NCBI GenBank assembly: GCA_963717465.1
Contig: OY970340.1
Location: 2,464,001-2,528,000, forward strand
DNA length: 64,000 bases
Direction: 5' to 3'
Source of the DNA: Candidatus Bathyarchaeota archaeon
GTDB lineage: Archaea > Thermoproteota > Bathyarchaeia > Bathyarchaeales > Bathycorpusculaceae
Made by a program: the position numbers and the translations under genes
Notes under the pieces: model-generated
What the model was told of the DNA's origin: nothing
Seen by the model: the letters and a program-made list of their open reading frames with translations, nothing else
Databases searched by the model: none
Shown: positions 1-64,000 of the stretch, piece by piece
How the letters are laid out: each line of letters starts with the position of its first letter
How positions within the stretch are numbered: position 1 is the first letter of the stretch

Positions 1-744
1 TTTGCATCAACGGTCTACTCAAAATGCATTCATTGGCGAAATGGAATGGAATGCAAATTCTGCAGCATTGAGCTTTGGGGAGACGAAAGAATAATACAAA
101 AAGACCCACAGCAACTTGCCGAGGTTGCCCAAGAAGCATTCAGAGAAGGCTCAGTCAAAAACGTGACATTAACAACTGGGACACCGCCAGGACGCGACAG
201 GGGCGTTCTGCTTTTAGCCCAAGCAACAAAAGCGATTAATGAGCGCGTAAATATTCCTGTGCATGTGCAGCTTGAGCCCTTGCAAAGCAAGAGTCTTCTG
301 GAAAAACTTCGCGATGCCGGAGTTGACACCGTAGGAATTCATGTCGAATCGTTTGACAAAAAAATATTTGCTTACATTTGCCCATCAAAATCAAATTTGG
401 AAGCCTACTTCAGATCCTGGAAAGACGCCGTAGAAGTCTTTGGCAAAGGACAAGTTAGCACGTTTATAATTGCAGGTTTAGGTGAAACCGATGAAAGCAT
501 CCTAAAAGGTGCAGAAAAAGCTGCCCAAATAGGAGTGGTACCCTATCTGCTTCCCTTGCATCCGACGGCAGGAACCATTTTTGAAAATGCCAAGCCGCCT
601 TCCTCTAGAAGAATGATTAAACTCTATCGGGAAGTCGCAGAAATACTTCATCAGGTTGGCTTAGACCCTACAAAGAATAAAGCTGGCTGCGTGAAGTGTG
701 GCGCTTGTTCCGCAGTAAAAGAAGCATACTTGGTTCCTCCCTAA
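1..744 (+). CDS. Radical SAM protein, MSMEG_0568-like (5'-truncated by window edge)
   Basis: Frame open from base 1: FASTVYSKCIHWRNGMECKFC (extended Cx8CxxC motif); C-terminal KAGCVKCGACS typical of this family. Confidence 0.8.
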   Translation, partial: FASTVYSKCIHWRNGMECKFCSIELWGDERIIQKDPQQLAEVAQEAFREGSVKNVTLTTGTPPGRDRGVLLLAQATKAINERVNIPVHVQLEPLQSKSLLEKLRDAGVDTVGIHVESFDKKIFAYICPSKSNLEAYFRSWKDAVEVFGKGQVSTFIIAGLGETDESILKGAEKAAQIGVVPYLLPLHPTAGTIFENAKPPSSRRMIKLYREVAEILHQVGLDPTKNKAGCVKCGACSAVKEAYLVPP

Positions 745-839
745 CTTTTTGCCCTTGAGGTAGCAGAATTGCTATCAGAAAGGAATATGAGCAACAACAT
801 GCAATTCGTAACTTGAAGTGCTAAAACGGGAAAATCAAA

Positions 840-1127
840 ATGAAAATAAATGTTCATTACATAAGCCTCGTTAAGAACTTCACAAAGAAAAGCCAAGACG
901 AAATTATATTGGAGAATGGGTCTAAAGTCTCAGATCTACTGGATAAAATCGCATCAAACTATGGTAAACCTTTTACACAGGAAGTTTACGAGCCAGGTCA
1001 AAGAGACATGAAAGCCACATTTGTTACGATGGTTAATGGGGTATTAATGGATCAGCTTAAGGGTGTTGATACGTCCCTTAATGACGGTGACAGCATTATT
1101 ATTATGTCGCTAATGACAGGCGGCTAA
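840..1127 (+). CDS. MoaD/ThiS/SAMP ubiquitin-like sulfur carrier
   Basis: 95 aa, beta-grasp pattern, C-terminal GG. Confidence 0.9.
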   Translation: MKINVHYISLVKNFTKKSQDEIILENGSKVSDLLDKIASNYGKPFTQEVYEPGQRDMKATFVTMVNGVLMDQLKGVDTSLNDGDSIIIMSLMTGG

Positions 1128-1316
1128 GCAATCTTAAACAAGCAATTTTAGTTTCTAGAAGGACTTTGCCAAATTTTGCTGGCTAATTCTCCAGGGGATA
1201 GGTAACACGTGAAAATCGATCCCCCGTTCGGTCATATCTGTCAAGCAGAAGCAAGAAAAAACTCGGATTATAATTTTTCCTATCAGTTCATTCTCTTCGT
1301 TAATTCTAGTTTATTC

Positions 1317-1883
1317 TTATTTCTTTACCCAAACATGGGTGATTTCCCCAAATACAAATTTGCGATAAACATTTGCTTCTTTGTAAGCATCGTTTATAAA
1401 GTCTTTAGCTTCTTGTGAGTAAAAATCATTGGGATTGGCGGTAGTAAGCGCCGTTAATTTACATTCAATAATTAGTCTGGCTTCTTTGAAAGACATATCT
1501 CCGGAAGGAGTTTGAACACTTGTCAATTCAACTTCTTTCATTTTCTCACTATCTCTTCCTGATTTACTTCCCAAAAAGAGTAATTGTTTCCTGTATTCAT
1601 CCGGGAAGTAAGACATCGTATATGTTTGCTCTTTTTGAATCATTTCAAGCGTATAACGGTCTGCTCGAAGAATACACCAAGTGGTGGGTTTCCTTAAAAG
1701 AATCCCCAAGCCACCCCCACTGGCTGTCATGGAATTATAATGATCTTCCTTGCCCGCAGTAATAATCGAAAAAACTTTTCCTACCAACGTAAATACATTG
1801 TCACATATCTCTTCCGGAGAAATTTGCTTAAATAATTGATCAAAATCCATCTCTTTGACATTTACATGATTTGTTTTTTTCAT
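1317..1883 (-). CDS. Flavin reductase-like FMN-binding protein
   Basis: ITAG...NSMTAS.G, RYT, LGSKSGRD..K, EARLIIECK motifs. Confidence 0.8.
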   Translation of the reverse strand: MKKTNHVNVKEMDFDQLFKQISPEEICDNVFTLVGKVFSIITAGKEDHYNSMTASGGGLGILLRKPTTWCILRADRYTLEMIQKEQTYTMSYFPDEYRKQLLFLGSKSGRDSEKMKEVELTSVQTPSGDMSFKEARLIIECKLTALTTANPNDFYSQEAKDFINDAYKEANVYRKFVFGEITHVWVKK

Positions 1884-1965
1884 ATAAACCCCTCATATAA
1901 ATTAAATATTTTATTGGTTAAAAAATAAGAGTAAACAAGGCTTAAAGTAGCGCCATGTTTTGGCG

Positions 1966-2532
1966 TTATTTTTTGACTGCAGCTTCTTCCTTCTTAGCTG
2001 GTGCTTCTTCTTTTTTGACAGGCGCTTCTTCTTTTTTGATCAAAGACTCGTCAAACATGCCTCGTACAGCTTTCTGCCTTGATTTCTGCGCTAACTGCTG
2101 AGCACTGACAAAGCTTAATGCTTCTTCAGGACACCATTTGACGCACTGTGGTTCTTTAAATTCATTATCTGTGCAGTTGTTACAAGTAAACACAACTTTC
2201 TTTTCAGGATGCAACATCATCGCGCCAAATTGGCATGCACTAATGCACCATCCGCAACCGTTGCATTTGTCTTCGTCAACTCGAATTATGCCTGTGCCCT
2301 CTTCTTGACTCAATGCATCGCGTGGGCAAGCTGTAATACATGCTGGTTCGGTGCAATGCCTGCAAGCGACGGCCAGATTTATCAATGGACCAAGTCGCAT
2401 CGCACGAATTCTTGATTTAGAAGGATTAAAAGTCTTATCGTTAGCCATTGAGCAGGCATACTCGCATACTATGCAGCCAATACATTTCTCTGGATCAGCT
2501 GTAACAAATTTTCTGTCTTGGGTTCGCACCAT
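1966..2532 (-). CDS. 4Fe-4S dicluster electron-transfer subunit (AOR partner)
   Basis: Four Cys clusters (CIGCIVCEYAC, CRHC..PAC..ACP, CNGCGWC..AC, CNNC...C..WCP); abuts aor; KKEEAP-repeat tail. Confidence 0.9.
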   Translation of the reverse strand: MVRTQDRKFVTADPEKCIGCIVCEYACSMANDKTFNPSKSRIRAMRLGPLINLAVACRHCTEPACITACPRDALSQEEGTGIIRVDEDKCNGCGWCISACQFGAMMLHPEKKVVFTCNNCTDNEFKEPQCVKWCPEEALSFVSAQQLAQKSRQKAVRGMFDESLIKKEEAPVKKEEAPAKKEEAAVKK

Positions 2533-2533
2533 T

Positions 2534-4510
2534 CTACTTGCCTCCTTGAGCGACAGCTTGTGCGGGTTGGGCTGCTTGTGATGGAGGAGCAGTTTCTTGA
2601 ACTTGGATTTTTGGTGGCATGGGGGTTTCTTTTATGGCTTTTTCAACGATGGGTATGTATTCGCCTAAGCCTAATTCTTTGAGTTTTTCAGGAGTGGGAA
2701 TTCCCTGAGGTGTCCATCCTCTTGAAGCGTAATAGTCGTCTAATCCAAGCTGCATTTCTTCGTCGTTTACGCAAACACCTTTAGCTGGACCCTCATCTGG
2801 AACTGGGAAATGCTTGATTTTGTATGGCACGTCATCGTATTTTCGTGTGCCTTTGCCTTCACGTATGTTGAATACTCGGGCAAGGTTTTCTATTCTGTCG
2901 CCATCTTTCATCATTTCTTCAACTGTGATAGGTATGCCCGTGGCTAAAGTGTAATAGTTAACGATGTCCTTCCAGCCATCGTAGTATGTGCCTCTGCTGA
3001 ACTTGCAAACGATGAGTGAGTCAATAATGTTATACATGTAGCTTTCATCAGTGATCATTTTGCCTCGTCCTTTCTCAATCTTGAAACGGTTAACTTTGCC
3101 TTTCACATCAGGAGAATAAGCGCCATTTCTTAAGTGACATGCACCACGGAAGGCTACCGAAAATCCCAACGCTGCAGTCTTCAAGGTTCTTAAATCGTAA
3201 CCTGGAAGTTCCAAGCCTTTAATATGACAAGCGTACTTGTACGCATCACCACCAATTATTTCAGCAGCTTTCGCTACGCCTTCAGCTAACGCGCTACCAA
3301 GCCAGCCGTCACGTTGGCCAATCTTGTGGATTATTTGGATTAACGCTTCCGCGTTTCCAAAACGAAGATCAATACCGTCAGTTTGCTCTTTAGTTATAAC
3401 TCCATGTTCGTAACAGTCCATTGCAAAGGCAACAACTACTCCGATAGATATGCCGTCCATGCCATACTCGTTAACGATTCTCATGGCTTCAATTATGGCA
3501 TCTAAACGGTCAATTCCGCATAATGGTCCCATACTCCAGAGACACTCAAATTCCAATCTGGAAGTTGAACCTTTGTATGGTCCTTCTGGAACCTGGGCAA
3601 TGTGGTCACAACGCATGCCGCATGTTGCGCAACCAACAACTTTCTTTACGTAATGCTCGTTTAAGTATTCACCACTCACCCTGTCGGCACCCTCAAAGGT
3701 TGCGTTAGACCAGTTCCTTGTAGCTAAAGCAGAAAGAGAATTTAACACTAGAACATTTTCAGGAGTTCCCAGCGTTTTGTACTTCTTTGTTGCTGGACCC
3801 TTCATACGTTCATGAATCAACTTCACGAAGTCCATGAAGCCAGTCCTATTCGCAACGTTAACGTCATGCGTTCCACGCACTGCAACAGCTTTGAGGTTTT
3901 TTGAGCCCATAACTGCACCCATACCAGAACGCCCAATCGCTCGGAATTCATCGTTAATTATGGCTGCGAATCGGCAGAGTTTTTCGCCTGCTTCACCGAT
4001 GGCTGCAACACGAATGTAAAAGTCGTTTAGTTCCTCACGAATACCTTTGTCCGTATGCTCAATCGTGGCATGCTTTAGGTGTTCAGCATTCATGATCTGG
4101 ACTTTGTCATCATCAATCCAAAGGTAACTGAGCTTGGGAGCTTTACCAGTAATTATAACAGCATCATAACCTGCACGTTTAAGGTCTGGACCGAAGAAGC
4201 CATGCGCTTCAGCATTACCGATACCACCGGTAGCTGGAGACTTAGATACCACAGCGTAACTGTTGCCGCCTGTTGGACCCATGGTCCCGCTAAGCGGACC
4301 TGTTAAATATATAAGTGGATTAGATGGGTCAAAAGCGTCTGCACCTGAAACAGAATTGTCCATCAGAAGCTTTATGCCTAAGCCTATGCCTCCGATGTAG
4401 TTTTTTGCTAATTCTTCAGTTAGAGGTTCGGTTTTCGTTTCCCCTGTTGTTAAGTTAACACGTAAAATTTTTCCTGCGTAAGCAAACATTCCCTTTTGCC
4501 TCGGAATCAC
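2534..4510 (-). CDS. aor: Tungsten-dependent aldehyde:ferredoxin oxidoreductase
   Basis: GKILRVNLT, KSPATG, GR.GMGAVMGSKNLKAV, CATCGMRC, RGACH motifs. Confidence 0.93.
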   Translation of the reverse strand: MIPRQKGMFAYAGKILRVNLTTGETKTEPLTEELAKNYIGGIGLGIKLLMDNSVSGADAFDPSNPLIYLTGPLSGTMGPTGGNSYAVVSKSPATGGIGNAEAHGFFGPDLKRAGYDAVIITGKAPKLSYLWIDDDKVQIMNAEHLKHATIEHTDKGIREELNDFYIRVAAIGEAGEKLCRFAAIINDEFRAIGRSGMGAVMGSKNLKAVAVRGTHDVNVANRTGFMDFVKLIHERMKGPATKKYKTLGTPENVLVLNSLSALATRNWSNATFEGADRVSGEYLNEHYVKKVVGCATCGMRCDHIAQVPEGPYKGSTSRLEFECLWSMGPLCGIDRLDAIIEAMRIVNEYGMDGISIGVVVAFAMDCYEHGVITKEQTDGIDLRFGNAEALIQIIHKIGQRDGWLGSALAEGVAKAAEIIGGDAYKYACHIKGLELPGYDLRTLKTAALGFSVAFRGACHLRNGAYSPDVKGKVNRFKIEKGRGKMITDESYMYNIIDSLIVCKFSRGTYYDGWKDIVNYYTLATGIPITVEEMMKDGDRIENLARVFNIREGKGTRKYDDVPYKIKHFPVPDEGPAKGVCVNDEEMQLGLDDYYASRGWTPQGIPTPEKLKELGLGEYIPIVEKAIKETPMPPKIQVQETAPPSQAAQPAQAVAQGGK

Positions 4511-4521
4511 TTTTCAAGACG

Positions 4522-4559
4522 ATTAACTTAGTTGGTATATATTAACTTAATTGGTATAT
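4522..4559. repeat. 19-bp tandem direct repeat just upstream of aor
   Basis: ATTAACTTAGTTGGTATAT / ATTAACTTAATTGGTATAT, one mismatch. Confidence 0.8.
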
Positions 4560-4698
4560 ATAGCAAAATTTAACGTTTGATTTCGACTTGTTTTTCCATA
4601 CATAACACTTAAAGCCATATTTTTTGACAAGCAAACCCTTGATAAAAATAGCGAAAACTTAAACAAACCGCCTGCAACACTCTCAACAGGCGAAGAAA

Positions 4699-5766
4699 TT
4701 GAATCGAATACACGCTCTAAAACAAGTAGCGTTCAAAAATCGAGAAATAGATAGCATAATAATTTTTAGCAATCCAAATTTAACCTATTTTACGGGTTTT
4801 TCAGGAGCAATGGCTCTACTTATCCCTGAAAGAGGCGATTGCATCCTATACGTTCAAAACGTTAACTTTGCCCAAGCGAAAGAACAGGTCCACGATTTAA
4901 CCGTTGAATTAAGAAAACCCAACGAAAACCTAATGGACAAGATCGTAAAGCAAGCAGCGTCGACCAAGAAAATTGGAGTAGACACGCTTCAGATTGAAAG
5001 TTGGCAACAACTCGCTAGAGCCGCTGGCGGAGAAGAAAAACTGGTGCTTTCAGGAAATCTCGTTCGTGAATTACGTAAAATTAAGGATGGGGAAGAAATC
5101 AGTAGTATTCGTGAAGCTTGCAGGCTAGCTCAAGCCGGGATGCAAGCGGCTTTTGAAACAGTAAAACCAGGCGTGCGGGAAATGGAAGTGGCAACTCAAA
5201 TCGAGTTTGACATGCGCAAGAACGGTTCTTACGGAACTGCTTTTGACACAATCGTTGCTTCAGGCCCAAGTTCAGCTTTTCCACACGGCAGCTGTTCGGA
5301 TAGGGTAATTCAGGAAGGCGACTTTGTAGTTGTTGACTTGGGGGCAACCTACAAGTTTTATCGTTCAGACATGACGCGAACTTTTATAGCGGGAAAAGCT
5401 TCTGAAAAACAAAAGAAAATTTACGATACTGTAATTGATGCTCAGGACAAAGCGTTCAAGGCTTTAAAACCAAATATTACTGGCAAAGAAGTTGACACTG
5501 TTGCTAGACAGTTTATTGAAACGGCCGGTTTTAATGATTATTTTTCACATGGTCTTGGTCATGGAGTAGGTTTGGATATTCATGAACCTCCTACGTTGAG
5601 TCAGGAAGGAAATGAAGTATTGAATGCGGGTAACGTAGTAACGGTTGAACCAGGCATTTACATCCCTGGTTTCGGCGGCGTGAGAATAGAAGACACAGCA
5701 TTAGTAACCAAAGAAGGAGCCGAAAAATTAACCAGCAAATTTTACTCTCTGCAAACGGGCAAATAG
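4699..5766 (+). CDS. Xaa-Pro aminopeptidase/dipeptidase (M24B)
   Basis: PHG, DLG, SDMTRT, HGLGHGVGLDIHE, EPGIY, GVRIED. Confidence 0.93.
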   Translation: MNRIHALKQVAFKNREIDSIIIFSNPNLTYFTGFSGAMALLIPERGDCILYVQNVNFAQAKEQVHDLTVELRKPNENLMDKIVKQAASTKKIGVDTLQIESWQQLARAAGGEEKLVLSGNLVRELRKIKDGEEISSIREACRLAQAGMQAAFETVKPGVREMEVATQIEFDMRKNGSYGTAFDTIVASGPSSAFPHGSCSDRVIQEGDFVVVDLGATYKFYRSDMTRTFIAGKASEKQKKIYDTVIDAQDKAFKALKPNITGKEVDTVARQFIETAGFNDYFSHGLGHGVGLDIHEPPTLSQEGNEVLNAGNVVTVEPGIYIPGFGGVRIEDTALVTKEGAEKLTSKFYSLQTGK

Positions 5767-5927
5767 GGTCATTCAGAGAAGTTGCCTTAAGTTTTGTGAA
5801 GATTTAGGTAAAAACGTAGCGTCTTTAGTCTTAAAGATAAAATCCACATAATCGCTTCTGTTAAGCAGGGTAGCATAGTCTTTTTATAGACTCAATCATT
5901 CTTCACATTCTTAGCTGGAGAAGACAT

Positions 5928-6665
5928 TTGGGACTTCCTGAAAGATTACAGAAATCTATAGAAAAGGCATTTTTTAAAAGTAAATCAACTAAAAGAAGCG
6001 TTTATCTGACGTATGTAATCCTGAACGTTGCCTTGATGCTTCTTTTGTTTTATATTGTTCTTAACACTTTTGTTTATGATTGGACTGGGCAACTTTACCC
6101 TGCAGGTTCAGGTTACCGTTTAGATTGGGTCTTCGGAAGTCTTGACAATGCTATACCGTTTGTTCCTCAAATGGTGATTTTTTACGTTTACCTGTTTTAC
6201 CCAATGGTTATTCTTACGATGCTTTATTTTGCATTTGTAAAATACAAAGAGGGTTATGCTTTAGCATGGTCCTTAGTTGTCATAAACGCTGTCGCAGCGC
6301 TGATTTACATTGTGTTTCCTGTTTCAACATACTGGTACCGCCAAGAACTGCTGGCTAACCCGATGGTGAATAACTTTTGGGCAAGCCAGGTATACTCGAT
6401 TTTTGCCCATGATACATCATTCAATTGCTTTCCCAGTCTCCATGCAGCCATCTCTACGATTTGTTTTTACTCTTGGTTCCGGTACAGCCAAACAAAACCA
6501 TCATTAACAACCAAGGCCATAGCCGCAATCGTCTTTGTTATTGCTACAGGCGTAATATTGTCTACTCTCTTCATAAAGCAGCATTATATTGCTGACGAAA
6601 TTGCGGGCATCGCGCTTGCATACGTGGTTGGTAGACTAACGTTCAATCGCCTATGGAAAAATTAA
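5928..6665 (+). CDS. PAP2-superfamily membrane phosphoesterase/phosphotransferase
   Basis: NCFPSLH and KQHYIAD motifs, several TM segments. Confidence 0.85.
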   Translation: MGLPERLQKSIEKAFFKSKSTKRSVYLTYVILNVALMLLLFYIVLNTFVYDWTGQLYPAGSGYRLDWVFGSLDNAIPFVPQMVIFYVYLFYPMVILTMLYFAFVKYKEGYALAWSLVVINAVAALIYIVFPVSTYWYRQELLANPMVNNFWASQVYSIFAHDTSFNCFPSLHAAISTICFYSWFRYSQTKPSLTTKAIAAIVFVIATGVILSTLFIKQHYIADEIAGIALAYVVGRLTFNRLWKN

Positions 6666-6697
6666 ACATTACACAGTTTCTTATTTTCGCAACTTTG

Positions 6698-7012
6698 TTA
6701 TTTTTCTCTTTCTACTACGATAGTGCATCTTGTTGCTAAGGCAGCAATGGCTCCGAGTGCTGCAAGCCAAGGAACTAATACAAGGCCTATAACCCCGACA
6801 GTTACAGGAATTTCAAGCAATGTTTTGTCTTCTTCGTCTTTGACGATTATTTGCCTGATGTTTCCTTCGTGTATCAATTGTTTGACTTTCTGAACTAAAT
6901 CATCGGAGGAAACAGAGAAAGTTTCTTCAGTTACGCCTTTCCGAGTGCCACAATATGGACAAAAATTCATTTCATCGGACATCTCTTTACCACATTTATT
7001 ACAGAATGACAT
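6698..7012 (-). CDS. Zinc-ribbon plus DUF4342-like protein
   Basis: FCNKCG...FCPYCG; KVKQLIHEGNIRQI...LEIPVTVG. Confidence 0.8.
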   Translation of the reverse strand: MSFCNKCGKEMSDEMNFCPYCGTRKGVTEETFSVSSDDLVQKVKQLIHEGNIRQIIVKDEEDKTLLEIPVTVGVIGLVLVPWLAALGAIAALATRCTIVVEREK

Positions 7013-7211
7013 GTAGATTTGTCTCCAATTTATGGGGAAAGTATCTGATTTCTTATACCTTTTGGTTCTTAAAAACGCAAATGCAGACTGCTAATAAAAT
7101 AGTTTAAGCAATCGATAACTTCGAAAATCTTAATGCTTAATTATAACAAACAAGTTATTGAAATTAGGAATCATCAACTAATTTTTGGATTGAAAAAGAG
7201 TTGAATGTCAA

Positions 7212-8369
7212 TTGATGCATGATAATAAAAGGTTAGATAAAAGCGTGGAAAAGTCGGAAAGATACGTTCGTCCAATAAGTGAATTGTGGGAAATGTGGAA
7301 ATCGAGAGTAAAAATGCATATTTACCCATTTAATTACGCCATTTATGAAGATTTAGAACATGTGATGACAAGTCTTACCTCTTATGATAGAGATAAGTGG
7401 GCTGCTGCTTTCAGCTCCATTGCAAAACCGTATGAAGAAAAAGCAATCATAGCGGAAAAATCAGGTGATAAGAATAGCGCCAAAGAAAATTATTTGCGGG
7501 CATATCAATACTACAGGCTTGCTCGATATCCAACTATTAACTCGGATGGCAAAAAGCAAGCATACGAAAAGTCAAAAGAGATGCTCTTTAAAGCTTCACA
7601 GTATTTTGATGTCCCACTCGAACGAGTAGAAATACCCTTCAACGGAAAAAGCAATGAAGGCAACAAGATCATTGCATACCTACGCTTGCCTAAAATGAAT
7701 TTGAACTCTTTTCCTTTGCTCATAACCTGGGGTGGAATCGACGGCTTCAAAGAAGAGCAACTAAATGATCCAGCAGTAGAGCAGGGGATAGCAACTTTAG
7801 CTGTTGATGGGCCAGGAGTCGGTGACTCACCAATCAAAGGCTCAGAAGACGCGGAAAGACTGTTTGGAGCATTGTTCGATTGGGCTGGGCAACAGAAAAG
7901 AATTAATTCTCACAAAATAGGAATTTGGGGATACAGCACAGGAGGCTACTGGGCAGTAAAAGTAGCCATCGTCTACAAAGAAAAAATAGCTTGCGCAGTA
8001 AGTCAAGGCGGACCTGTTCACTACGCGTTTGAAACAGAATGGATCGAAAAGCAAGAAAGAGGAGAATACCCATTCGAATTTTTTGAAACTATCTCCTATG
8101 CCTTCGGAGTGTCAGGTTATGACGAGTGGGTAAAATATGCCCCTAAGCTATCTCTGCTAAGACAAGGCATTTTAGACAAGCCAAATGCACCCCTACTTTT
8201 GGTGAATGGAATACACGATTCCGTGTTCCCAATTAAAGACTATTATCTACTTCTCGAGCATGGAAGCCCTAAATGTGCCAGGTTCTTTGAAGCAGGCCAC
8301 ATGGGATTCACAAAAGACACTTTAGAAATAATAATGAAATGGATAACAGAGAAACTCCAGAAACAATAA
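7212..8369 (+). CDS. Alpha/beta hydrolase (FrsA / dihydroxy-pseudooxynicotine hydrolase-like)
   Basis: GGIDGFKEE, DGPGVG, nucleophile GYSTGG, C-terminal GHMG. Confidence 0.8.
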   Translation: MMHDNKRLDKSVEKSERYVRPISELWEMWKSRVKMHIYPFNYAIYEDLEHVMTSLTSYDRDKWAAAFSSIAKPYEEKAIIAEKSGDKNSAKENYLRAYQYYRLARYPTINSDGKKQAYEKSKEMLFKASQYFDVPLERVEIPFNGKSNEGNKIIAYLRLPKMNLNSFPLLITWGGIDGFKEEQLNDPAVEQGIATLAVDGPGVGDSPIKGSEDAERLFGALFDWAGQQKRINSHKIGIWGYSTGGYWAVKVAIVYKEKIACAVSQGGPVHYAFETEWIEKQERGEYPFEFFETISYAFGVSGYDEWVKYAPKLSLLRQGILDKPNAPLLLVNGIHDSVFPIKDYYLLLEHGSPKCARFFEAGHMGFTKDTLEIIMKWITEKLQKQ

Positions 8370-8525
8370 ATAAAAACTGCTCTGCCTAAAATTAAGTTCA
8401 AAGCCGAACAAAAAAATTTTTAGACAGCGAGTAATGAACAAAAAAAAATAATGCCCCTAAAATTTTTAATGACTAAAATTAATTAATCAAAAACAATGAA
8501 AATGCATGCTTGATAAACTGTTTTT

Positions 8526-9109
8526 CTATACAGTAGCAGTTAGGATTTCGTCTGTAGTTTTAAGCAAACCAATTCGTGAAAAAATGTATTTCAGCGTTGC
8601 TTCATGTTCATCCCTGCTGCCTGAAGCCATTGCATCAACGGCAAAGATTTGATTGTATCCTAGCTGATACGCTTCTCTAGCGGTTGTCTCTACCCCAATG
8701 TTCGTTGATACTCCACATAGAACTATCGTGTCTATGCCTCTTCGCCTAAGTTGTAAATCAAGTTCAGTTCCATAAAACGCTCCCCACTGCCTCTTCGTTA
8801 TAACGATGTCTTTCTCAGTAGGCCTTATTTCATCCATGAATTCTGACCAATCGGCAGGTCTCTGAGTTGAACTCCACGGAACTGGCTGCTCTGTTTTGGG
8901 GTGCAATATATCTTTTCCGTCAGCTGAGGCTACATGAACCAAAAAAACTTTAATTCCAACCTCTCTAAACTTCTTCACGAGTTTTGAAACGGTTTCAACA
9001 ATCTGACTAACTGAGCAAGTTCAAGTTTCCTATTCAACGAAACTATGCCCTTCTGCAAATCTATGACAACAAGCGCTGTCCTGTTCAAATCAAGTTTTAA
9101 ATCAGCCAT
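8526..9109 (-). pseudogene. Isochorismatase-family cysteine hydrolase with a one-base frameshift near 9020
   Basis: ATG at 9109 gives MADLKLDLNRTALVVIDLQKGIV; the remainder (KRQWGAFYGTELD, GVSTNIGVETTAR) is in another frame; may be a sequencing error. Confidence 0.75.
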
Positions 9110-9210
9110 AACAAACCCAAGACAAATGCAGAAATTGATTTATTTAAATTTTTCATAAATTATTATTGTGATTGCATCTCGTGGAATACGGGTCTTATCT
9201 TCCATTTGCA

Positions 9211-10086
9211 TTAGGATTCGGGTTTCTTCTGTTCGTCATTAATTTTTACTTCTCCAATGAAAACATGCTTTCTATTAACAGTTTTAAGGTTTATCTCAAT
9301 CATTTGCTCAGCCTTGTCTCTACCTGAATAAAGCCCTAAAAAGTATTGCAGGCTAAAACCCAAAAGAGCAGGCAACAAAAAGCTATAGTAGCGCGGTTGA
9401 GACCCAATCAAAAAACCGTAAATAACATTAACTAAAGAAAGCACGACAGTTATTCCAAACGCTGCGCCGATCAAGTTGAGTAAAGTAGCTTTGTGAAAAG
9501 GTACTGAATTAACACCTGTAACCTTGAACTTTCTAAAATATGGTGAAACTATAGAGGGCACTATACCAGCGCAGAAAACAAAGAAGACCATGATTGGAAT
9601 AATTTCAAGAGAATACTTAAATGAGCCGATAGAAGTTGGCTTCAAGAAAATATCTAAAGATGTAAGTATAGTTTGAATCGCAGGTGTAGGAATAGCTCGA
9701 AAGGTTATTGGAAACGTTAAATCAAGATAATGAACGTTTAGAGCTATTGCCATAGCCACCAAGAAAACTATTGCTGGCATATAGATGATTGAGGGAAAAT
9801 TAGCAAGATTACGTCTGTTTTCATTGGTCTCTTGCAGTTTTATCAGATGCTTAGAACCGTTAAACTTGGAAAAGAAATCAAAAAGATTTAAAGAAGATTT
9901 GCCGCCAAAACCTATTATAGATACGTATCCGAGCCCAAAAAGCGCCAACCCCCCTATCGCCGTTAAAGAAAAAACAAATAGTGCACCCAATCGGTTGCTC
10001 TGTCTAAACGTCAAGAGCGCAGCTGCCAAATATAAAAGCAGTATTAGGCAGAAAAAGCCACCAATTAGTAATTGTTTTTTGCGCAT
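9211..10086 (-). CDS. Hypothetical multi-pass membrane protein
   Basis: 291-aa ORF with about 6 hydrophobic segments. Confidence 0.65.
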   Translation of the reverse strand: MRKKQLLIGGFFCLILLLYLAAALLTFRQSNRLGALFVFSLTAIGGLALFGLGYVSIIGFGGKSSLNLFDFFSKFNGSKHLIKLQETNENRRNLANFPSIIYMPAIVFLVAMAIALNVHYLDLTFPITFRAIPTPAIQTILTSLDIFLKPTSIGSFKYSLEIIPIMVFFVFCAGIVPSIVSPYFRKFKVTGVNSVPFHKATLLNLIGAAFGITVVLSLVNVIYGFLIGSQPRYYSFLLPALLGFSLQYFLGLYSGRDKAEQMIEINLKTVNRKHVFIGEVKINDEQKKPES

Positions 10087-10591
10087 TTAACTCACCGCAA
10101 AATCTTCCTTTCTACAATACGATCTTGACTTCCCCAGCTTTTCATTCAAGCGTAAATTTGAGCTTCTTAACTTTTCCATAAGACGAGATATATTTAAGAT
10201 TTCACCCAAATTCTTTAAAATTAGAAAGATTAAATGCTGTACTCTGATCATAAATAGTGAGATAGAAAAAGGATGTTTTACGGTAATAGCACATGCTTTT
10301 ACAGAGTAATCTGACCAAAAGAAATTCTAACTCAAAAGTTCTCCCTGCTTTAATAAAGCATAGTCAGTTTTCTGCACTATGTTAAAGGTATGTCTTTTTT
10401 TAGTTTTTCAAGAATTTCCCGGATTGTTGACTCTCTTAGGTTTAGAGTGTCTGAAATGCTTTCGACATCTGCTTTTTGCTCGTCAATGATAAAATGAAGA
10501 ATTCTTTTTTCATCGTGACTTTTTTCTAAAGACTCTTTGAAAGGGTCTCGTCTATCATCAAAAGAGAATTGCAGGCAACGAAAATGAAATA

Positions 10592-11491
10592 TTAGCCCGC
10601 GAATGCTTCAACGAGATCTGTAGCGGTGATTATGCCCACCATCTTGCCATCCTTTTCGATTGGCAGTCTTCTAACGTGCTTTGTTGTCATTATCGCTGCA
10701 GCCTCTTGAATGCTTGTCCCCACAGGAGCAGTTATTAATTTCAAAGATGCCTCTTTGCCCACTTCTGCCAGCAACGGCTTACCTTTAACGAAGAAGGTAG
10801 ATAACATGTCTTCCTCCGTGAGCACTCCTCCGTGCCTACCTTTAGCAAGAAAAGTAGTCAGCAAGTCCCGCTCGGTGAAAATTCCAAAAGGTTCACCTTT
10901 ATGTGTTACTATAATGCTTCCAATGTGTTTCTCACTCATGATCTCAACGATTCTAGATACTGGCGTCTTCTCATCAGCAAACTGAACTCGCTTAGTCATG
11001 AAATCATCCACTTTAGCATCGTTTTTCGGAAAATCCGGCATGCTTCTTACAATATCTACAGCTGTTACAATACCAACCAACTTTCCAACTTCAAAGATGG
11101 CAAGTCTGCGCACGTTCTGCCGGATCATCAGCTTAGCAGCTTCCTTTATCTTCACATTAGGTGCTATCGCTATGAGTGGATATGACATTACGGCTTCTAC
11201 CGTCGTTTCTCTTAAATCTTTTCCTAAAGCCAAAACTTTACTAAGCAAGTCGCTTTCGGTCACTATACCCACTGGCGCGTCATATTTTGTTACAATCAAG
11301 CTTCCTATGTTTTTTTCAACCATGACTGTCAAAGCTTCCGCCATAGTTTCCTCTGGATTTATGGTCACAACGTCTTTGCTCATGATATCTTGGACTTCCT
11401 TTCTTTGAAGTTTGCCAAGGTTCTGATTATCCATACTATCCAATACGCTCAGAAATTCTTCATTTGAGTTGGAGTTAGCTTTATTCACCAC
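10592..11491 (-). CDS. CBS-domain protein (four CBS repeats)
   Basis: Repeated V.D.M..V, GIVTESD, VRRL, GIITATD. Confidence 0.9.
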   Translation of the reverse strand: MVNKANSNSNEEFLSVLDSMDNQNLGKLQRKEVQDIMSKDVVTINPEETMAEALTVMVEKNIGSLIVTKYDAPVGIVTESDLLSKVLALGKDLRETTVEAVMSYPLIAIAPNVKIKEAAKLMIRQNVRRLAIFEVGKLVGIVTAVDIVRSMPDFPKNDAKVDDFMTKRVQFADEKTPVSRIVEIMSEKHIGSIIVTHKGEPFGIFTERDLLTTFLAKGRHGGVLTEEDMLSTFFVKGKPLLAEVGKEASLKLITAPVGTSIQEAAAIMTTKHVRRLPIEKDGKMVGIITATDLVEAFAG

Positions 11492-11622
11492 AAACCCTCA
11501 ATTAAACATTGATTTCATCCTAATATAAATGCTCATTTTACATCTTGAATAACGGACAAAAATGATCAGGCAAAAATTGCCATTTTCTTCAAGTTTCTTC
11601 TTGAAGTGTTGAGTAATGCCAA

Positions 11623-12447
11623 TTAAGCTCCCAATTTAGAATCCGCAGTAATTTTTGCCTGCGTATTTTTTGCGACTCCACGTCTAGACCATAACTGATG
11701 AAAACCAACAGTCAAGACTAAAGCGACAATAATTACAGCTACAGCTACTTCAACTACGAGCATCGTTAACGCATAACTGCTCTGTCCAACTGCTATTCCA
11801 ACAAGTGCCCAAACAATAACCAAACTATAGGCAATATCCCGCCGAGTTACAATAACTGCCAAAGTAACAATTAACGCTAAAACCAAAACCACAATAGCCC
11901 AAGTTTGCGCGCTAACACCAAATCCATTCCAGCCAAGATTAAGTAAGGTTACAGAGACATCAGCAATCGTTGCAATCGTCAGCCAGCCTAAATACACGCT
12001 AAAAGGAACATGAACCGCAAGTTTCTCAGTTAAAGAGACTTTTGACCGCCCAATATTTAACCGCAAATAAATAGCAATCAAACTAGCAGTAAAAGCAAGA
12101 ATCAAAACAACAGATAGCACCAAGAAATTGTATTGCCAAAGCAAAATCCAGCCAACATTAAAAATGCTTGTCAAAATGAATAGAAAACTAATCTGCTCGT
12201 GAAACGGCTTATCTTTTTGACTGGGCAAGGCTTGATAAACAATGAATATGCCTAAGAGCACGTAGATAACGCCCCAAATGGCAAAAGTGTAAGTTGCAGG
12301 TGTGATCAATGTTGGATTCGCAAAGGAGACATCGGCAGTTGTCCTGCCGCCAAAAATAGTGGTGTTAGCTAAACTATTTACTATTAAAGTAATAATGTAT
12401 GTTGATATATTTCCAAAGCGTAGCAAATTATAATTTAATGGTTTCAA
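11623..12447 (-). CDS. TspO/MBR-like tryptophan-rich membrane protein
   Basis: TPATYTFAIWGVIY, PFSVYLGWLTIAT. Confidence 0.8.
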   Translation of the reverse strand: MKPLNYNLLRFGNISTYIITLIVNSLANTTIFGGRTTADVSFANPTLITPATYTFAIWGVIYVLLGIFIVYQALPSQKDKPFHEQISFLFILTSIFNVGWILLWQYNFLVLSVVLILAFTASLIAIYLRLNIGRSKVSLTEKLAVHVPFSVYLGWLTIATIADVSVTLLNLGWNGFGVSAQTWAIVVLVLALIVTLAVIVTRRDIAYSLVIVWALVGIAVGQSSYALTMLVVEVAVAVIIVALVLTVGFHQLWSRRGVAKNTQAKITADSKLGA

Positions 12448-12761
12448 AAAACGTCGTCTCCAGTAAAATCTAGAGATTTAAGGATATAAAAATTCTGATT
12501 CATAAACTGACAAGAAATGAAATATTAAGATGTTGCAACGATAAAGTAACAATTCTTTAGATTGAAAAAATAATTATAAAACTTGTTCATGGAACAAGAA
12601 AATCTTTTGCAAAATATTTGTCGGAAATATTAATCAAATTAAAATGAAAATGTTAAAAAATCGAATTTATGTCATAATTGTGTGAAAATATATTATCACT
12701 CAGTAGTTTCCTTTCATAAATTCTATTATGCTTCCTGACGTGTTTTTCAGTTTGAGGACCA

Positions 12762-14636
12762 ATGCAAATACCAAATACTCATAATTCCACTAGCGAGATT
12801 GCACTTTCTAGCAACGAAATAGACTATGAACAAATATTCGAGAACAGCATGAGCGCTTTTGGTTACTGTAAAATGCTCTTTGATAGTAACGGAAAACCAG
12901 TCGACTACGTGTATCTCCAAGTTAACAGTGCAATTGAAAAAATCTTCGGATTAAAAAAATCCGAAATGATCGGGAAAAGAAGTTCAGAGGTAACACCAGA
13001 TGCTTTTAAACAGCATCCTGAAATACTCGAAATTTCAGGCAGAGTTGCTTTAACAAGAAAACCTGAAGAATTTGAACTATTTTTTGAATACAGTAATATT
13101 TGGTTGTATATTTCAATTTTTAGCCCTAAGAAGAACCATATTATCTTCATTATCGATAATATAACTAAGCGCAAGAATTACGAAGCTGAATTGAAAAGCA
13201 GCTTAGAACGATTTTTAGATTTAGCTAATTCCCTTCCAGACATAGTTTTTGAAATAGACCTGAATGGCAAAACAACTTATGTTAATCAAAGCACATTTGA
13301 AATGACTGGTTACACACGAGAGGATATAGACAAAGGATACTTTAACGAAGAATTCTTCACTCCAGAATATCTGGAAAAAGCTAGAAAAGAGTTTGCAAAA
13401 GTAATAGAAACTGCCACAACTACAACACAAGAGTATGTATTGAGGAAAAAAGACGGCACTAAATTTAATGCAATAATAAAAGCAGTCCCAATTAAAGTTA
13501 ATGGAAAGATTGTCGGATTAAGAGGCATTGCCAGTGATGTCACTGAACAGAAAAAAGCTACGGAAACTCTTGTTTTTCAAAGCCAATTGCTTGAATCTGT
13601 CGGACAAGCATTAATTGCGGCGGATAAAAACAGAATTATTCGTTACTGGAACAAAGGAGCAGAGAATCTTTACGGATGGACTGCAGAAGAAACTCTTGGA
13701 AAGAGTATTGACGAAGTTTTAAAGAGCGGCTTTTCTAAAGAACAAATTGACGAGATTTACAATCGTTTTATTTTAGGTGCAAGTTGGTCTAGTGAAAGTC
13801 GCATAAAAAATCGGGATGGGAATAAGGTACCAGTAATAGTCACTATTAACCCCGTATTTAATACTGCAGGCAAGTACATCGGCTCGATAAGTGTCTACAC
13901 TGATATAACTAATCAAAAGAAAATAGAGAAATTACTCGCAGGTTATGTTGAAGAATATGCTTTGGCAACAAAAAAAATTAAAGACTTGAATGAGAAACTT
14001 AAGGTAATTGCCAGCTTAACAAGACATGACGTACGTAACAAACTTGGTGTCTTGAAGGGCTACATGTATATGTTAAAAAAGAAAGTTTCAGATAACGAAG
14101 CAGCAGTAAAGTATTTGAGTAAAATGGATGAAGCCACAAAGCAATTGCTGGATATTTTGGAGTTTGAAAGAGTTTATGAACAAATCGGTTCAGAAGAACC
14201 CGAGTATGCGAATGTTGAAAAGTTTTTTGCTGAAGCATGCGCGCTAATATCTGATTTCAAAGGCATAAACCTGGAATGTGAATGCGACGGGTTGGAAGTG
14301 TTGGCGGATTCTTTGCTGCGTCAACTACTGTATAATTTGATGGATAACACAATAAAGTACGGCGAAAAAACAACTTTGATCCGGCTTTACTGCAAAAAAG
14401 ACGCAGAATCGATGCTGCTCATCTATGAAGATGATGGAAATGGGATGACTGATGAAGTTAGGTCTCATCTTTTTGAGAAAGGCTTTGGCAAAGGAACTGG
14501 TTTTGGCCTCTACATGATAAAACGCATAATTGAAACCTACGGTTGGAACATAGAAGAAAACGGCAAACTAGGCACCGGCGCCAGATTCACAATGAAAATA
14601 CCACAAAACAAGTTTAAACTTAAGGAAAATAGTTAA
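12762..14636 (+). CDS. Multi-PAS sensor histidine kinase
   Basis: Three PAS-like repeats; RHDVRNKL H-box; NLMDN, EDDGNG, GTGFGL. Confidence 0.92.
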   Translation: MQIPNTHNSTSEIALSSNEIDYEQIFENSMSAFGYCKMLFDSNGKPVDYVYLQVNSAIEKIFGLKKSEMIGKRSSEVTPDAFKQHPEILEISGRVALTRKPEEFELFFEYSNIWLYISIFSPKKNHIIFIIDNITKRKNYEAELKSSLERFLDLANSLPDIVFEIDLNGKTTYVNQSTFEMTGYTREDIDKGYFNEEFFTPEYLEKARKEFAKVIETATTTTQEYVLRKKDGTKFNAIIKAVPIKVNGKIVGLRGIASDVTEQKKATETLVFQSQLLESVGQALIAADKNRIIRYWNKGAENLYGWTAEETLGKSIDEVLKSGFSKEQIDEIYNRFILGASWSSESRIKNRDGNKVPVIVTINPVFNTAGKYIGSISVYTDITNQKKIEKLLAGYVEEYALATKKIKDLNEKLKVIASLTRHDVRNKLGVLKGYMYMLKKKVSDNEAAVKYLSKMDEATKQLLDILEFERVYEQIGSEEPEYANVEKFFAEACALISDFKGINLECECDGLEVLADSLLRQLLYNLMDNTIKYGEKTTLIRLYCKKDAESMLLIYEDDGNGMTDEVRSHLFEKGFGKGTGFGLYMIKRIIETYGWNIEENGKLGTGARFTMKIPQNKFKLKENS

Positions 14637-14779
14637 ATCCGCTTTTTCTTAACAAAGTTAATGCCTAATGAAAAAAACTTCTAATCTAGAACACTTTTTT
14701 TGGGTTTTCAAAACAATTATTACAACGCTTGCATTATTCTCGTTTACGTCGCATGTATGCTTGCATTAGCTTGTATAGT

Positions 14780-15660
14780 CTAGCTCATCATTTAAGGACA
14801 TGAATACTTGGCCGGCATTTTTTGTTACCTTAGGTCGTGAAGGATCTTCAATTAGTAATGAAACAGTGAAGGTTGTTCCCTTATTAAAGGCGCTTTCTTC
14901 AGATATTTTTCCTCTGTGAGCGTCTACAATTTTCTTGCATATTTGCTAATCCAAAACCCATTCCTTAAGATTTAGTCGTAAACAAGGGTGTGAACATCTT
15001 TCCGATGGAACCTTGAGGTGTGCCAATACCCGTATCTGAAAAAGTAAAGTCTACTTTTTCTCCGTCTTGGCGACTGCGTATCTCAAGCATGCCGCCATTG
15101 GGCATTGCTTCAATAGCATTTTTGGAGAGGGTTAGGAATACCCGTTCAATCTTGTTTACGTCTGCCCAAATTAGAGGGAAGTTTTCAGTGTGATCGACAA
15201 TTTTGATAAACCTTGAAGGCTTAACTGAAAGTATAAGATAATTAATCAATGATTTAGGCGAACATTCTTCCAGCTCAAGGCTTTATTTCTCGACCAAAAT
15301 CGAGAAGGTCAAAAACAGTCTTATTTGCCGCTCAATCGACCTATCGATAACATTCAGCATCTCATTGCCCTTGTCACTTAAGGAAGCACTATCTTTTCCC
15401 TTAAAAAAAATGCTGCGTTCTTAATCGCTGTCAAAGGATTTCGTAAAATCATGACCAACCATTCCAGCCAGCTCACTTATTGCCGCAAGCCTCTCAGACT
15501 CAATAAGTTGGGCTTGAACTTCCGTCACCTGCTGTTGATCTAAAATTTTGCCAGCAAGATTTTTCCCTACAAGTTCTTTGCGATCAAAATCAGGATAGTT
15601 TCCTGCCATTTTTTTGGAGAAAGAGTCTCTGTATCCTTTGTTTTTAGAGCTGTTAATCGA
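14780..15660 (-). pseudogene. Fragmented histidine kinase
   Basis: ERLAAISELAGMVGHD H-box, NAIEAMPNGG, FTPLFTTK and G-box remnants in different frames with stops. Confidence 0.75.
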
Positions 15661-15676
15661 CTATCTCTCCGTTAAT

Positions 15677-16012
15677 TTAGTTTTTCCAGCCTTTTTCGTA
15701 GCAGTGCTTTGTAATGTTGACGAACTGCTGTAAACTTAAATCTGGAGATAGCCGTCTCGGGCAACTTACTCTTGTACTGATTTTATTAATGATTAAGAGT
15801 TCAAGGTGCCGAGCGCCTAAACCGAAAATTCGTTCAAGAGCGTTTGAGAATCTATCGATGTCGTAAGGGATATTTTGCCTCTTAACCAGAAATGCTTCTT
15901 GCAAATGAGAGTAAATTGACTCTTTGACGTTTTCTCCCAAAATTGCTAATGATTCGTCTATAGAATCCAACAGAATTTCATTAAACGATTCTTTTTGATA
16001 ATTCTTGCTCAA
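15677..16012 (-). CDS. Small hypothetical signalling-associated protein (archaeal output-domain-like)
   Basis: IDESLAILGE...IYSHL...FSNALERIFG.GA..LE pattern; next to kinase remnant. Confidence 0.6.
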   Translation of the reverse strand: MSKNYQKESFNEILLDSIDESLAILGENVKESIYSHLQEAFLVKRQNIPYDIDRFSNALERIFGLGARHLELLIINKISTRVSCPRRLSPDLSLQQFVNITKHCYEKGWKN

Positions 16013-16241
16013 ATCAATCTCACCTTGTTTAAGCTTTCTTATGAAACATTCGTTTCAATTTTATAATTAGAGATTGATTCAACAAATTAAATGCTTTTTG
16101 AATTTCAAATACTAACTACAAATCAAAGATTAAACGAGGTAAATACATAAACTAGAACTTAACTCTTGTATACGTTTTTTGCTTAAAATCAACCTATAAC
16201 ATCCAACTCAGAACACGGAAAAAGAACCGAACAATCAGTTT

Positions 16242-16505
16242 TTAATGTTTATTGCCTTTTCTCTTCTTTGGCATTTCATCCCAGTCTTTATCGAATTCTT
16301 CAGGGGATAACAAATCTTGGCTTGCCAGTTGTTGGCTAAAAGCGTCTAATGCACAAGGATTGTTCAAATAAGCATGGTAAACTTCGATGATTAAATCGAT
16401 AGCCATCGATAACGAAATTGGTTTTTTAGCCATCAAGGTTAATTCTTCAGAGACAACAACTAAATCATCATAAACTTTTTCCGGCAAAATTACCTGCTTA
16501 GGCAT
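16242..16505 (-). CDS. Hypothetical protein
   Basis: ORF directly after flavodoxin; ATG at 16505 chosen as start. Confidence 0.6.
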   Translation of the reverse strand: MPKQVILPEKVYDDLVVVSEELTLMAKKPISLSMAIDLIIEVYHAYLNNPCALDAFSQQLASQDLLSPEEFDKDWDEMPKKRKGNKH

Positions 16506-16525
16506 GCAAAACCCTTCTTCCAAGT

Positions 16526-17062
16526 TTAAAGTCCACGAGCAACTTGCTCAGCGTCACTTTTAATCTTTAAAAGTTCTTCTTTTGTGGGTTTTCCCCTAAT
16601 ATCACCCATACAACCCTTTGTGCTATTATCTTCTCTGCCGATAAACTCGCTTAAAACGTACCACTCGCCGACGATATTAAAACCGACATGCTCAAAGTAT
16701 TGTCGCATACATTTTCCTGCGGGAGTCGCTTCATCAATACCCGTATGAGGGCCAGAATATGTGCAAAAAATTAAGGCGTTCTTACCTGGAACTTTTGGAG
16801 CACATAGTTTAATTTTCCCTTTATTACGGTAAAAGGCCAGTTTGCCTTTTAGGAAATCCATCAAGGGCTTGGCAGGTTGCCATTCAATTGAAGGAGAACC
16901 AACACAGACCAAGTCATAATTGAAGTAGTCTAAGTCTTCAGCTTCATCAGGCTTTTTTAATTGCACGGCTAATCCAGCATTTTCTAAGCCTTCTTTAATT
17001 GCTAATGCAACTTTTTGAGTATTCCCAGTTTGTGACCAATATACTATCAGAGCAGATTTCAT
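16526..17062 (-). CDS. Flavodoxin-family protein
   Basis: IVYWSQTGNT, VGSP; start taken at ATG 17062. Confidence 0.85.
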   Translation of the reverse strand: MKSALIVYWSQTGNTQKVALAIKEGLENAGLAVQLKKPDEAEDLDYFNYDLVCVGSPSIEWQPAKPLMDFLKGKLAFYRNKGKIKLCAPKVPGKNALIFCTYSGPHTGIDEATPAGKCMRQYFEHVGFNIVGEWYVLSEFIGREDNSTKGCMGDIRGKPTKEELLKIKSDAEQVARGL

Positions 17063-17943
17063 GTTTCTTACCCGCAGTCTATTAAGATGTATGAAATAAT
17101 AAAACTTCACTATTAAAAACATGATTTATGTCAGTTTTAAATCGACTGGCTTTGTGTGATCTCAAATCTTCAGAAAAAACGCTAATAAAATGCCCAACTG
17201 TATGTTCGTTGGAGGTACAGTCTAGCAATTAAGGAAAACCGACGCCGGCGAGCAAGGACACCCCTTGAAAAAGCAATTAGAGGCTTATCATCAGCTTTAG
17301 GTTCTCACACCTTTTATTGATTCTTAAAAGCGTTGCAATCGTTCATGAAACTGCCCGAAATGCTTAATGTTTTTGTTTAGTTTCCAAATGTTCAATCATT
17401 GGTAATTAGAAGACGAATTACGTTTAAACAGCAATTTCTCAACAGGATCAAAATCGATTGACAACATCAAATCAATAATATTGACCTCGTCCTTCGTTAA
17501 ACTTTTTTTCATCTTTCTCCCTCTAATTTGGAACGAGCAAGCGCTAATCCAATGCCTTGTTTGCTCCTTCGCTCTCCTCGCTTTATTCCGTATTTAGGCT
17601 TATGAATGATTTCCAAATAATCTATAGATTGCTTAGAACGCTATATAGACGCAATAAAGCAAAAATGCCCCCATAAACAAATCGCGTTTTGCGAAAAAAT
17701 ATCGAACCTTAAAAAATTGATTCTCTATGCGGTACACATGAGCCCCCGTTGCCTGTAACGCAAATTTGAAAAAAATGTTTTGCCGTATTCTTACCTGACA
17801 ACAGTCCGTCAAATTGTCGCGTGTGAAGCCGTGGGTTTAACCCAGTGACTTGACGGGATTCTGTTTATATATTTGCTTGAATTGTTATTTTTTGATCGAA
17901 GTATAAAAAATCTAAGAATTTACAAAAGGAGATTTAAGAAGAA

Positions 17944-18237
17944 ATGCCTTATTGTCCATATTGTGGTGCTTCGGTTCCTGAAGGTGCAATAGCCTGTGGA
18001 AAATGTGGGGCAACTATGAATGCTCAAGGTGGCCCTGCTTCAACGCCTTTTCAATCTCAACCGCCAAACTCGCAACCACCCCAAGGTTCACCACCATGGG
18101 GAAACAAGCCTAACTATAACCAACCGTCAACACGCTTGGAGAGTGCGCTAAAAAAAACCGAACAATTAAGCTACGTTGCCATTGGCTTGGGTGCTGCCAT
18201 TATTATCATATTCATCGTGCTATATTTGCTACCCTAG
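17944..18237 (+). CDS. Zinc-ribbon protein with C-terminal TM helix
   Basis: YCPYCG...CGKCG, Pro/Gln linker, hydrophobic tail; AGGAG upstream. Confidence 0.75.
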   Translation: MPYCPYCGASVPEGAIACGKCGATMNAQGGPASTPFQSQPPNSQPPQGSPPWGNKPNYNQPSTRLESALKKTEQLSYVAIGLGAAIIIIFIVLYLLP

Positions 18238-18283
18238 CCACATCAAATGATCATAAAGAATAAGAATAGAGGAGATAAAGGAA

Positions 18284-18409
18284 ATGGAGTCCGAAAATAC
18301 AATCAGAAGAATTGAAAAAATAAACACAATACTTAATGGTGTAGTCATCGTAGAAGCAATAGTATTAATATTTCTTGTCTTTAGCCTCATTAGTTATTTC
18401 TTCTCTTAA
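18284..18409 (+). CDS. Small membrane peptide (41 aa)
   Basis: MESENTIRRIEKINTILNGVVIVEAIVLIFLVFSLISYFFS with GGAG upstream; below ORF-track cutoff. Confidence 0.5.
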   Translation: MESENTIRRIEKINTILNGVVIVEAIVLIFLVFSLISYFFS

Positions 18410-18578
18410 AGCTATCAATTACCCGTTAGCTTAAAACAGGTAATCATCGCAGGAAGGCAATGAAAAGTCTAAGAATGGTTTAAGCTACAATTCAGGAGAA
18501 GAGCCCGGGAGATACCGCCCTCTGGAGTGTAATTCATACTTTTGATGGCAAAAGTATAAAATTGGCTCTAGACGGCAA

Positions 18579-18651
18579 TAGCCCGGGAGAGATTCGAACT
18601 CTCGTCAAGGGCTCCAGAGGCCCCTATGCTTGACCACTACACCACCGGGCT
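18579..18651 (-). tRNA. tRNA-Gln(CTG)
   Basis: AGCCCGG...CCGGGCT acceptor, anticodon loop CTCTGGA, GTTCGAATC T-loop. Confidence 0.95.
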
Positions 18652-18989
18652 TTAGCGTTCATCAAAAAATGATTCAACATTATTAAACTTTAATGTTGCC
18701 TGTTTTTTTTCAGCGGATCGTCATATTGCATCTTATCGCTGGATTCGTCTTTTGCGAGCGGTTTCATTGTTCTTTCTTAAACTTTAACTTCTGGGTACTT
18801 ATTCTCCATGCTATGCAATTTTCATCTTAAGCTTTATCGTTAGGAGAGGAATAAATAGAGCAAATTTGCTAGTTTTTTTGAGTTTTTTGCTGTTTTTGAT
18901 TCTTATAATTACTAGTTTAGACTTTTAAGCTAAATTGTTAATCCATAAATTGTATATATTATGATGACAGTAAAATTTGCTGGAATCGC

Positions 18990-19406
18990 ATGAGCACAAA
19001 AGTCAATATCCTTGTCATCGATGACGACGAAGCAGTGCGCGAAAGCATAGCTGTTATACTGCGAAGTGAAGGCTACTTTGTAGATGAAGCTGAAAACGGC
19101 AAAGAGGCAATCGCCAAATCTTATGAGAACGCGTACAATCTTGCAATAGTTGACTATCGACTACCTGATATTGAAGGAACCAAACTGCTTGGAAAACTAA
19201 AGGAAACTACGCCGAAAATGGTGAAAATTATGATTACAGGTTTTCCATCAGTTATTAACACTCTTGAAGCATTGAACAACCGTGTTGATGCTTTCTTAGT
19301 AAAACCCGTAGACATCGAGGTATTACTGAAAAAAATCAGTACTCTTCTCAAAGAGCAAGAGCAAACAAGAGAAAAGGTGTGGAAGCCCATTGAAGCCATC
19401 AGCTAA
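18990..19406 (+). CDS. Response regulator receiver protein
   Basis: ILVIDDD, DYRLPD, ITG, KP. Confidence 0.92.
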   Translation: MSTKVNILVIDDDEAVRESIAVILRSEGYFVDEAENGKEAIAKSYENAYNLAIVDYRLPDIEGTKLLGKLKETTPKMVKIMITGFPSVINTLEALNNRVDAFLVKPVDIEVLLKKISTLLKEQEQTREKVWKPIEAIS

Positions 19407-20628
19407 AGACACAATTAAAAATGAGAATCGCCAAGAAACACAAGAAAAAGTGAACTTTGTCATCGATGAAAATATTTCCGACAAGGAATCAAAGTCTACT
19501 AGTTTTTATGTTAAAGATATATCAGCTATTTTTGATAATATGCTCGACGGTTTTGCATACAACAAAATTATCCTAGATGAAAACGCCAAACCCGTTGATA
19601 TGATTATAATTGAAGCAAACAAGGCATATGAAAAAATTATCGGAATACCAAGATCCGAATTTATAGGGAAAAAAACCAGTTTAACGTTTCCCTACCCTGT
19701 TTCCGGTGACGAGTTTGCTGATACAAGGATTGCAATCTTTGAAACTTTTGTGAAAGTCGCACTCACAGGAATGACGATTGATACTGAAATTTACTTTTCT
19801 GAAATTAAGAAATGGTTACATGTTTCAGCTTACAGCCCGAAAAAATACTATTTTGTTTCAATGTTTGAGGATATTACTAAGCGCAAGGAACTTGAGAAGA
19901 AAATCAATGATTACACCAAGGATCTAGAGAAAATTGTTGAGGAAAGGACAAGGCAACTTAAGGAGTCAGAACGCTTAGCCACTATTGGACAAACTGCAGG
20001 CATGATTGGACATGACATTCGTAATCCGTTGCAGGCTATTGTTAACGAATTGTACATCGCTAAAAAAAAGGTCAACAAGGAAGCTGATAGCAAAGAGAAG
20101 AAGGAAATACTTGATATCTTAAATTTAATTCAGGATCAAACAGGATACATCAGCAAAATAGTTGCTGACCTGCAAGATTACTCTAGACCCTTAAACCCTG
20201 AACTATCAGATTTTGATTTATATGAAATAATTTCAAGTGTACTCCAAACTATACAATTTAAGGATAAAGTGAATGTTTTTGTGAATATTACCAGCGGGGC
20301 TAAAATTAAAACTGATTCTGTTTTCTTTAGGAGGATTTTAGGCAACTTGGTCGGTAACTCGATTCAGGCCATGCCTGAAGGCGGCAAACTGAATATTTCA
20401 GCAGCAAAAGAAGAAAATCAGACAATTATTACTGTCTCGGATAATGGCAAAGGTATACCTGAAGAGGCTAAGCCTAAAATTTTCGAGCCATTGTTCACTA
20501 CTAAAGCCAAGGGCCAAGGGTTAGGTTTGGCAGTGGTAAAACGTCTAGTTGAAGCATTACATGGGACGATAACTTTTGAGAGCCAAGAGGGCAAAGGAAC
20601 AACATTCACAGTAGCTCTTCCAGATTAG
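19390..20628 (+). CDS. PAS sensor histidine kinase
   Basis: GHDIRNPL, NSIQAM, DNGKG, FTTKAKGQGLGL. Confidence 0.9.
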   Translation: MKPSAKDTIKNENRQETQEKVNFVIDENISDKESKSTSFYVKDISAIFDNMLDGFAYNKIILDENAKPVDMIIIEANKAYEKIIGIPRSEFIGKKTSLTFPYPVSGDEFADTRIAIFETFVKVALTGMTIDTEIYFSEIKKWLHVSAYSPKKYYFVSMFEDITKRKELEKKINDYTKDLEKIVEERTRQLKESERLATIGQTAGMIGHDIRNPLQAIVNELYIAKKKVNKEADSKEKKEILDILNLIQDQTGYISKIVADLQDYSRPLNPELSDFDLYEIISSVLQTIQFKDKVNVFVNITSGAKIKTDSVFFRRILGNLVGNSIQAMPEGGKLNISAAKEENQTIITVSDNGKGIPEEAKPKIFEPLFTTKAKGQGLGLAVVKRLVEALHGTITFESQEGKGTTFTVALPD

Positions 20629-20935
20629 AAAAGCTAGTAAGGTCTAGCTTTATTTTATTCTTTTAAATAAATGAGATAAGGAAAAAATTCAAGAAATGCT
20701 ACTTTTAGTCATCTAAGTAAATCTAAAGTGAACGTTCCACTCCGGACGCTTTACGAAAAGAAACGCTTCTTCATGAGTTTCAAGCTCTTGCTTATTAAAA
20801 TGTGGATGTTAGTTTTTATTAAGAAGTGAATATATTTTGAGTAGGCAATGGGTCCGTGGCGCAGTACGGATTATGGCAGCATGGACGCTGAAATTTCTGC
20901 TATACGGATTGTGAGTCGATAATATATATGCTACG

Positions 20936-21010
<75 letters not shown>

Positions 21011-21316
21011 ATTCTTTTTAAGATACCTATTACTCGTTCTTTTAATCCTTTTCTAATTGTTTTGTTGGTATCCTGAAATTAGAATTTGATTTTGTTATGT
21101 TTATTTTTCTGATTATTATGCTTGTTTATGACGTTTAGTTTAAAGGTTGACCGTGGGTTTATGATGATTTATCTATTGAGTTGAGGTTTAGTTTGTTCTA
21201 TTTCGTGTTGAATGTTGTTTTGTTAGTGTTTATCAGTTTTGCGCGCTTTATCTTTTACTTATTGCAGATTAAAAATTCATAAATTATTTATAATATTACT
21301 TAGTTTCAATTCTTAA

Positions 21317-21673
21317 GTGGCGTTTGTATTGGATAAAAGAATTTGGAGAATTATCAGTTTCGTATTTACAGGTTTTGGAGGAGTTGTTTTAATTGCTGGT
21401 TTAATAATCTGTTTGTCTGCTTTTTACTCAGTTGCAAATTTGCCATCTGTTACTGATTATGCATTACAGTTGGCTAAAACGGCTTTCTTCTTGGGATTAG
21501 TGCCTTTTATTGTTCCATCTGCATGTCTTTTCATAATAGGGGCTGCAATCTGGTATATTGGAAAACCACAAAAGCCTGATTTGTTATATCCTTCAACTTT
21601 TCAAACATCGCCTCTATTTTTCATGCCACAATATCAGAGATGGTATTGTCCTAATGAGAAAAAATACGTCTAA
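21317..21673 (+). CDS. Hypothetical membrane protein
   Basis: Two TM segments, C-terminal WYCPNEKKY; AT-rich context. Confidence 0.55.
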   Translation: MAFVLDKRIWRIISFVFTGFGGVVLIAGLIICLSAFYSVANLPSVTDYALQLAKTAFFLGLVPFIVPSACLFIIGAAIWYIGKPQKPDLLYPSTFQTSPLFFMPQYQRWYCPNEKKYV

Positions 21674-22050
21674 TTTCATTTTTTGAATAATCTTTTTAAT
21701 ATAAATTCTTCGATTATTTTGTTCTAATAATTCTTTATGTTGATTTGTTTATTTTATTGTGTTTATTGTTACTTTGCTTGTTAGTGTTGATGTGTGTTAT
21801 GAGCAGTGTGTTCATTATGATGCTTTAATGAGCGTAGACTGAAACAAGAATGTTAAATCCCAGCAAACTTAGACGTGCGCCACATTTTTTGTTTTTGTAT
21901 TTAAAGCAAATTTAATTTTGCATTTTATAGTAAAGTTGCAAAATAAATGATGCAAAAGATGATTTTCTGCAATTTGAATCATAATTTAGAATTCATAATC
22001 TCTAATTAACTAATCAAACAAACCCTTAATGTTTCATGGAATGAAACAAA

Positions 22051-23919
22051 ATGCAAACGACCCGAATAAACAAAAAAATCGGAAAAAAATTGCAATTAGA
22101 GAAAGGAGTGAAATGCGAATCTTTATTTGAAAACATGCTTGACGGTTTTGCCTATTGCAAAATGGTTTTTGGTTCTCAGGGCAAACCTGTTGATTTCATT
22201 TGTTTGCAAATTAACGATGCTTTATTAAAACTCACTGGAATAAAGAAATCTGAAATACTTGGAAAGAGAGTCATTGAAGCAATTCCGAGAATAAAACAGG
22301 AATACCCCGAATTATTTGAGATTTACAGCAGAGTTGCCTTAACTGGAAAAGCGGAGAAAGCCGAATTTTTCTTCAAGCGGCTAAACATGTGGTTGTACTT
22401 TTCAGTTTACAGTCCAAAGAAAGGCTACTTTGTCGCAATATTCGAGAATATAACTGAGCGTAAAAACACTGAAGCTGCTCTGAAAAGTGACGCTGAACGG
22501 TTTACAGCTTTAGCAAATTCTTTGCCTGAAATAATTTTTGAAACAGACGCGAATGGAAAAACAACTTTCGTAAATCAAATTGCTTTTGAAACTACTGGTT
22601 ACACACAGGAAGATATCAACAAAGGATTTCAAGAGTTGATTGCTCCAGAAGATTTTGAAAAAGCTAGAAAAGACTTTGCAAGTGCAATGGTAAATTCTTC
22701 AACTACAACCAATGAGTACGTGTTCAGTAAGAAGGATGGTAGCAGATTTAACGCGATTATAAAAGCAGTGCCAATTAAATCTAGCAGCAACGTTGTTGGA
22801 TTAAGGGGTATTGTTACCGATATTACTGAACAGAAAAGAATGAACGAAACTCTTGTTTTTCAAAGTCAACTGCTTGAAGCTGTCGGGCAAGCCTTAATTG
22901 CGACAGATAAAGACAATGTTATTCGTTACTGGAATAAAGGAGCTGAAAATCTTTACGGGTGGACCGCAGAAGAGGTTCTGGGAAAAAATGTTGATGAATT
23001 TTTAACGACTGAGGTAATTAAAAAACAGATAACTATAGCCTTGGACCGGTTCCTTTCAGGCGAAAGCTGGTCTGCTGAAATTCAAATTAAAGACCGTTAT
23101 GGCGAAATGTTTCCTGTAATTGTCACGATCAGTCCTGTTTTTAACAAGAGCGGCGAATTCGTAGGGTCGATAAGTGCCTACACTGACATAACAGATCAAA
23201 AGAGCGTAGAGCTTGACCTCAAAAACTACGTTAACGAAAATGCTAAGGCAACAAAGAAAATAAAAGAGTTAAATGAAAAACTCCGAGTAATTGCCAGCTT
23301 AACAAGACACGATATCAGAAATAAACTCGGGGTTTTAAACGGGTACATATACCTGCTCAAAAAACAAATTTCAGATAACGAAATCGCAACGAAGCATTTA
23401 GCTAAAATGGATGAAGCCTCAAAACAATTGCTGACCATTTTGGAATTTGAGAGGGTTTATGAACAAATCGGTTCTGAAGAACTCGTTTACGTGAATGTTG
23501 AAAAATTCTTCGCTGAAGCTTCCGCGCTAGTATCTGACCGCAAAGACATAAATTTTGACTGCAACTGCGAAGGATTAGAAGTATTAGCTGACTCTTTATT
23601 GCGCCAATTATTGTATAACTTAATGGATAATACATTAAAATACGGAGAAAAAACTACTCTAATCACTCTTCATTTCCAAAGAAGCGAGAAGTCCCTTCTT
23701 CTCATCTACGAGGATAATGGAGTGGGAATGACCGATGATGTTAGATCTCATCTTTTTGAGAAAGGCTTTGGCAAAGGAACTGGGTTTGGCCTTTACATGA
23801 TAAAACGCATAATTGAAGCCTACGGCTGGAGTATAGAAGAAAACGGAAAATTAGGTGTCGGCGCCAAGTTTACAATGAGAATACCAAAAAACAAGTTTAG
23901 GCTGAAGAGAGATGTCTAA
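22051..23919 (+). CDS. Multi-PAS sensor histidine kinase, paralog of 12762-14636
   Basis: Same architecture; RHDIRNKL; long shared DNA stretches. Confidence 0.92.
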   Translation: MQTTRINKKIGKKLQLEKGVKCESLFENMLDGFAYCKMVFGSQGKPVDFICLQINDALLKLTGIKKSEILGKRVIEAIPRIKQEYPELFEIYSRVALTGKAEKAEFFFKRLNMWLYFSVYSPKKGYFVAIFENITERKNTEAALKSDAERFTALANSLPEIIFETDANGKTTFVNQIAFETTGYTQEDINKGFQELIAPEDFEKARKDFASAMVNSSTTTNEYVFSKKDGSRFNAIIKAVPIKSSSNVVGLRGIVTDITEQKRMNETLVFQSQLLEAVGQALIATDKDNVIRYWNKGAENLYGWTAEEVLGKNVDEFLTTEVIKKQITIALDRFLSGESWSAEIQIKDRYGEMFPVIVTISPVFNKSGEFVGSISAYTDITDQKSVELDLKNYVNENAKATKKIKELNEKLRVIASLTRHDIRNKLGVLNGYIYLLKKQISDNEIATKHLAKMDEASKQLLTILEFERVYEQIGSEELVYVNVEKFFAEASALVSDRKDINFDCNCEGLEVLADSLLRQLLYNLMDNTLKYGEKTTLITLHFQRSEKSLLLIYEDNGVGMTDDVRSHLFEKGFGKGTGFGLYMIKRIIEAYGWSIEENGKLGVGAKFTMRIPKNKFRLKRDV

Positions 23920-24461
23920 ATTAATCTTTGACAAATATTGCATATTGAAGGAATCAGAAGGTTTAGCATTGAATTCTTTGCTACCTAATTCGAGTTTAGG
24001 CTAAAAAGGGCAGCGCCACATTGGTGTTGAAAAAATTTGAAAAATGCAATTATAAATTAATTAATAACCATAATAATCTATTTTGTAGCACAAATTCGAA
24101 TTAAAGTATAATTTAGCTTAAATATTCTGAATGTCAGCTACTATTTCGCGCTCGTTTACCAAACCGTGCGCTATTCACCTCAAGGTGGTGGCTAAAGGAG
24201 AGCCAAACTCCCAACCTTTAGTCACTACCTTCAATACAATTTTAGCGTTAACACGTTTCAATTTTTATTTTTTCTATTATTTCCAAGATATAATGCTTTG
24301 TCAGGTTAAAATTAGCAAGTTTCAGAAGAACTGTGTTGGAAATATCACTCATACGGAGCATTGGCACTTAATGGAGACGATAATTCTTTCTGAACTTTGC
24401 CGTGACAGTCGGGAACTAAAAAAGAAGTTAAAAAAAGAATATAGGATAACTATTTACTTGT

Positions 24462-24869
24462 CTACTCTGGTAGACCTGGAAATTCGCCTTTAATCTGCTG
24501 ATAAACCTTCTTTAATGGCTCTTCAACTGGCATCATGAAACCCAGATCACCCAGGTCACCCGACAACAGTGACATGGCTCCTTGCGAAAACAACGCGTCA
24601 GCACCCATCTTACCAGACCACCAATCATTTAGGTATTTAAGCTTAAGATACTGAATCGCCGCATTAGCCTCATCAACACTACCCTTATTCACAACCCACT
24701 TCTTACCCTTCGAACCAATCTGCCAAACAACATCAGGAACATCACCAATACTCAACTCAACAATCATGTCATTCTCCTGATCCTTACACGCATCAATAAT
24801 AGCAGGATCATCAGCAAGCTTAGAATACAACTTATACGCGAAATTCATCAACTTATCCTCATAAGACAT
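24462..24869 (-). CDS. SCP2 sterol-carrier-like protein
   Basis: ~135 aa; W..GKM.A..LF.QG.M...SGD pattern resembles SCP2. Confidence 0.6.
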   Translation of the reverse strand: MSYEDKLMNFAYKLYSKLADDPAIIDACKDQENDMIVELSIGDVPDVVWQIGSKGKKWVVNKGSVDEANAAIQYLKLKYLNDWWSGKMGADALFSQGAMSLLSGDLGDLGFMMPVEEPLKKVYQQIKGEFPGLPE

Positions 24870-24953
24870 AACATCTATCTCCTTTCATTTTATATTTTTA
24901 CATGCAGATAAAAAAGAAAAAGAAGAATATTTCTGTTTTGGTCTGCTGCCAAT

Positions 24954-25607
24954 TTAGGTTTTGCCTACGAGCATTCGTGCCTTTTTGATTGCGTCTCCGC
25001 AGTCTGCACCCCAAGTATCAGCCTTAATGCGTTTGCAGAAGTCATCAGTCATCGGTGTACCGCCAACAAGAACCTTGTACTTCTTACGAAGACCACGCTC
25101 AACAAGCGTATCAACGAGTGCTCTCTGATAAGACATACTGCTAGTCATCAAAGCGCCCATCGCAACAATATCAGCATGAACTTCCTCAGCCTTCTTCACA
25201 TAATCCTCAGTCGGAATCTCTTCACCTAAATCATAAACATCAAAACCATCAGTACGCAACATATCAGCAATCAAGTTCTTACCAATACTATGAATATCAC
25301 CAAACGCTGTACCGATAACAACTATGCCTTTTGCCTTTGGCAACTTATCTTTGGGATACTTTTCCTTAAGGTAGTTAACTGCAGCAGTCATCGCGTTAGC
25401 AGCCATAATTACGTACGGCAATGGGTATTCGAAGCGGCCAAATCGGTCACCAACTTCCTTAATGCCAACTGATAGGCCTTTCTCGATAGCGTCCATAATT
25501 TCCAGTTTGTTTTCTACTGCTTCTTTAGCCGCTGCAACAGCCGCATCCTCATTATAATCAATGATTGCTTTAGCGAGGTGTTCAAGTACTTCAGCCTTAG
25601 TTACCAT
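24954..25607 (-). CDS. Methyltransferase cognate corrinoid protein (MttC/MtmC-like)
   Basis: Cap domain plus GDIHSIGKNL B12 motif, GALMT, VGG. Confidence 0.93.
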   Translation of the reverse strand: MVTKAEVLEHLAKAIIDYNEDAAVAAAKEAVENKLEIMDAIEKGLSVGIKEVGDRFGRFEYPLPYVIMAANAMTAAVNYLKEKYPKDKLPKAKGIVVIGTAFGDIHSIGKNLIADMLRTDGFDVYDLGEEIPTEDYVKKAEEVHADIVAMGALMTSSMSYQRALVDTLVERGLRKKYKVLVGGTPMTDDFCKRIKADTWGADCGDAIKKARMLVGKT

Positions 25608-25629
25608 AGATAATCCCTTCTTTGTCTCC

Positions 25630-27204
25630 TTAGAACCTTGCTCCGGTTCCTTTCGTGTCTATTGCATAGCCGCCGATCTGTAGTACTTTGTCGTATTTGG
25701 CTACGATTGAATTCATTCTGTCAGCTACGTCTTTTGGCGGCAGTGGAGCAGGGAACTCCTTAACGATTTTCTGGGTTAGAGCGTATGCGCGGTCATCAAA
25801 GCCAAGTTTGTCTTCAATCCATCGCAAATATTGCCTCAACTCGTATAAGCCATAACCATGGCGCATTGGGAAGAAGCCTATGTCAGTCATGGTCTGTAGA
25901 GTGTGTTTTTCCTTCATGAAGTCGCCTCTTGGACCCTTAGTAAGCCATTGATCGGGCATGAAAGCTTCAGGTGAAAAATCTAAGTCTTTGAAGAACCACG
26001 AAAGCAAACGAAGCACTTCTGCTAGTTCAGTGTAGCCTTCTGGTCTGATTCCGTTTGGACCTACTGTTGTAGCCCAACAGCCACATTGGTCGGTAGCCAT
26101 TTGGAAGGCGTTGAATATGTGGTAAGTTAACATACCAGCTTGTGAGTCTGCGGCAGCTGCTGTGCCTCCCATGTTACATCCTGGCCACATGGTTGCTTTT
26201 GGTGTTGGGTAGTTGTTGTGCCAGAAGCTCACGTGTAAAGCTAATCCTTTGCTGAATTGTTCTTCAGTTCCTGCTAACATTTGTGTGTATGGGTCCATTG
26301 GCATCACTAGGTCGTAGGTCATGTCAGGGATATGGCCTTTCGCGATTCCGCCTTGTCCAAGAGCTAAAGCTACTGCCATTGATGCAGATGCAGCAACAGT
26401 CACTGTGTATGCTCCTGTTATAGTGCATGGACCTTGGAATCCAGGTATGCAAACATCAGTGTGGTCTATAAGTAGAGGTCTGCCTTTTGTCCAACCTTCC
26501 AAAGTTTGGCTCATTCTGTCACTTGTCTTTTGGCCGAAAACTAAGCCTGGTGTGTCTCCATGGTTAGTAATAAATGGTCTCTTAGCGACTTCGTCTAATC
26601 CTCCGAGCACTTCTGCAGCTAAATCAGTATAGCAGTCAATATGATCAATTGCATCAATATGCCAAATGTGTTTGGTAGTGCATTGAATAGTGCTGTTAAG
26701 ATCATGAGTATCCACTGGCAAACCAGCTTCTGCCAAGTCCATAGGCAGGAAAATTGGGCTCGTCATGTCATACTCGGGGAAGTACTCAACAATCTTTTGC
26801 TCTCTCCAGTTGTCAGCGTCAACACAGTCTCTGAATTCATATTGGTGTGTTGCTAGATTCAATTTGGAATATAGTGCCATGATGCCGAAGCCTCCGCGGA
26901 AAACTCTGCCGCTTCCGCATTCCATGAATATGTCGTTGTTTGGCGTTCTTCCTGGCAAAATTTGGTAACTTGGTATTGCATTTATGGCTTCAACTGCAAG
27001 ATTTTGAGGTATCTTTACGATTCCTTTTTTCTCGTCAGCGACGGTGCATCCTAAGTCTTTGTAGACTTTTTGAAGTTTAGGAGTAACTCCTCCCACTCCA
27101 ATTTTATCCAACAGAAACATTGCAGTATTATGGATTGTCATCAATTCTTCTTTTGTTGCTATTGAACGTGTAAATCTTCTAGGTATATTTACTCCTGTTC
27201 TCAA
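25630..27204 (-). CDS. MttB-superfamily corrinoid methyltransferase, no pyrrolysine
   Basis: IH..A..LL.KIG, GPCTITGA, DSQAG, GPRGDF...HT; no in-frame TAG. Confidence 0.8.
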   Translation of the reverse strand: MRTGVNIPRRFTRSIATKEELMTIHNTAMFLLDKIGVGGVTPKLQKVYKDLGCTVADEKKGIVKIPQNLAVEAINAIPSYQILPGRTPNNDIFMECGSGRVFRGGFGIMALYSKLNLATHQYEFRDCVDADNWREQKIVEYFPEYDMTSPIFLPMDLAEAGLPVDTHDLNSTIQCTTKHIWHIDAIDHIDCYTDLAAEVLGGLDEVAKRPFITNHGDTPGLVFGQKTSDRMSQTLEGWTKGRPLLIDHTDVCIPGFQGPCTITGAYTVTVAASASMAVALALGQGGIAKGHIPDMTYDLVMPMDPYTQMLAGTEEQFSKGLALHVSFWHNNYPTPKATMWPGCNMGGTAAAADSQAGMLTYHIFNAFQMATDQCGCWATTVGPNGIRPEGYTELAEVLRLLSWFFKDLDFSPEAFMPDQWLTKGPRGDFMKEKHTLQTMTDIGFFPMRHGYGLYELRQYLRWIEDKLGFDDRAYALTQKIVKEFPAPLPPKDVADRMNSIVAKYDKVLQIGGYAIDTKGTGARF

Positions 27205-27253
27205 TTTTTTCCATCCCTTTTTATTATAGCTGACTTAATTGGTCAGCTTTATC

Positions 27254-27335
27254 GATATTTAAGTTAGATTATAAGCAGTTTTTGTTTTTAGCGACAATTT
27301 GGGATATTCTAACAATTTCCATCAACATTATTGCA
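27254..27335 (-). promoter_or_regulatory. Conserved promoter/operator element, copy 1 (mttB-like operon)
   Basis: + strand TTATA 27269, GCGACA 27291, ACATTATTGC 27325. Confidence 0.8.
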
Positions 27336-27711
27336 AAATAGACAGCTTTTACAAGAAAATGTAGACTTACTATTTTTAGAATATTTATCAAAGGCATAAA
27401 ACAAGCGTAATCATTAATAGGTTAAAACAAATATTTAATTTATAACTTGAACTTTCATCTCAAACGAACCCTTTTTGCTATGAAAATAGCTAAAAAAAAC
27501 TTCAGGTATATGCATCTATTCTAAAGTAAGTCTTTTTTGATTTCTGATGAGGAAATTGCTGCTACTTTACTATTTTCTATGAAGAGAATGTTTTAGCAGG
27601 TTGATGGAAATATTTTAAATATACAAGTAAGCGCTAAAATAATTTGCAAGCGCTCAATTCAAATCTTTTAAGAAAATAAAGAGATGAGTAATTCATCTCT
27701 CATTATTCCAT

Positions 27712-29073
27712 TTAGCCCCAAGTTGGGTAATCAAAACCCATGTCTTTGAATTCTTTTGTCACTTTTTTGTACAGATCTACACATTCCTTTCTAGGTTTCA
27801 AAGTTTCTTGGTCATAGAATTCGTATAGGTTTCGCGATAGCACACTCCAGTCAAATGCCTTCAATGCAGGTGTAAACTTTGTTATGAGTTCTTTTATTAG
27901 CTTGGTTCCTTCGCTTACCTTTGTGCCAGCTGCTGCTCTTGTGAATTCACTTCCGAATTTTGCGCCCAGAGGAGGTGTACTACCGACTTCCCACATTCCT
28001 TCCATGCCTGAGATGCAAGCAGTCATACAGGCTGCTGCTGTTCCGTACCAGTCAGCTTCAGTCATTGGTATGTTTAAGCCTATTCCACTTGAAATCCATG
28101 GAGCTTTTATGTTTCGGTCTGCAGCTAACGCCATTGCCGAGTTAGCCCAGAAAACGTCTGCGCCTACATATACGTTATCAATTGTGTTGGTCATAGCCTG
28201 TGTGAAGGAACCATCTGCATAGGCCATTTGACCTAGCGAGTGAGCCATAGCTTCAAGAACTGCTTCTTCAGGAGAACTGATGTAACCGTACAGTGTTGGG
28301 CTAGTACTCTGCCATGGAACTATTTGGTGTTGCATAGCGAAGTAGGCAAGATTAACTCTGTCAAGAACAAGACGCATATCCTGAAGTATGTGAACTGGCA
28401 TCATGCAGTTTCGGTTTGTATAGTATCCAGGATCAAAAGCGGAGATTAGAGCGATCATGCTTGTTGCAGTCATAGGTATACCCAGTAACATGCCAGGTCT
28501 TCCAGCGGCGCGTGCACCAGCAGTCAACAGTTCGCATTCAGTGTGAACCATAAGTGACTCAGTAGGTGTGCCACCGGTAGGTTTCTGACCAAAAGAGGCT
28601 TCAATTATATTAGGAATCATGCCGTCAGTTGTAGGTTCCCTGGCAACAAGATAAACAGCGTCTCGCCATTGTGATAAGTCGCTTCCCATCCATCCAGCAG
28701 CATTCAAGCAGTATGGATGTTGTTTATCCTCTGGACCTCTAGGACGCATCCTCAGTATGTCCCTGCCTGTTCCCCACTCAACCTCCTGCTTTCGTGTCTT
28801 CACAACTTCTCTGAGCTCTGTTTCAGTGAATTTCACCAAGTGCTTGGTATCCTTGCAGTACAATCCGCATTGGACAAGCAATTGTATGCTGGCTTCGTAG
28901 ATAGCATCAGCCATTTGTGCATCTGTCAAAATTGGTTCGCCATCCCATTTAATCTTGTAATCTTGGACTAACTGCTTTACTTTCTCGGGAAAAAAGGTAT
29001 TTTCAAATTCGTCTTCCTTCATTATTGGACCAGTTCTGGTTCTTTCCAAAACTTCCCACAATAAATGACCCAT
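27712..29073 (-). CDS. MtmB-family (monomethylamine methyltransferase-like) protein, no pyrrolysine
   Basis: CGLYCKDT..VKFTE.E, GTGRD, AGRPGM; no in-frame TAG. Confidence 0.88.
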   Translation of the reverse strand: MGHLLWEVLERTRTGPIMKEDEFENTFFPEKVKQLVQDYKIKWDGEPILTDAQMADAIYEASIQLLVQCGLYCKDTKHLVKFTETELREVVKTRKQEVEWGTGRDILRMRPRGPEDKQHPYCLNAAGWMGSDLSQWRDAVYLVAREPTTDGMIPNIIEASFGQKPTGGTPTESLMVHTECELLTAGARAAGRPGMLLGIPMTATSMIALISAFDPGYYTNRNCMMPVHILQDMRLVLDRVNLAYFAMQHQIVPWQSTSPTLYGYISSPEEAVLEAMAHSLGQMAYADGSFTQAMTNTIDNVYVGADVFWANSAMALAADRNIKAPWISSGIGLNIPMTEADWYGTAAACMTACISGMEGMWEVGSTPPLGAKFGSEFTRAAAGTKVSEGTKLIKELITKFTPALKAFDWSVLSRNLYEFYDQETLKPRKECVDLYKKVTKEFKDMGFDYPTWG

Positions 29074-29108
29074 ATTTTCTCACCAAGACTAATTAATTCA
29101 ACCTGATT

Positions 29109-29190
29109 GCTAATTAAACTAAGTTATAAGCCAGTTTCAATATTTGCGACAAAGAAGGACATTTCAACAATCATCATCGACATTATTGCG
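29109..29190 (-). promoter_or_regulatory. Conserved promoter/operator element, copy 2 (mtmB-like)
   Basis: TTATA 29124, GCGACA 29146, ACATTATTGC 29180. Confidence 0.8.
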
Positions 29191-29366
29191 TGACAGGGAT
29201 TCTTTTTGAGACAAGGTTGAATGAACCTTTTTTGGCTTACTTATATCTTGAGAAAATGAGAAATTTTCAATCAACTAGTTGAATCAACCTTTTTTAATCT
29301 AAGCTTTGCTAAGTTTTTGGAAGATTAAAAAAAGAATAAAAAAAATAATCTTAAAATCTATGGTTC

Positions 29367-29762
29367 TTAGTATTCAACACCGGGTAGTGTTTTTGAAACT
29401 TCGGATAAACGACCCAACGATTTCTGGTGCTTCATTGCCTTCATCATGTTGAGCTTTAGTTTAGCTTTCTGCGCGTTAATTTCGCCTTTGGCAATACCCG
29501 CATGCATAGCATAAGTAGCGGTGGTACCAAATTCTGTTTGTTTGGAACCAAGATCTGCGGCTTTGGCCTCGCTAGCGGTAACTTTTCCGTTCTCAATAGT
29601 TAGGAGAAAAGCTTTCGGCTGCCCATCTGGACCTAGCACATCAGAGAATACATACATGAAATTTGTAGAAAGCGCTGCTTTCTGAAAAGCTTCATCTTTG
29701 TTCATGGCGTCAGCGTACATCTTATAATATTCTATTGTTCCAAATTTTACCAACATATTCAC
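29367..29762 (-). CDS. SCP2-like protein
   Basis: FGT.EY...Y..A.N.D...ENGK...ATY......GEIN pattern; GGAGGTG near start (exact start uncertain). Confidence 0.65.
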   Translation of the reverse strand: MNMLVKFGTIEYYKMYADAMNKDEAFQKAALSTNFMYVFSDVLGPDGQPKAFLLTIENGKVTASEAKAADLGSKQTEFGTTATYAMHAGIAKGEINAQKAKLKLNMMKAMKHQKSLGRLSEVSKTLPGVEY

Positions 29763-29846
29763 CTCCCATAAAACCTTTAAGCAAGAATCCGTTTTTCATT
29801 TTGTTCAACCTGAACGCTTGTTCGTCTTCGATATGAGGTTCCACTT

Positions 29847-29927
29847 AATATTTAAATTGAATTATAGCTTATTCCAATTTTTTGCAACAAAATAGGCTTT
29901 TATAATAAATATTTGCTACATTGCTGT
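29847..29927 (-). promoter_or_regulatory. Conserved promoter/operator element, copy 3 (SCP2-like gene)
   Basis: TTATA 29862, GCAACA 29884, ACATTGCTGT 29918. Confidence 0.7.
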
Positions 29928-30127
29928 AGAAATAATAATCATTTTGGCACAAATGTGCAATACTCCAATCTCTTCGAATCAAAGAACAAGATGAGCTTCG
30001 ATAAAACACAAAAAAAATTGTTAAGACATCTGTTTTGCTATGATATTAAAAAATTATCACTTTCGTGTAATTTAATACGCACAACGATAAATAAAACTAA
30101 AAAAAGAGGAAAGTTTATTGCAAGTTT

Positions 30128-32440
30128 TTATGGTCCGTACGATCCGATGTTTGCTGAGTACACTTTAGCAAGCTGAGATTTGAAATTCCAGGCTCCAAGT
30201 TCAGCGCTAAGATGCTCTGGGCTATCTGGAATTGTGACATTGATATTCCAGTCTGTCCAGCCATAGAGCGTTGGCTCCTCAGCTGGCAATTCAGGACGCC
30301 ACCAACCATGCTCAGGAGACACAATCTTTGGATTAACACCAAAATCATACCGCACCGTCTGCATACACCTACCAAGCGGCGTCTCAATGTAGATCCATTC
30401 ACCATCGCCAATGCCCATGTTACGTGCCGTCAAAGGATGCATTTTTACGCGAGGGACTGGACGCAAATGCCGCATCAAGCTGAGATGTCGATGCTCGCCA
30501 TGCTGAGCCTCTTGGAACCGTGCACCGCTACACAGAATCATAGGATAATCCTTAGCGATGTCAGGCGCACTAATCGGAGTCCAAGGATTCTCGACATAAT
30601 ACGGTATCGGGTCATACTCCAACTGCTCCAGTATGGTGGAGTAAAGCGCAACTTTACCCTCAGGAGTTCCAAAGCCTCTGATCTGTCCAGTCTCAGGATC
30701 AAGCTCCTCATACTTCTTAAATCTAGGTTCATACGGCGGAACACCCTTCCACTCCTTTATAACTTGTTTATGCGTCCAGCCAACAGGCTCATAGAACCAG
30801 TCCGCCATCTCCTCTAAAGTTTTCCAAGGCATGGCTGCGTAAGTTTTGTTCTCGCCAACAACTGCAACTGCCAGATCGCGGAATATTATGCTGTCATCTT
30901 TCAGATCCCACAATCCAGGAATTTTCTGAGGCAGCGCCCGATCACCTGCAATCTCAAACTCAACTGATCCCTGAGTTGAAACAGTCCCATAACCAGACGG
31001 CCTCTCAAACTGACTCGTACCAGGCAACACATAATCTGCAAGCATAGCCTCAGGAGTCATCGAAGCACACTCAATGTACACAAACAACTCAAGCTTCTTT
31101 AGAGCCTCATAAACCTTCTTTATGTTCGCATAACACCTCATTGGACCACATTCACCAGCAAACATCGCTTTAACTGGATAGGGCTTGCCAGTCAAAATCG
31201 TATCTATTGTACTTGGGAAATGTGCACCTACTGGTCCAGCATACCCAGCACCCTTCCAGTATCCTTGAGCCGTCTCTGACGCTTGAATAAGACCACCACC
31301 ACTAAAGCCTCCCATCCTGTATGTCTCGCCGCCTATCTGTTTTCCCCAATCGCTGTTAGTCCCGCTAATTGCTGTTTGGAACGCCTCACAAGCAGTGTGG
31401 AATTTGGGTCTTGCATGTAGGTATTCGCCGCCTTCAATGTCGACGTTGCCAGTTAACGCCGGTAGCATATATTTGGATCGAACGTTGTTCATGGAGTTTC
31501 TACCACCTGATTCAATGGCGTAGCCATATGGGAAAGAACATGGACTATTTTCAACTATGAAGTGAGCAGCTTCCCTAATCTTCTCAGCTGGAATCCAAGT
31601 AATTTCCGCAACCTTCTCAGGAGTGTACTGCTTAACACGTTCTTTTAGCTTGTCAAAGCCAAAGCACCATTTCTCCACAAAGTCATGATTATACAAATCC
31701 TCCTCGATGAGAACATTCAGCATAGCCAGCAAAAATGCAGTATCAGTGCCAGGTCTAATGGCCAACCATTTTTCAGAAATCCGAGCGGTCTCAGTAAAAC
31801 GTGGATCTATGCAGAGCATTTTCGCGCCTCCCTCCGTTGCGGCAACGAAACCTGGCCACGCATATGTCCAAGACTCCATAGCATTATTACCAATATTAAA
31901 TATACCCTTAGTCTTACCTGGAATCATCATTGCGTATGTTAATCCCACGCCATAGCCTAATCCTAAGGCTGAGTACGTGGGTCCGGCTCATTGCTGAGCT
32001 GCAGCCGACGCAAAGTTCGGACTGCCCGCTAACATGTGGAAGAAGCCAAGTCCTATGCCCAAGTTTGCAGCTCGACCGGTGCCAAAAAAGCCGCATAGTG
32101 ATTCGCCACCGTACTTTGCAATAAGTTCCTTCGTTTTAGCGCCTATTTCACTACATGCCTGCTCCCAAGAGATTCTTTGCCATTTACCTTCACCTCGTTT
32201 GCCAATGCGTTTAATTGGGTACATCGGCCTATCCTTATGGTAAATGTACTCTACACTGTATTTCCACTTCTGACAATAAGGCCCAGGATTAAAAGGGCTT
32301 TCCCAGTCAGGCTCAACCTTGGTTATTTTACCGTTCTCAACAGTCTCAAGCAATTGACAAGATCCAGTACTGCAAAAACCGCAAACACATCTATGCAATC
32401 CATCGTATGCTTTTGGGTCTTCAATTTTAGTTTCACTCAT
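30128..32440 (-). CDS. Mo/W-bisPGD oxidoreductase (DMSO-reductase superfamily, acetylene-hydratase-like), 770 aa read through in-frame TGA at codon 151 (probable selenocysteine)
   Basis: The two track ORFs share a frame and are separated only by TGA 31990-31988; N-terminal CGFC...C...C Fe-S motif; IDPR, IRPGTD, DYVLP, GKV.LYS, V...HGWW motifs. Confidence 0.88.
31944..31981 (-). promoter_or_regulatory. Candidate SECIS hairpin just 3' of the in-frame UGA
   Basis: CCCACGU/GCGUGGG lower stem, AGCCU/AGGCU upper stem, G-containing loop UAGGAUU starting 23 nt after UGA. Confidence 0.6.
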
Positions 32441-32491
32441 TATTTTCTCTCCTATTTAACGAATACAAATTTTGATATATGTGGTCTAGTT

Positions 32492-32572
32492 GATATTAAG
32501 CTAGATTATAAGCCAATTTTAGATTTTGCGACAAAAAAGGACATTTCAGTAAATAACATCGACATTATTGCA
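32492..32572 (-). promoter_or_regulatory. Conserved promoter/operator element, copy 4 (oxidoreductase)
   Basis: TTATA 32506, GCGACA 32528, ACATTATTGC 32562. Confidence 0.8.
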
Positions 32573-32649
32573 GAACAAATATTTCTCCTAACACAATGTT
32601 GACCTCACACTTTTTTAATTACTAATGCAGCGTAAAAGCAGAATTAAAA

Positions 32650-32870
32650 ATAACGAAGGCATCCTAGCGGGCAATGGCACAGACAATTCAGTGAGCATTA
32701 CTTTCTCATAGCCTACAGGTGGCTAGAGAAAAGGGGATTGAGCTTCTCTATAGCCACCATCTAAAGGTGAACAGGTTACTTGTTTGACATCCCCATCCCT
32801 GTCATAGCAGAATTCGACCATCAGGCGAATTTTCCTGCTCAGGTTTACCCACTTTAAGTTCCCGTTTTAT
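32650..32870 (-). ncRNA. Candidate structured non-coding RNA of unknown family
   Basis: GC-richer, multi-hairpin stretch with no ORF, between promoter copy 5 and a T-tract. Confidence 0.55.
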
Positions 32871-32888
32871 TTAGCATGAAGGATCATT

Positions 32889-32971
32889 GATATTTAAATT
32901 AAATTATGAAACTAGTTGCAGTTTTTGCAACAAAATAGGCATTCATGTAATTGTTAGCCTACATTATTGCA
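32889..32971 (-). promoter_or_regulatory. Conserved promoter/operator element, copy 5 (upstream of candidate ncRNA, divergent from regulator)
   Basis: TTATG 32904, GCAACA 32927, ACATTATTGC 32961. Confidence 0.75.
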
Positions 32972-33088
32972 GAGAGAATAGTTTTTATCAACATAATTGT
33001 TCAATTTATTATCTGCTCATATGGATATCGGCTTTTGCTAGCATATGAAATACAAAAACTTAAAACTGCCTTGTACATAGTATAGGGC

Positions 33089-33697
33089 ATGAGCCAATTT
33101 TTTAAAAGGCAAGATACCTCAGACATGAAAGTACCTGTAAACTTGAAAGTCCTATTTGCCCTTCTGGCGTTAGGTGGTAAAAGCGACAGGGAGATTGCTA
33201 AAAAACTAGGTATAAACAATTCGACATTATCTAGAAGAAGAAAGAAGCTTGAAGAAGAGGGTTACATAAAAGAGTATACATTATTGCCCGATTTCCACAA
33301 AATGGGGCTTGATATTATCGTTTTTTCATCCTGCTCAACTTCTGATGTGGTACCGACAGAAAATTCTAAGTATGTTCAAGAATTAGTCAATAAAATTCCC
33401 GAAATGCTGTGTCTTTTTGAAGACCATGATGTAGCGGGAACAAACTGGTTTGCCGTAACTGTACATAGGAATTATGATGAATTTGTAGAATTATACAAAA
33501 ATGTTATGGACGAAATAACATCCATGCATTTACATGTGCCACGTGTAGAATCGAAACGCCTCGTATTTCATACGAACAAACTGTATCCAAAACCTTTCTC
33601 ACTGCGACAATTGAATGTTATATTTCAAAACAAGAGAAGTTTTGAGCAACCTCAGCGCAGGAAGCATGACACTAAAATAACAACTGCTGATGCCTAA
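33089..33697 (+). CDS. Lrp/AsnC-family transcriptional regulator
   Basis: SDREIAKKLGI..STLSRRRKKLEEEGYIKEYT..PDF.K.G HTH. Confidence 0.88.
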   Translation: MSQFFKRQDTSDMKVPVNLKVLFALLALGGKSDREIAKKLGINNSTLSRRRKKLEEEGYIKEYTLLPDFHKMGLDIIVFSSCSTSDVVPTENSKYVQELVNKIPEMLCLFEDHDVAGTNWFAVTVHRNYDEFVELYKNVMDEITSMHLHVPRVESKRLVFHTNKLYPKPFSLRQLNVIFQNKRSFEQPQRRKHDTKITTADA

Positions 33698-33875
33698 AAA
33701 GGCTGCCATGGAACCTGCAAGTGAAAAGTTACAAGTGAATTTATAGTAAATACTGTGTTTCACAATACTCCAGAAGAATCGCTTATTCCTAGGATAGCCC
33801 TTTAAAAACAGCATTGTTAAGAAATGAATTTAAGGCTAAAAATAGACTTGTTATTAATATATTTGGTGTCATTTT

Positions 33876-34523
33876 TTGGTTAAAAGAAAAATCGTCAATA
33901 TAGACCCGTCACTCTGCAACGGTTGCGGAGCATGCATTCCTAAATGCGCTGAAGGTGCGCTGCAAATGGTTAACGGAAAGGCAACAATTGTCAAAGAGAC
34001 CTACTGCGATGGGTTAGGCGCTTGTCTTGGTCATTGTCCTCAAGGAGCTATAACGATCACTGAGAGAGAAGCTCCACAATTTAACGAGAAAGAAGTGCAT
34101 GAATACTTGAAAAACAAACAGCAACGGGGAAGCAAAGGCTTATTAATTCAAGACTCTGTGAATCCGCAATGGCCAATTAAGTTAAATCTAGTGCCCGTTA
34201 AAGCTCCCTTTTTTGAAAATGCTGACTTGTTAATCGCAGCAGATTGCGCTCCAGTTGCATTCAAGCAATTCCAGGATAAATTGTTACCAGGCAAAAAGAT
34301 TGTTATTGGATGCCCTAAATTTGATGACGCCAGAGCTTATGCACAAAAATTCTCTGAGATATTGAAACAAAACAATATAGCAAGCATCACAATAGCCCAT
34401 ATGGAAGTGCCCTGTTGCAGCGCGTTAAATTGGGTTGTAGCTAAAGCGTTGGAAACATCAGGCAAGAAAATTCCAGTTAAAGAATATGAGATAACAGTGA
34501 AGGGAGGAATAAATGAGCTCTGA
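33876..34523 (+). CDS. Iron-sulfur cluster-binding protein
   Basis: CNGCGACIPKC, CDGLGACLGHCP, QWPIKL, GCPKFDD, MEVPCC. Confidence 0.85.
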   Translation: MVKRKIVNIDPSLCNGCGACIPKCAEGALQMVNGKATIVKETYCDGLGACLGHCPQGAITITEREAPQFNEKEVHEYLKNKQQRGSKGLLIQDSVNPQWPIKLNLVPVKAPFFENADLLIAADCAPVAFKQFQDKLLPGKKIVIGCPKFDDARAYAQKFSEILKQNNIASITIAHMEVPCCSALNWVVAKALETSGKKIPVKEYEITVKGGINEL

Positions 34524-34770
34524 AGAAAAAAAGTCGTCAGAGAAAAATCCTCAAATATGTCCGGGTTTGAAAGACTTGCTTCAGCCTAAACCATCATATA
34601 TAAAGTGTCATGTTTGCGGTGGCGATTTAGAGATTTGGAGTGATGAAGATAAAACTACGTGCCCCGAATGCGGAGCTGAATGGAAGCGCCCAGATAAAAG
34701 TGGAGCTTGCCTAGAGTACTGTGAACACGCAGACAAGTGTAGGGCAATAATTAACTCAAGAAAGTATTGA
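34513..34770 (+). CDS. Small Cys-rich metal-binding protein
   Basis: CPG, CHVCG...EIWSDE...CPECG, CLEYC...DKC. Confidence 0.7.
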   Translation: MSSEEKKSSEKNPQICPGLKDLLQPKPSYIKCHVCGGDLEIWSDEDKTTCPECGAEWKRPDKSGACLEYCEHADKCRAIINSRKY

Positions 34771-34800
34771 ATAAACAGAAAATTATAGGCAGGTGTATGG

Positions 34801-35889
34801 TTGAACCGCTTTGAAGAAAGACGCAAAAGAACACAAGAATTAATGGTTGAAAAGGGTGTTGCCGCATTACAGGTAACAAGTCGAGAAAACTACTATTATC
34901 TAACAGGAGACATCAGAAACGTTGCACGGTTATTTCTTCCTCAACAAGGCGACCCAACAATAATTGTTTTTGATGAGGAGGTTGAGGATGCAAAAAAGGC
35001 GTCGGGAATTTCAGATGTCAGAGGCTGGCGTACTCCAGCACAACTTATGCAGCATTTCTTTCAAGCAGTAAAAGAGCACGGCGTTGCTGATAAAAAAGTG
35101 GGTTTTTGCATTCATTCTAACCCAGGCTTTCTCGTATACAAGTTTTTGAAGTCAAACTCAAAAATGCAGATTATCGAAAACGAGGAAATTCTCATGCCAC
35201 TTCGTTACGCTAAGGATAACGAGGAGTTGGAAGCAATGAGGAGAGCTGCAAAGGCAGCTGATAAGGGCATTGAAGCAGCAATCGCAGCAGTTAAGCCTGG
35301 TGCAACAGAAATTGACGTTGCCGCGGAAGCCGAGTACGCCATGCGCAAAAGTGGAACAATGCGTTATGGCTCAAGCACATTTGTGGACAGCGGCCCTCAC
35401 TCGATTTATTTGCATGGTGGAACTACGCATAGAAAGATTGAGGCTGGAGACTTAGTGGTTATCGACGTGCATCCAGTCGTAGATATGTACTCAGCAGACT
35501 GCGCCCGAACAGTGGTATGCGGTCAAATTTCAGAAAAGCAAAAAGAACTAATTAAAACATACGACACGATCCAAAAAGCAATTATTCAAAACATAAAGCC
35601 CGGCTGGAAAGTAGGTCAAGTAACCTCTGCCTTTAACGAAGCTTTCACAGCCAAAGGTTTTGGAAACGTTTGGATTCCAGGTCCCGTTCACGGCGTTGGC
35701 TTAGAGTTTGAAGAATGGCCTCATCCAAGCCACTACGGTGGACACCTTCAACTTGAAATCGGCGAAAACTGGACCTTAGCTATCGGCCACAGCATACTCC
35801 CAGTAAAGAACGTGGGCGGAGTAAAACTTGAAGACACAATACAAATTACTCCAGATGGCGGAAAAAGCCTAACTCAAGCGCCAACATAG
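34801..35889 (+). CDS. M24-family peptidase/amidohydrolase
   Basis: Creatinase-like N-domain (ENYYYLTG), ADCART, HGVGLEFEE, GGVKLED. Confidence 0.85.
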   Translation: MNRFEERRKRTQELMVEKGVAALQVTSRENYYYLTGDIRNVARLFLPQQGDPTIIVFDEEVEDAKKASGISDVRGWRTPAQLMQHFFQAVKEHGVADKKVGFCIHSNPGFLVYKFLKSNSKMQIIENEEILMPLRYAKDNEELEAMRRAAKAADKGIEAAIAAVKPGATEIDVAAEAEYAMRKSGTMRYGSSTFVDSGPHSIYLHGGTTHRKIEAGDLVVIDVHPVVDMYSADCARTVVCGQISEKQKELIKTYDTIQKAIIQNIKPGWKVGQVTSAFNEAFTAKGFGNVWIPGPVHGVGLEFEEWPHPSHYGGHLQLEIGENWTLAIGHSILPVKNVGGVKLEDTIQITPDGGKSLTQAPT

Positions 35890-35962
35890 CGACAAATGCA
35901 ACGTGCGGGAAAGATTGCGAGAAATCAGGAAATAATCAATGTTTTTCTGATTTTATTGGGTA

Positions 35963-36286
35963 CTATACTTCAAGTTTTATCCATATTTTGCCTGATTTTT
36001 TTTTCCACGCGATCTTGGTCAAAGTAAACCCTTTTTGTTCCGCGTATTCCCCGGTTCTAAGGTCAAATCGCCATTCGTGACAAGGGCAAACAATAACGTA
36101 GCCATCCAGTGTACCACCTGAGAGAAGACAGCTCATGTGTGGGCAACGATTATCAAATGCAAAAATTTTCCCGTTAACTTTTGTAAGCAGGATAGGGGTA
36201 CCTTCAACTTTAACTGGCTTCATCGAACCTTCTTGGAGTTCGCTTTCGTCCAAAACTGGCAGGAAAGAGCTATGATCATTAGCCAA
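35963..36286 (-). CDS. Rieske [2Fe-2S] ferredoxin
   Basis: CPHM...CPCHEWRFD. Confidence 0.9.
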   Translation of the reverse strand: MANDHSSFLPVLDESELQEGSMKPVKVEGTPILLTKVNGKIFAFDNRCPHMSCLLSGGTLDGYVIVCPCHEWRFDLRTGEYAEQKGFTLTKIAWKKKSGKIWIKLEV

Positions 36287-36310
36287 ATTGACTAAGCCTC
36301 TAAGTATATT

Positions 36311-36955
36311 TTAAGTCTTTACTCGTTGGAACAGCGTGTAGATATATGGTCTTGGGTCGCCTGAAGGCATGTGATATAGATAATCGAAGTACTCGATTAA
36401 TATAAAATCGTTTCCCAAGAATTCTGAAAGCATGTTCTGGTCATACCGCTTAACGTTTAGGCCTGCACACATTTCTGCTCCACTTAACGAAAATGTAGAA
36501 ATGATCACGTAACCGTTTTTCTTGACAGCGCCTTTAAGCGTAGCTAAGTATCCTTGCCTATCCTTTTCATCTGTGAAAAAATGCAACAACGCCCTGTCAT
36601 GCCACACAGCAATGTCGCTAAAAACACTCTTTTGATTGGGCGAAGTAACGTCATCTAAAACAAACTTCACTAATGAAGCCTTTTCACATAACCTACTCTT
36701 CAGCTTGCTCACAGCAACTTCACTTATATCAACAGCAACTATTTTTTTAAAACCTTTTTCAACAAGGCAGTCAACGAGCTTGCTTGCGCCAGCACCAACA
36801 CACAAAATCGAATCGTCAATTTTAATATTACATTTAGACAAGAGCTTTAAACACGAATTCGGAGTCTCCTCATACCAACCTAGCTCGTTTACTTCATAAC
36901 ATTTGTAGATTGAATCCCAATGATCTCTCATCTGACTGCACATTAATGTCGCCAC
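36311..36955 (-). CDS. Class I SAM-dependent methyltransferase
   Basis: VGAGAS, VDIS, WHDRALLHF. Confidence 0.85.
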   Translation of the reverse strand: MATLMCSQMRDHWDSIYKCYEVNELGWYEETPNSCLKLLSKCNIKIDDSILCVGAGASKLVDCLVEKGFKKIVAVDISEVAVSKLKSRLCEKASLVKFVLDDVTSPNQKSVFSDIAVWHDRALLHFFTDEKDRQGYLATLKGAVKKNGYVIISTFSLSGAEMCAGLNVKRYDQNMLSEFLGNDFILIEYFDYLYHMPSGDPRPYIYTLFQRVKT

Positions 36956-37181
36956 TATGATTCATGAACAAATAGTATCTAAAATGTTTCGGAGACAATG
37001 CAATTCACGATTAAACATTGCATAAGAATTGCTAGGTAGATAAGCAGGAAATGCAAAATATCTAGACAAGAGCTATGTTAAAATAATTCACATCTTTAGG
37101 GGGTAGGTTCATGTCTGCAAAAAGCAGACATGAGGGGGGTTAATTGAGATAGTGTACTTAGTGTAGTGTAGTATAGGGTTC

Positions 37182-37565
37182 TTATTGCATGGTTGTTTTA
37201 GCAAGCATTTTGGGGTTGGCTTGAATGGTAACATGTGATGTGTCCGTTGAGTTTAATTTATGCATTACCATGGTTAGTGAGTTTTCTGTGAAGTTTAGCA
37301 TTGCTTGGCCTTCGTTGGTTAGGTGGTAGACTTTTCTTGGTCGTTCATAGGTCATGTCCCATTTGCTTTCGATGTATTTTTTCTTTTCCAAGCTGGACAA
37401 TAGCGGGTATATGGTGCTGGGGCCGAAGTAGACGCCGAAGCTTTTGCGTATTTTAAGGATGATTTCGTATCCATGCATGGGCTGTGAGTTTAATAGCTGA
37501 AGCGTTATTAGGTCTAGTAAGCCTTTTGTAAGTTTTACTTGGACTTCTTTTTGATTATTTATCAT
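37182..37565 (-). CDS. PadR-family regulator
   Basis: PMHGYEI, GPSTIYPLL..LE, RPRKVY.LT..G; start taken at ATG 37565. Confidence 0.88.
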   Translation of the reverse strand: MINNQKEVQVKLTKGLLDLITLQLLNSQPMHGYEIILKIRKSFGVYFGPSTIYPLLSSLEKKKYIESKWDMTYERPRKVYHLTNEGQAMLNFTENSLTMVMHKLNSTDTSHVTIQANPKMLAKTTMQ

Positions 37566-37906
37566 TTTTCTTGTGCTCCTCCAACTTTCATCTATATGCT
37601 GTATTGAGTCACTATAGTGCATAAAGGCAGATTTAAAAGCTCGCACATAACCAAGCAATACCAGAATAGCTCAGAAACAAGAATATGTAGCAAAAAACAG
37701 TATTTTCACTCATTAAATACATCCAAAAACTGTTAAATCAGGCATGCTTCAATTCAGGATTGAACTGTACAACAAGCCAACAAAAAACTACAAAAAGCCC
37801 ATTGCCTTTGGCAGAATATAAAGCTAAATATGCAACAGTTTTAGCCTAAACTTGATCTGTAGAACAAAACAACAACTTACTGCAGCCCTTAAATTAATCT
37901 TTTAAT

Positions 37907-37984
37907 TGGTGGGCCCGGCCGGATTTGAACCGGCGACCAACAGATTATGAGTCTGGCGCTCTGGCCTGACTGAGCTACGGGCCC
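37907..37984 (-). tRNA. tRNA with CAT anticodon, probably tRNA-Ile2; CCA encoded
   Basis: GGGCCCG...CGGGCCC-A-CCA, loop CTCATAA; GGGCCC acceptor is Ile-type in archaea. Confidence 0.88.
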
Positions 37985-38077
37985 AAATCCGCTGCTCTCA
38001 TTTATTGCTGTTTCCAACAGAATTTAAACGTTTTTCCCTACAATAGTAAGCTAAAGCATGTCCACTGTTTAAGTTGG

Positions 38078-40051
38078 TTATTGTTTTAAGGCTTGGTTTT
38101 TGTCTTTGGCAATTTTGCTTATGCCATGGCTGGTTTTGTCCCAGTAGAAGGGTTTGTAAACAAGTTGTATGAGTCCACGCCATGAAGCTATGCTGATAAG
38201 CGCCCAATAGATGGGCATAAGAAGTGATACGGGTATTAGTCGAGTTTTTTTGAGGCTCATGCACGCCATGAGGTACATCAACACGTATGTTAAATTGCCA
38301 ACAAAAAGGTTAAAGATGCAAATTGGCATAAGATAACTTGGAACTAACCCGGCGATTAAGTAAGGTGCAACGATAGAAACTGCCAGAATGCCCCATAGCA
38401 CAGGATTTATTGGTGACATAAATATTCCTGCGCCAAATGTTAATTGAAATTTAAGATATTGCTTTAAACTCAGGTCCTGCTGGAGTTTTCTTGGATTTCT
38501 CATGTGAACCAAGTAGGTTTGCACGTGACCTTTATACCAACGGGCTCGTTGGCGAATCCAGCTTCTGACATTCACGGTTGCTTCTTCAAACGTGTATGTG
38601 TCTATAACCTGGGTCTTGAATTTTTGTCTGGAAATTCTTATTCCGATGTCTGCATCTTCAGTCACGTTGTAAGGGTCCCATCTGCCAAGCTCGTTTAGTT
38701 TGCTTATGCGAAAATGGTTACTTGTTCCACCAAGCGGTATAGGCGCGTTGAAGTAGTCTAAGCCGCTGATGTAAAATTCGTACCAGTACCCATACTCAAT
38801 TGAGAAAAATCTTGTGAGCAAATTCTCTTGGGAATTATAGAAGTTGAGTTTAGATTGAAGGCAAACGACGTCTTCTTTTGAATTCATAAAAATGGTGGCG
38901 ACTTTTCGAAGCTGATCAGGGTCTGGGTCATCTTCAGCGTCGTAGATAACGCAGAGTTCACCTTTTGACCTGAGTAGTCCATAGTTGCATGCTCTGGGCT
39001 TGGTGGTTACCTCAGTATTAGGGATAATAATTGGATCTACGACCTTGAGGAACTCATGATATTCCTCCTGTGATACGCCCTCTATAATTTCTTTAGGAGA
39101 ACCAAATAACCCGAGTCTTTTTGCTGCCTCGATTGTTTCTTTATCTTTTTCTTCCATTAGAATTTTGATATCCAGCTTTTCTTTGGGATAGTCGAGGTTG
39201 TAGAGGTTTTTTAGCAGTTGTGGCAGAACACTTGCTTCATGAAAAACCGGTGTGAGAATGGTATAAATCGGCAGGTCCTTGTCGCAAACCCATTGAAGAT
39301 CATCTTTCTTTATTTTTCTGATTTGTCTTGATTTGCTAATGCCTTTCAGTGAAATGAAAATCTTTATGGGATTAACGACAAAGTACGCGATATTTATTAT
39401 TCCAAAGAGAACCATAAAAGTTACCAATGAATTTATAACAGCACAAATGGCAACTGTAGCTATCATTGCTAACAAGAAGTACTTTTGTTTGGGGTACAAC
39501 ACTCTATACGCTGACTGATCAGGCGTTCTATTGAATAGATCGAACATTGCTTCTTTCTTGTGGATTTTGCTGTAGAGATTCTCTATTGCCCACTCAATCG
39601 CCCGTGAAGACGCCACATGCAAATGCGTTGTTCTGTTTCCAACAAGCAGTTTAAGCAACATGTCAACTCTGGGGTCAAGAGGGTTTGAAACAGCCAGCTT
39701 CACCGTATCTTGGCTTATTTCCAATGGAATAATTTCATACTTGGAGATGACAGGGTAAGGCAGGATTGATAATAGTTGGCTATTTCTATCGTTAGCGTAA
39801 ATCTTGCGTATTCGAGCGAAATCCAGAAAAGGCATGCCATGTATTTCGGCGAGATCTTTGAAGAACGCTTCAGGTATATTTATTTTGGCGGCCTTCAATG
39901 TTGGGATGATATCTTTAACTTGAACTTCAGGCTTTTCTACTGAATTAGTGCGGACTTTATGCTTTTTTAGCAGGTTTATTACTTGTTCTTTATCGTTTGA
40001 TACCGCATAATCTTGAATAATGACATAGTTATCAGTGACGGCATGCTGCAT
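38078..40051 (-). CDS. GT2 processive glycosyltransferase with N-terminal GspE/MshEN-like domain
   Basis: TKPRACNYGL, IYDAED, NVTEDADIG, QRARW; N-terminal LA...G.PF.D...IIPL...LAVSNPLD. Confidence 0.88.
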   Translation of the reverse strand: MQHAVTDNYVIIQDYAVSNDKEQVINLLKKHKVRTNSVEKPEVQVKDIIPTLKAAKINIPEAFFKDLAEIHGMPFLDFARIRKIYANDRNSQLLSILPYPVISKYEIIPLEISQDTVKLAVSNPLDPRVDMLLKLLVGNRTTHLHVASSRAIEWAIENLYSKIHKKEAMFDLFNRTPDQSAYRVLYPKQKYFLLAMIATVAICAVINSLVTFMVLFGIINIAYFVVNPIKIFISLKGISKSRQIRKIKKDDLQWVCDKDLPIYTILTPVFHEASVLPQLLKNLYNLDYPKEKLDIKILMEEKDKETIEAAKRLGLFGSPKEIIEGVSQEEYHEFLKVVDPIIIPNTEVTTKPRACNYGLLRSKGELCVIYDAEDDPDPDQLRKVATIFMNSKEDVVCLQSKLNFYNSQENLLTRFFSIEYGYWYEFYISGLDYFNAPIPLGGTSNHFRISKLNELGRWDPYNVTEDADIGIRISRQKFKTQVIDTYTFEEATVNVRSWIRQRARWYKGHVQTYLVHMRNPRKLQQDLSLKQYLKFQLTFGAGIFMSPINPVLWGILAVSIVAPYLIAGLVPSYLMPICIFNLFVGNLTYVLMYLMACMSLKKTRLIPVSLLMPIYWALISIASWRGLIQLVYKPFYWDKTSHGISKIAKDKNQALKQ

Positions 40052-40173
40052 TGTTCTTTTCTCTTTTTGCTAAAAGTCTACTGGGGTCAGCAAAATAATA
40101 TGATTGTGCATGCATCGTTAAGATTACAGGTCTACATTCAAAAGCAAACGATGCATTAAACAGCCAATAGACT

Positions 40174-41031
40174 TCATGTTGAGCGTTCGTAGTGATACAA
40201 ATATTCTTGAGCATAACCAGCATACTCGCCAAAATAATTTCTTCCAAAGACACTCAACTGCTCATATTCACTATTGCTTAACGACTTATGGCTTGACAGT
40301 TTCTTAACATATGCCTCAGGGAAGCAGTGACCATAATGCCTAAGCATTATGCGTTTAACCCAAACATCGATTGGAAAAGCTTCCTTTTTACCAAGCGAGA
40401 AAAGCAAAACACAATCAGCTACTTTAAAGCCTACACCGGGAAAAGTTACGAGCAATTTTTTCGCTTGCAGGTAAGGCATATTTTTCAAGTCTTCAAGGTT
40501 AATTTTTTCATCGCGAATCTTTTTTGACAAGGCATGGACATATTTGGCTCTGTAACCTAAGCCGCACTCTCGCAATCCATTTTCACTGGCATTAGCCAAT
40601 TTGTCAATTGTTGGGAGAGCGTAGAAGTCTAAACCGTCAAAATTTATTTTTTCACCGTATTTTTCGGCAATGTTGTTGAGCATGTGTTTTATGGCTGCGA
40701 TACTCTTGTATGTTGCACAAACAAAAGAGATAAGGCACTCCCAAGGGTCTTGGCGAATAATTCTTAAGCCCTCAAACTGCTTCAAAGCTTTCCTTATGTA
40801 ATCGTCTTTGCCGATGCTATTGGCGATTTTTTCCAGATCATCGTTCAAACCAAAATAGTTCCGAATCAAATTTTCAGAAGCATTCTCAAACTCTAATTCA
40901 TTTTCAACTTGGTGTATTTTAACAACTTGATTCTTAACGACTCCAAACCACCATTCACCTTTTCGTGTCCACCTAAAAACTTGACCACAGCAAAGCGTGA
41001 AATTCAAATCGAAAGCTACATCAAGCCTCAA
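40174..41031 (-). CDS. ogg: 8-oxoguanine DNA glycosylase (OGG1-like)
   Basis: TL.CGQVFRW, RQDPWECLISF, GLGYRAKY, GVG.KVADC, FPIDVW, AGYAQEYL. Confidence 0.9.
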   Translation of the reverse strand: MRLDVAFDLNFTLCCGQVFRWTRKGEWWFGVVKNQVVKIHQVENELEFENASENLIRNYFGLNDDLEKIANSIGKDDYIRKALKQFEGLRIIRQDPWECLISFVCATYKSIAAIKHMLNNIAEKYGEKINFDGLDFYALPTIDKLANASENGLRECGLGYRAKYVHALSKKIRDEKINLEDLKNMPYLQAKKLLVTFPGVGFKVADCVLLFSLGKKEAFPIDVWVKRIMLRHYGHCFPEAYVKKLSSHKSLSNSEYEQLSVFGRNYFGEYAGYAQEYLYHYERST

Positions 41032-41037
41032 ATTTGT

Positions 41038-43164
41038 CTACTCCATGAATTTTTCAGGCGCTGGTACATCAGAAGAGAGGCCTTTACTTTTTCGCAAGTT
41101 ATTGATTATTTGCAATTCAAGTTTTTGCGGCATTGTATCCCAGTGATCAAAAAACATTTGCCAGAAAGCTCTCCCCGAAGTAGCTGACCTTAAGTCTGCG
41201 CTTAAACCAAAAGTTTCAGAAACAGGAATAAAACCGGATAAAACTGTTAGCATCCCCTTCTGCTCAAAAGACAACACTTTTCCGCGTCTTCTACTCATTA
41301 TTTTTGAACATTCTCCAGCTAATTCAGTTGTCACTGAAAGCACAATCTTGTAAATTGGCTCAAGCAAAACAGGCTTAGCAGTTAAAAAGGAGCCAAATAT
41401 TGCCTTGCCAACGCCGCGCATAACCTCCACAGAACCTCTCAATCCTTCATCATTGCTGACCTGCAAGTCAACCAGGCTCACCTTTACATGCCTAACAGGT
41501 TCACCGCATAATGGACCTGCATGACAAGCAAACTCAAAACCTGCGATAATAGATTCCAACACTTCTTCGCTTAACGATTCGGTAATACCTTTACTATCGA
41601 CAAGCACGTTACGTCTCTCATCAAACGATAAAATATTTCCGCCAGTCCCACCAGCCCGTTTTGTCGTTTTGGTTTGTTCTTCATCTTCAGGTTCAACTTG
41701 TATCCAGAAACTATTTTGTTTATTGGGGCTTTTAGCGTGGGCAACAACACCTTTGCTTCTGACACTTTCACGGTAAACAACTTTTGGCGAAGAAGCCACA
41801 ACATCAACTCGGAATTCGCTTTTTAACTGGTTAATAGCGATCTCCAAATGCAACTCGCCCATGCCGCTAAGCAGATATTCACCTGTTTCTCGGTTCACCG
41901 TAACAGCTAAGTTAGGATCTGCAGCGGACAAGTTTTCCATTCCGCCGAGCAAAACCTCCAAATTTTTAGGATTTTTAGGCTCAACTGCCATGGTAACTAC
42001 AGGCTCCGAAACGTAGCTTATGCCTTCAAAAGGAACCATTCCTGATTTATGATCTAAATCAACAAGAGTCTCCCCAGCCTTCACGCAACCCGACAAAGTC
42101 AAAACCACCAAATTGCCAGCTGAAACCCCAGCAACCTCTTCCCGGAAAGATCCCATATTAATCGCGACTTGATTCACCGTTGCCTCCGCTATTGCATCGA
42201 CAAGATGCAAAACATTTCCTTTCTTTACTTTCCCACAGAATAATCTGCCCAGCGCAAGACAGCCACCGTTTGAATCCGACTGCACGTTTGTTACACACAT
42301 GACTGTTGGGTCTTCATCCTGGCATGCAGTTAAGGCGTGACCAATTTCCGAGTCAACGTTTCCATCCCAAATTTTTGGTATTCTATAAGCTTGAGCTTCA
42401 CGTGGATCCGGAAGGCTCTTGATAGCGATTTCGAAGACCGCATCGTAAACAGGAAGCAGACTTTGCAGTTTAGTCTGCTGTGAATTCAAATAAGAGTTTA
42501 TTATATTTTCGAATTTGATGCTTTTCTCTTTTGCAATATTAGCGGTGAAGCCCCAACCGTGCAGCGCTGAACCATAAGCTACGTTGCTGTATGATGAGTC
42601 AATTTTCCACTTACTCTTAAAATCAGTTTCACAGTACAATTCGATAAGATCATTGAATCCGTTAACGATAAGTTTCAGTTTTTGTTTGATTTGCTGTTCA
42701 GTTAATTGCAATTCCGTGATTAACCGATCAACCTTATTTATGAATAATACTGGACGCACGCGTTCCTCAAGTGCTTGTCGCATGACAATTTCAGTTTGAG
42801 CCATGATTCCTTCGACTGCGTCAACAACAACTATAGCCCCATCAATAGCTCTTAGTGCACGTGTGACTTTACCAGTAAAATCCACATGTCCAGGCGTATC
42901 AACCAAATTTATTATGTGTTGATTGTAGAGTAATGTTATGTTTGCGGTTTTTATCGTGATTTTTCTTTTCTGCTCTTCCTCAAGATAATCTAGCACTCGT
43001 GCAGAACCAGCCATTTTAGGCGAAAGTAACCCCGCACCAGCCAATAATGAATCAGCAAGCGTTGTTTTTCCATGGTCAATGTGAGCGATTATTCCAACGT
43101 TTCGAATAGACTCTTTTTTATTCATTAATTGTTGAATTTGACTGATATGTCTAAACCTTGGCAT
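41038..43164 (-). CDS. Elongation factor 2 paralog (aEF-2p-like)
   Basis: AHIDHGKTT, DTPGH, NKVD, GMGELHL, LRSATSG; diphthamide HRG motif absent; start taken at ATG 43164. Confidence 0.88.
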   Translation of the reverse strand: MPRFRHISQIQQLMNKKESIRNVGIIAHIDHGKTTLADSLLAGAGLLSPKMAGSARVLDYLEEEQKRKITIKTANITLLYNQHIINLVDTPGHVDFTGKVTRALRAIDGAIVVVDAVEGIMAQTEIVMRQALEERVRPVLFINKVDRLITELQLTEQQIKQKLKLIVNGFNDLIELYCETDFKSKWKIDSSYSNVAYGSALHGWGFTANIAKEKSIKFENIINSYLNSQQTKLQSLLPVYDAVFEIAIKSLPDPREAQAYRIPKIWDGNVDSEIGHALTACQDEDPTVMCVTNVQSDSNGGCLALGRLFCGKVKKGNVLHLVDAIAEATVNQVAINMGSFREEVAGVSAGNLVVLTLSGCVKAGETLVDLDHKSGMVPFEGISYVSEPVVTMAVEPKNPKNLEVLLGGMENLSAADPNLAVTVNRETGEYLLSGMGELHLEIAINQLKSEFRVDVVASSPKVVYRESVRSKGVVAHAKSPNKQNSFWIQVEPEDEEQTKTTKRAGGTGGNILSFDERRNVLVDSKGITESLSEEVLESIIAGFEFACHAGPLCGEPVRHVKVSLVDLQVSNDEGLRGSVEVMRGVGKAIFGSFLTAKPVLLEPIYKIVLSVTTELAGECSKIMSRRRGKVLSFEQKGMLTVLSGFIPVSETFGLSADLRSATSGRAFWQMFFDHWDTMPQKLELQIINNLRKSKGLSSDVPAPEKFME

Positions 43165-43269
43165 GGTAACCCTTTTAGAGTAGATTTTATGTTGAACCAG
43201 ACTTCCTATTAAACCTTGAAAGCTTATATTTTTAACCTTCGAATTTAGTAAACGCACGAAGGATACGTT

Positions 43270-44163
43270 ATGGCAACTGACAAGCGTAGGATTGAAGAGA
43301 AGGCATCGACGACAGCAGGCTTTATGTGTATTGCAAGAGCAGCTTCTTACAAAGAAAAGAGAGAATGCTATAAGGGACCTGACAATGTTGCATACGAGCT
43401 TACTCCGAGTTTTCTCAAGTTTATCGTGAGATCAAGGCTGCTGTTCAAATCTCTTAATCGACGCTTCTTCGCCAAAGGGGCCTACGAGTACGTTATAGCG
43501 AGGACAAAATATTTTGATGCCGCATTCAAGAATGCCTTAGAAGAAGGATTTGATCAGATAGTCATTTTCGGTGCAGGATATGACAGCCGGGCACTTCGTT
43601 TCGGTGGATTTAATAAATCGACAACTGTTTTTGAGGTTGATGCGCCGAAAACACAGGAAGATAAGATAAAGGGTTTTAAATCTAGAAAACTCTCCCTGCC
43701 TTCATACGTGGTGTTTGTGCCCGTTGATTTTGACAAAGAGAGTTTGGAAGCGAAAATGTTGCAGGCTGGGTTCAAAGTGGGTAAAAGGACACTTTTTTCT
43801 ATGGAAGGGGTAACCATGTATCTGACTAAAGACGCTGTTGAAAATACCTTCCGTTTTATGTCTGACTCTTCAGGGGTGAGAAGCATGGTGGTTTTTGACC
43901 ACATCTACGCGGGTGTTCTGCGGGGAGAGAACAAGTATTATGGCGAGAAAGGCATGGCTCAGAGTGTTGCAAAAGCAGGTGAAAAATGGAGGTTCGGACT
44001 CGAAGAAGGCGAGACAGCGGGATTCCTTGATAAGTTCGGGTTCACGATTAAAGATAATTGCAATGCTAAGCAGCTTGAAGAAAGGTACTTCAAAAACTCC
44101 AGAGGCGAAATTGTCGCCAAAATCAACGGCACCCATGCTATTGTTTCAGCGGTTAAAGAATGA
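43270..44163 (+). CDS. SAM-dependent methyltransferase (LCM-like)
   Basis: ARTKYFD, QIVIFGAGYDSRA, FEVD, EGVTMYL. Confidence 0.88.
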   Translation: MATDKRRIEEKASTTAGFMCIARAASYKEKRECYKGPDNVAYELTPSFLKFIVRSRLLFKSLNRRFFAKGAYEYVIARTKYFDAAFKNALEEGFDQIVIFGAGYDSRALRFGGFNKSTTVFEVDAPKTQEDKIKGFKSRKLSLPSYVVFVPVDFDKESLEAKMLQAGFKVGKRTLFSMEGVTMYLTKDAVENTFRFMSDSSGVRSMVVFDHIYAGVLRGENKYYGEKGMAQSVAKAGEKWRFGLEEGETAGFLDKFGFTIKDNCNAKQLEERYFKNSRGEIVAKINGTHAIVSAVKE

Positions 44164-44235
44164 AGAGACTTTTTATAAAATGAAAAATGGAAAAATTAGA
44201 TTTCAAACTTAAAATCAAAGATATGTAGTTGATTC

Positions 44236-45018
44236 TTGGAGAACAAAAGAGTGCAGACGCCGATAATAGTTCCAATTGAAGAATTAAGCAGTGATCCTTA
44301 TGCTTCTGTCCTGTGCTTCCCAAAGTCTAGCAAGGATGAACTGGAAAGCCGCATCCAAGAACTATGTTTGCTTGGAGTTTCGGCTCTTGAGTTTTCAGGA
44401 ACAGCTAGTATCTTCGGCGTTAAAGTGCCCGTCTTAGGTAAAGGCTTTGTCGGTATAGTGGTAATCGCTCATGTAAATGGGCAGAGAGTGGCTGTGAAGA
44501 TTCTCAGGCGAGACGCAGGAAGAGAAGACCTTCTGCATGAAGCAAGCATGTTATCCAAAGCGAACTCGATGGATGTGGGTCCAAGGTTATTTGCAGCAAG
44601 CAAGAACTTCATCCTTATGCAGTTGGTTGACGGCACCCTACTTGCTAACTGGCTGAAAACAAACAAAAACGTAACGCCGACTAAGATCATTTTGAGAGAA
44701 GTCTTGGAGCAGTGCTTTAAGTTGGACCAATCAGGATTGGACCACGGCGAATTAAGCAAAGCACCAAAACATATCTTAGTAGACAAATCGCCTAAACCTT
44801 TCATTGTCGATTTTGAAACCGCCAGCATTAATCGGAAAGTAGCGAATGTTACTGCGGTTTGCCAGTTTCTTTTTATAGGCAAAAATACGACTGCAAGAAT
44901 AATCTCAGACATTCTTGGTGTAAGAGAGATGCCCAAAATAATTGATGCTTTAAAAAATTACAAGAAGAACAAGAATAAACAAAATTTTGAAAGAATAGTC
45001 GAAGCTTGTTTTTATTAA
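44236..45018 (+). CDS. Atypical Ser/Thr protein kinase (RIO/Bud32-like)
   Basis: LGKG..G.V, AVK, DHGELS, IVDFETA. Confidence 0.8.
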   Translation: MENKRVQTPIIVPIEELSSDPYASVLCFPKSSKDELESRIQELCLLGVSALEFSGTASIFGVKVPVLGKGFVGIVVIAHVNGQRVAVKILRRDAGREDLLHEASMLSKANSMDVGPRLFAASKNFILMQLVDGTLLANWLKTNKNVTPTKIILREVLEQCFKLDQSGLDHGELSKAPKHILVDKSPKPFIVDFETASINRKVANVTAVCQFLFIGKNTTARIISDILGVREMPKIIDALKNYKKNKNKQNFERIVEACFY

Positions 45019-45200
45019 GTCACATAGTTGATGGCTTCATTTAATCTTGTTTTCTCTGTTTTAATGGCTGCGTCGAGTTCTTGTGAGAGTTGATAGAGGT
45101 CTAGCCAAGTTTCAATTTTCTTTTGTCTGTCAACATTCTTCTTGTCGAAAAGCATTGGAACAGAATTTACAAATATCCAAACGAAATCTTCCTCTGTCAC
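45015..45200 (-). CDS. Hypothetical small protein
   Basis: 61-aa ORF with GGAG upstream. Confidence 0.4.
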   Translation of the reverse strand: MTEEDFVWIFVNSVPMLFDKKNVDRQKKIETWLDLYQLSQELDAAIKTEKTRLNEAINYVT

Positions 45201-45302
45201 CCTTCTCCCCGGCTATATCAATCAAAGATTTCTCTTATTAGGCAATATGATACAAAATTATAGAACTTTTTTCTAGAATATTTTAGCAAGTGTTCCAAGG
45301 GC

Positions 45303-46388
45303 TTAAGCTAGGACGTCCTGCAACCTACCTGCTTGTCGCGCATGTTTCAGTTCAAGTGCGATGCGTCTGCCCATGTACATGTTTTCTCCGTACTTTAGGT
45401 AAGCGTAGGGTGAGGTTCCGATGCCAACGTTTGTTCCTGCTACAATGCGTGCTGAAATTTCAAAGGTGAAAATTCTCAAGTCATCGGTTATCACGGTTTC
45501 AAGGCAAAACGGTCCAATTATTCCTGGCGAAGCAAGTTCACGCGCTTTTTTGTGAACGCTATCGCCCATCCGCATTAATTCTGGCAAAAGCGATTCACGC
45601 AGGGTAATCGGAAAATTGCCTACAATCGTATAGGTTGGGTTGACGTCTATTTCTAATTGTTCGTTTGCTGGAATTTTACCGATTGAATCCACGGCTGATT
45701 CATACCGGCGGTCAACACATAACAATTCTACGTCGTCCTTGATTATTGAGCTGAAATAGCTGGGGTAAACGTTGACTCCCAAAGCGTACTCCTGCAAATG
45801 AACCTTGTCCAAATCATCTTTTGAAAGCAGACCTCGCTTAACCATTTCATCAAATTTCTTGTAAAACGTCTTTGGGGAATTTGCAAGGAAATAGCCTCTT
45901 CCGCCTTTTGCGCCAGGTAGTTTGGCGATTATTAGGCGGTCAATTTCCTCGGGAGTTTTTAAGGTTGCGGGCAGTCGAAGGCCAGCTTGGCTTAACCATT
46001 CTTCTTGATCTTTGCGATTTGCTTCCCAATGCAAAAGTTTTCGGTTGCCAAACATCGGCACTTTAAGGCTGTCGGTGAGTTCTTTTGTGCTCAAGTAAGC
46101 TGTGAAAGACCCATGAGGAATCAGTACAGCGTTTAGTTTCCGAAGCTTATCCTGTAATGATTCGCTTAAGAGTTCAGTGAAGTCTTTAACGATAATTAAC
46201 TCGTCGACGAGCGGATACTTCTGGTACATGATTGCATCTTTTTCTTTACAGAGGCAGACTGTGCGAAAACCTTCTTCTTTTGCACCCTTGAAAATATTTA
46301 GGGAACTATGAGAGCCCAAAGTGGCAATCGTTAATTTTTTTGGATCGTACTTTTCAAGTATTTTTTTTATGTCGTGGCTTTCTATCAC
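45303..46388 (-). CDS. purP: PurP-family ATP-grasp ligase (AICAR formyl ligase)
   Basis: GSHSSL, PHGSF, GAKGGRGYF, DRRYES, FEISARIVAGTN. Confidence 0.9.
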   Translation of the reverse strand: MIESHDIKKILEKYDPKKLTIATLGSHSSLNIFKGAKEEGFRTVCLCKEKDAIMYQKYPLVDELIIVKDFTELLSESLQDKLRKLNAVLIPHGSFTAYLSTKELTDSLKVPMFGNRKLLHWEANRKDQEEWLSQAGLRLPATLKTPEEIDRLIIAKLPGAKGGRGYFLANSPKTFYKKFDEMVKRGLLSKDDLDKVHLQEYALGVNVYPSYFSSIIKDDVELLCVDRRYESAVDSIGKIPANEQLEIDVNPTYTIVGNFPITLRESLLPELMRMGDSVHKKARELASPGIIGPFCLETVITDDLRIFTFEISARIVAGTNVGIGTSPYAYLKYGENMYMGRRIALELKHARQAGRLQDVLA

Positions 46389-47476
46389 GTTACCACTTCC
46401 GAAAGCCTGCCTTCTGAAACAGCGCGTTTTATTTCCATGGCAACTCTTTTTCCCGGGCCAACTTCCACTCCGTACTTGTATTTCATATACGGAGAGGTGG
46501 CCTCAACGCATGGACAGCCTGGAACACGTGGGCTAACATCGAAAACGTAAAAATCCAAGTTTTTGGTTATTGCGCCCTGCAGTGCGAATAATCCGATCAT
46601 TCCTGGAGGGTACTCTTTTTTGCAGGTGCCAACGAATTTTTCTGCCGCTTCGAATATTTTTTCAATTTGGCTCTCGCGCATTGTTGCACCCATGTGGCCG
46701 ATTTCAATGTTTTGTGTTGGAATGTTCACTTCTATTTGTTCTTGAGCGGGTAAGTCAAGAATTCCGTCGAGGTCAGTTTGAATTCTTCTATCAAACCCTA
46801 AAAGGTCAATTTCACCTGTCAGTGGCGACCAAAACAGGTTAGCGTTAAACTTGGCTCCAACAACATATTCTTCTATAACTGCTTGTTTTAATGCTTCAGC
46901 GCTGATTATTCCCTGCTTAATTCGTTGCTCAGACGTTTTCTTATACTCTTCAAACGATTTAGCGTAAAAAAAGGCGCGTTCGATTGCTCTGGTTTTTTCG
47001 GGAACTTTTATGATTGCTAGTCTGTCAATTTCTTTCGGCGACCTGAAAGTCTTAGGTGTTGCAATACCAGCTTCCTTGAGAAGGAACAATTGGTTTCTTG
47101 GGGTATTACGCTCCTCAGTGCGAAGCATCGCCCTGTTACCCATTAAGGGCACAGCGAATTTTTCTTCAATTTCCTCGTAACCAGCGTAAACCGAGAAGGA
47201 ACGATTCGGAACAAAAATCGTGTTCAAATCATTAAGGTGCTTAACTGTGCTTGGGCTTGTAATATCAGCAAATTTGTCAACAAGTATCGTGTGGTCAAAC
47301 AGGTTACCGTAATACTTAGTGTATGTTTTTTCTCTGCCTTTTTGGCAGACAACGACTGTTTGGAAACCTTCCTGCTTCGCGCCTGAAGCAATTTCAAGAG
47401 CTGAATGTGAGCCTAAAACGCCTATCCGTACCGCTTTAGGATTATAAGACTCTACGATTTGCTTAATCTTTTTCAT
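46385..47476 (-). CDS. PurP-like paralog
   Basis: GSHSALEI, PNRSF, ERAFF, DRRIQT, FDVSPRVPG. Confidence 0.85.
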   Translation of the reverse strand: MKKIKQIVESYNPKAVRIGVLGSHSALEIASGAKQEGFQTVVVCQKGREKTYTKYYGNLFDHTILVDKFADITSPSTVKHLNDLNTIFVPNRSFSVYAGYEEIEEKFAVPLMGNRAMLRTEERNTPRNQLFLLKEAGIATPKTFRSPKEIDRLAIIKVPEKTRAIERAFFYAKSFEEYKKTSEQRIKQGIISAEALKQAVIEEYVVGAKFNANLFWSPLTGEIDLLGFDRRIQTDLDGILDLPAQEQIEVNIPTQNIEIGHMGATMRESQIEKIFEAAEKFVGTCKKEYPPGMIGLFALQGAITKNLDFYVFDVSPRVPGCPCVEATSPYMKYKYGVEVGPGKRVAMEIKRAVSEGRLSEVVT

Positions 47477-48534
47477 CTTGCATTTTCACCCATGTAATTC
47501 TTGTAATCTTTAATTACCTTAGCAAGTTTGGGCGCGTGAAAAAGTCTGCATCCTGTCATTTCTTCCGCTGTCGCCAGATACATTTCGCTAATAATCTTTT
47601 TTAGTTTAATGTCAAGTCTTGGCGGATTTGACTTACACAGGGTTTTCCAGTCCTCGACGCCTCTGAGCTCAGCAGTCCTTTTAGCTTCTTCAACATCAGC
47701 ATACCAAGCAGTTTTCTTGTAAAATTGTCTAGCAATCTCTTTGCTTACATGCACTCCGTCAAACGTAAACCTGCATTCATCCAAAGTCCCTAGGACGTCG
47801 ACAACCATAAGGTTTCTTTTATCATCAAAGGCTAACTCAATTTTTCCATCCTCATTCTTCAACATCGCAGGCGTGGCAGCTTGAGTTATGGTTTCATCGG
47901 CCTCTAAAAGAACTTTTTTTACGTCAGCTAATTCTTGGTTGGTTAAACCACTGATTTCTTGGGCTTCAGTCCAAGTAATATAACGGTCCGTTTCTTCCAG
48001 CTTTGTGCTCACATCGAAGATTGGCTTATCCAGCTGTTCACCAGGTTTCGGATAATGCGTTAAACCTAAATCTTCTAAAGTTATTTTCCCCTGCTCAAGA
48101 CGCTTGAATACTGACGAACCTTCAGGTAACCCGTTTCTGTATATTATTTCAAGTGGAATCAAAAAATTCTTCAAGTCTAAATTGTACATTGAATAATCGC
48201 GCGACATTTTCCCGTCAGCAACGCTCGTTTCAGGCCTGTAAACATTAACCAAGTTAACTTCCATAATGTTAGTTGGCTTCTTTAACGCTTTAACATGAAC
48301 GGATTTACCTTTTTCATCAATTAAACTCCTATAATGGGTCTTTACTCCTTTCTCTTCAAGGCGTTCAAAACAGTAAGCACCCATTAAGCATAATGCTTGT
48401 CCTTTACCTTCTATAAGGTCAGGCATTTCACCCCAGTCAAAAACGCTGTAGCGGTCAGAAAATACAAATCTACCTACACCCATAGAATTTTCAGTTGGCT
48501 TTCTGATTACTTCAAGGTCTTTTACGCTACCCAA
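47473..48534 (-). CDS. purC: SAICAR synthase
   Basis: GSVKD, FSDRYSVFDW, PLEIIYRN, STKLE, DGKIE, GTLDECRF; start taken at TTG 48534. Confidence 0.92.
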   Translation of the reverse strand: MGSVKDLEVIRKPTENSMGVGRFVFSDRYSVFDWGEMPDLIEGKGQALCLMGAYCFERLEEKGVKTHYRSLIDEKGKSVHVKALKKPTNIMEVNLVNVYRPETSVADGKMSRDYSMYNLDLKNFLIPLEIIYRNGLPEGSSVFKRLEQGKITLEDLGLTHYPKPGEQLDKPIFDVSTKLEETDRYITWTEAQEISGLTNQELADVKKVLLEADETITQAATPAMLKNEDGKIELAFDDKRNLMVVDVLGTLDECRFTFDGVHVSKEIARQFYKKTAWYADVEEAKRTAELRGVEDWKTLCKSNPPRLDIKLKKIISEMYLATAEEMTGCRLFHAPKLAKVIKDYKNYMGENAR

Positions 48535-48658
48535 TTGATTTACCTCAACTGGTAGTTCTATCAGAACATTCTTTTTTAGCTTTATCGCTTTATCAAGTAC
48601 AAAATGGTTTGATGATTGGCAAAGGCTAAGCTCAACTAGTAAAAATATCAAGAAAAAA

Positions 48659-49138
48659 TTACTTTAGTTTCTTCACTGATTCGTTGGCTTTCTCGATATC
48701 TTTCCTTTTGCCTTCCTGATAATTTTTCACTTTGATTTCTAATTCACGGTCTTCTAAACCGAGAATTTTTGCAGCCACAATAGCGGCGCCTTCAGGCTCA
48801 ACTGTAACGACTGATCCAATTCCGCTTGGTACTCTAAGGGACGAGTAAATATCTGCTCCACCAAATTTCTCAGAGTAAGGCGGGCACGCAATAACAGGTT
48901 TTGAGGTGTTAGCGTCGGCAAAAGCGCTTAATGCATTGGAGCGTCCAGCAACAGTTATGTAAACAATTTTTTCGTTTTGCGTTTCTCTTAATATTTGAAG
49001 CACTTTCTCTGGAGTTTTATGTGCGGATGCAACGCAGAAACTGTATGGCACGCCTAAAATCTTAAGGTATTTAGCGATATCCCTTGAGAAATCTAAGTCT
49101 CTTTCAGAACCCATAATTATGAGTGCTTTTCCCAGCAT
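48659..49138 (-). CDS. purE: AIR carboxylase / N5-CAIR mutase
   Basis: IIMGSERD, SAHKTP, AGRSNAL, PVIACPP. Confidence 0.93.
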   Translation of the reverse strand: MLGKALIIMGSERDLDFSRDIAKYLKILGVPYSFCVASAHKTPEKVLQILRETQNEKIVYITVAGRSNALSAFADANTSKPVIACPPYSEKFGGADIYSSLRVPSGIGSVVTVEPEGAAIVAAKILGLEDRELEIKVKNYQEGKRKDIEKANESVKKLK

Positions 49139-49420
49139 AACTTATCAAATACTGTAAAAGGCTTACTTGCTAATTAATTTTGGGTGAACCAACGACTTTT
49201 CAGGCAGTTTGACCTGCATTTTTCGCAAAGTTTTTTTGTCAAAACTACTAAATAAATTCAGTCCAATTCGTTTGTTTAAATCGTCACTCAAAAGAGGCGA
49301 ATGCGAAACGTTCAGTCCATCTTCAAACGACTGTCATAAAGCTATGAAATATTCACGAGAAATTATCAAAATACCAAACGAGCTTCACTCGCAAGGGGCA
49401 ATTATTGGGGGTTTTCTTTT

Positions 49421-49690
49421 GTGAATAAGCATAGAAGGAATAGTGTTGAGATTGATTGCGATATTCTTCTATCTTGCAAAACGGGAGGCACCAAAACGCG
49501 CGTTGTATACCAAGCTAATTTAAATAATCTACGCATAAATCGTCACTTGGAAATACTGTTGAACGCAGGATTGCTGACCAAAGAACAAAATAGAACGGGA
49601 AATACGATTTATCGAACGACTCAAAGTGGATTGAAATTTTTGAAGGATGCAAAGCTCAATAAGACGAAAACTCGAATTAAAGACTGCTAA
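49421..49690 (+). CDS. Winged-helix DNA-binding protein
   Basis: RR...EI..DIL, KTRVVYQANLN, Y.TT..G. Confidence 0.75.
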   Translation: MNKHRRNSVEIDCDILLSCKTGGTKTRVVYQANLNNLRINRHLEILLNAGLLTKEQNRTGNTIYRTTQSGLKFLKDAKLNKTKTRIKDC

Positions 49691-49926
49691 ATTCATCATG
49701 GTCAAACAACAAAAACCCTTTTCCCACTAAATTGAGAAATAATTCAGAGGTCTCCCTACCGCTTTTATTGATATTTAATGGAAACAGATAGATTGTCTAA
49801 AAAGGCGAGTATATTCTTACGCTTTCCATAAATTCACTTTAACTCTCCTCTCCACTTATTAACAACTCTTAATTTTCGCTTGTTTTAAATACACCAAACA
49901 TCACTCATCTAAAAGCGTGAAAGTTA

Positions 49927-50970
49927 ATGTCTGAAACCGAAGATGAACTACCACAAGAAAAAGAAGAAAAAGCAGAAGAGGAACCTTCAAACACAAAATA
50001 CGAGTTCATAGAAGATCTTCCCGGCGTTGGCCCCGCAACAGCTCAAAAACTCCGTGAACTCGGCTACCACACCGTAGAATCATTAGCCATGGCTACAGCG
50101 AGAGAGTTAGAACCTGTAGGTGTTAGCGAAAAAAAATCGTTCCAGATAATTGAGGCAGCACGTTCATCAATCGGCATCAGTTTCATTCGCGCAGATGAAC
50201 TTTTTAAAATGCGCCAGAAAGTTGTACGTTTAACTTCAGGCAGCAAAGCCTTGGATAAAATCATCGATGGCGGATTAGAAACACAGACCATCACTGAATT
50301 CTACGGTGAATATGGTAGCGGGAAAAGCCAGATTTGCCATCAATTATGCGTCAATGTTCAGTTACCTCAGGAAAGAGGTGGATTAAATGGCTCCGCATTA
50401 TACGTTGACACTGAGAACACTTTCAGGCTTGAACGAATAGTCCAGATGTCAAAGCATTTAGGACTTGACCCTGAACAAGTGGTTAAAAACATTATTTACG
50501 CTGAAGCCTTCACTTCAGACCACCAAATGTTCCTGCTGGAAAATGCAGATGAAATTATAAAAGCAAACAACATCAAACTCATAATTGTAGATTCACTAAC
50601 TGCACATTTCAGAAGCGAGTACATTGGACGAGAAATGCTAGCTTCACGCCAACAAAAACTGAACAAGCACATGCATAAACTCATCTCACTGGCAAGAGGC
50701 TTTAATGCGGTAGCCGTGGTAACCAACCAAGTTATGGCTAAGCCTGACCAGTTCTTCGGGGACGCTATTCACCCAATAGGTGGACACATTGTTGGACACA
50801 CAAGTCATACAAGAATTTACTTGCGCAGGGCATCCCATGGTCCAATCAGGATTGCGCGACTTGTTTCAAGTCCATATTTGCCTGAAGGCGAGGAAATACT
50901 TAAAGTAACAGAGAATGGAATAGAAGATGTCTCTGAAGAGGAGAAAACAAGTAAATCTCGTGGTCGTTAA
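49927..50970 (+). CDS. radA: DNA repair recombinase RadA
   Basis: LPGVGPATA, GEYGSGKSQ, DTENTF, VDSL, RQQKL, TNQV. Confidence 0.97.
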   Translation: MSETEDELPQEKEEKAEEEPSNTKYEFIEDLPGVGPATAQKLRELGYHTVESLAMATARELEPVGVSEKKSFQIIEAARSSIGISFIRADELFKMRQKVVRLTSGSKALDKIIDGGLETQTITEFYGEYGSGKSQICHQLCVNVQLPQERGGLNGSALYVDTENTFRLERIVQMSKHLGLDPEQVVKNIIYAEAFTSDHQMFLLENADEIIKANNIKLIIVDSLTAHFRSEYIGREMLASRQQKLNKHMHKLISLARGFNAVAVVTNQVMAKPDQFFGDAIHPIGGHIVGHTSHTRIYLRRASHGPIRIARLVSSPYLPEGEEILKVTENGIEDVSEEEKTSKSRGR

Positions 50971-50972
50971 GA

Positions 50973-51434
50973 ATGCCCATACCTCAAGCTTTAGTCGCAA
51001 GGTACTTTCAACTCATAGTAGGTAGACAATTTACCGAAGCAGAAAGAGAATTAGAACGTCTTAAACAGAAAATGCAGAAAACAGAGTGGAACAGAGGATA
51101 CTTTAGAGCATTATACGGAATGTACCTTACACGCAAAAACAACAATGACAGCTATGCTTTCTTCTCAAAACTGGACTTAAGCGACAAGGCAACATTGCAC
51201 ATGTACAGAAAAGAGTTTCTAGATCACATGAGAAACGGGCTTCACGGCGATTTTGATCGCGGCTTCTTTTCTGCGTGGGCAGATTGCATGCGTGTTCTAA
51301 CGCGAATGGATATCCAAAATCCTTCAAGCAACGATGAAAATAGCGGAGCAGAAGGCGAAAAAATTGAGACCCTAAAGAGTGACAAGAGCCAAGCAACAAT
51401 CGCGAATTTTTTCAGCAAAAGCGAAGAAGATTAA
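50973..51434 (+). CDS. Hypothetical protein
   Basis: 153-aa ORF 2 nt after radA. Confidence 0.65.
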   Translation: MPIPQALVARYFQLIVGRQFTEAERELERLKQKMQKTEWNRGYFRALYGMYLTRKNNNDSYAFFSKLDLSDKATLHMYRKEFLDHMRNGLHGDFDRGFFSAWADCMRVLTRMDIQNPSSNDENSGAEGEKIETLKSDKSQATIANFFSKSEED

Positions 51435-51446
51435 TTAGATTTATCT

Positions 51447-51737
51447 TTATCTTAGAAGCGTGTAAAATAGTACCAGAAATGATAGCCATGCAAAGAAGTA
51501 CATGCCAATTCCTGTTGTCATAATTTTTGATTGTTCCTCAATAGCTTTCCTAAATATGGGTTTAAGAACGTAGTAGGATACTAGATAAACAAGCAAAGCA
51601 ACTGAAACGCAGTTCACTAGAGTGTAATATGAAGTTGCAGCTGAAGCTCCGAGTTGCGTAGCTAAAAGTGCGCTTAGTGCTGCCGCAACAATTCCCAGCG
51701 CGACCCTTAACCAATATAACTGCACAATTGGGTTCAT
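51447..51737 (-). CDS. Small 3-TM protein, EMC6/Rab5ip-like
   Basis: YW.R..LG, G...YF..W....L.YTL pattern. Confidence 0.55.
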   Translation of the reverse strand: MNPIVQLYWLRVALGIVAAALSALLATQLGASAATSYYTLVNCVSVALLVYLVSYYVLKPIFRKAIEEQSKIMTTGIGMYFFAWLSFLVLFYTLLR

Positions 51738-51904
51738 CTAAGTTAATGCCTCTTTACAAACTTTTTTGGGTATCAATAAAACGTGCATAGATATAAATCG
51801 TTTATGTATCTTTCTTTTTGATTCGCCCTGAAAAAGGCTAAAAAACTAAAAAAAGATTGTTTTATTAGTAATGTCTTAATTGATTTCATGACGGATGTAG
51901 AAAG

Positions 51905-53959
51905 TTGCGGAAAAAAGAGTTCACAAGCTTTGACGTTGCAGCAGCAATTGGAGAATTAAAGCGAAACATTGTTGATTCCAGAGTGAACAACATTTACCAA
52001 TTTGACGAGAAAACGCTTGGTTTTAAACTCCATAAAATCGACAAGCCGCCGATCAGACTAATAATGGAAGCGGGTAGAAGAATACATTTAACACAGTATG
52101 CTGAAGATAGCCCGTTAACACCACCTGCTTTCTGCATGGCTTTGAGAAAATATCTTCGTGGAGCATGGATAATCGGAGTTGAACAGTATGAGTTTGAAAG
52201 AATCGTTATCGTGCATTTTAAAACTAAAACGGGCATGTTAAATCTTATTTTAGAGGTTTTCGGTGAAGGAAATTTCATTTTAGTAAATGATAAAAACGTG
52301 ATTATTCAGGCTTTATTCTTTAAACGCATGCGTGATCGAAATATATTGCGGAATGAGGTTTTAGCGTTTCCACCGCCGATCAGCAAAAGCCCATTTAAAG
52401 TAACGCTTGAAGAGGTAAAGAAGGCTGTAAAGGATGCCGGAGAAGTGGAAATTGTCAGGGCGGCAACGCGCTTTTTCGGGGTTGGCGGCGTTTATTCTGA
52501 AGAAATATTGCTTAGAGCCAACGTGGAAAAAACGAGACCCTGTAACACGTTGACAAGCGTTGAGGTTGAAGCGATTTTTGGTTCTCTTCAGGTCTTGCTT
52601 TCAGATGTTTCAAGCTTGCATTTAGACCCATGCATTATTTTGGATGAGACTAAGAATTTCTTGGATGTTTTGCCGTTTAAGCTAAAGCGATATGAAGGAT
52701 TTAGCAGCCAAGTTTATGAGACATTTAATCAGGCTTTGGATGAGTTTTACGTGCGGGTTACTGCGGCTGAAAAAGCGGCTGCCAGCGTTGAAGTCGATAA
52801 GTTGAAGGATGAAGCAAATAGACTTAAGAGAGTAATTGCGGATCAAGAAAAATCTATTGCCGAAGAAGAGCAAAAAACGCAACGGGACAAGACGATTGGT
52901 GACAAAATCTATGCTCATTTAAGTGAACTCCAAACGTTTTTTGATAAGCTTTTGAAGGCTAATTTGGCAGGAAAAGATTGGGAGACGCTAATTCAGGCGG
53001 TTTTGCAGGCAAAGAAAGCAGGTATTGTTCCTGCGGTTTATGTTGAGTCATTTGATGGACGTAATCTTGCGCTTAATCTTTGCATCGACGGCTTGCATTT
53101 TAGTGTTAACTTACGTAAATCACTCTACGATAATGCGGCAGAATATTATGATCGGGGAAAGAAAGCTAAACAAAAATCTGCTGGTGCAATTACGGCTTTG
53201 GAAGATTCTAAGAGCAAACTGGAGAAGATTAACCGTGAACTCCAGGAAGCAGAGGATTTACAGAGTTTGAAGCCAGCAGAAGTCTTAGAAGCTCTTGCCA
53301 AACGCAAAGTTGAGAGCAAAGAATGGTATCAAAAGTTCCGTTGGTTCACTTCTTCCGATAACTTCTTGGTTGTTGCAGGCAAAGACGTGGTTAGCAATGA
53401 AGTTTTAATAAAAAAGTATGCTACGCCAGAAGATGTTGTTTTTCACGCTGAGATTACGGGTGCTCCTTTCGTAGTGGTTAAATCAGAGGGTAAAACTATA
53501 ACAGAACAAGTTCTACATGAAGCCGGAGAGTTCGCCGCTGCTCTTTCAAGGGCTTGGCGTGAAAACGCAGGTTCAGTTGATGTTTACTGGGTAAAACCTG
53601 AACAATTAAGCAAAAGCGCTCCCTCCGGAGAATCTATTCCTCATGGTGCTTTCTTTGTCGTCGGCAAACGTAACTGGACCCGCAGTGTTCCGCTAAGGCT
53701 AGCTATCGGTGCTGTTGCAGGTGATGAAGGCATAGCGTTTATTGGTGGACCTTTGGGTACGGTTAAAGCAAAAACAAAAGTATATGTTGTTATTGTTCCA
53801 GGCGACTTGCAGGGAAAAGCAATCTTGACGCAAATTCTAAGAACATTAATGTTCAAGCTGTCCAAAGAACAACGTGAACTTGCAGGCAAAACTTCAATTG
53901 AACAAATCAGAGAGTTCGTGCCCTACACTAAAGCCACTATAACTGACAAACTGGTTTGA
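51905..53959 (+). CDS. rqcH: Ribosome quality-control factor Rqc2/RqcH (NFACT family)
   Basis: FTSFD, FCMALRK, FERIV, WYQKFRWF, GKD...NE. Confidence 0.92.
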   Translation: MRKKEFTSFDVAAAIGELKRNIVDSRVNNIYQFDEKTLGFKLHKIDKPPIRLIMEAGRRIHLTQYAEDSPLTPPAFCMALRKYLRGAWIIGVEQYEFERIVIVHFKTKTGMLNLILEVFGEGNFILVNDKNVIIQALFFKRMRDRNILRNEVLAFPPPISKSPFKVTLEEVKKAVKDAGEVEIVRAATRFFGVGGVYSEEILLRANVEKTRPCNTLTSVEVEAIFGSLQVLLSDVSSLHLDPCIILDETKNFLDVLPFKLKRYEGFSSQVYETFNQALDEFYVRVTAAEKAAASVEVDKLKDEANRLKRVIADQEKSIAEEEQKTQRDKTIGDKIYAHLSELQTFFDKLLKANLAGKDWETLIQAVLQAKKAGIVPAVYVESFDGRNLALNLCIDGLHFSVNLRKSLYDNAAEYYDRGKKAKQKSAGAITALEDSKSKLEKINRELQEAEDLQSLKPAEVLEALAKRKVESKEWYQKFRWFTSSDNFLVVAGKDVVSNEVLIKKYATPEDVVFHAEITGAPFVVVKSEGKTITEQVLHEAGEFAAALSRAWRENAGSVDVYWVKPEQLSKSAPSGESIPHGAFFVVGKRNWTRSVPLRLAIGAVAGDEGIAFIGGPLGTVKAKTKVYVVIVPGDLQGKAILTQILRTLMFKLSKEQRELAGKTSIEQIREFVPYTKATITDKLV

Positions 53960-54058
53960 CAGCCCTTACATACTCGGAAAAAACGGCTTTAATTAACGGA
54001 TAAATAAACGACCTTTGGAAATAAACAGCTAGCCAAACTTCGCCGATGCAAAGGTTTG

Positions 54059-54607
54059 TCATAGGAAAAGTGCCATTCTGTACGCGTCACGGTATTTGCC
54101 GTTCCAAAACATTTCCTTACGCAAAGTTCCTTCTATTTGGAAGCCTGCTTTCTGATATACGTGAAGAGCTCGCAGGTTTGTAGTGTTAACTGTTAAAACG
54201 ATTTTTTTAAGCTCTCTATTTCTGGCGATTTGAATGAGGTGGTTTAGGAGGGCGGTCCCAATGCCCAAGTTTTGATATTCATCATGCACGGTAATGGCAA
54301 AGTCACCTTTGTGCTTGAATACCTCCTGAGGCTGGAACTTAAGCGATGCATTGCCAACAATTCTATCCTTGCCATCTTCTTCGATGACCGCTACAATAAA
54401 AACTCCGTAATTAGGATCCATGTTGCTTGTCCAGCTTTCGATTCTTTCCCGAGTGAATGGAGGAACCAAGTTGGACACTGTTGCTTCCGACAGAGTAGAA
54501 AACATTCCCCAAAGCAGTTCAGTATCAGTGGACTTTTTCGGTCGAAAACGAATAAGTTTGCGGTTTTTTGCCGTAAATATAGTTTCTGACTCAATTGAAC
54601 TTGCCAT
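54059..54607 (-). CDS. GNAT acetyltransferase
   Basis: V..EYQNLGIG, N.RA..VY.K.GF. Confidence 0.88.
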   Translation of the reverse strand: MASSIESETIFTAKNRKLIRFRPKKSTDTELLWGMFSTLSEATVSNLVPPFTRERIESWTSNMDPNYGVFIVAVIEEDGKDRIVGNASLKFQPQEVFKHKGDFAITVHDEYQNLGIGTALLNHLIQIARNRELKKIVLTVNTTNLRALHVYQKAGFQIEGTLRKEMFWNGKYRDAYRMALFL

Positions 54608-54740
54608 ACTACTGCCTCAAACTCAGTCCAGCAGTTCTTAACATTAACCAAGTATTTATTTTGTCTCTCTGCGATTTGTTTATGTTTTACTTCTAAGAAG
54701 TATTGCTGTTGTTCTTTGCATTTCGCAGGAGAATATCGAA

Positions 54741-55808
54741 TTGAACGATAAAGATGAAAAAATAACGATGCTTCATGGCGCTGGTGGCTCAGTTATGCAT
54801 GAGCTTGTTAAAAATTATGTTGTAAAATACTTCGGCGGCTTAAGTAACATCGCTGAAGTGCCGTTGGAAGCTATGGATGATGCTGCAGTTGTTGGGGACA
54901 CTGTTTTTAAAAGTGATTCTCACGCAGTTAAGCCGATTTTCTTTCCTGGAGGCGACGTTGGACGTTTATCGATTTCCGGCACGGTTAATGACATTTCATG
55001 CTTGGGTGCGGAGCCTTACGCTTTGGCATGCGGCTTGATTTTAGAGGAAGGCTTGCCAATCAGTGACCTTGAAAAAATTCTCTCAAGTATGCGACAAACC
55101 TGCATTGAAGCAGGCGTAAGCATCGTTACAGGCGACACGAAAGTTGTGGAGAAGGGAAGTTTAGGCGGTTGCGTAATGAATGTTTCCGGACTCGGCAAAC
55201 GAACAGCAGCGTTGGAATTTGACCTTTGCGTTGCAAGAAAATATCGCCCGGTCACAGCGAGGTGGACTTTGGATTCTAACCTTGCAGTTGGCGATAAAAT
55301 AATCTTATCTGGCACAATTGGTGACCACGGGCTTGCAGTGCTTTCAGCGCAGCAGGGTTTGACTTTTGGAAGCGGTATAAAATCAGACGTGGCACCGCTT
55401 AACCGCATGATTCAGTCTTTGCTTGGTGAGGTTGGTGGAGTGGTTACAATGAAAGACCCGACACGGGGTGGTTTAGCTGATGCTCTTCATGAATTGTCGG
55501 AAAAATCGAAACTTGGCTTACTGATTCATGAAAACAAAGTTCCTATTCGTGAAGATGTGCAAACTGCCTGTGAAATGTTAGGGTTAGATCCGCTTGAAGT
55601 AGGAAATGAAGGAAAAATGATTGTTGGCATCGTCTCCGAAAAGGCTGAAGATGCACTGACTATGCTTAGGAGTAAAAAAGAAGGCAAAGACGCACAGATA
55701 ATCGGTGAAGTAACAAGGGAATTCAAAGGTGTTGCTATGCAAACCTTGGTGGGCGGCAAAAGAATTATTGCAAGGCCTGTTGGTGATCCTGTTCCGCGGA
55801 TCTGCTAG
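54741..55808 (+). CDS. hypE: Hydrogenase maturation protein HypE
   Basis: HGAGG, FPGGDVG, GDTKVV, DPTRGG, C-terminal PRIC. Confidence 0.95.
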   Translation: MNDKDEKITMLHGAGGSVMHELVKNYVVKYFGGLSNIAEVPLEAMDDAAVVGDTVFKSDSHAVKPIFFPGGDVGRLSISGTVNDISCLGAEPYALACGLILEEGLPISDLEKILSSMRQTCIEAGVSIVTGDTKVVEKGSLGGCVMNVSGLGKRTAALEFDLCVARKYRPVTARWTLDSNLAVGDKIILSGTIGDHGLAVLSAQQGLTFGSGIKSDVAPLNRMIQSLLGEVGGVVTMKDPTRGGLADALHELSEKSKLGLLIHENKVPIREDVQTACEMLGLDPLEVGNEGKMIVGIVSEKAEDALTMLRSKKEGKDAQIIGEVTREFKGVAMQTLVGGKRIIARPVGDPVPRIC

Positions 55809-55855
55809 GAACTCGTGCTGTTGATACTGTGTTAGCTGTTATTAGTCAGGTATTA

Positions 55856-56305
55856 TTATGCTACGGATGTGCCTGTTAGTATTATGTTAACGCTGAAGCT
55901 TGTAATTCCTGTAATGTTGGAATAAACAGTTAGCGTCAGCACTGCAGCTGTTGTATTGCCAACATTTAATGTTGAGCCTTCTTTGTTCCAAGTTATTGTC
56001 ATGTAAGAATTAGAGGTAGAGGGATTCCAACTGCTTGTTGTCATGCTCAAGGTTATCTGAGTGTTGCTTGTGTTTTCTATGTAAATGGTTGTTGTTGCAT
56101 TATTTCCAGGTGTCGTTTGACCCCAATTTATTGACGTTAAGTTTTGCGTGCATGCACTGTCAGAAAAAACTGAAAGATTTACAGTGGTAATTGTTCCACT
56201 TGATGAGATGGTGCGACTTGTAGAAAGCAGTCCTGCTACTGTAATTGTCAACCCAAGGATAGCGACTATAATTGCTAGCGCAATTTTCTTATTCTTGGCA
56301 GACAT
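55856..56305 (-). CDS. Secreted/surface Thr-Ser-rich protein
   Basis: Basic plus hydrophobic N-terminus; SINWG..PG...T.YI.N beta-rich body. Confidence 0.65.
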   Translation of the reverse strand: MSAKNKKIALAIIVAILGLTITVAGLLSTSRTISSSGTITTVNLSVFSDSACTQNLTSINWGQTTPGNNATTTIYIENTSNTQITLSMTTSSWNPSTSNSYMTITWNKEGSTLNVGNTTAAVLTLTVYSNITGITSFSVNIILTGTSVA

Positions 56306-56427
56306 ATGGTCATATATTGTGTGTCTGTGAACTTTATATCGTTTATGTAAAAAACCGAATAACTATGCAAAAGCCCAAAAAACTAAAAATGCTCAAACAA
56401 CGATGCAGTTTTGCACTATTTTTTCAA

Positions 56428-57510
56428 TTAATCGGAAACTGCTTTTGACCAAACTCGGCAAGTGCCTTCACTGCTGACCATGCAAGCACCGATTGGTTTA
56501 GCAGGCGTACATGCCTTCATGAACATTGGGCACTCAGTAGGCTTAATCTTTCCAATAATTACCAAGTGGCATTCGCATCCAAGCAAAATGTCTTTACCCT
56601 GTTCCACCCGGACACCGAATTTTTCCCGTGCATCCAAAGCTTTTAGCTCTTCACGCAGTACAAGTGCGGAATCGGGCAATCGGCCAATTCCACGCCAATT
56701 GCCACTTGTAACTCTGAATGCTTTGTTCATCACGTCCAAAGCTTTCGTGTTTCCTTCCCATTTGACGACACGGGGATACTCGTTCTCTAATTTTGCCGTT
56801 TTCTCGTTGACTTGTTTAACAATCATGTAAATTGCCATTAACACGTCATTAGGTTCAAAACCAGCCACCACAGTAGGCATACGATAAACCCGTGGAAACA
56901 ATTCATAAGGCTTCAACCCAATAACCATACTCACGTGACCAGGCGCAATAAACCCATCAATCTGAAGGTCGCCGACACCGAGCAAAAGCTCCATAGCAGG
57001 AGGAATCAGCCGATGCGAAACCAGAAAACAAAAGTTTTTAGGCGGATTCGCAAGTGCTTCAACCGCTGTGGATGGAGCAGTCGTTTCAAAGCCAACCGCG
57101 AAGAACGCGAACTGCTTCTGGGGTTCTTTTCTTGCCATTTCAACCGCGTCAGAAACGGCGTAAACGATTCGTACGTCTGCACCGTTTGCTTTTGCCTGCA
57201 AGAGGGAAGATTCGCTTCCAGGCACTCTTAGAACGTCTCCAAAACAGGTTACTACAACGCCTTTCTGCGCTAATTGTATTGCTTCGTCAACTTCGGATGC
57301 GGGCACGATGCAGACTGGGCAGCCTGGACCTGCAATTACTTCAACATTTTCAGGTAGAAGACTGCGCAGTCCATAGTGAGTAACAGTCCACTCATGTGTT
57401 CCACAAACATGACAAATCTTGATTTTGCCTTTCGTAGGCGCCAAACTTTTGATTTTCGATGCAATATTGTGTGCTATTTCTGGGTCTCGGAACTTGAGTT
57501 TTTCAGTCAC
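56428..57510 (-). CDS. hypD: Hydrogenase maturation protein HypD
   Basis: CGTHE, GPGCPVC, GFETT, PGHVS, CMVSSEGTC. Confidence 0.96.
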   Translation of the reverse strand: MTEKLKFRDPEIAHNIASKIKSLAPTKGKIKICHVCGTHEWTVTHYGLRSLLPENVEVIAGPGCPVCIVPASEVDEAIQLAQKGVVVTCFGDVLRVPGSESSLLQAKANGADVRIVYAVSDAVEMARKEPQKQFAFFAVGFETTAPSTAVEALANPPKNFCFLVSHRLIPPAMELLLGVGDLQIDGFIAPGHVSMVIGLKPYELFPRVYRMPTVVAGFEPNDVLMAIYMIVKQVNEKTAKLENEYPRVVKWEGNTKALDVMNKAFRVTSGNWRGIGRLPDSALVLREELKALDAREKFGVRVEQGKDILLGCECHLVIIGKIKPTECPMFMKACTPAKPIGACMVSSEGTCRVWSKAVSD

Positions 57511-57763
57511 TGTTCTTACCCAGCTTTGGTTTTGCAGGCAAGGTTTTTTCTATTTCAAGAAGAGAATTCCACATACTGATTGTTTCTAACGCTTCTTTTT
57601 CTTCCACAGTTTGAAGCGCGTAACCAGCATGAACTATCACGTAGTCGCCTACTTTAACGTCGACAAGTGCAATGTTTACTTCTCTAAGGACGCCTTGGCC
57701 AAAATCCACGTTGGCTTTAGTGCCTTCAATGCTTAATACGCGGGCTGGAATTGCCAAACACAT
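57503..57763 (-). CDS. hypC: Hydrogenase maturation chaperone HypC
   Basis: MCLAIP, VGDYVIVHAGYA. Confidence 0.96.
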   Translation of the reverse strand: MCLAIPARVLSIEGTKANVDFGQGVLREVNIALVDVKVGDYVIVHAGYALQTVEEKEALETISMWNSLLEIEKTLPAKPKLGKNSD

Positions 57764-57816
57764 GTTTATCTAACATAACCACTCTTATTCAGCGATAAAA
57801 ACAAAGTGGTTTAAGA

Positions 57817-60103
57817 TTATGAAAATCCACCTACAACTGCCTGCCCAAACGAAACTCCGCCATCACCAGCAGGCACAGCTTCATGAACCACAAACTTTAG
57901 GCCCGATTTTTTAACTGTTTCTCGCATGATTTCAGACAGGATCTGGTTGGCTGCTGTACCACCGGAAAACCCAACCGTTGAAACATGTTGCTCAACGGCA
58001 TTATCAACAGCTAATGAAGCTAAACCTTTGGCTAAGTAAGCATGAGCGCTATAAGCTAAGTCTCGCGTTGAAATCTTGTCTTTGTTTTCAAATATTTCGG
58101 CAATTAAGGGTGTTGTGTCCAAAATGTTTTGGTGCAGTTTAGGTTGAACGTGCAAGAGGTTTTTTCCACCTATTGCTGCCGACTCAAGTTTCATAGCTGG
58201 TTCTCCTTCAAAAGTGCGCATGTAGCATAAGCCTAAGACTGCGGCAACCGCATCTAAAACTCGGCCACAACTCGTTGTTTCAATCTGCCCTGAACTTTTT
58301 GTCAACTGTTTTTGTATGAGCTGTGCCTCTTCTTTTCCGAATTGTAAATGATGACTGTTTTGCATGAGCCAGGATTCAATGTTATATCCGGCTTTACTTA
58401 GTATTCCAGCCGCTATGCGAAGAGGGTAACGGCTTGCTATGTCACCGCCGAGAAGCAGTTGAGGCTCTAAATGTCCAATCCGCTTAAATTTTGCTGATTG
58501 GCTCGTGCTGAGAAGGACTTCGCCTCCCCACGCTTTGCCATCGAGACCATACCCGTAACCATCGCAGACTATGCTTACAAGTTCATCTAACGAATGCTCT
58601 GCCATTAGGGCTGCGGCGTGAGCGTGATGATGCTGTACTTGAATCAGACTTAAGTCGTTTGCTTCTGACAGTTCCTGGGCTAAAGCTGTTGTAGTGAATT
58701 TTGGATGCAAATCGCATGCGTAAACTTGCGGGTGGCAATTGGTTAAACGTGCGAGGTGACCAGCTGCTTCTTGAAGAAAAACTCGTGTTTCCACGTTTTC
58801 TACGTCGCCGATGTGTTGGCTTATGAATGCTTTGTCATCGAGGAGGAGGCAAATGGTGTTGTTGAGTTCTGCCGCCTAAGCCTATGACGCAACGTTTTGA
58901 TGTTGTTTTTCAGTTTTATTGGTGCTGGCGCGTATCCTCGGCTTCGCCTAATGAAAGCTTGGCGTTTTCCGTGAACTCGAATGACGGAGTCGTCGCACCT
59001 GTATGCTATTTTGCGGTTATGAAACAAAAAGTAATCCACGGTTGTTCCAAGTGTTTTTAGGGCTTCCTCATTGTCCTTTACGATTGGCTGGTTAGGCGGG
59101 TTCGCGCTTGTGAGTACAAACGCTGGGTCATCTACAGCGTCAAAAAGCATGTAATGCAATCCAGTGTAGGGCAACATGACGCCGACGTTATGAAGATTCG
59201 GTGACACTAGCTCTGAAAGGTTGTAGCGGGAATTCTTGTTAAGCAGCACTATTGGGTGTGCTGGAGAAGTTAGCAGTTCCTGTTCCTTCGAGTTTACTTC
59301 GGCGAAGCGTTTGGCGGCAGGTAAGCTTTTCGCCATTAGGGCAAAGGGTTTTTCGTTTCTATGCTTCGTTTTCCGAAGTGCCATTAAAGGTTCATCTTTG
59401 ATGGCAGAGGAGCCAATGTGGAAGCCCCCGTAACCTTTTACGGCAAGGATATTGCCTTCTGAAAGCAGTTTTCCCGCTTCACGCACAGGATCTGCTGAAT
59501 CAATGTGCTCGCCTGTTTTTGTTGTTAAGTAAGACTTTTGGACCGCAAGCGGGGCAAGCTATGGTTTGCGCGTGAAACCGCCTGTTGCTTGGGTCAGTGT
59601 ATTCTTTTTTGCAGTAGCCGCACATGGGAAATTCATGCATGGTTGTGTTTTCGCGGTCGTACGGTAAACTGTTCAATGATTGTAAATCGTGGACCGCAAT
59701 TAGTGCATGTAATGAAAAAGTAATTGTAACGTGGGTCTTTTGGGTCTCGCAGCTCTCTTAGGCAATCGTTGCAGATTGCGATGTCTGGAGGTATGATTGA
59801 GCCTGAAAGCTCCGCCTCGTTTGAACTGTGGTGAATCGTGAATGTTTCATGCTGGTTTTCTCCAGAAAGCTCAACACTGTTGACCTTGTCTATTTGAGCT
59901 AAAGGCGGCTTCTTGTCCGTTAAGTCGTGCATAAAATTCTTCGCGTTCTGCGGTTTGCCTTCGATTAGGATTTCAACGCCTGCATCGCCTTTGTTAAGGA
60001 CATAACCCGTTAAATCATAGGCTTTAGCTAAGCGATAAACAAAAGGGCGAAAACCAACGCCTTGAACAATCCCATTAACGCTAATTTTAACCCGCAAAGA
60101 CAA
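57817..60103 (-). pseudogene. hypF: HypF carbamoyltransferase interrupted by four single-base insertions (likely sequencing errors)
   Basis: [58 protein letters not shown] spread over frames. Confidence 0.88.
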
Positions 60104-60544
60104 ACATCACCAAAAAAAGAACAGCAATTTTCTCTTATACATTTCTACAAAAAAGGCATAGTTTATCTTGAAACATTATCGATATGGATACCGAATTTGG
60201 TCAAACACTTGGGATATTTATGTTTCTTTCTGACCTAGAATAGACCATAGATAACAGCTCAACGTATCTGTTTTACTGTGTTGGCTTAAGGCTAGTAAGA
60301 ATCCTTCGACGTTGGCACATAAACTGACCAGCAGCAAAACCCGGTGGACGAGAACACCTTCCGCATTGCTTGCAATATTGAGCTGTTTGAGTGTTCTCGG
60401 AGCTACTCATTCAAGTTAAACCTAAGATAGGGGCAATTATTTCTTGAAATAAAAACGTTTCCAAAACTAAAGATTTGGGCGCTTAAACCTTGCGATTGTA
60501 TTTTGGGGTAGTGAAGCCCGAATTAACTAGGTTAAAGGAAGGTT

Positions 60545-60757
60545 TTATTGGTTTTGTCTGACAATCTGCGTAAGTCCGTAGCCTACGAGCAGAAAGCTAA
60601 AGAAAACTCCCAATGAAAGCCACATTCTAACGATGCCAACCCCGCCTTGAAATCCTTGTAAAACGCCAAATAGGTACATCACAACCCAAATTAGCACAAC
60701 GCCACCAAAAGCGAAACTTAGCAAACCAATCCATTTGTCCATGTTCTCACGAGACAA
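60545..60757 (-). CDS. Small membrane protein
   Basis: Two hydrophobic helices. Confidence 0.5.
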   Translation of the reverse strand: MSRENMDKWIGLLSFAFGGVVLIWVVMYLFGVLQGFQGGVGIVRMWLSLGVFFSFLLVGYGLTQIVRQNQ

Positions 60758-60850
60758 GCATTTGTTTACACCATGCTTAAAAAATTTAATGCCACTAGCA
60801 AAGAAAAAGGATTTAGCATGACTTTTGATGGGGGGTAGCAGAGGCTCGAA

Positions 60851-61015
60851 TGGTGCCGTTCGTCCAAACAGACGCTAATTCTGCTTGTGGGACGGGATTC
60901 GAGCCCGCGACCTCTGGCTTTAGGCGTTTAGCCCCTTTAGTCTCCAGATTTCTCATCTGGGTTTGTCCTACCAGATTATGAGTCTGGCGCCCTGGCCAGG
61001 CTAGGCTACCCCGGC
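60851..61015 (-). tRNA. tRNA-Met(CAT), elongator type, with three BHB introns (37/38, 45/46, 68/69)
   Basis: Exons 61015-60977, 60949-60942, 60911-60889 and 60858-60851 join into a full cloverleaf, GCCGGGG/CCCCGGC-A-CCA. Confidence 0.88.
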
Positions 61016-61277
61016 AATGTTGGTTTGACCCCGATTTTGCCTTGAGACGTCTTTTTAGTTTGTAGCCTTTGATTTAAACTTTTAAACTGTTTTCAGCAAG
61101 TTGCTTGATTGATCCCTTTTTTAAAAAAGTGTGTCACAACTGTCTTTAGTATAATATGTCAGCAGTTATCTTATGATTAGTCGACCCATTTTGATTCTTT
61201 TGGCAAATCCATAATTTCTTATTTTGTCGCCCATTAATTATTCTTTAACTATCATTCTGCAGCTTAGAACAGCGAAA

Positions 61278-61766
61278 TTATACGGGTTGTTTAGATGTTT
61301 TTCGGAAAAATGGTGCAAGTTGAGTTTCACAGCCATCCTCAATATATATAGATTCGTTTTCTTTAACCTCGTTTCCAGTAAACTTGCTGTACAGCGCCAT
61401 TGCGACCAGTCCATATGGGCAAGTGACATCTTTCGGATTTAATATTGAATGAACTCGTTTAGCCCAAATGCAGCCATCTACTTTAAAGGTGTAGATATCT
61501 TCAGTAATTTTTTTGAAACTGCAAGCTTTTACAACTTTGGCTCTAACAAGCATGTCGGCAAAATGTGATAATGCTTCCTCTAAGGTCTTGCTCGTGACTA
61601 TGGCAATTCTTTCCTGTTTTTCAAGGTTCAACAGGAAATGGATAGAGGGATTAATAAAAATCTCTGCACTTTCGCCAAGAATTGATTTTGCACTTTTTTG
61701 ATAAGAAAACAAAAGACTATGCATTAATATGTACACATCGACAAGGCTTTCGTTTTCACCTGACAA
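61278..61766 (-). CDS. Hypothetical protein (V4R/output-domain-like)
   Basis: GC.WA..VH...CPYG pattern. Confidence 0.55.
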   Translation of the reverse strand: MSGENESLVDVYILMHSLLFSYQKSAKSILGESAEIFINPSIHFLLNLEKQERIAIVTSKTLEEALSHFADMLVRAKVVKACSFKKITEDIYTFKVDGCIWAKRVHSILNPKDVTCPYGLVAMALYSKFTGNEVKENESIYIEDGCETQLAPFFRKTSKQPV

Positions 61767-61888
61767 GTTTGTACATCCTGCATTATAGTTTATATAGAGC
61801 GGTTAAAAATTTTTGGGTCTCAGTAAACAATAAAGCCGATTTATCACATTACATAATTTTTTCAATCACCATGCGATGTGCAGTGCAG

Positions 61889-62602
61889 TTATAGTCTTTT
61901 TTTCTGCAGTTTTTCAATGCCACTGGCAGATGCGATAATAGCCATGTCTGTTAAACCGTAAAAAAAGCCTGTTTCGATGACGCCGGGGATACTGTGGAGT
62001 TTTTGGTCCAGTTTTTCCGGGTTTTCAATTAACCCGAATACTGCATCAATAATCATGTTGCCGTTATCTGTTATTGTGGCGCCGAGTTTGCCTTTTCCTT
62101 CGCGAAGAATTGGGTTGCCACCATATTCCCTGATTTTACGTTTAGCAAGAGATACACCAAATGGCAGCACTTCAATAGGCACAGGCTGGTTTTTTTCACC
62201 CAAGACTTTGACTTTTTTGGTTTCATCCGCTATTATGATGTTGCATTTTGAAGCGGCTGCCACAATCTTCTCTCTGAGCATAGCTGCACCCATGCCTTTG
62301 ATAAGCCAAAGTTGAGGTGTAACTTGGTCGGCGCCGTCGATTGTTAAATCAATAAGGGGATGCTCATCCAACGTTGTTAATGGTACACCATATTCGACGG
62401 CTAACTGGAAAGCTTGAAGAGATGACGGGATGCACATAATTTTTAAGTTCTCTTTTTTTATTCTTTCACCTAAAGCTTCAATTGCAAAAGCCGCTGTGCT
62501 CCCGCTGCCTAACCCGACAATAAAGCCATTCTTAACTTGTGAAACTGCTTCGAGCGCTGCTTTCTTTTTTGCTTCTGCGATTAGGTCAGCATTAGCTTTC
62601 AA
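61889..62602 (-). CDS. rpiA: Ribose-5-phosphate isomerase A
   Basis: GLGSGSTA, DGADQ, IKG.G...REK, TDNGN, PGVIETG. Confidence 0.95.
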   Translation of the reverse strand: MKANADLIAEAKKKAALEAVSQVKNGFIVGLGSGSTAAFAIEALGERIKKENLKIMCIPSSLQAFQLAVEYGVPLTTLDEHPLIDLTIDGADQVTPQLWLIKGMGAAMLREKIVAAASKCNIIIADETKKVKVLGEKNQPVPIEVLPFGVSLAKRKIREYGGNPILREGKGKLGATITDNGNMIIDAVFGLIENPEKLDQKLHSIPGVIETGFFYGLTDMAIIASASGIEKLQKKRL

Positions 62603-63335
62603 TTTCCATTTGCCCCAGTTTATCTAAAACTTTTTCAACTTCACTTCTTATGGTTTCAATTCTCTTTTCAGCTTCAGTCTTAGCATCAGATCTTTCAACA
62701 GGTGGTTTGCGTTTCTTCTTAGCCTTTTCTTCTGGGCTCTCAGCCTCACCCTCTTGATCCTCATCCAGTTTCTCCACTGGGGCAGCTGGAGCCTGCGGGG
62801 TTGGAATTTTTATAGGCACTTCTTTAATTGGTTGAACATCAATTCTTGACCTTAATTCTTCAACCTTGTAAGTTAATTCACCAAAACGCTCACTGAAAAG
62901 CTTCATCAAGTCTTCCTGCATACTTTCAAGTTCATGCAAGGCAACGATAGATTCATCTTTAGAAATAGATTCTTTTATAGAAGACATTCGCGCTTTATAC
63001 GAGGCAGCTATGCGTTCCCTTTCAACTTCAGAAATCTTACCTTCCGCTTGAGCCTCATACAAACGCCGTAAGGCATCACTTAAAATCTCCCGCTCTAAAT
63101 CCAAAATGCGCAATTCATCCTTAGCACTAGTAGCTGCAGTTGACTGAACGCTTTTTTGGATTCTAAAAGGCAAACCAGTCTGGTCAACTTGGTAATTAGT
63201 GTTAACTTTCCCTTTCGATTTTTGTTTAATAGGCTGTTTTGCTCTAAATACCATGGCGTAAACAATTGCTATAGTGCAACCGACTATCACCGCTAAGACG
63301 ACTGTAACAATTGCTGTGTCATCATACCAAGCCAT
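62592..63335 (-). CDS. Membrane-anchored coiled-coil protein
   Basis: N-terminal TM, helical core, charged linker, C-terminal helix. Confidence 0.7.
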   Translation of the reverse strand: MAWYDDTAIVTVVLAVIVGCTIAIVYAMVFRAKQPIKQKSKGKVNTNYQVDQTGLPFRIQKSVQSTAATSAKDELRILDLEREILSDALRRLYEAQAEGKISEVERERIAASYKARMSSIKESISKDESIVALHELESMQEDLMKLFSERFGELTYKVEELRSRIDVQPIKEVPIKIPTPQAPAAPVEKLDEDQEGEAESPEEKAKKKRKPPVERSDAKTEAEKRIETIRSEVEKVLDKLGQMEIES

Positions 63336-63734
63336 GCAGAGCTATCCCTTCTATTCTTTTATGTACGATGTATATATAAATTAGTGGCTTGACCCAGAAG
63401 AGGATGAATTGAATTTTTCGACAATAAACGAAGCCAAATATTAAAATGTTATAAGAGAGGCGGCGCGTTTTGAGTAAGATGACAGACGAAATTAAACAAT
63501 ATATATCAAGTTACAGTTATGGTAACGCTTGACTAAATAAACCTAATAATGAATGCTCTCTTAAGGCAAATGATGCAGACACTTGTCCCACAGGTTAAGT
63601 TTTAGATGGGATAATAGATTTTATGTAGGAATATTTTGTCTTTGAGTTGAGTTTAATCTGAATTGTGATTAATGATTTGAATTCGATAAAATAATAATAG
63701 TACATGCGAGCAGTAAGATTCGGAGTTAAATGGG

Positions 63735-64000
63735 ATGGAAATGCTTGAGAATAGACAGTTCATAATTGACCAAAGGCTCTTGTCAGTAAGAAACACCTAC
63801 GTCGTTAAAGATAGGAGTGCACAAGAATTAGGTTTTATCAAACAAGAATTTTTGAGTGTCGGACCTAATTTCTGGCTTGAAGACCTGAGGGGCAATCATT
63901 TAGGTACAATTAACGGAAAAGTTGTCTCGGTTCACGCTGAGTACGATATAAAAGATAAAGAGGGACAATTGAAGGCTAAAGTCAAGAAAAAAATCTTGAA
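63735..64000 (+). CDS. LURP-one/Tubby-like protein (3'-truncated by window edge)
   Basis: MEMLENRQFIIDQRLLSVRNTYVVKD...GFIKQ...GTINGK...YDIKD open to the window end. Confidence 0.6.
   Translation, partial: MEMLENRQFIIDQRLLSVRNTYVVKDRSAQELGFIKQEFLSVGPNFWLEDLRGNHLGTINGKVVSVHAEYDIKDKEGQLKAKVKKKIL

Follow-up and report, generated by a model that had tools for sequence, protein, structure and literature searches.

Multi-intron tRNA genes are a known feature of the Thermoproteales and other TACK archaea, in which one tRNA gene can hold up to three protein-spliced introns of the bulge-helix-bulge (BHB) type. The position lists in the relevant reviews include 45/46 and 59/60, and the only site that they name within the acceptor stem is 3/4 (PMC4090602, PMC4033280, PMC8450103). 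An intron in the 3' strand of that stem is described neither in the Caldiarchaeum paper nor in Chan 2011. Introns close to tRNA ends do appear to be expected by the authors of tRNAscan-SE 2.0, since their program is described as lengthening candidates by 60 nt to catch them (PMC8450103). Another related class comprises the split and permuted tRNA genes of Nanoarchaeum, Caldivirga, Thermofilum and C. merolae, in which, according to the passages devoted to them, complementary leader and trailer sequences build the BHB motif (PMC4090602, PMC3218864). For the Asgard archaea, a 2026 preprint mentions, in its account of intron positions, a few insertions in the acceptor stem and repeated gain and loss at the same positions. 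On the enzyme side, the cited treatment of endonuclease classes has non-canonical introns cut only by (alpha-beta)2 and epsilon2 enzymes with a specific loop, and relaxed BHB forms accepted only by enzymes of broad specificity (PMC5829648).

The gene considered here lies in a 64,000-nucleotide stretch of DNA (the window) from the genome of a Candidatus Bathyarchaeota archaeon, which is represented by a single 3.05-Mb contig with 40% G+C. It occupies positions 60851..61015 on the minus strand, the strand of all features described below, measures 165 nt and includes an encoded CCA. The best overall explanation, to which we assign a probability of roughly 85%, is that this is a working gene for elongator tRNA-Met with three BHB introns, whose transcript would be processed by an (alpha-beta)2 endonuclease and RtcB with the help of a clamp in the 3' trailer. 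As in the multi-intron tRNAs of the Thermoproteales and TACK archaea, to judge from the reviewed cases, a canonical intron at 37/38 is mixed with non-canonical sites and the host encodes what appears to be a broad-specificity (alpha-beta)2 endonuclease. What differs from those cases is the host lineage, the Bathyarchaeia, an intron in the 3' acceptor strand outside the reviewed positions, and a conserved trailer element.

Four exons and three introns make up the gene. Exon 1 (60977..61015, 39 nt, tRNA positions 1-37) is followed by intron 1 at the canonical 37/38 site (60950..60976, 27 nt), an 8-nt exon 2 (60942..60949, positions 38-45), intron 2 at 45/46 (60912..60941, 30 nt), exon 3 with the T arm and its C54 (60889..60911, 23 nt, positions 46-68), intron 3 at 68/69, which interrupts the acceptor stem in its 3' strand (60859..60888, 30 nt), and an 8-nt exon 4 with positions 69-72, A73 and CCA (60851..60858). 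In silico splicing at 60976-60950, 60941-60912 and 60888-60859 gives a perfect 78-nt cloverleaf with the anticodon CAU, and ARAGORN reads the joined exons as a class I tRNA-Met(CAT) whose 7-bp acceptor stem is followed by A73 and CCA. The four exons are colinear within 165 nt, as those of split or permuted genes are not. A TATA-like GTTTAAAT box about 57 nt upstream (61072..61079) is a putative promoter that would leave a leader of roughly 25-30 nt, and the same box stands at about the same upstream distance in three related genomes (G082, G016 and G067). A T-run (UUUUUCUUU, 60800..60808), 43-51 nt after the CCA, may be an archaeal terminator, which would place the trailer element inside the primary transcript.

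Each intron is bounded by a BHB motif. In intron 1, which has the strict hBHBh' form, the outer 5 bp are the anticodon stem, the central helix is CUCA/UGAG, the inner helix UCUGG/CCAGA has 5 bp, and the bulges are UAA and AAA. Intron 2 has a relaxed motif with the central helix CUGG/CCAG, the bulges AGA and AGG, an inner helix of 2 bp and no outer helix. Intron 3 combines the central helix CGUC/GACG and the bulges CCA and AAC with an inner helix of 8 bp and an outer helix of 2 bp (C61C62/G70G71). A parser set to accept only a 4/4-paired central helix with a 3-nt bulge on either side gave precisely 37/38, 45/46 and 68/69 in the genome studied here (G000), as well as in G082 and G016. In all three introns, the cuts by which the tRNA is restored thus coincide with four central pairs out of four and with bulges of 3 nt. 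The cut at 68/69 is unambiguous; those at 37/38 and 45/46 are fixed only by the register of the motif, because repeats at the intron borders permit alternative cuts with the same product. These results agree base for base with the intron coordinates, helices and bulges given in a preliminary description of this DNA, which had read the locus as a tRNA-Met with three introns including one at 68/69; the spliced fold, the parser and the comparison with orthologs all support that reading. The 8-nt second exon and the unusual C54 that it pointed out are both real.

Introns 1 and 2 could in principle be one 57-nt intron cut near 42/43, which would leave two introns in the gene. A spliced alignment that is blind to the motif indeed prefers one 57-nt gap, since the last bases of exon 2 recur at the end of intron 2. 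The orthologs argue strongly against such a unit: the piece of about 30 nt at 45/46 occurs alone in 89 congeners and together with the other piece in 10, exactly the 27-nt piece is missing in G067 and G095, and this 27-nt piece forms a perfect canonical motif by itself. A single 57-nt intron is thus very unlikely.

The gene is poorly visible to standard scanners. ARAGORN misses the unspliced gene with or without its intron mode and still gives no match after removal of intron 1 alone, of introns 1 and 2, or of intron 3 alone; it finds the gene once introns 2 and 3 are taken out, with intron 1 reported as an intron of the anticodon loop. The Rfam tRNA model reaches 30.9 bits against a cut-off of 29, takes introns 1 and 2 as one insertion and ends at model position 66, just before intron 3. 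The preliminary description expected that standard scanners would probably call this locus a pseudogene; of the two tools applied here, one misses it and the other gives a truncated match. Weak Rfam matches on the plus strand (CLRN1-AS1, sR23) were set aside as noise. As to the rest of the tRNA set, five expected tRNAs (Tyr, Asp, Arg-CCG, Gly-CCC and Pro-CGG) escaped detection in this genome, and standard tools leave it without an elongator tRNA-Met as well as several other tRNAs.

Three genes with the anticodon CAU are present in the genome according to ARAGORN, Rfam and sequence comparison. Initiator tRNAs are marked by an A1-U72 pair and by an anticodon stem whose base consists of three G-C pairs. 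Both marks, the second as GGG/CCC, are found in the gene at C1:1027777-1027853, which looks like the initiator, unlike the three-intron locus with its G1-C72 pair and its anticodon stem CCAGA/UCUGG. The gene at C1:2501907-2501984 (37907-37984 of the window) is 79% identical to tRNA-Ile-GAU, with which it shares the acceptor family and the T arm, and 74% identical to the three-intron locus, which itself is 64% identical to tRNA-Ile-GAU. It looks like the better candidate for tRNA-Ile2(CAU) on these similarities, and TiaS, which modifies tRNA-Ile2, is encoded in the genome. With one of the other CAU genes resembling the initiator and the other tRNA-Ile2, the three-intron locus is left as the probable gene for elongator tRNA-Met.

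Whether this is the sole elongator Met gene had been named as a check in the preliminary description. No second elongator-type CAU gene was found with ARAGORN -i, with Rfam at E values up to 10, by BLAST with the exons or by a DNA search with the 186-nt locus, and a genome-wide scan for CAU anticodon arms gave 21 hairpins, of which only the three-intron locus and the initiator have a tRNA context. The locus is apparently the only elongator tRNA-Met gene in a genome rated 88% complete. A scan for T-arm hairpins detected no further intron in a 3' acceptor strand (58 hairpins, 16 of them outside known genes and none with a split acceptor strand next to it), and BLAST of introns 1 and 2, each with its borders, against the genome gave no convincing second copies.

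The history of the gene can be followed in its genus, in 114 of whose 120 genomes an ortholog was found and in 113 of which it could be read completely. The intron at 45/46 stands alone in 89 genomes, together with 37/38 in 10 and together with a T-loop intron (59/60) in 9. The full set of 37/38, 45/46 and 68/69 occurs in three (G000, G082 and G016), 45/46 plus 68/69 in one (G067), and no intron at all in one (G019, whose 3' half is different). The gene of G133 is split over two contig ends and was left out of this count. Intron 2 is therefore present in 112 of the 113 parsed genomes, as well as in the fragments from G133, and outside the genus a 45/46 intron occurs in four of five genomes of other families. 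The intron at 68/69 is far rarer: it occurs in 4 of the 114 congeners and, besides these, in 10 metagenome contigs. In alignments the exons remain colinear and each insert is precisely present or absent; intron 1, for instance, is exactly absent from G067, G095 and most congeners, and intron 3 from G095. This precision excludes a chance origin of the inserts. The exons are nearly invariant: among the 100 orthologs that were parsed strictly, 96 differ from G000 at 0-3 of 75 nt. The intron sequences are variable.

Metagenomes were scanned with a pattern consisting of the last 15 nt of intron 3 and the last exon, with zero trailer bases. Genomes and metagenomes together provide 11 distinct carriers of the 68/69 intron, and for 10 of these the sequence extends 30 nt or more into the trailer. 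A separate search of sequencing runs with the locus found no RNA run that contains it; the matches were three DNA runs described as peat metagenome, with a share of words of 0.04 in each case. Across the 10 distinct carriers, 116 of 120 cells of the intron-3 motif are paired and both bulges are invariant, while the pairs themselves change: the first inner pair is C-G in six carriers and G-C in four, and the third central pair is U-A in two, C-G in three, U-G in one and a C.A mismatch in four, all of one lineage (G067, L244, L247 and L248). In a 5-row alignment (A1), 99.1% of cells are paired as against 23-43% when the partners are slid, and the covariation observed in A1, with its 4-5 sequences, is reached by 41 of 500 shuffles.

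These observations bear on the possibility that the locus is a decaying pseudogene and that Met is decoded by another gene. The failure of ARAGORN and the Rfam score so close to the cut-off are what a pseudogene might give, and the five unfound tRNAs imply that hidden genes exist in this genome. Yet the spliced product is flawless, the exons are near-invariant over more than 100 orthologs, the intron-3 motif carries compensatory changes, and the combined searches (ARAGORN -i, Rfam to E of 10, exon BLAST, anticodon-arm scan) leave no other elongator-type CAU gene to take over, all of which makes a pseudogene scarcely credible. To judge from the sequence comparisons, the gene and its three introns are real and almost certainly functional, and the transcript is very probably spliced as predicted. 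The weak motif of intron 2 and the C.A mismatch that one lineage has in the central helix of intron 3 count against this reading.

The genome also encodes suitable enzymes. Two genes of the PF01974 endonuclease family, near C1:994.0 kb and C1:2618.8 kb, specify proteins of 184 and 143 aa, respectively. The larger has its nearest matches in the catalytic subunits of crenarchaeal heterotetramers (2cv8, 3p1z_B and 2zyz_B), retains the Tyr/His/Lys triad and has relatives that are 79-85% identical among the 80 loci kept. The smaller has Thr at the position of the catalytic His of the M. jannaschii enzyme (1a79), as expected of a structural subunit. The segment GYYGKPLGISKPK of the 184-aa subunit aligns near-identically with 2cv8; we tentatively take it to be the N-terminal Crenarchaea-specific loop, whose conserved lysine would give broad specificity. 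With this pair of subunits the splicing endonuclease is predicted to be of the two-subunit (alpha-beta)2 type, and an RtcB ligase is encoded as well.

A further feature, absent from the preliminary description and found here, lies directly downstream of the gene. In G000, the trailer segment UUCGAGCCU (60842..60850) follows immediately after the CCA and is separated by a 2-nt linker from a second segment, GCUACCCC (60832..60839). Together with A76, segment 1 can form a 10-bp helix with G51-U60, that is, with the 5' strand of the T stem and the T loop. Segment 2 is antisense to G4-C11, the 5' acceptor strand and the start of the D arm. Both segments recur in G082, G016 and G067, in which the remaining trailer and the leader cannot be aligned. 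The element is found in every one of the 10 distinct carriers whose trailer can be read over 30 nt or more, including six from metagenomes, and this association was not built into the search, because the search pattern held no trailer bases. It is weaker than the raw counts suggest, however, because the intron and the trailer are only 8 nt apart and the carriers are kin.

The manner in which the element varies is informative. Its linker differs in length and sequence among carriers, and beyond about 22 nt everything diverges. In the metagenome carrier L242, segment 1 is replaced by CCGUGAC, which is antisense to G46-G52, part of the same T-stem strand, and matches the carrier's own A49. In L247 and L248, C-to-U changes in segment 2 keep pairing as G.U pairs, which is possible in the sense RNA only. 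The variable linker, the replacement in L242 and the changes in L247 and L248 would fit selection on RNA pairing. The summed duplex energy of the trailer with its two targets is -25.8 to -35.2 kcal/mol in the 10 carriers, against a mean of -12.8 (sd 5.4) in 100 non-carrier orthologs, only two of which, one being G095, reach the weakest carrier. With Watson-Crick pairs only, a T-arm complement of at least 6 nt is present in 4/4 genome carriers and in 2/114 non-carrier sequences. When G.U pairs are allowed, a T-arm helix of at least 7 bp appears in 17 of 100 non-carriers, so that carriers separate poorly from ordinary U-rich trailers; helix length with G.U pairs was thus too noisy, and duplex energy was used for the comparison of carriers.

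Remnants of the element exist outside the carriers. G095 has an almost intact element without intron 3, G078 has a decayed copy, and in G009 and G100 a decayed copy is displaced by about 33 nt, all three of the latter lacking the 68/69 intron. A downstream repeat that they share identifies these regions as homologous. Such remnants invite the explanation that the element is a passenger without a role in splicing, the footprint of whatever event gave the gene its 3' end or shifted that end. It does resemble a copy of the tRNA that has been inverted and has lost its interior (4-11 plus 52-60), its 8-nt distance from intron 3 would make the two travel together, and the module is patchy over the rpoB-region tree described below, as a linked block would be. 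What such a footprint would leave unexplained is that both segments are kept in 10 distinct carriers in which the linker and the distal trailer cannot be aligned, that L242 has acquired a new antisense stretch against the same strand, that two C-to-U changes preserve pairing at the RNA level alone, and that the copies are decayed in genomes without the intron. A passenger is therefore rather unlikely, although the folding models weigh on both sides of the question.

The position of intron 3 poses a particular problem. Its motif consists of bases 61-71 and the intron, and in the cloverleaf bases 61-65 pair with 49-53 and bases 66-72 with 1-7. The two targets of the trailer are exactly the partner strands of these motif bases. 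In the minimum-energy folds of all four genomes, both the T arm and the 5' acceptor strand are taken up by pairing with the trailer. Constrained folds show the segment 1 helix stacked, across a 4-nt bulge, on the motif's outer helix of 2 bp. The modelled cost of forming the full motif drops with the native trailer in 8/8 genes, from 4.4-7.7 to 1.6-2.5 kcal/mol in the four genomes and from 7.4-9.5 to 1.8-5.9 kcal/mol in four metagenome genes, a uniform fall that does not suit a mere passenger. In six of the eight genes the cost with the native trailer is below that with all 25 shuffled trailers, the exceptions being G000 and L248. The probability of the central helix alone does not rise with the trailer, as the passenger explanation would have it; it falls from 0.88 to 0.14 in G000 and from 0.28 to 0.05 in G082, since the energy model favours a pairing that is shifted in register. 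Both read-outs are reported, since the full-motif cost was chosen after the central-helix probabilities had proved mixed, and the fold energies are only indicative because the energy model ignores the enzyme.

These findings suggest the following mechanism. In the transcript, the first 20 nt or so of the 3' trailer would act in cis as an antisense clamp with two arms. One arm would pair with the 5' strand of the T stem and the T loop and stack onto the 2-bp outer helix of the motif, and the other would pair with bases 4-11 of the acceptor region. Bases 61-71 would thereby be freed to fold with intron 3 into the BHB motif. An endonuclease of the (alpha-beta)2 type would cut the introns at 37/38, 45/46 and 68/69 and RtcB would join the exons, giving a standard 78-nt tRNA with encoded CCA, which, after cutting, joining and removal of the trailer, would snap into the cloverleaf. 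On balance, we lean towards the trailer acting as a splicing clamp. The stronger claim, that it is a dedicated cis antisense chaperone that forces the precursor out of the cloverleaf and so exposes the 68/69 intron to the endonuclease, is put forward tentatively, at slightly less than even odds.

The same pairing might instead serve another step, such as the 3' maturation of a CCA-containing precursor, protection against exonucleases, or keeping the tRNA inactive until it is processed. Trailer pairing that covers the T arm and the 5' acceptor strand, as folded in the four genomes, would block aminoacylation or access of RNases, and G095 keeps the pairing without intron 3. Still, 98 of 100 non-carrier orthologs of this CCA-encoding gene have no comparable trailer, so 3' maturation of the gene is independent of the element, and its two targets correspond exactly to the partners of the 68/69-motif bases. 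A role in such another step is accordingly improbable.

How intron 3 and the trailer came to their present distribution was considered with a tree of the rpoB region (28 chosen genomes, namely the four genome carriers, look-alikes and two outgroups; 5294 columns). G016 groups with G097 and G078 (support 99), G067 with G073, G122 and G099 (support 100), and G082 lies within a clade of six others (support 100), while G000 is on a long branch. The upstream flanks are syntenic and their similarities follow the tree, except in G000, whose flanks are not syntenic. A recent single gain of intron 3 was rejected, as the carriers fall into at least three well-supported subclades. The simplest reading of this one locus in hand-picked taxa is that intron 3 and the trailer form an old module that has been lost many times, with the trailer decaying later. 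The alternative, on the same locus and taxa, is lateral replacement of the 3' end of the gene by recombination.

Set against the described systems, the clamp has partial precedents. The known BHB intron of the acceptor stem shares the constraint that the motif must use bases which the mature stem needs; as reviewed, that intron is in the 5' strand near the leader, whereas the present one interrupts the 3' strand at a distance of 8 nt from the end and appears to be helped by the trailer. In split and permuted tRNAs, too, as far as the cited descriptions go, sequence from outside the tRNA pairs to create a structure recognized by the endonuclease and is later discarded. There, however, the flanks form the motif between two RNA ends, while the gene described here is continuous and its trailer would pair with strands of the mature tRNA, displacing them and extending the outer helix. 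The Asgard tRNA introns are likewise missed by standard annotation, occupy BHB-competent sites and undergo recurrent gain and loss in related lineages, but they belong to another phylum, and the corresponding part of the preprint reports no helper in the trailer or leader. Within the titles and abstracts searched on pre-tRNA leaders, trailers and BHB motifs, no trailer was found that displaces mature-tRNA strands for the benefit of an internal intron.

Taken together, the multi-intron tRNA gene is itself of a known kind, so that its recognition mainly corrects the annotation; what sets it apart is the intron in the 3' acceptor strand together with the conserved antisense trailer. The mechanistic value lies in a splice motif that competes with two mature-tRNA helices and is accompanied by a trailer able to mask both partner strands, a trailer that is kept in every carrier in which it can be read and that decays where the intron is gone. 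The orthologs provide a natural series with 0 to 3 introns at four sites, with or without the trailer, and the locus offers a testable model of splice-motif presentation at sites remote from the anticodon loop, and of what restricts intron positions. If the chaperone reading were general, introns would persist at 'impossible' tRNA positions only where a leader or trailer unmasks the motif. If true, this would provide a rule for the sites at which archaeal tRNA introns can survive and would account for the decay of the element after loss of the intron.

The motifs of introns 1 (37/38) and 2 (45/46) of the elongator tRNA-Met gene, read from the sequence, compete for exon bases within window positions 60944-60987 on the minus strand. 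Both motifs require the exon-2 bases UCUGG (positions 39-43), and they are therefore mutually exclusive in time. A second UCUGG lies inside intron 1 (60975-60971), from where it is able to pair with positions 27-31 instead. Together, the shared requirement and the copy carried by intron 1 suggest that the RNA would fold in a set order, or in alternative ways, while it is spliced.

The T loop of this gene (60896-60902, minus strand) reads CUCGAAU, placing a C at position 54, where U is usual in tRNAs. The same C54 was found in 115 of the 117 tRNA-Met orthologs with a readable T loop (among loci L001-L126); the remaining two, both from outside the genus, carry U54. The intron-less ortholog of the congener G019 (L015, about 1503-1580) matches the other orthologs exactly in its 5' half and deviates in the variable region, the T arm (loop UUCAAAU) and the 3' acceptor strand, with no encoded CCA. 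This gene may be a chimera, or its 3' half may have been replaced. Downstream of tRNA-Met, a conserved direct-repeat motif, TTGATAACACCATTGATAACA, occurs at a distance of 40-90 nt in several genomes and metagenome contigs (loci L002, L037, L031, L102, L105, L240, L243, L245 and L249).

Stand-alone tRNA 3' fragments are found in the host genome (G000, contig C1) at 625421-625480, 626185-626249, 1131133-1131205, ~1773161 and 406075-406138, and include Leu-like sequence, a duplicate of the 3' end of Gly-GCC and a Leu-CAA 3' end. A tRNA-Met copy in the related genome G078 (L126) spans the anticodon loop to CCA. These isolated fragments resemble remnants of the attachment sites of integrated elements.

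A second CAU gene in the window (37907-37984, minus strand), whose anticodon stem is topped by a C27.U43 mismatch, is most likely tRNA-Ile2. Additional intron-hidden tRNA genes were identified by eye on C1: Arg-CCU with a D-loop intron (~1400464-1400608, minus), Leu-UAA (~1403490-1403640, plus), Leu-CAA with several introns (~1774790-1774965, minus), a likely Phe (~916500-916660, plus) and Gly-GCC (2316394-2316504, plus), which ARAGORN mislabels as Ile or Asp. Searches of the host genome located no tRNA genes for Tyr, Asp, Arg-CCG, Gly-CCC or Pro-CGG. Of the 29 genomes searched for rpoB, four have it interrupted by frameshifts or stops, namely G129 (L234), G095 (L236), G115 (L237) and G111 (L238). 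These breaks are probably assembly errors and serve as a warning when using those genomes.

Nine congeners (L018, L055, L060, L066, L089, L095, L098, L099 and L114) carry a T-loop intron at 59/60 in tRNA-Met, a fourth intron site for that gene. These introns are 17-27 nt long, with the T stem serving as the outer helix. The tRNA-Met gene is therefore an intron hot spot, with four positions within one genus.
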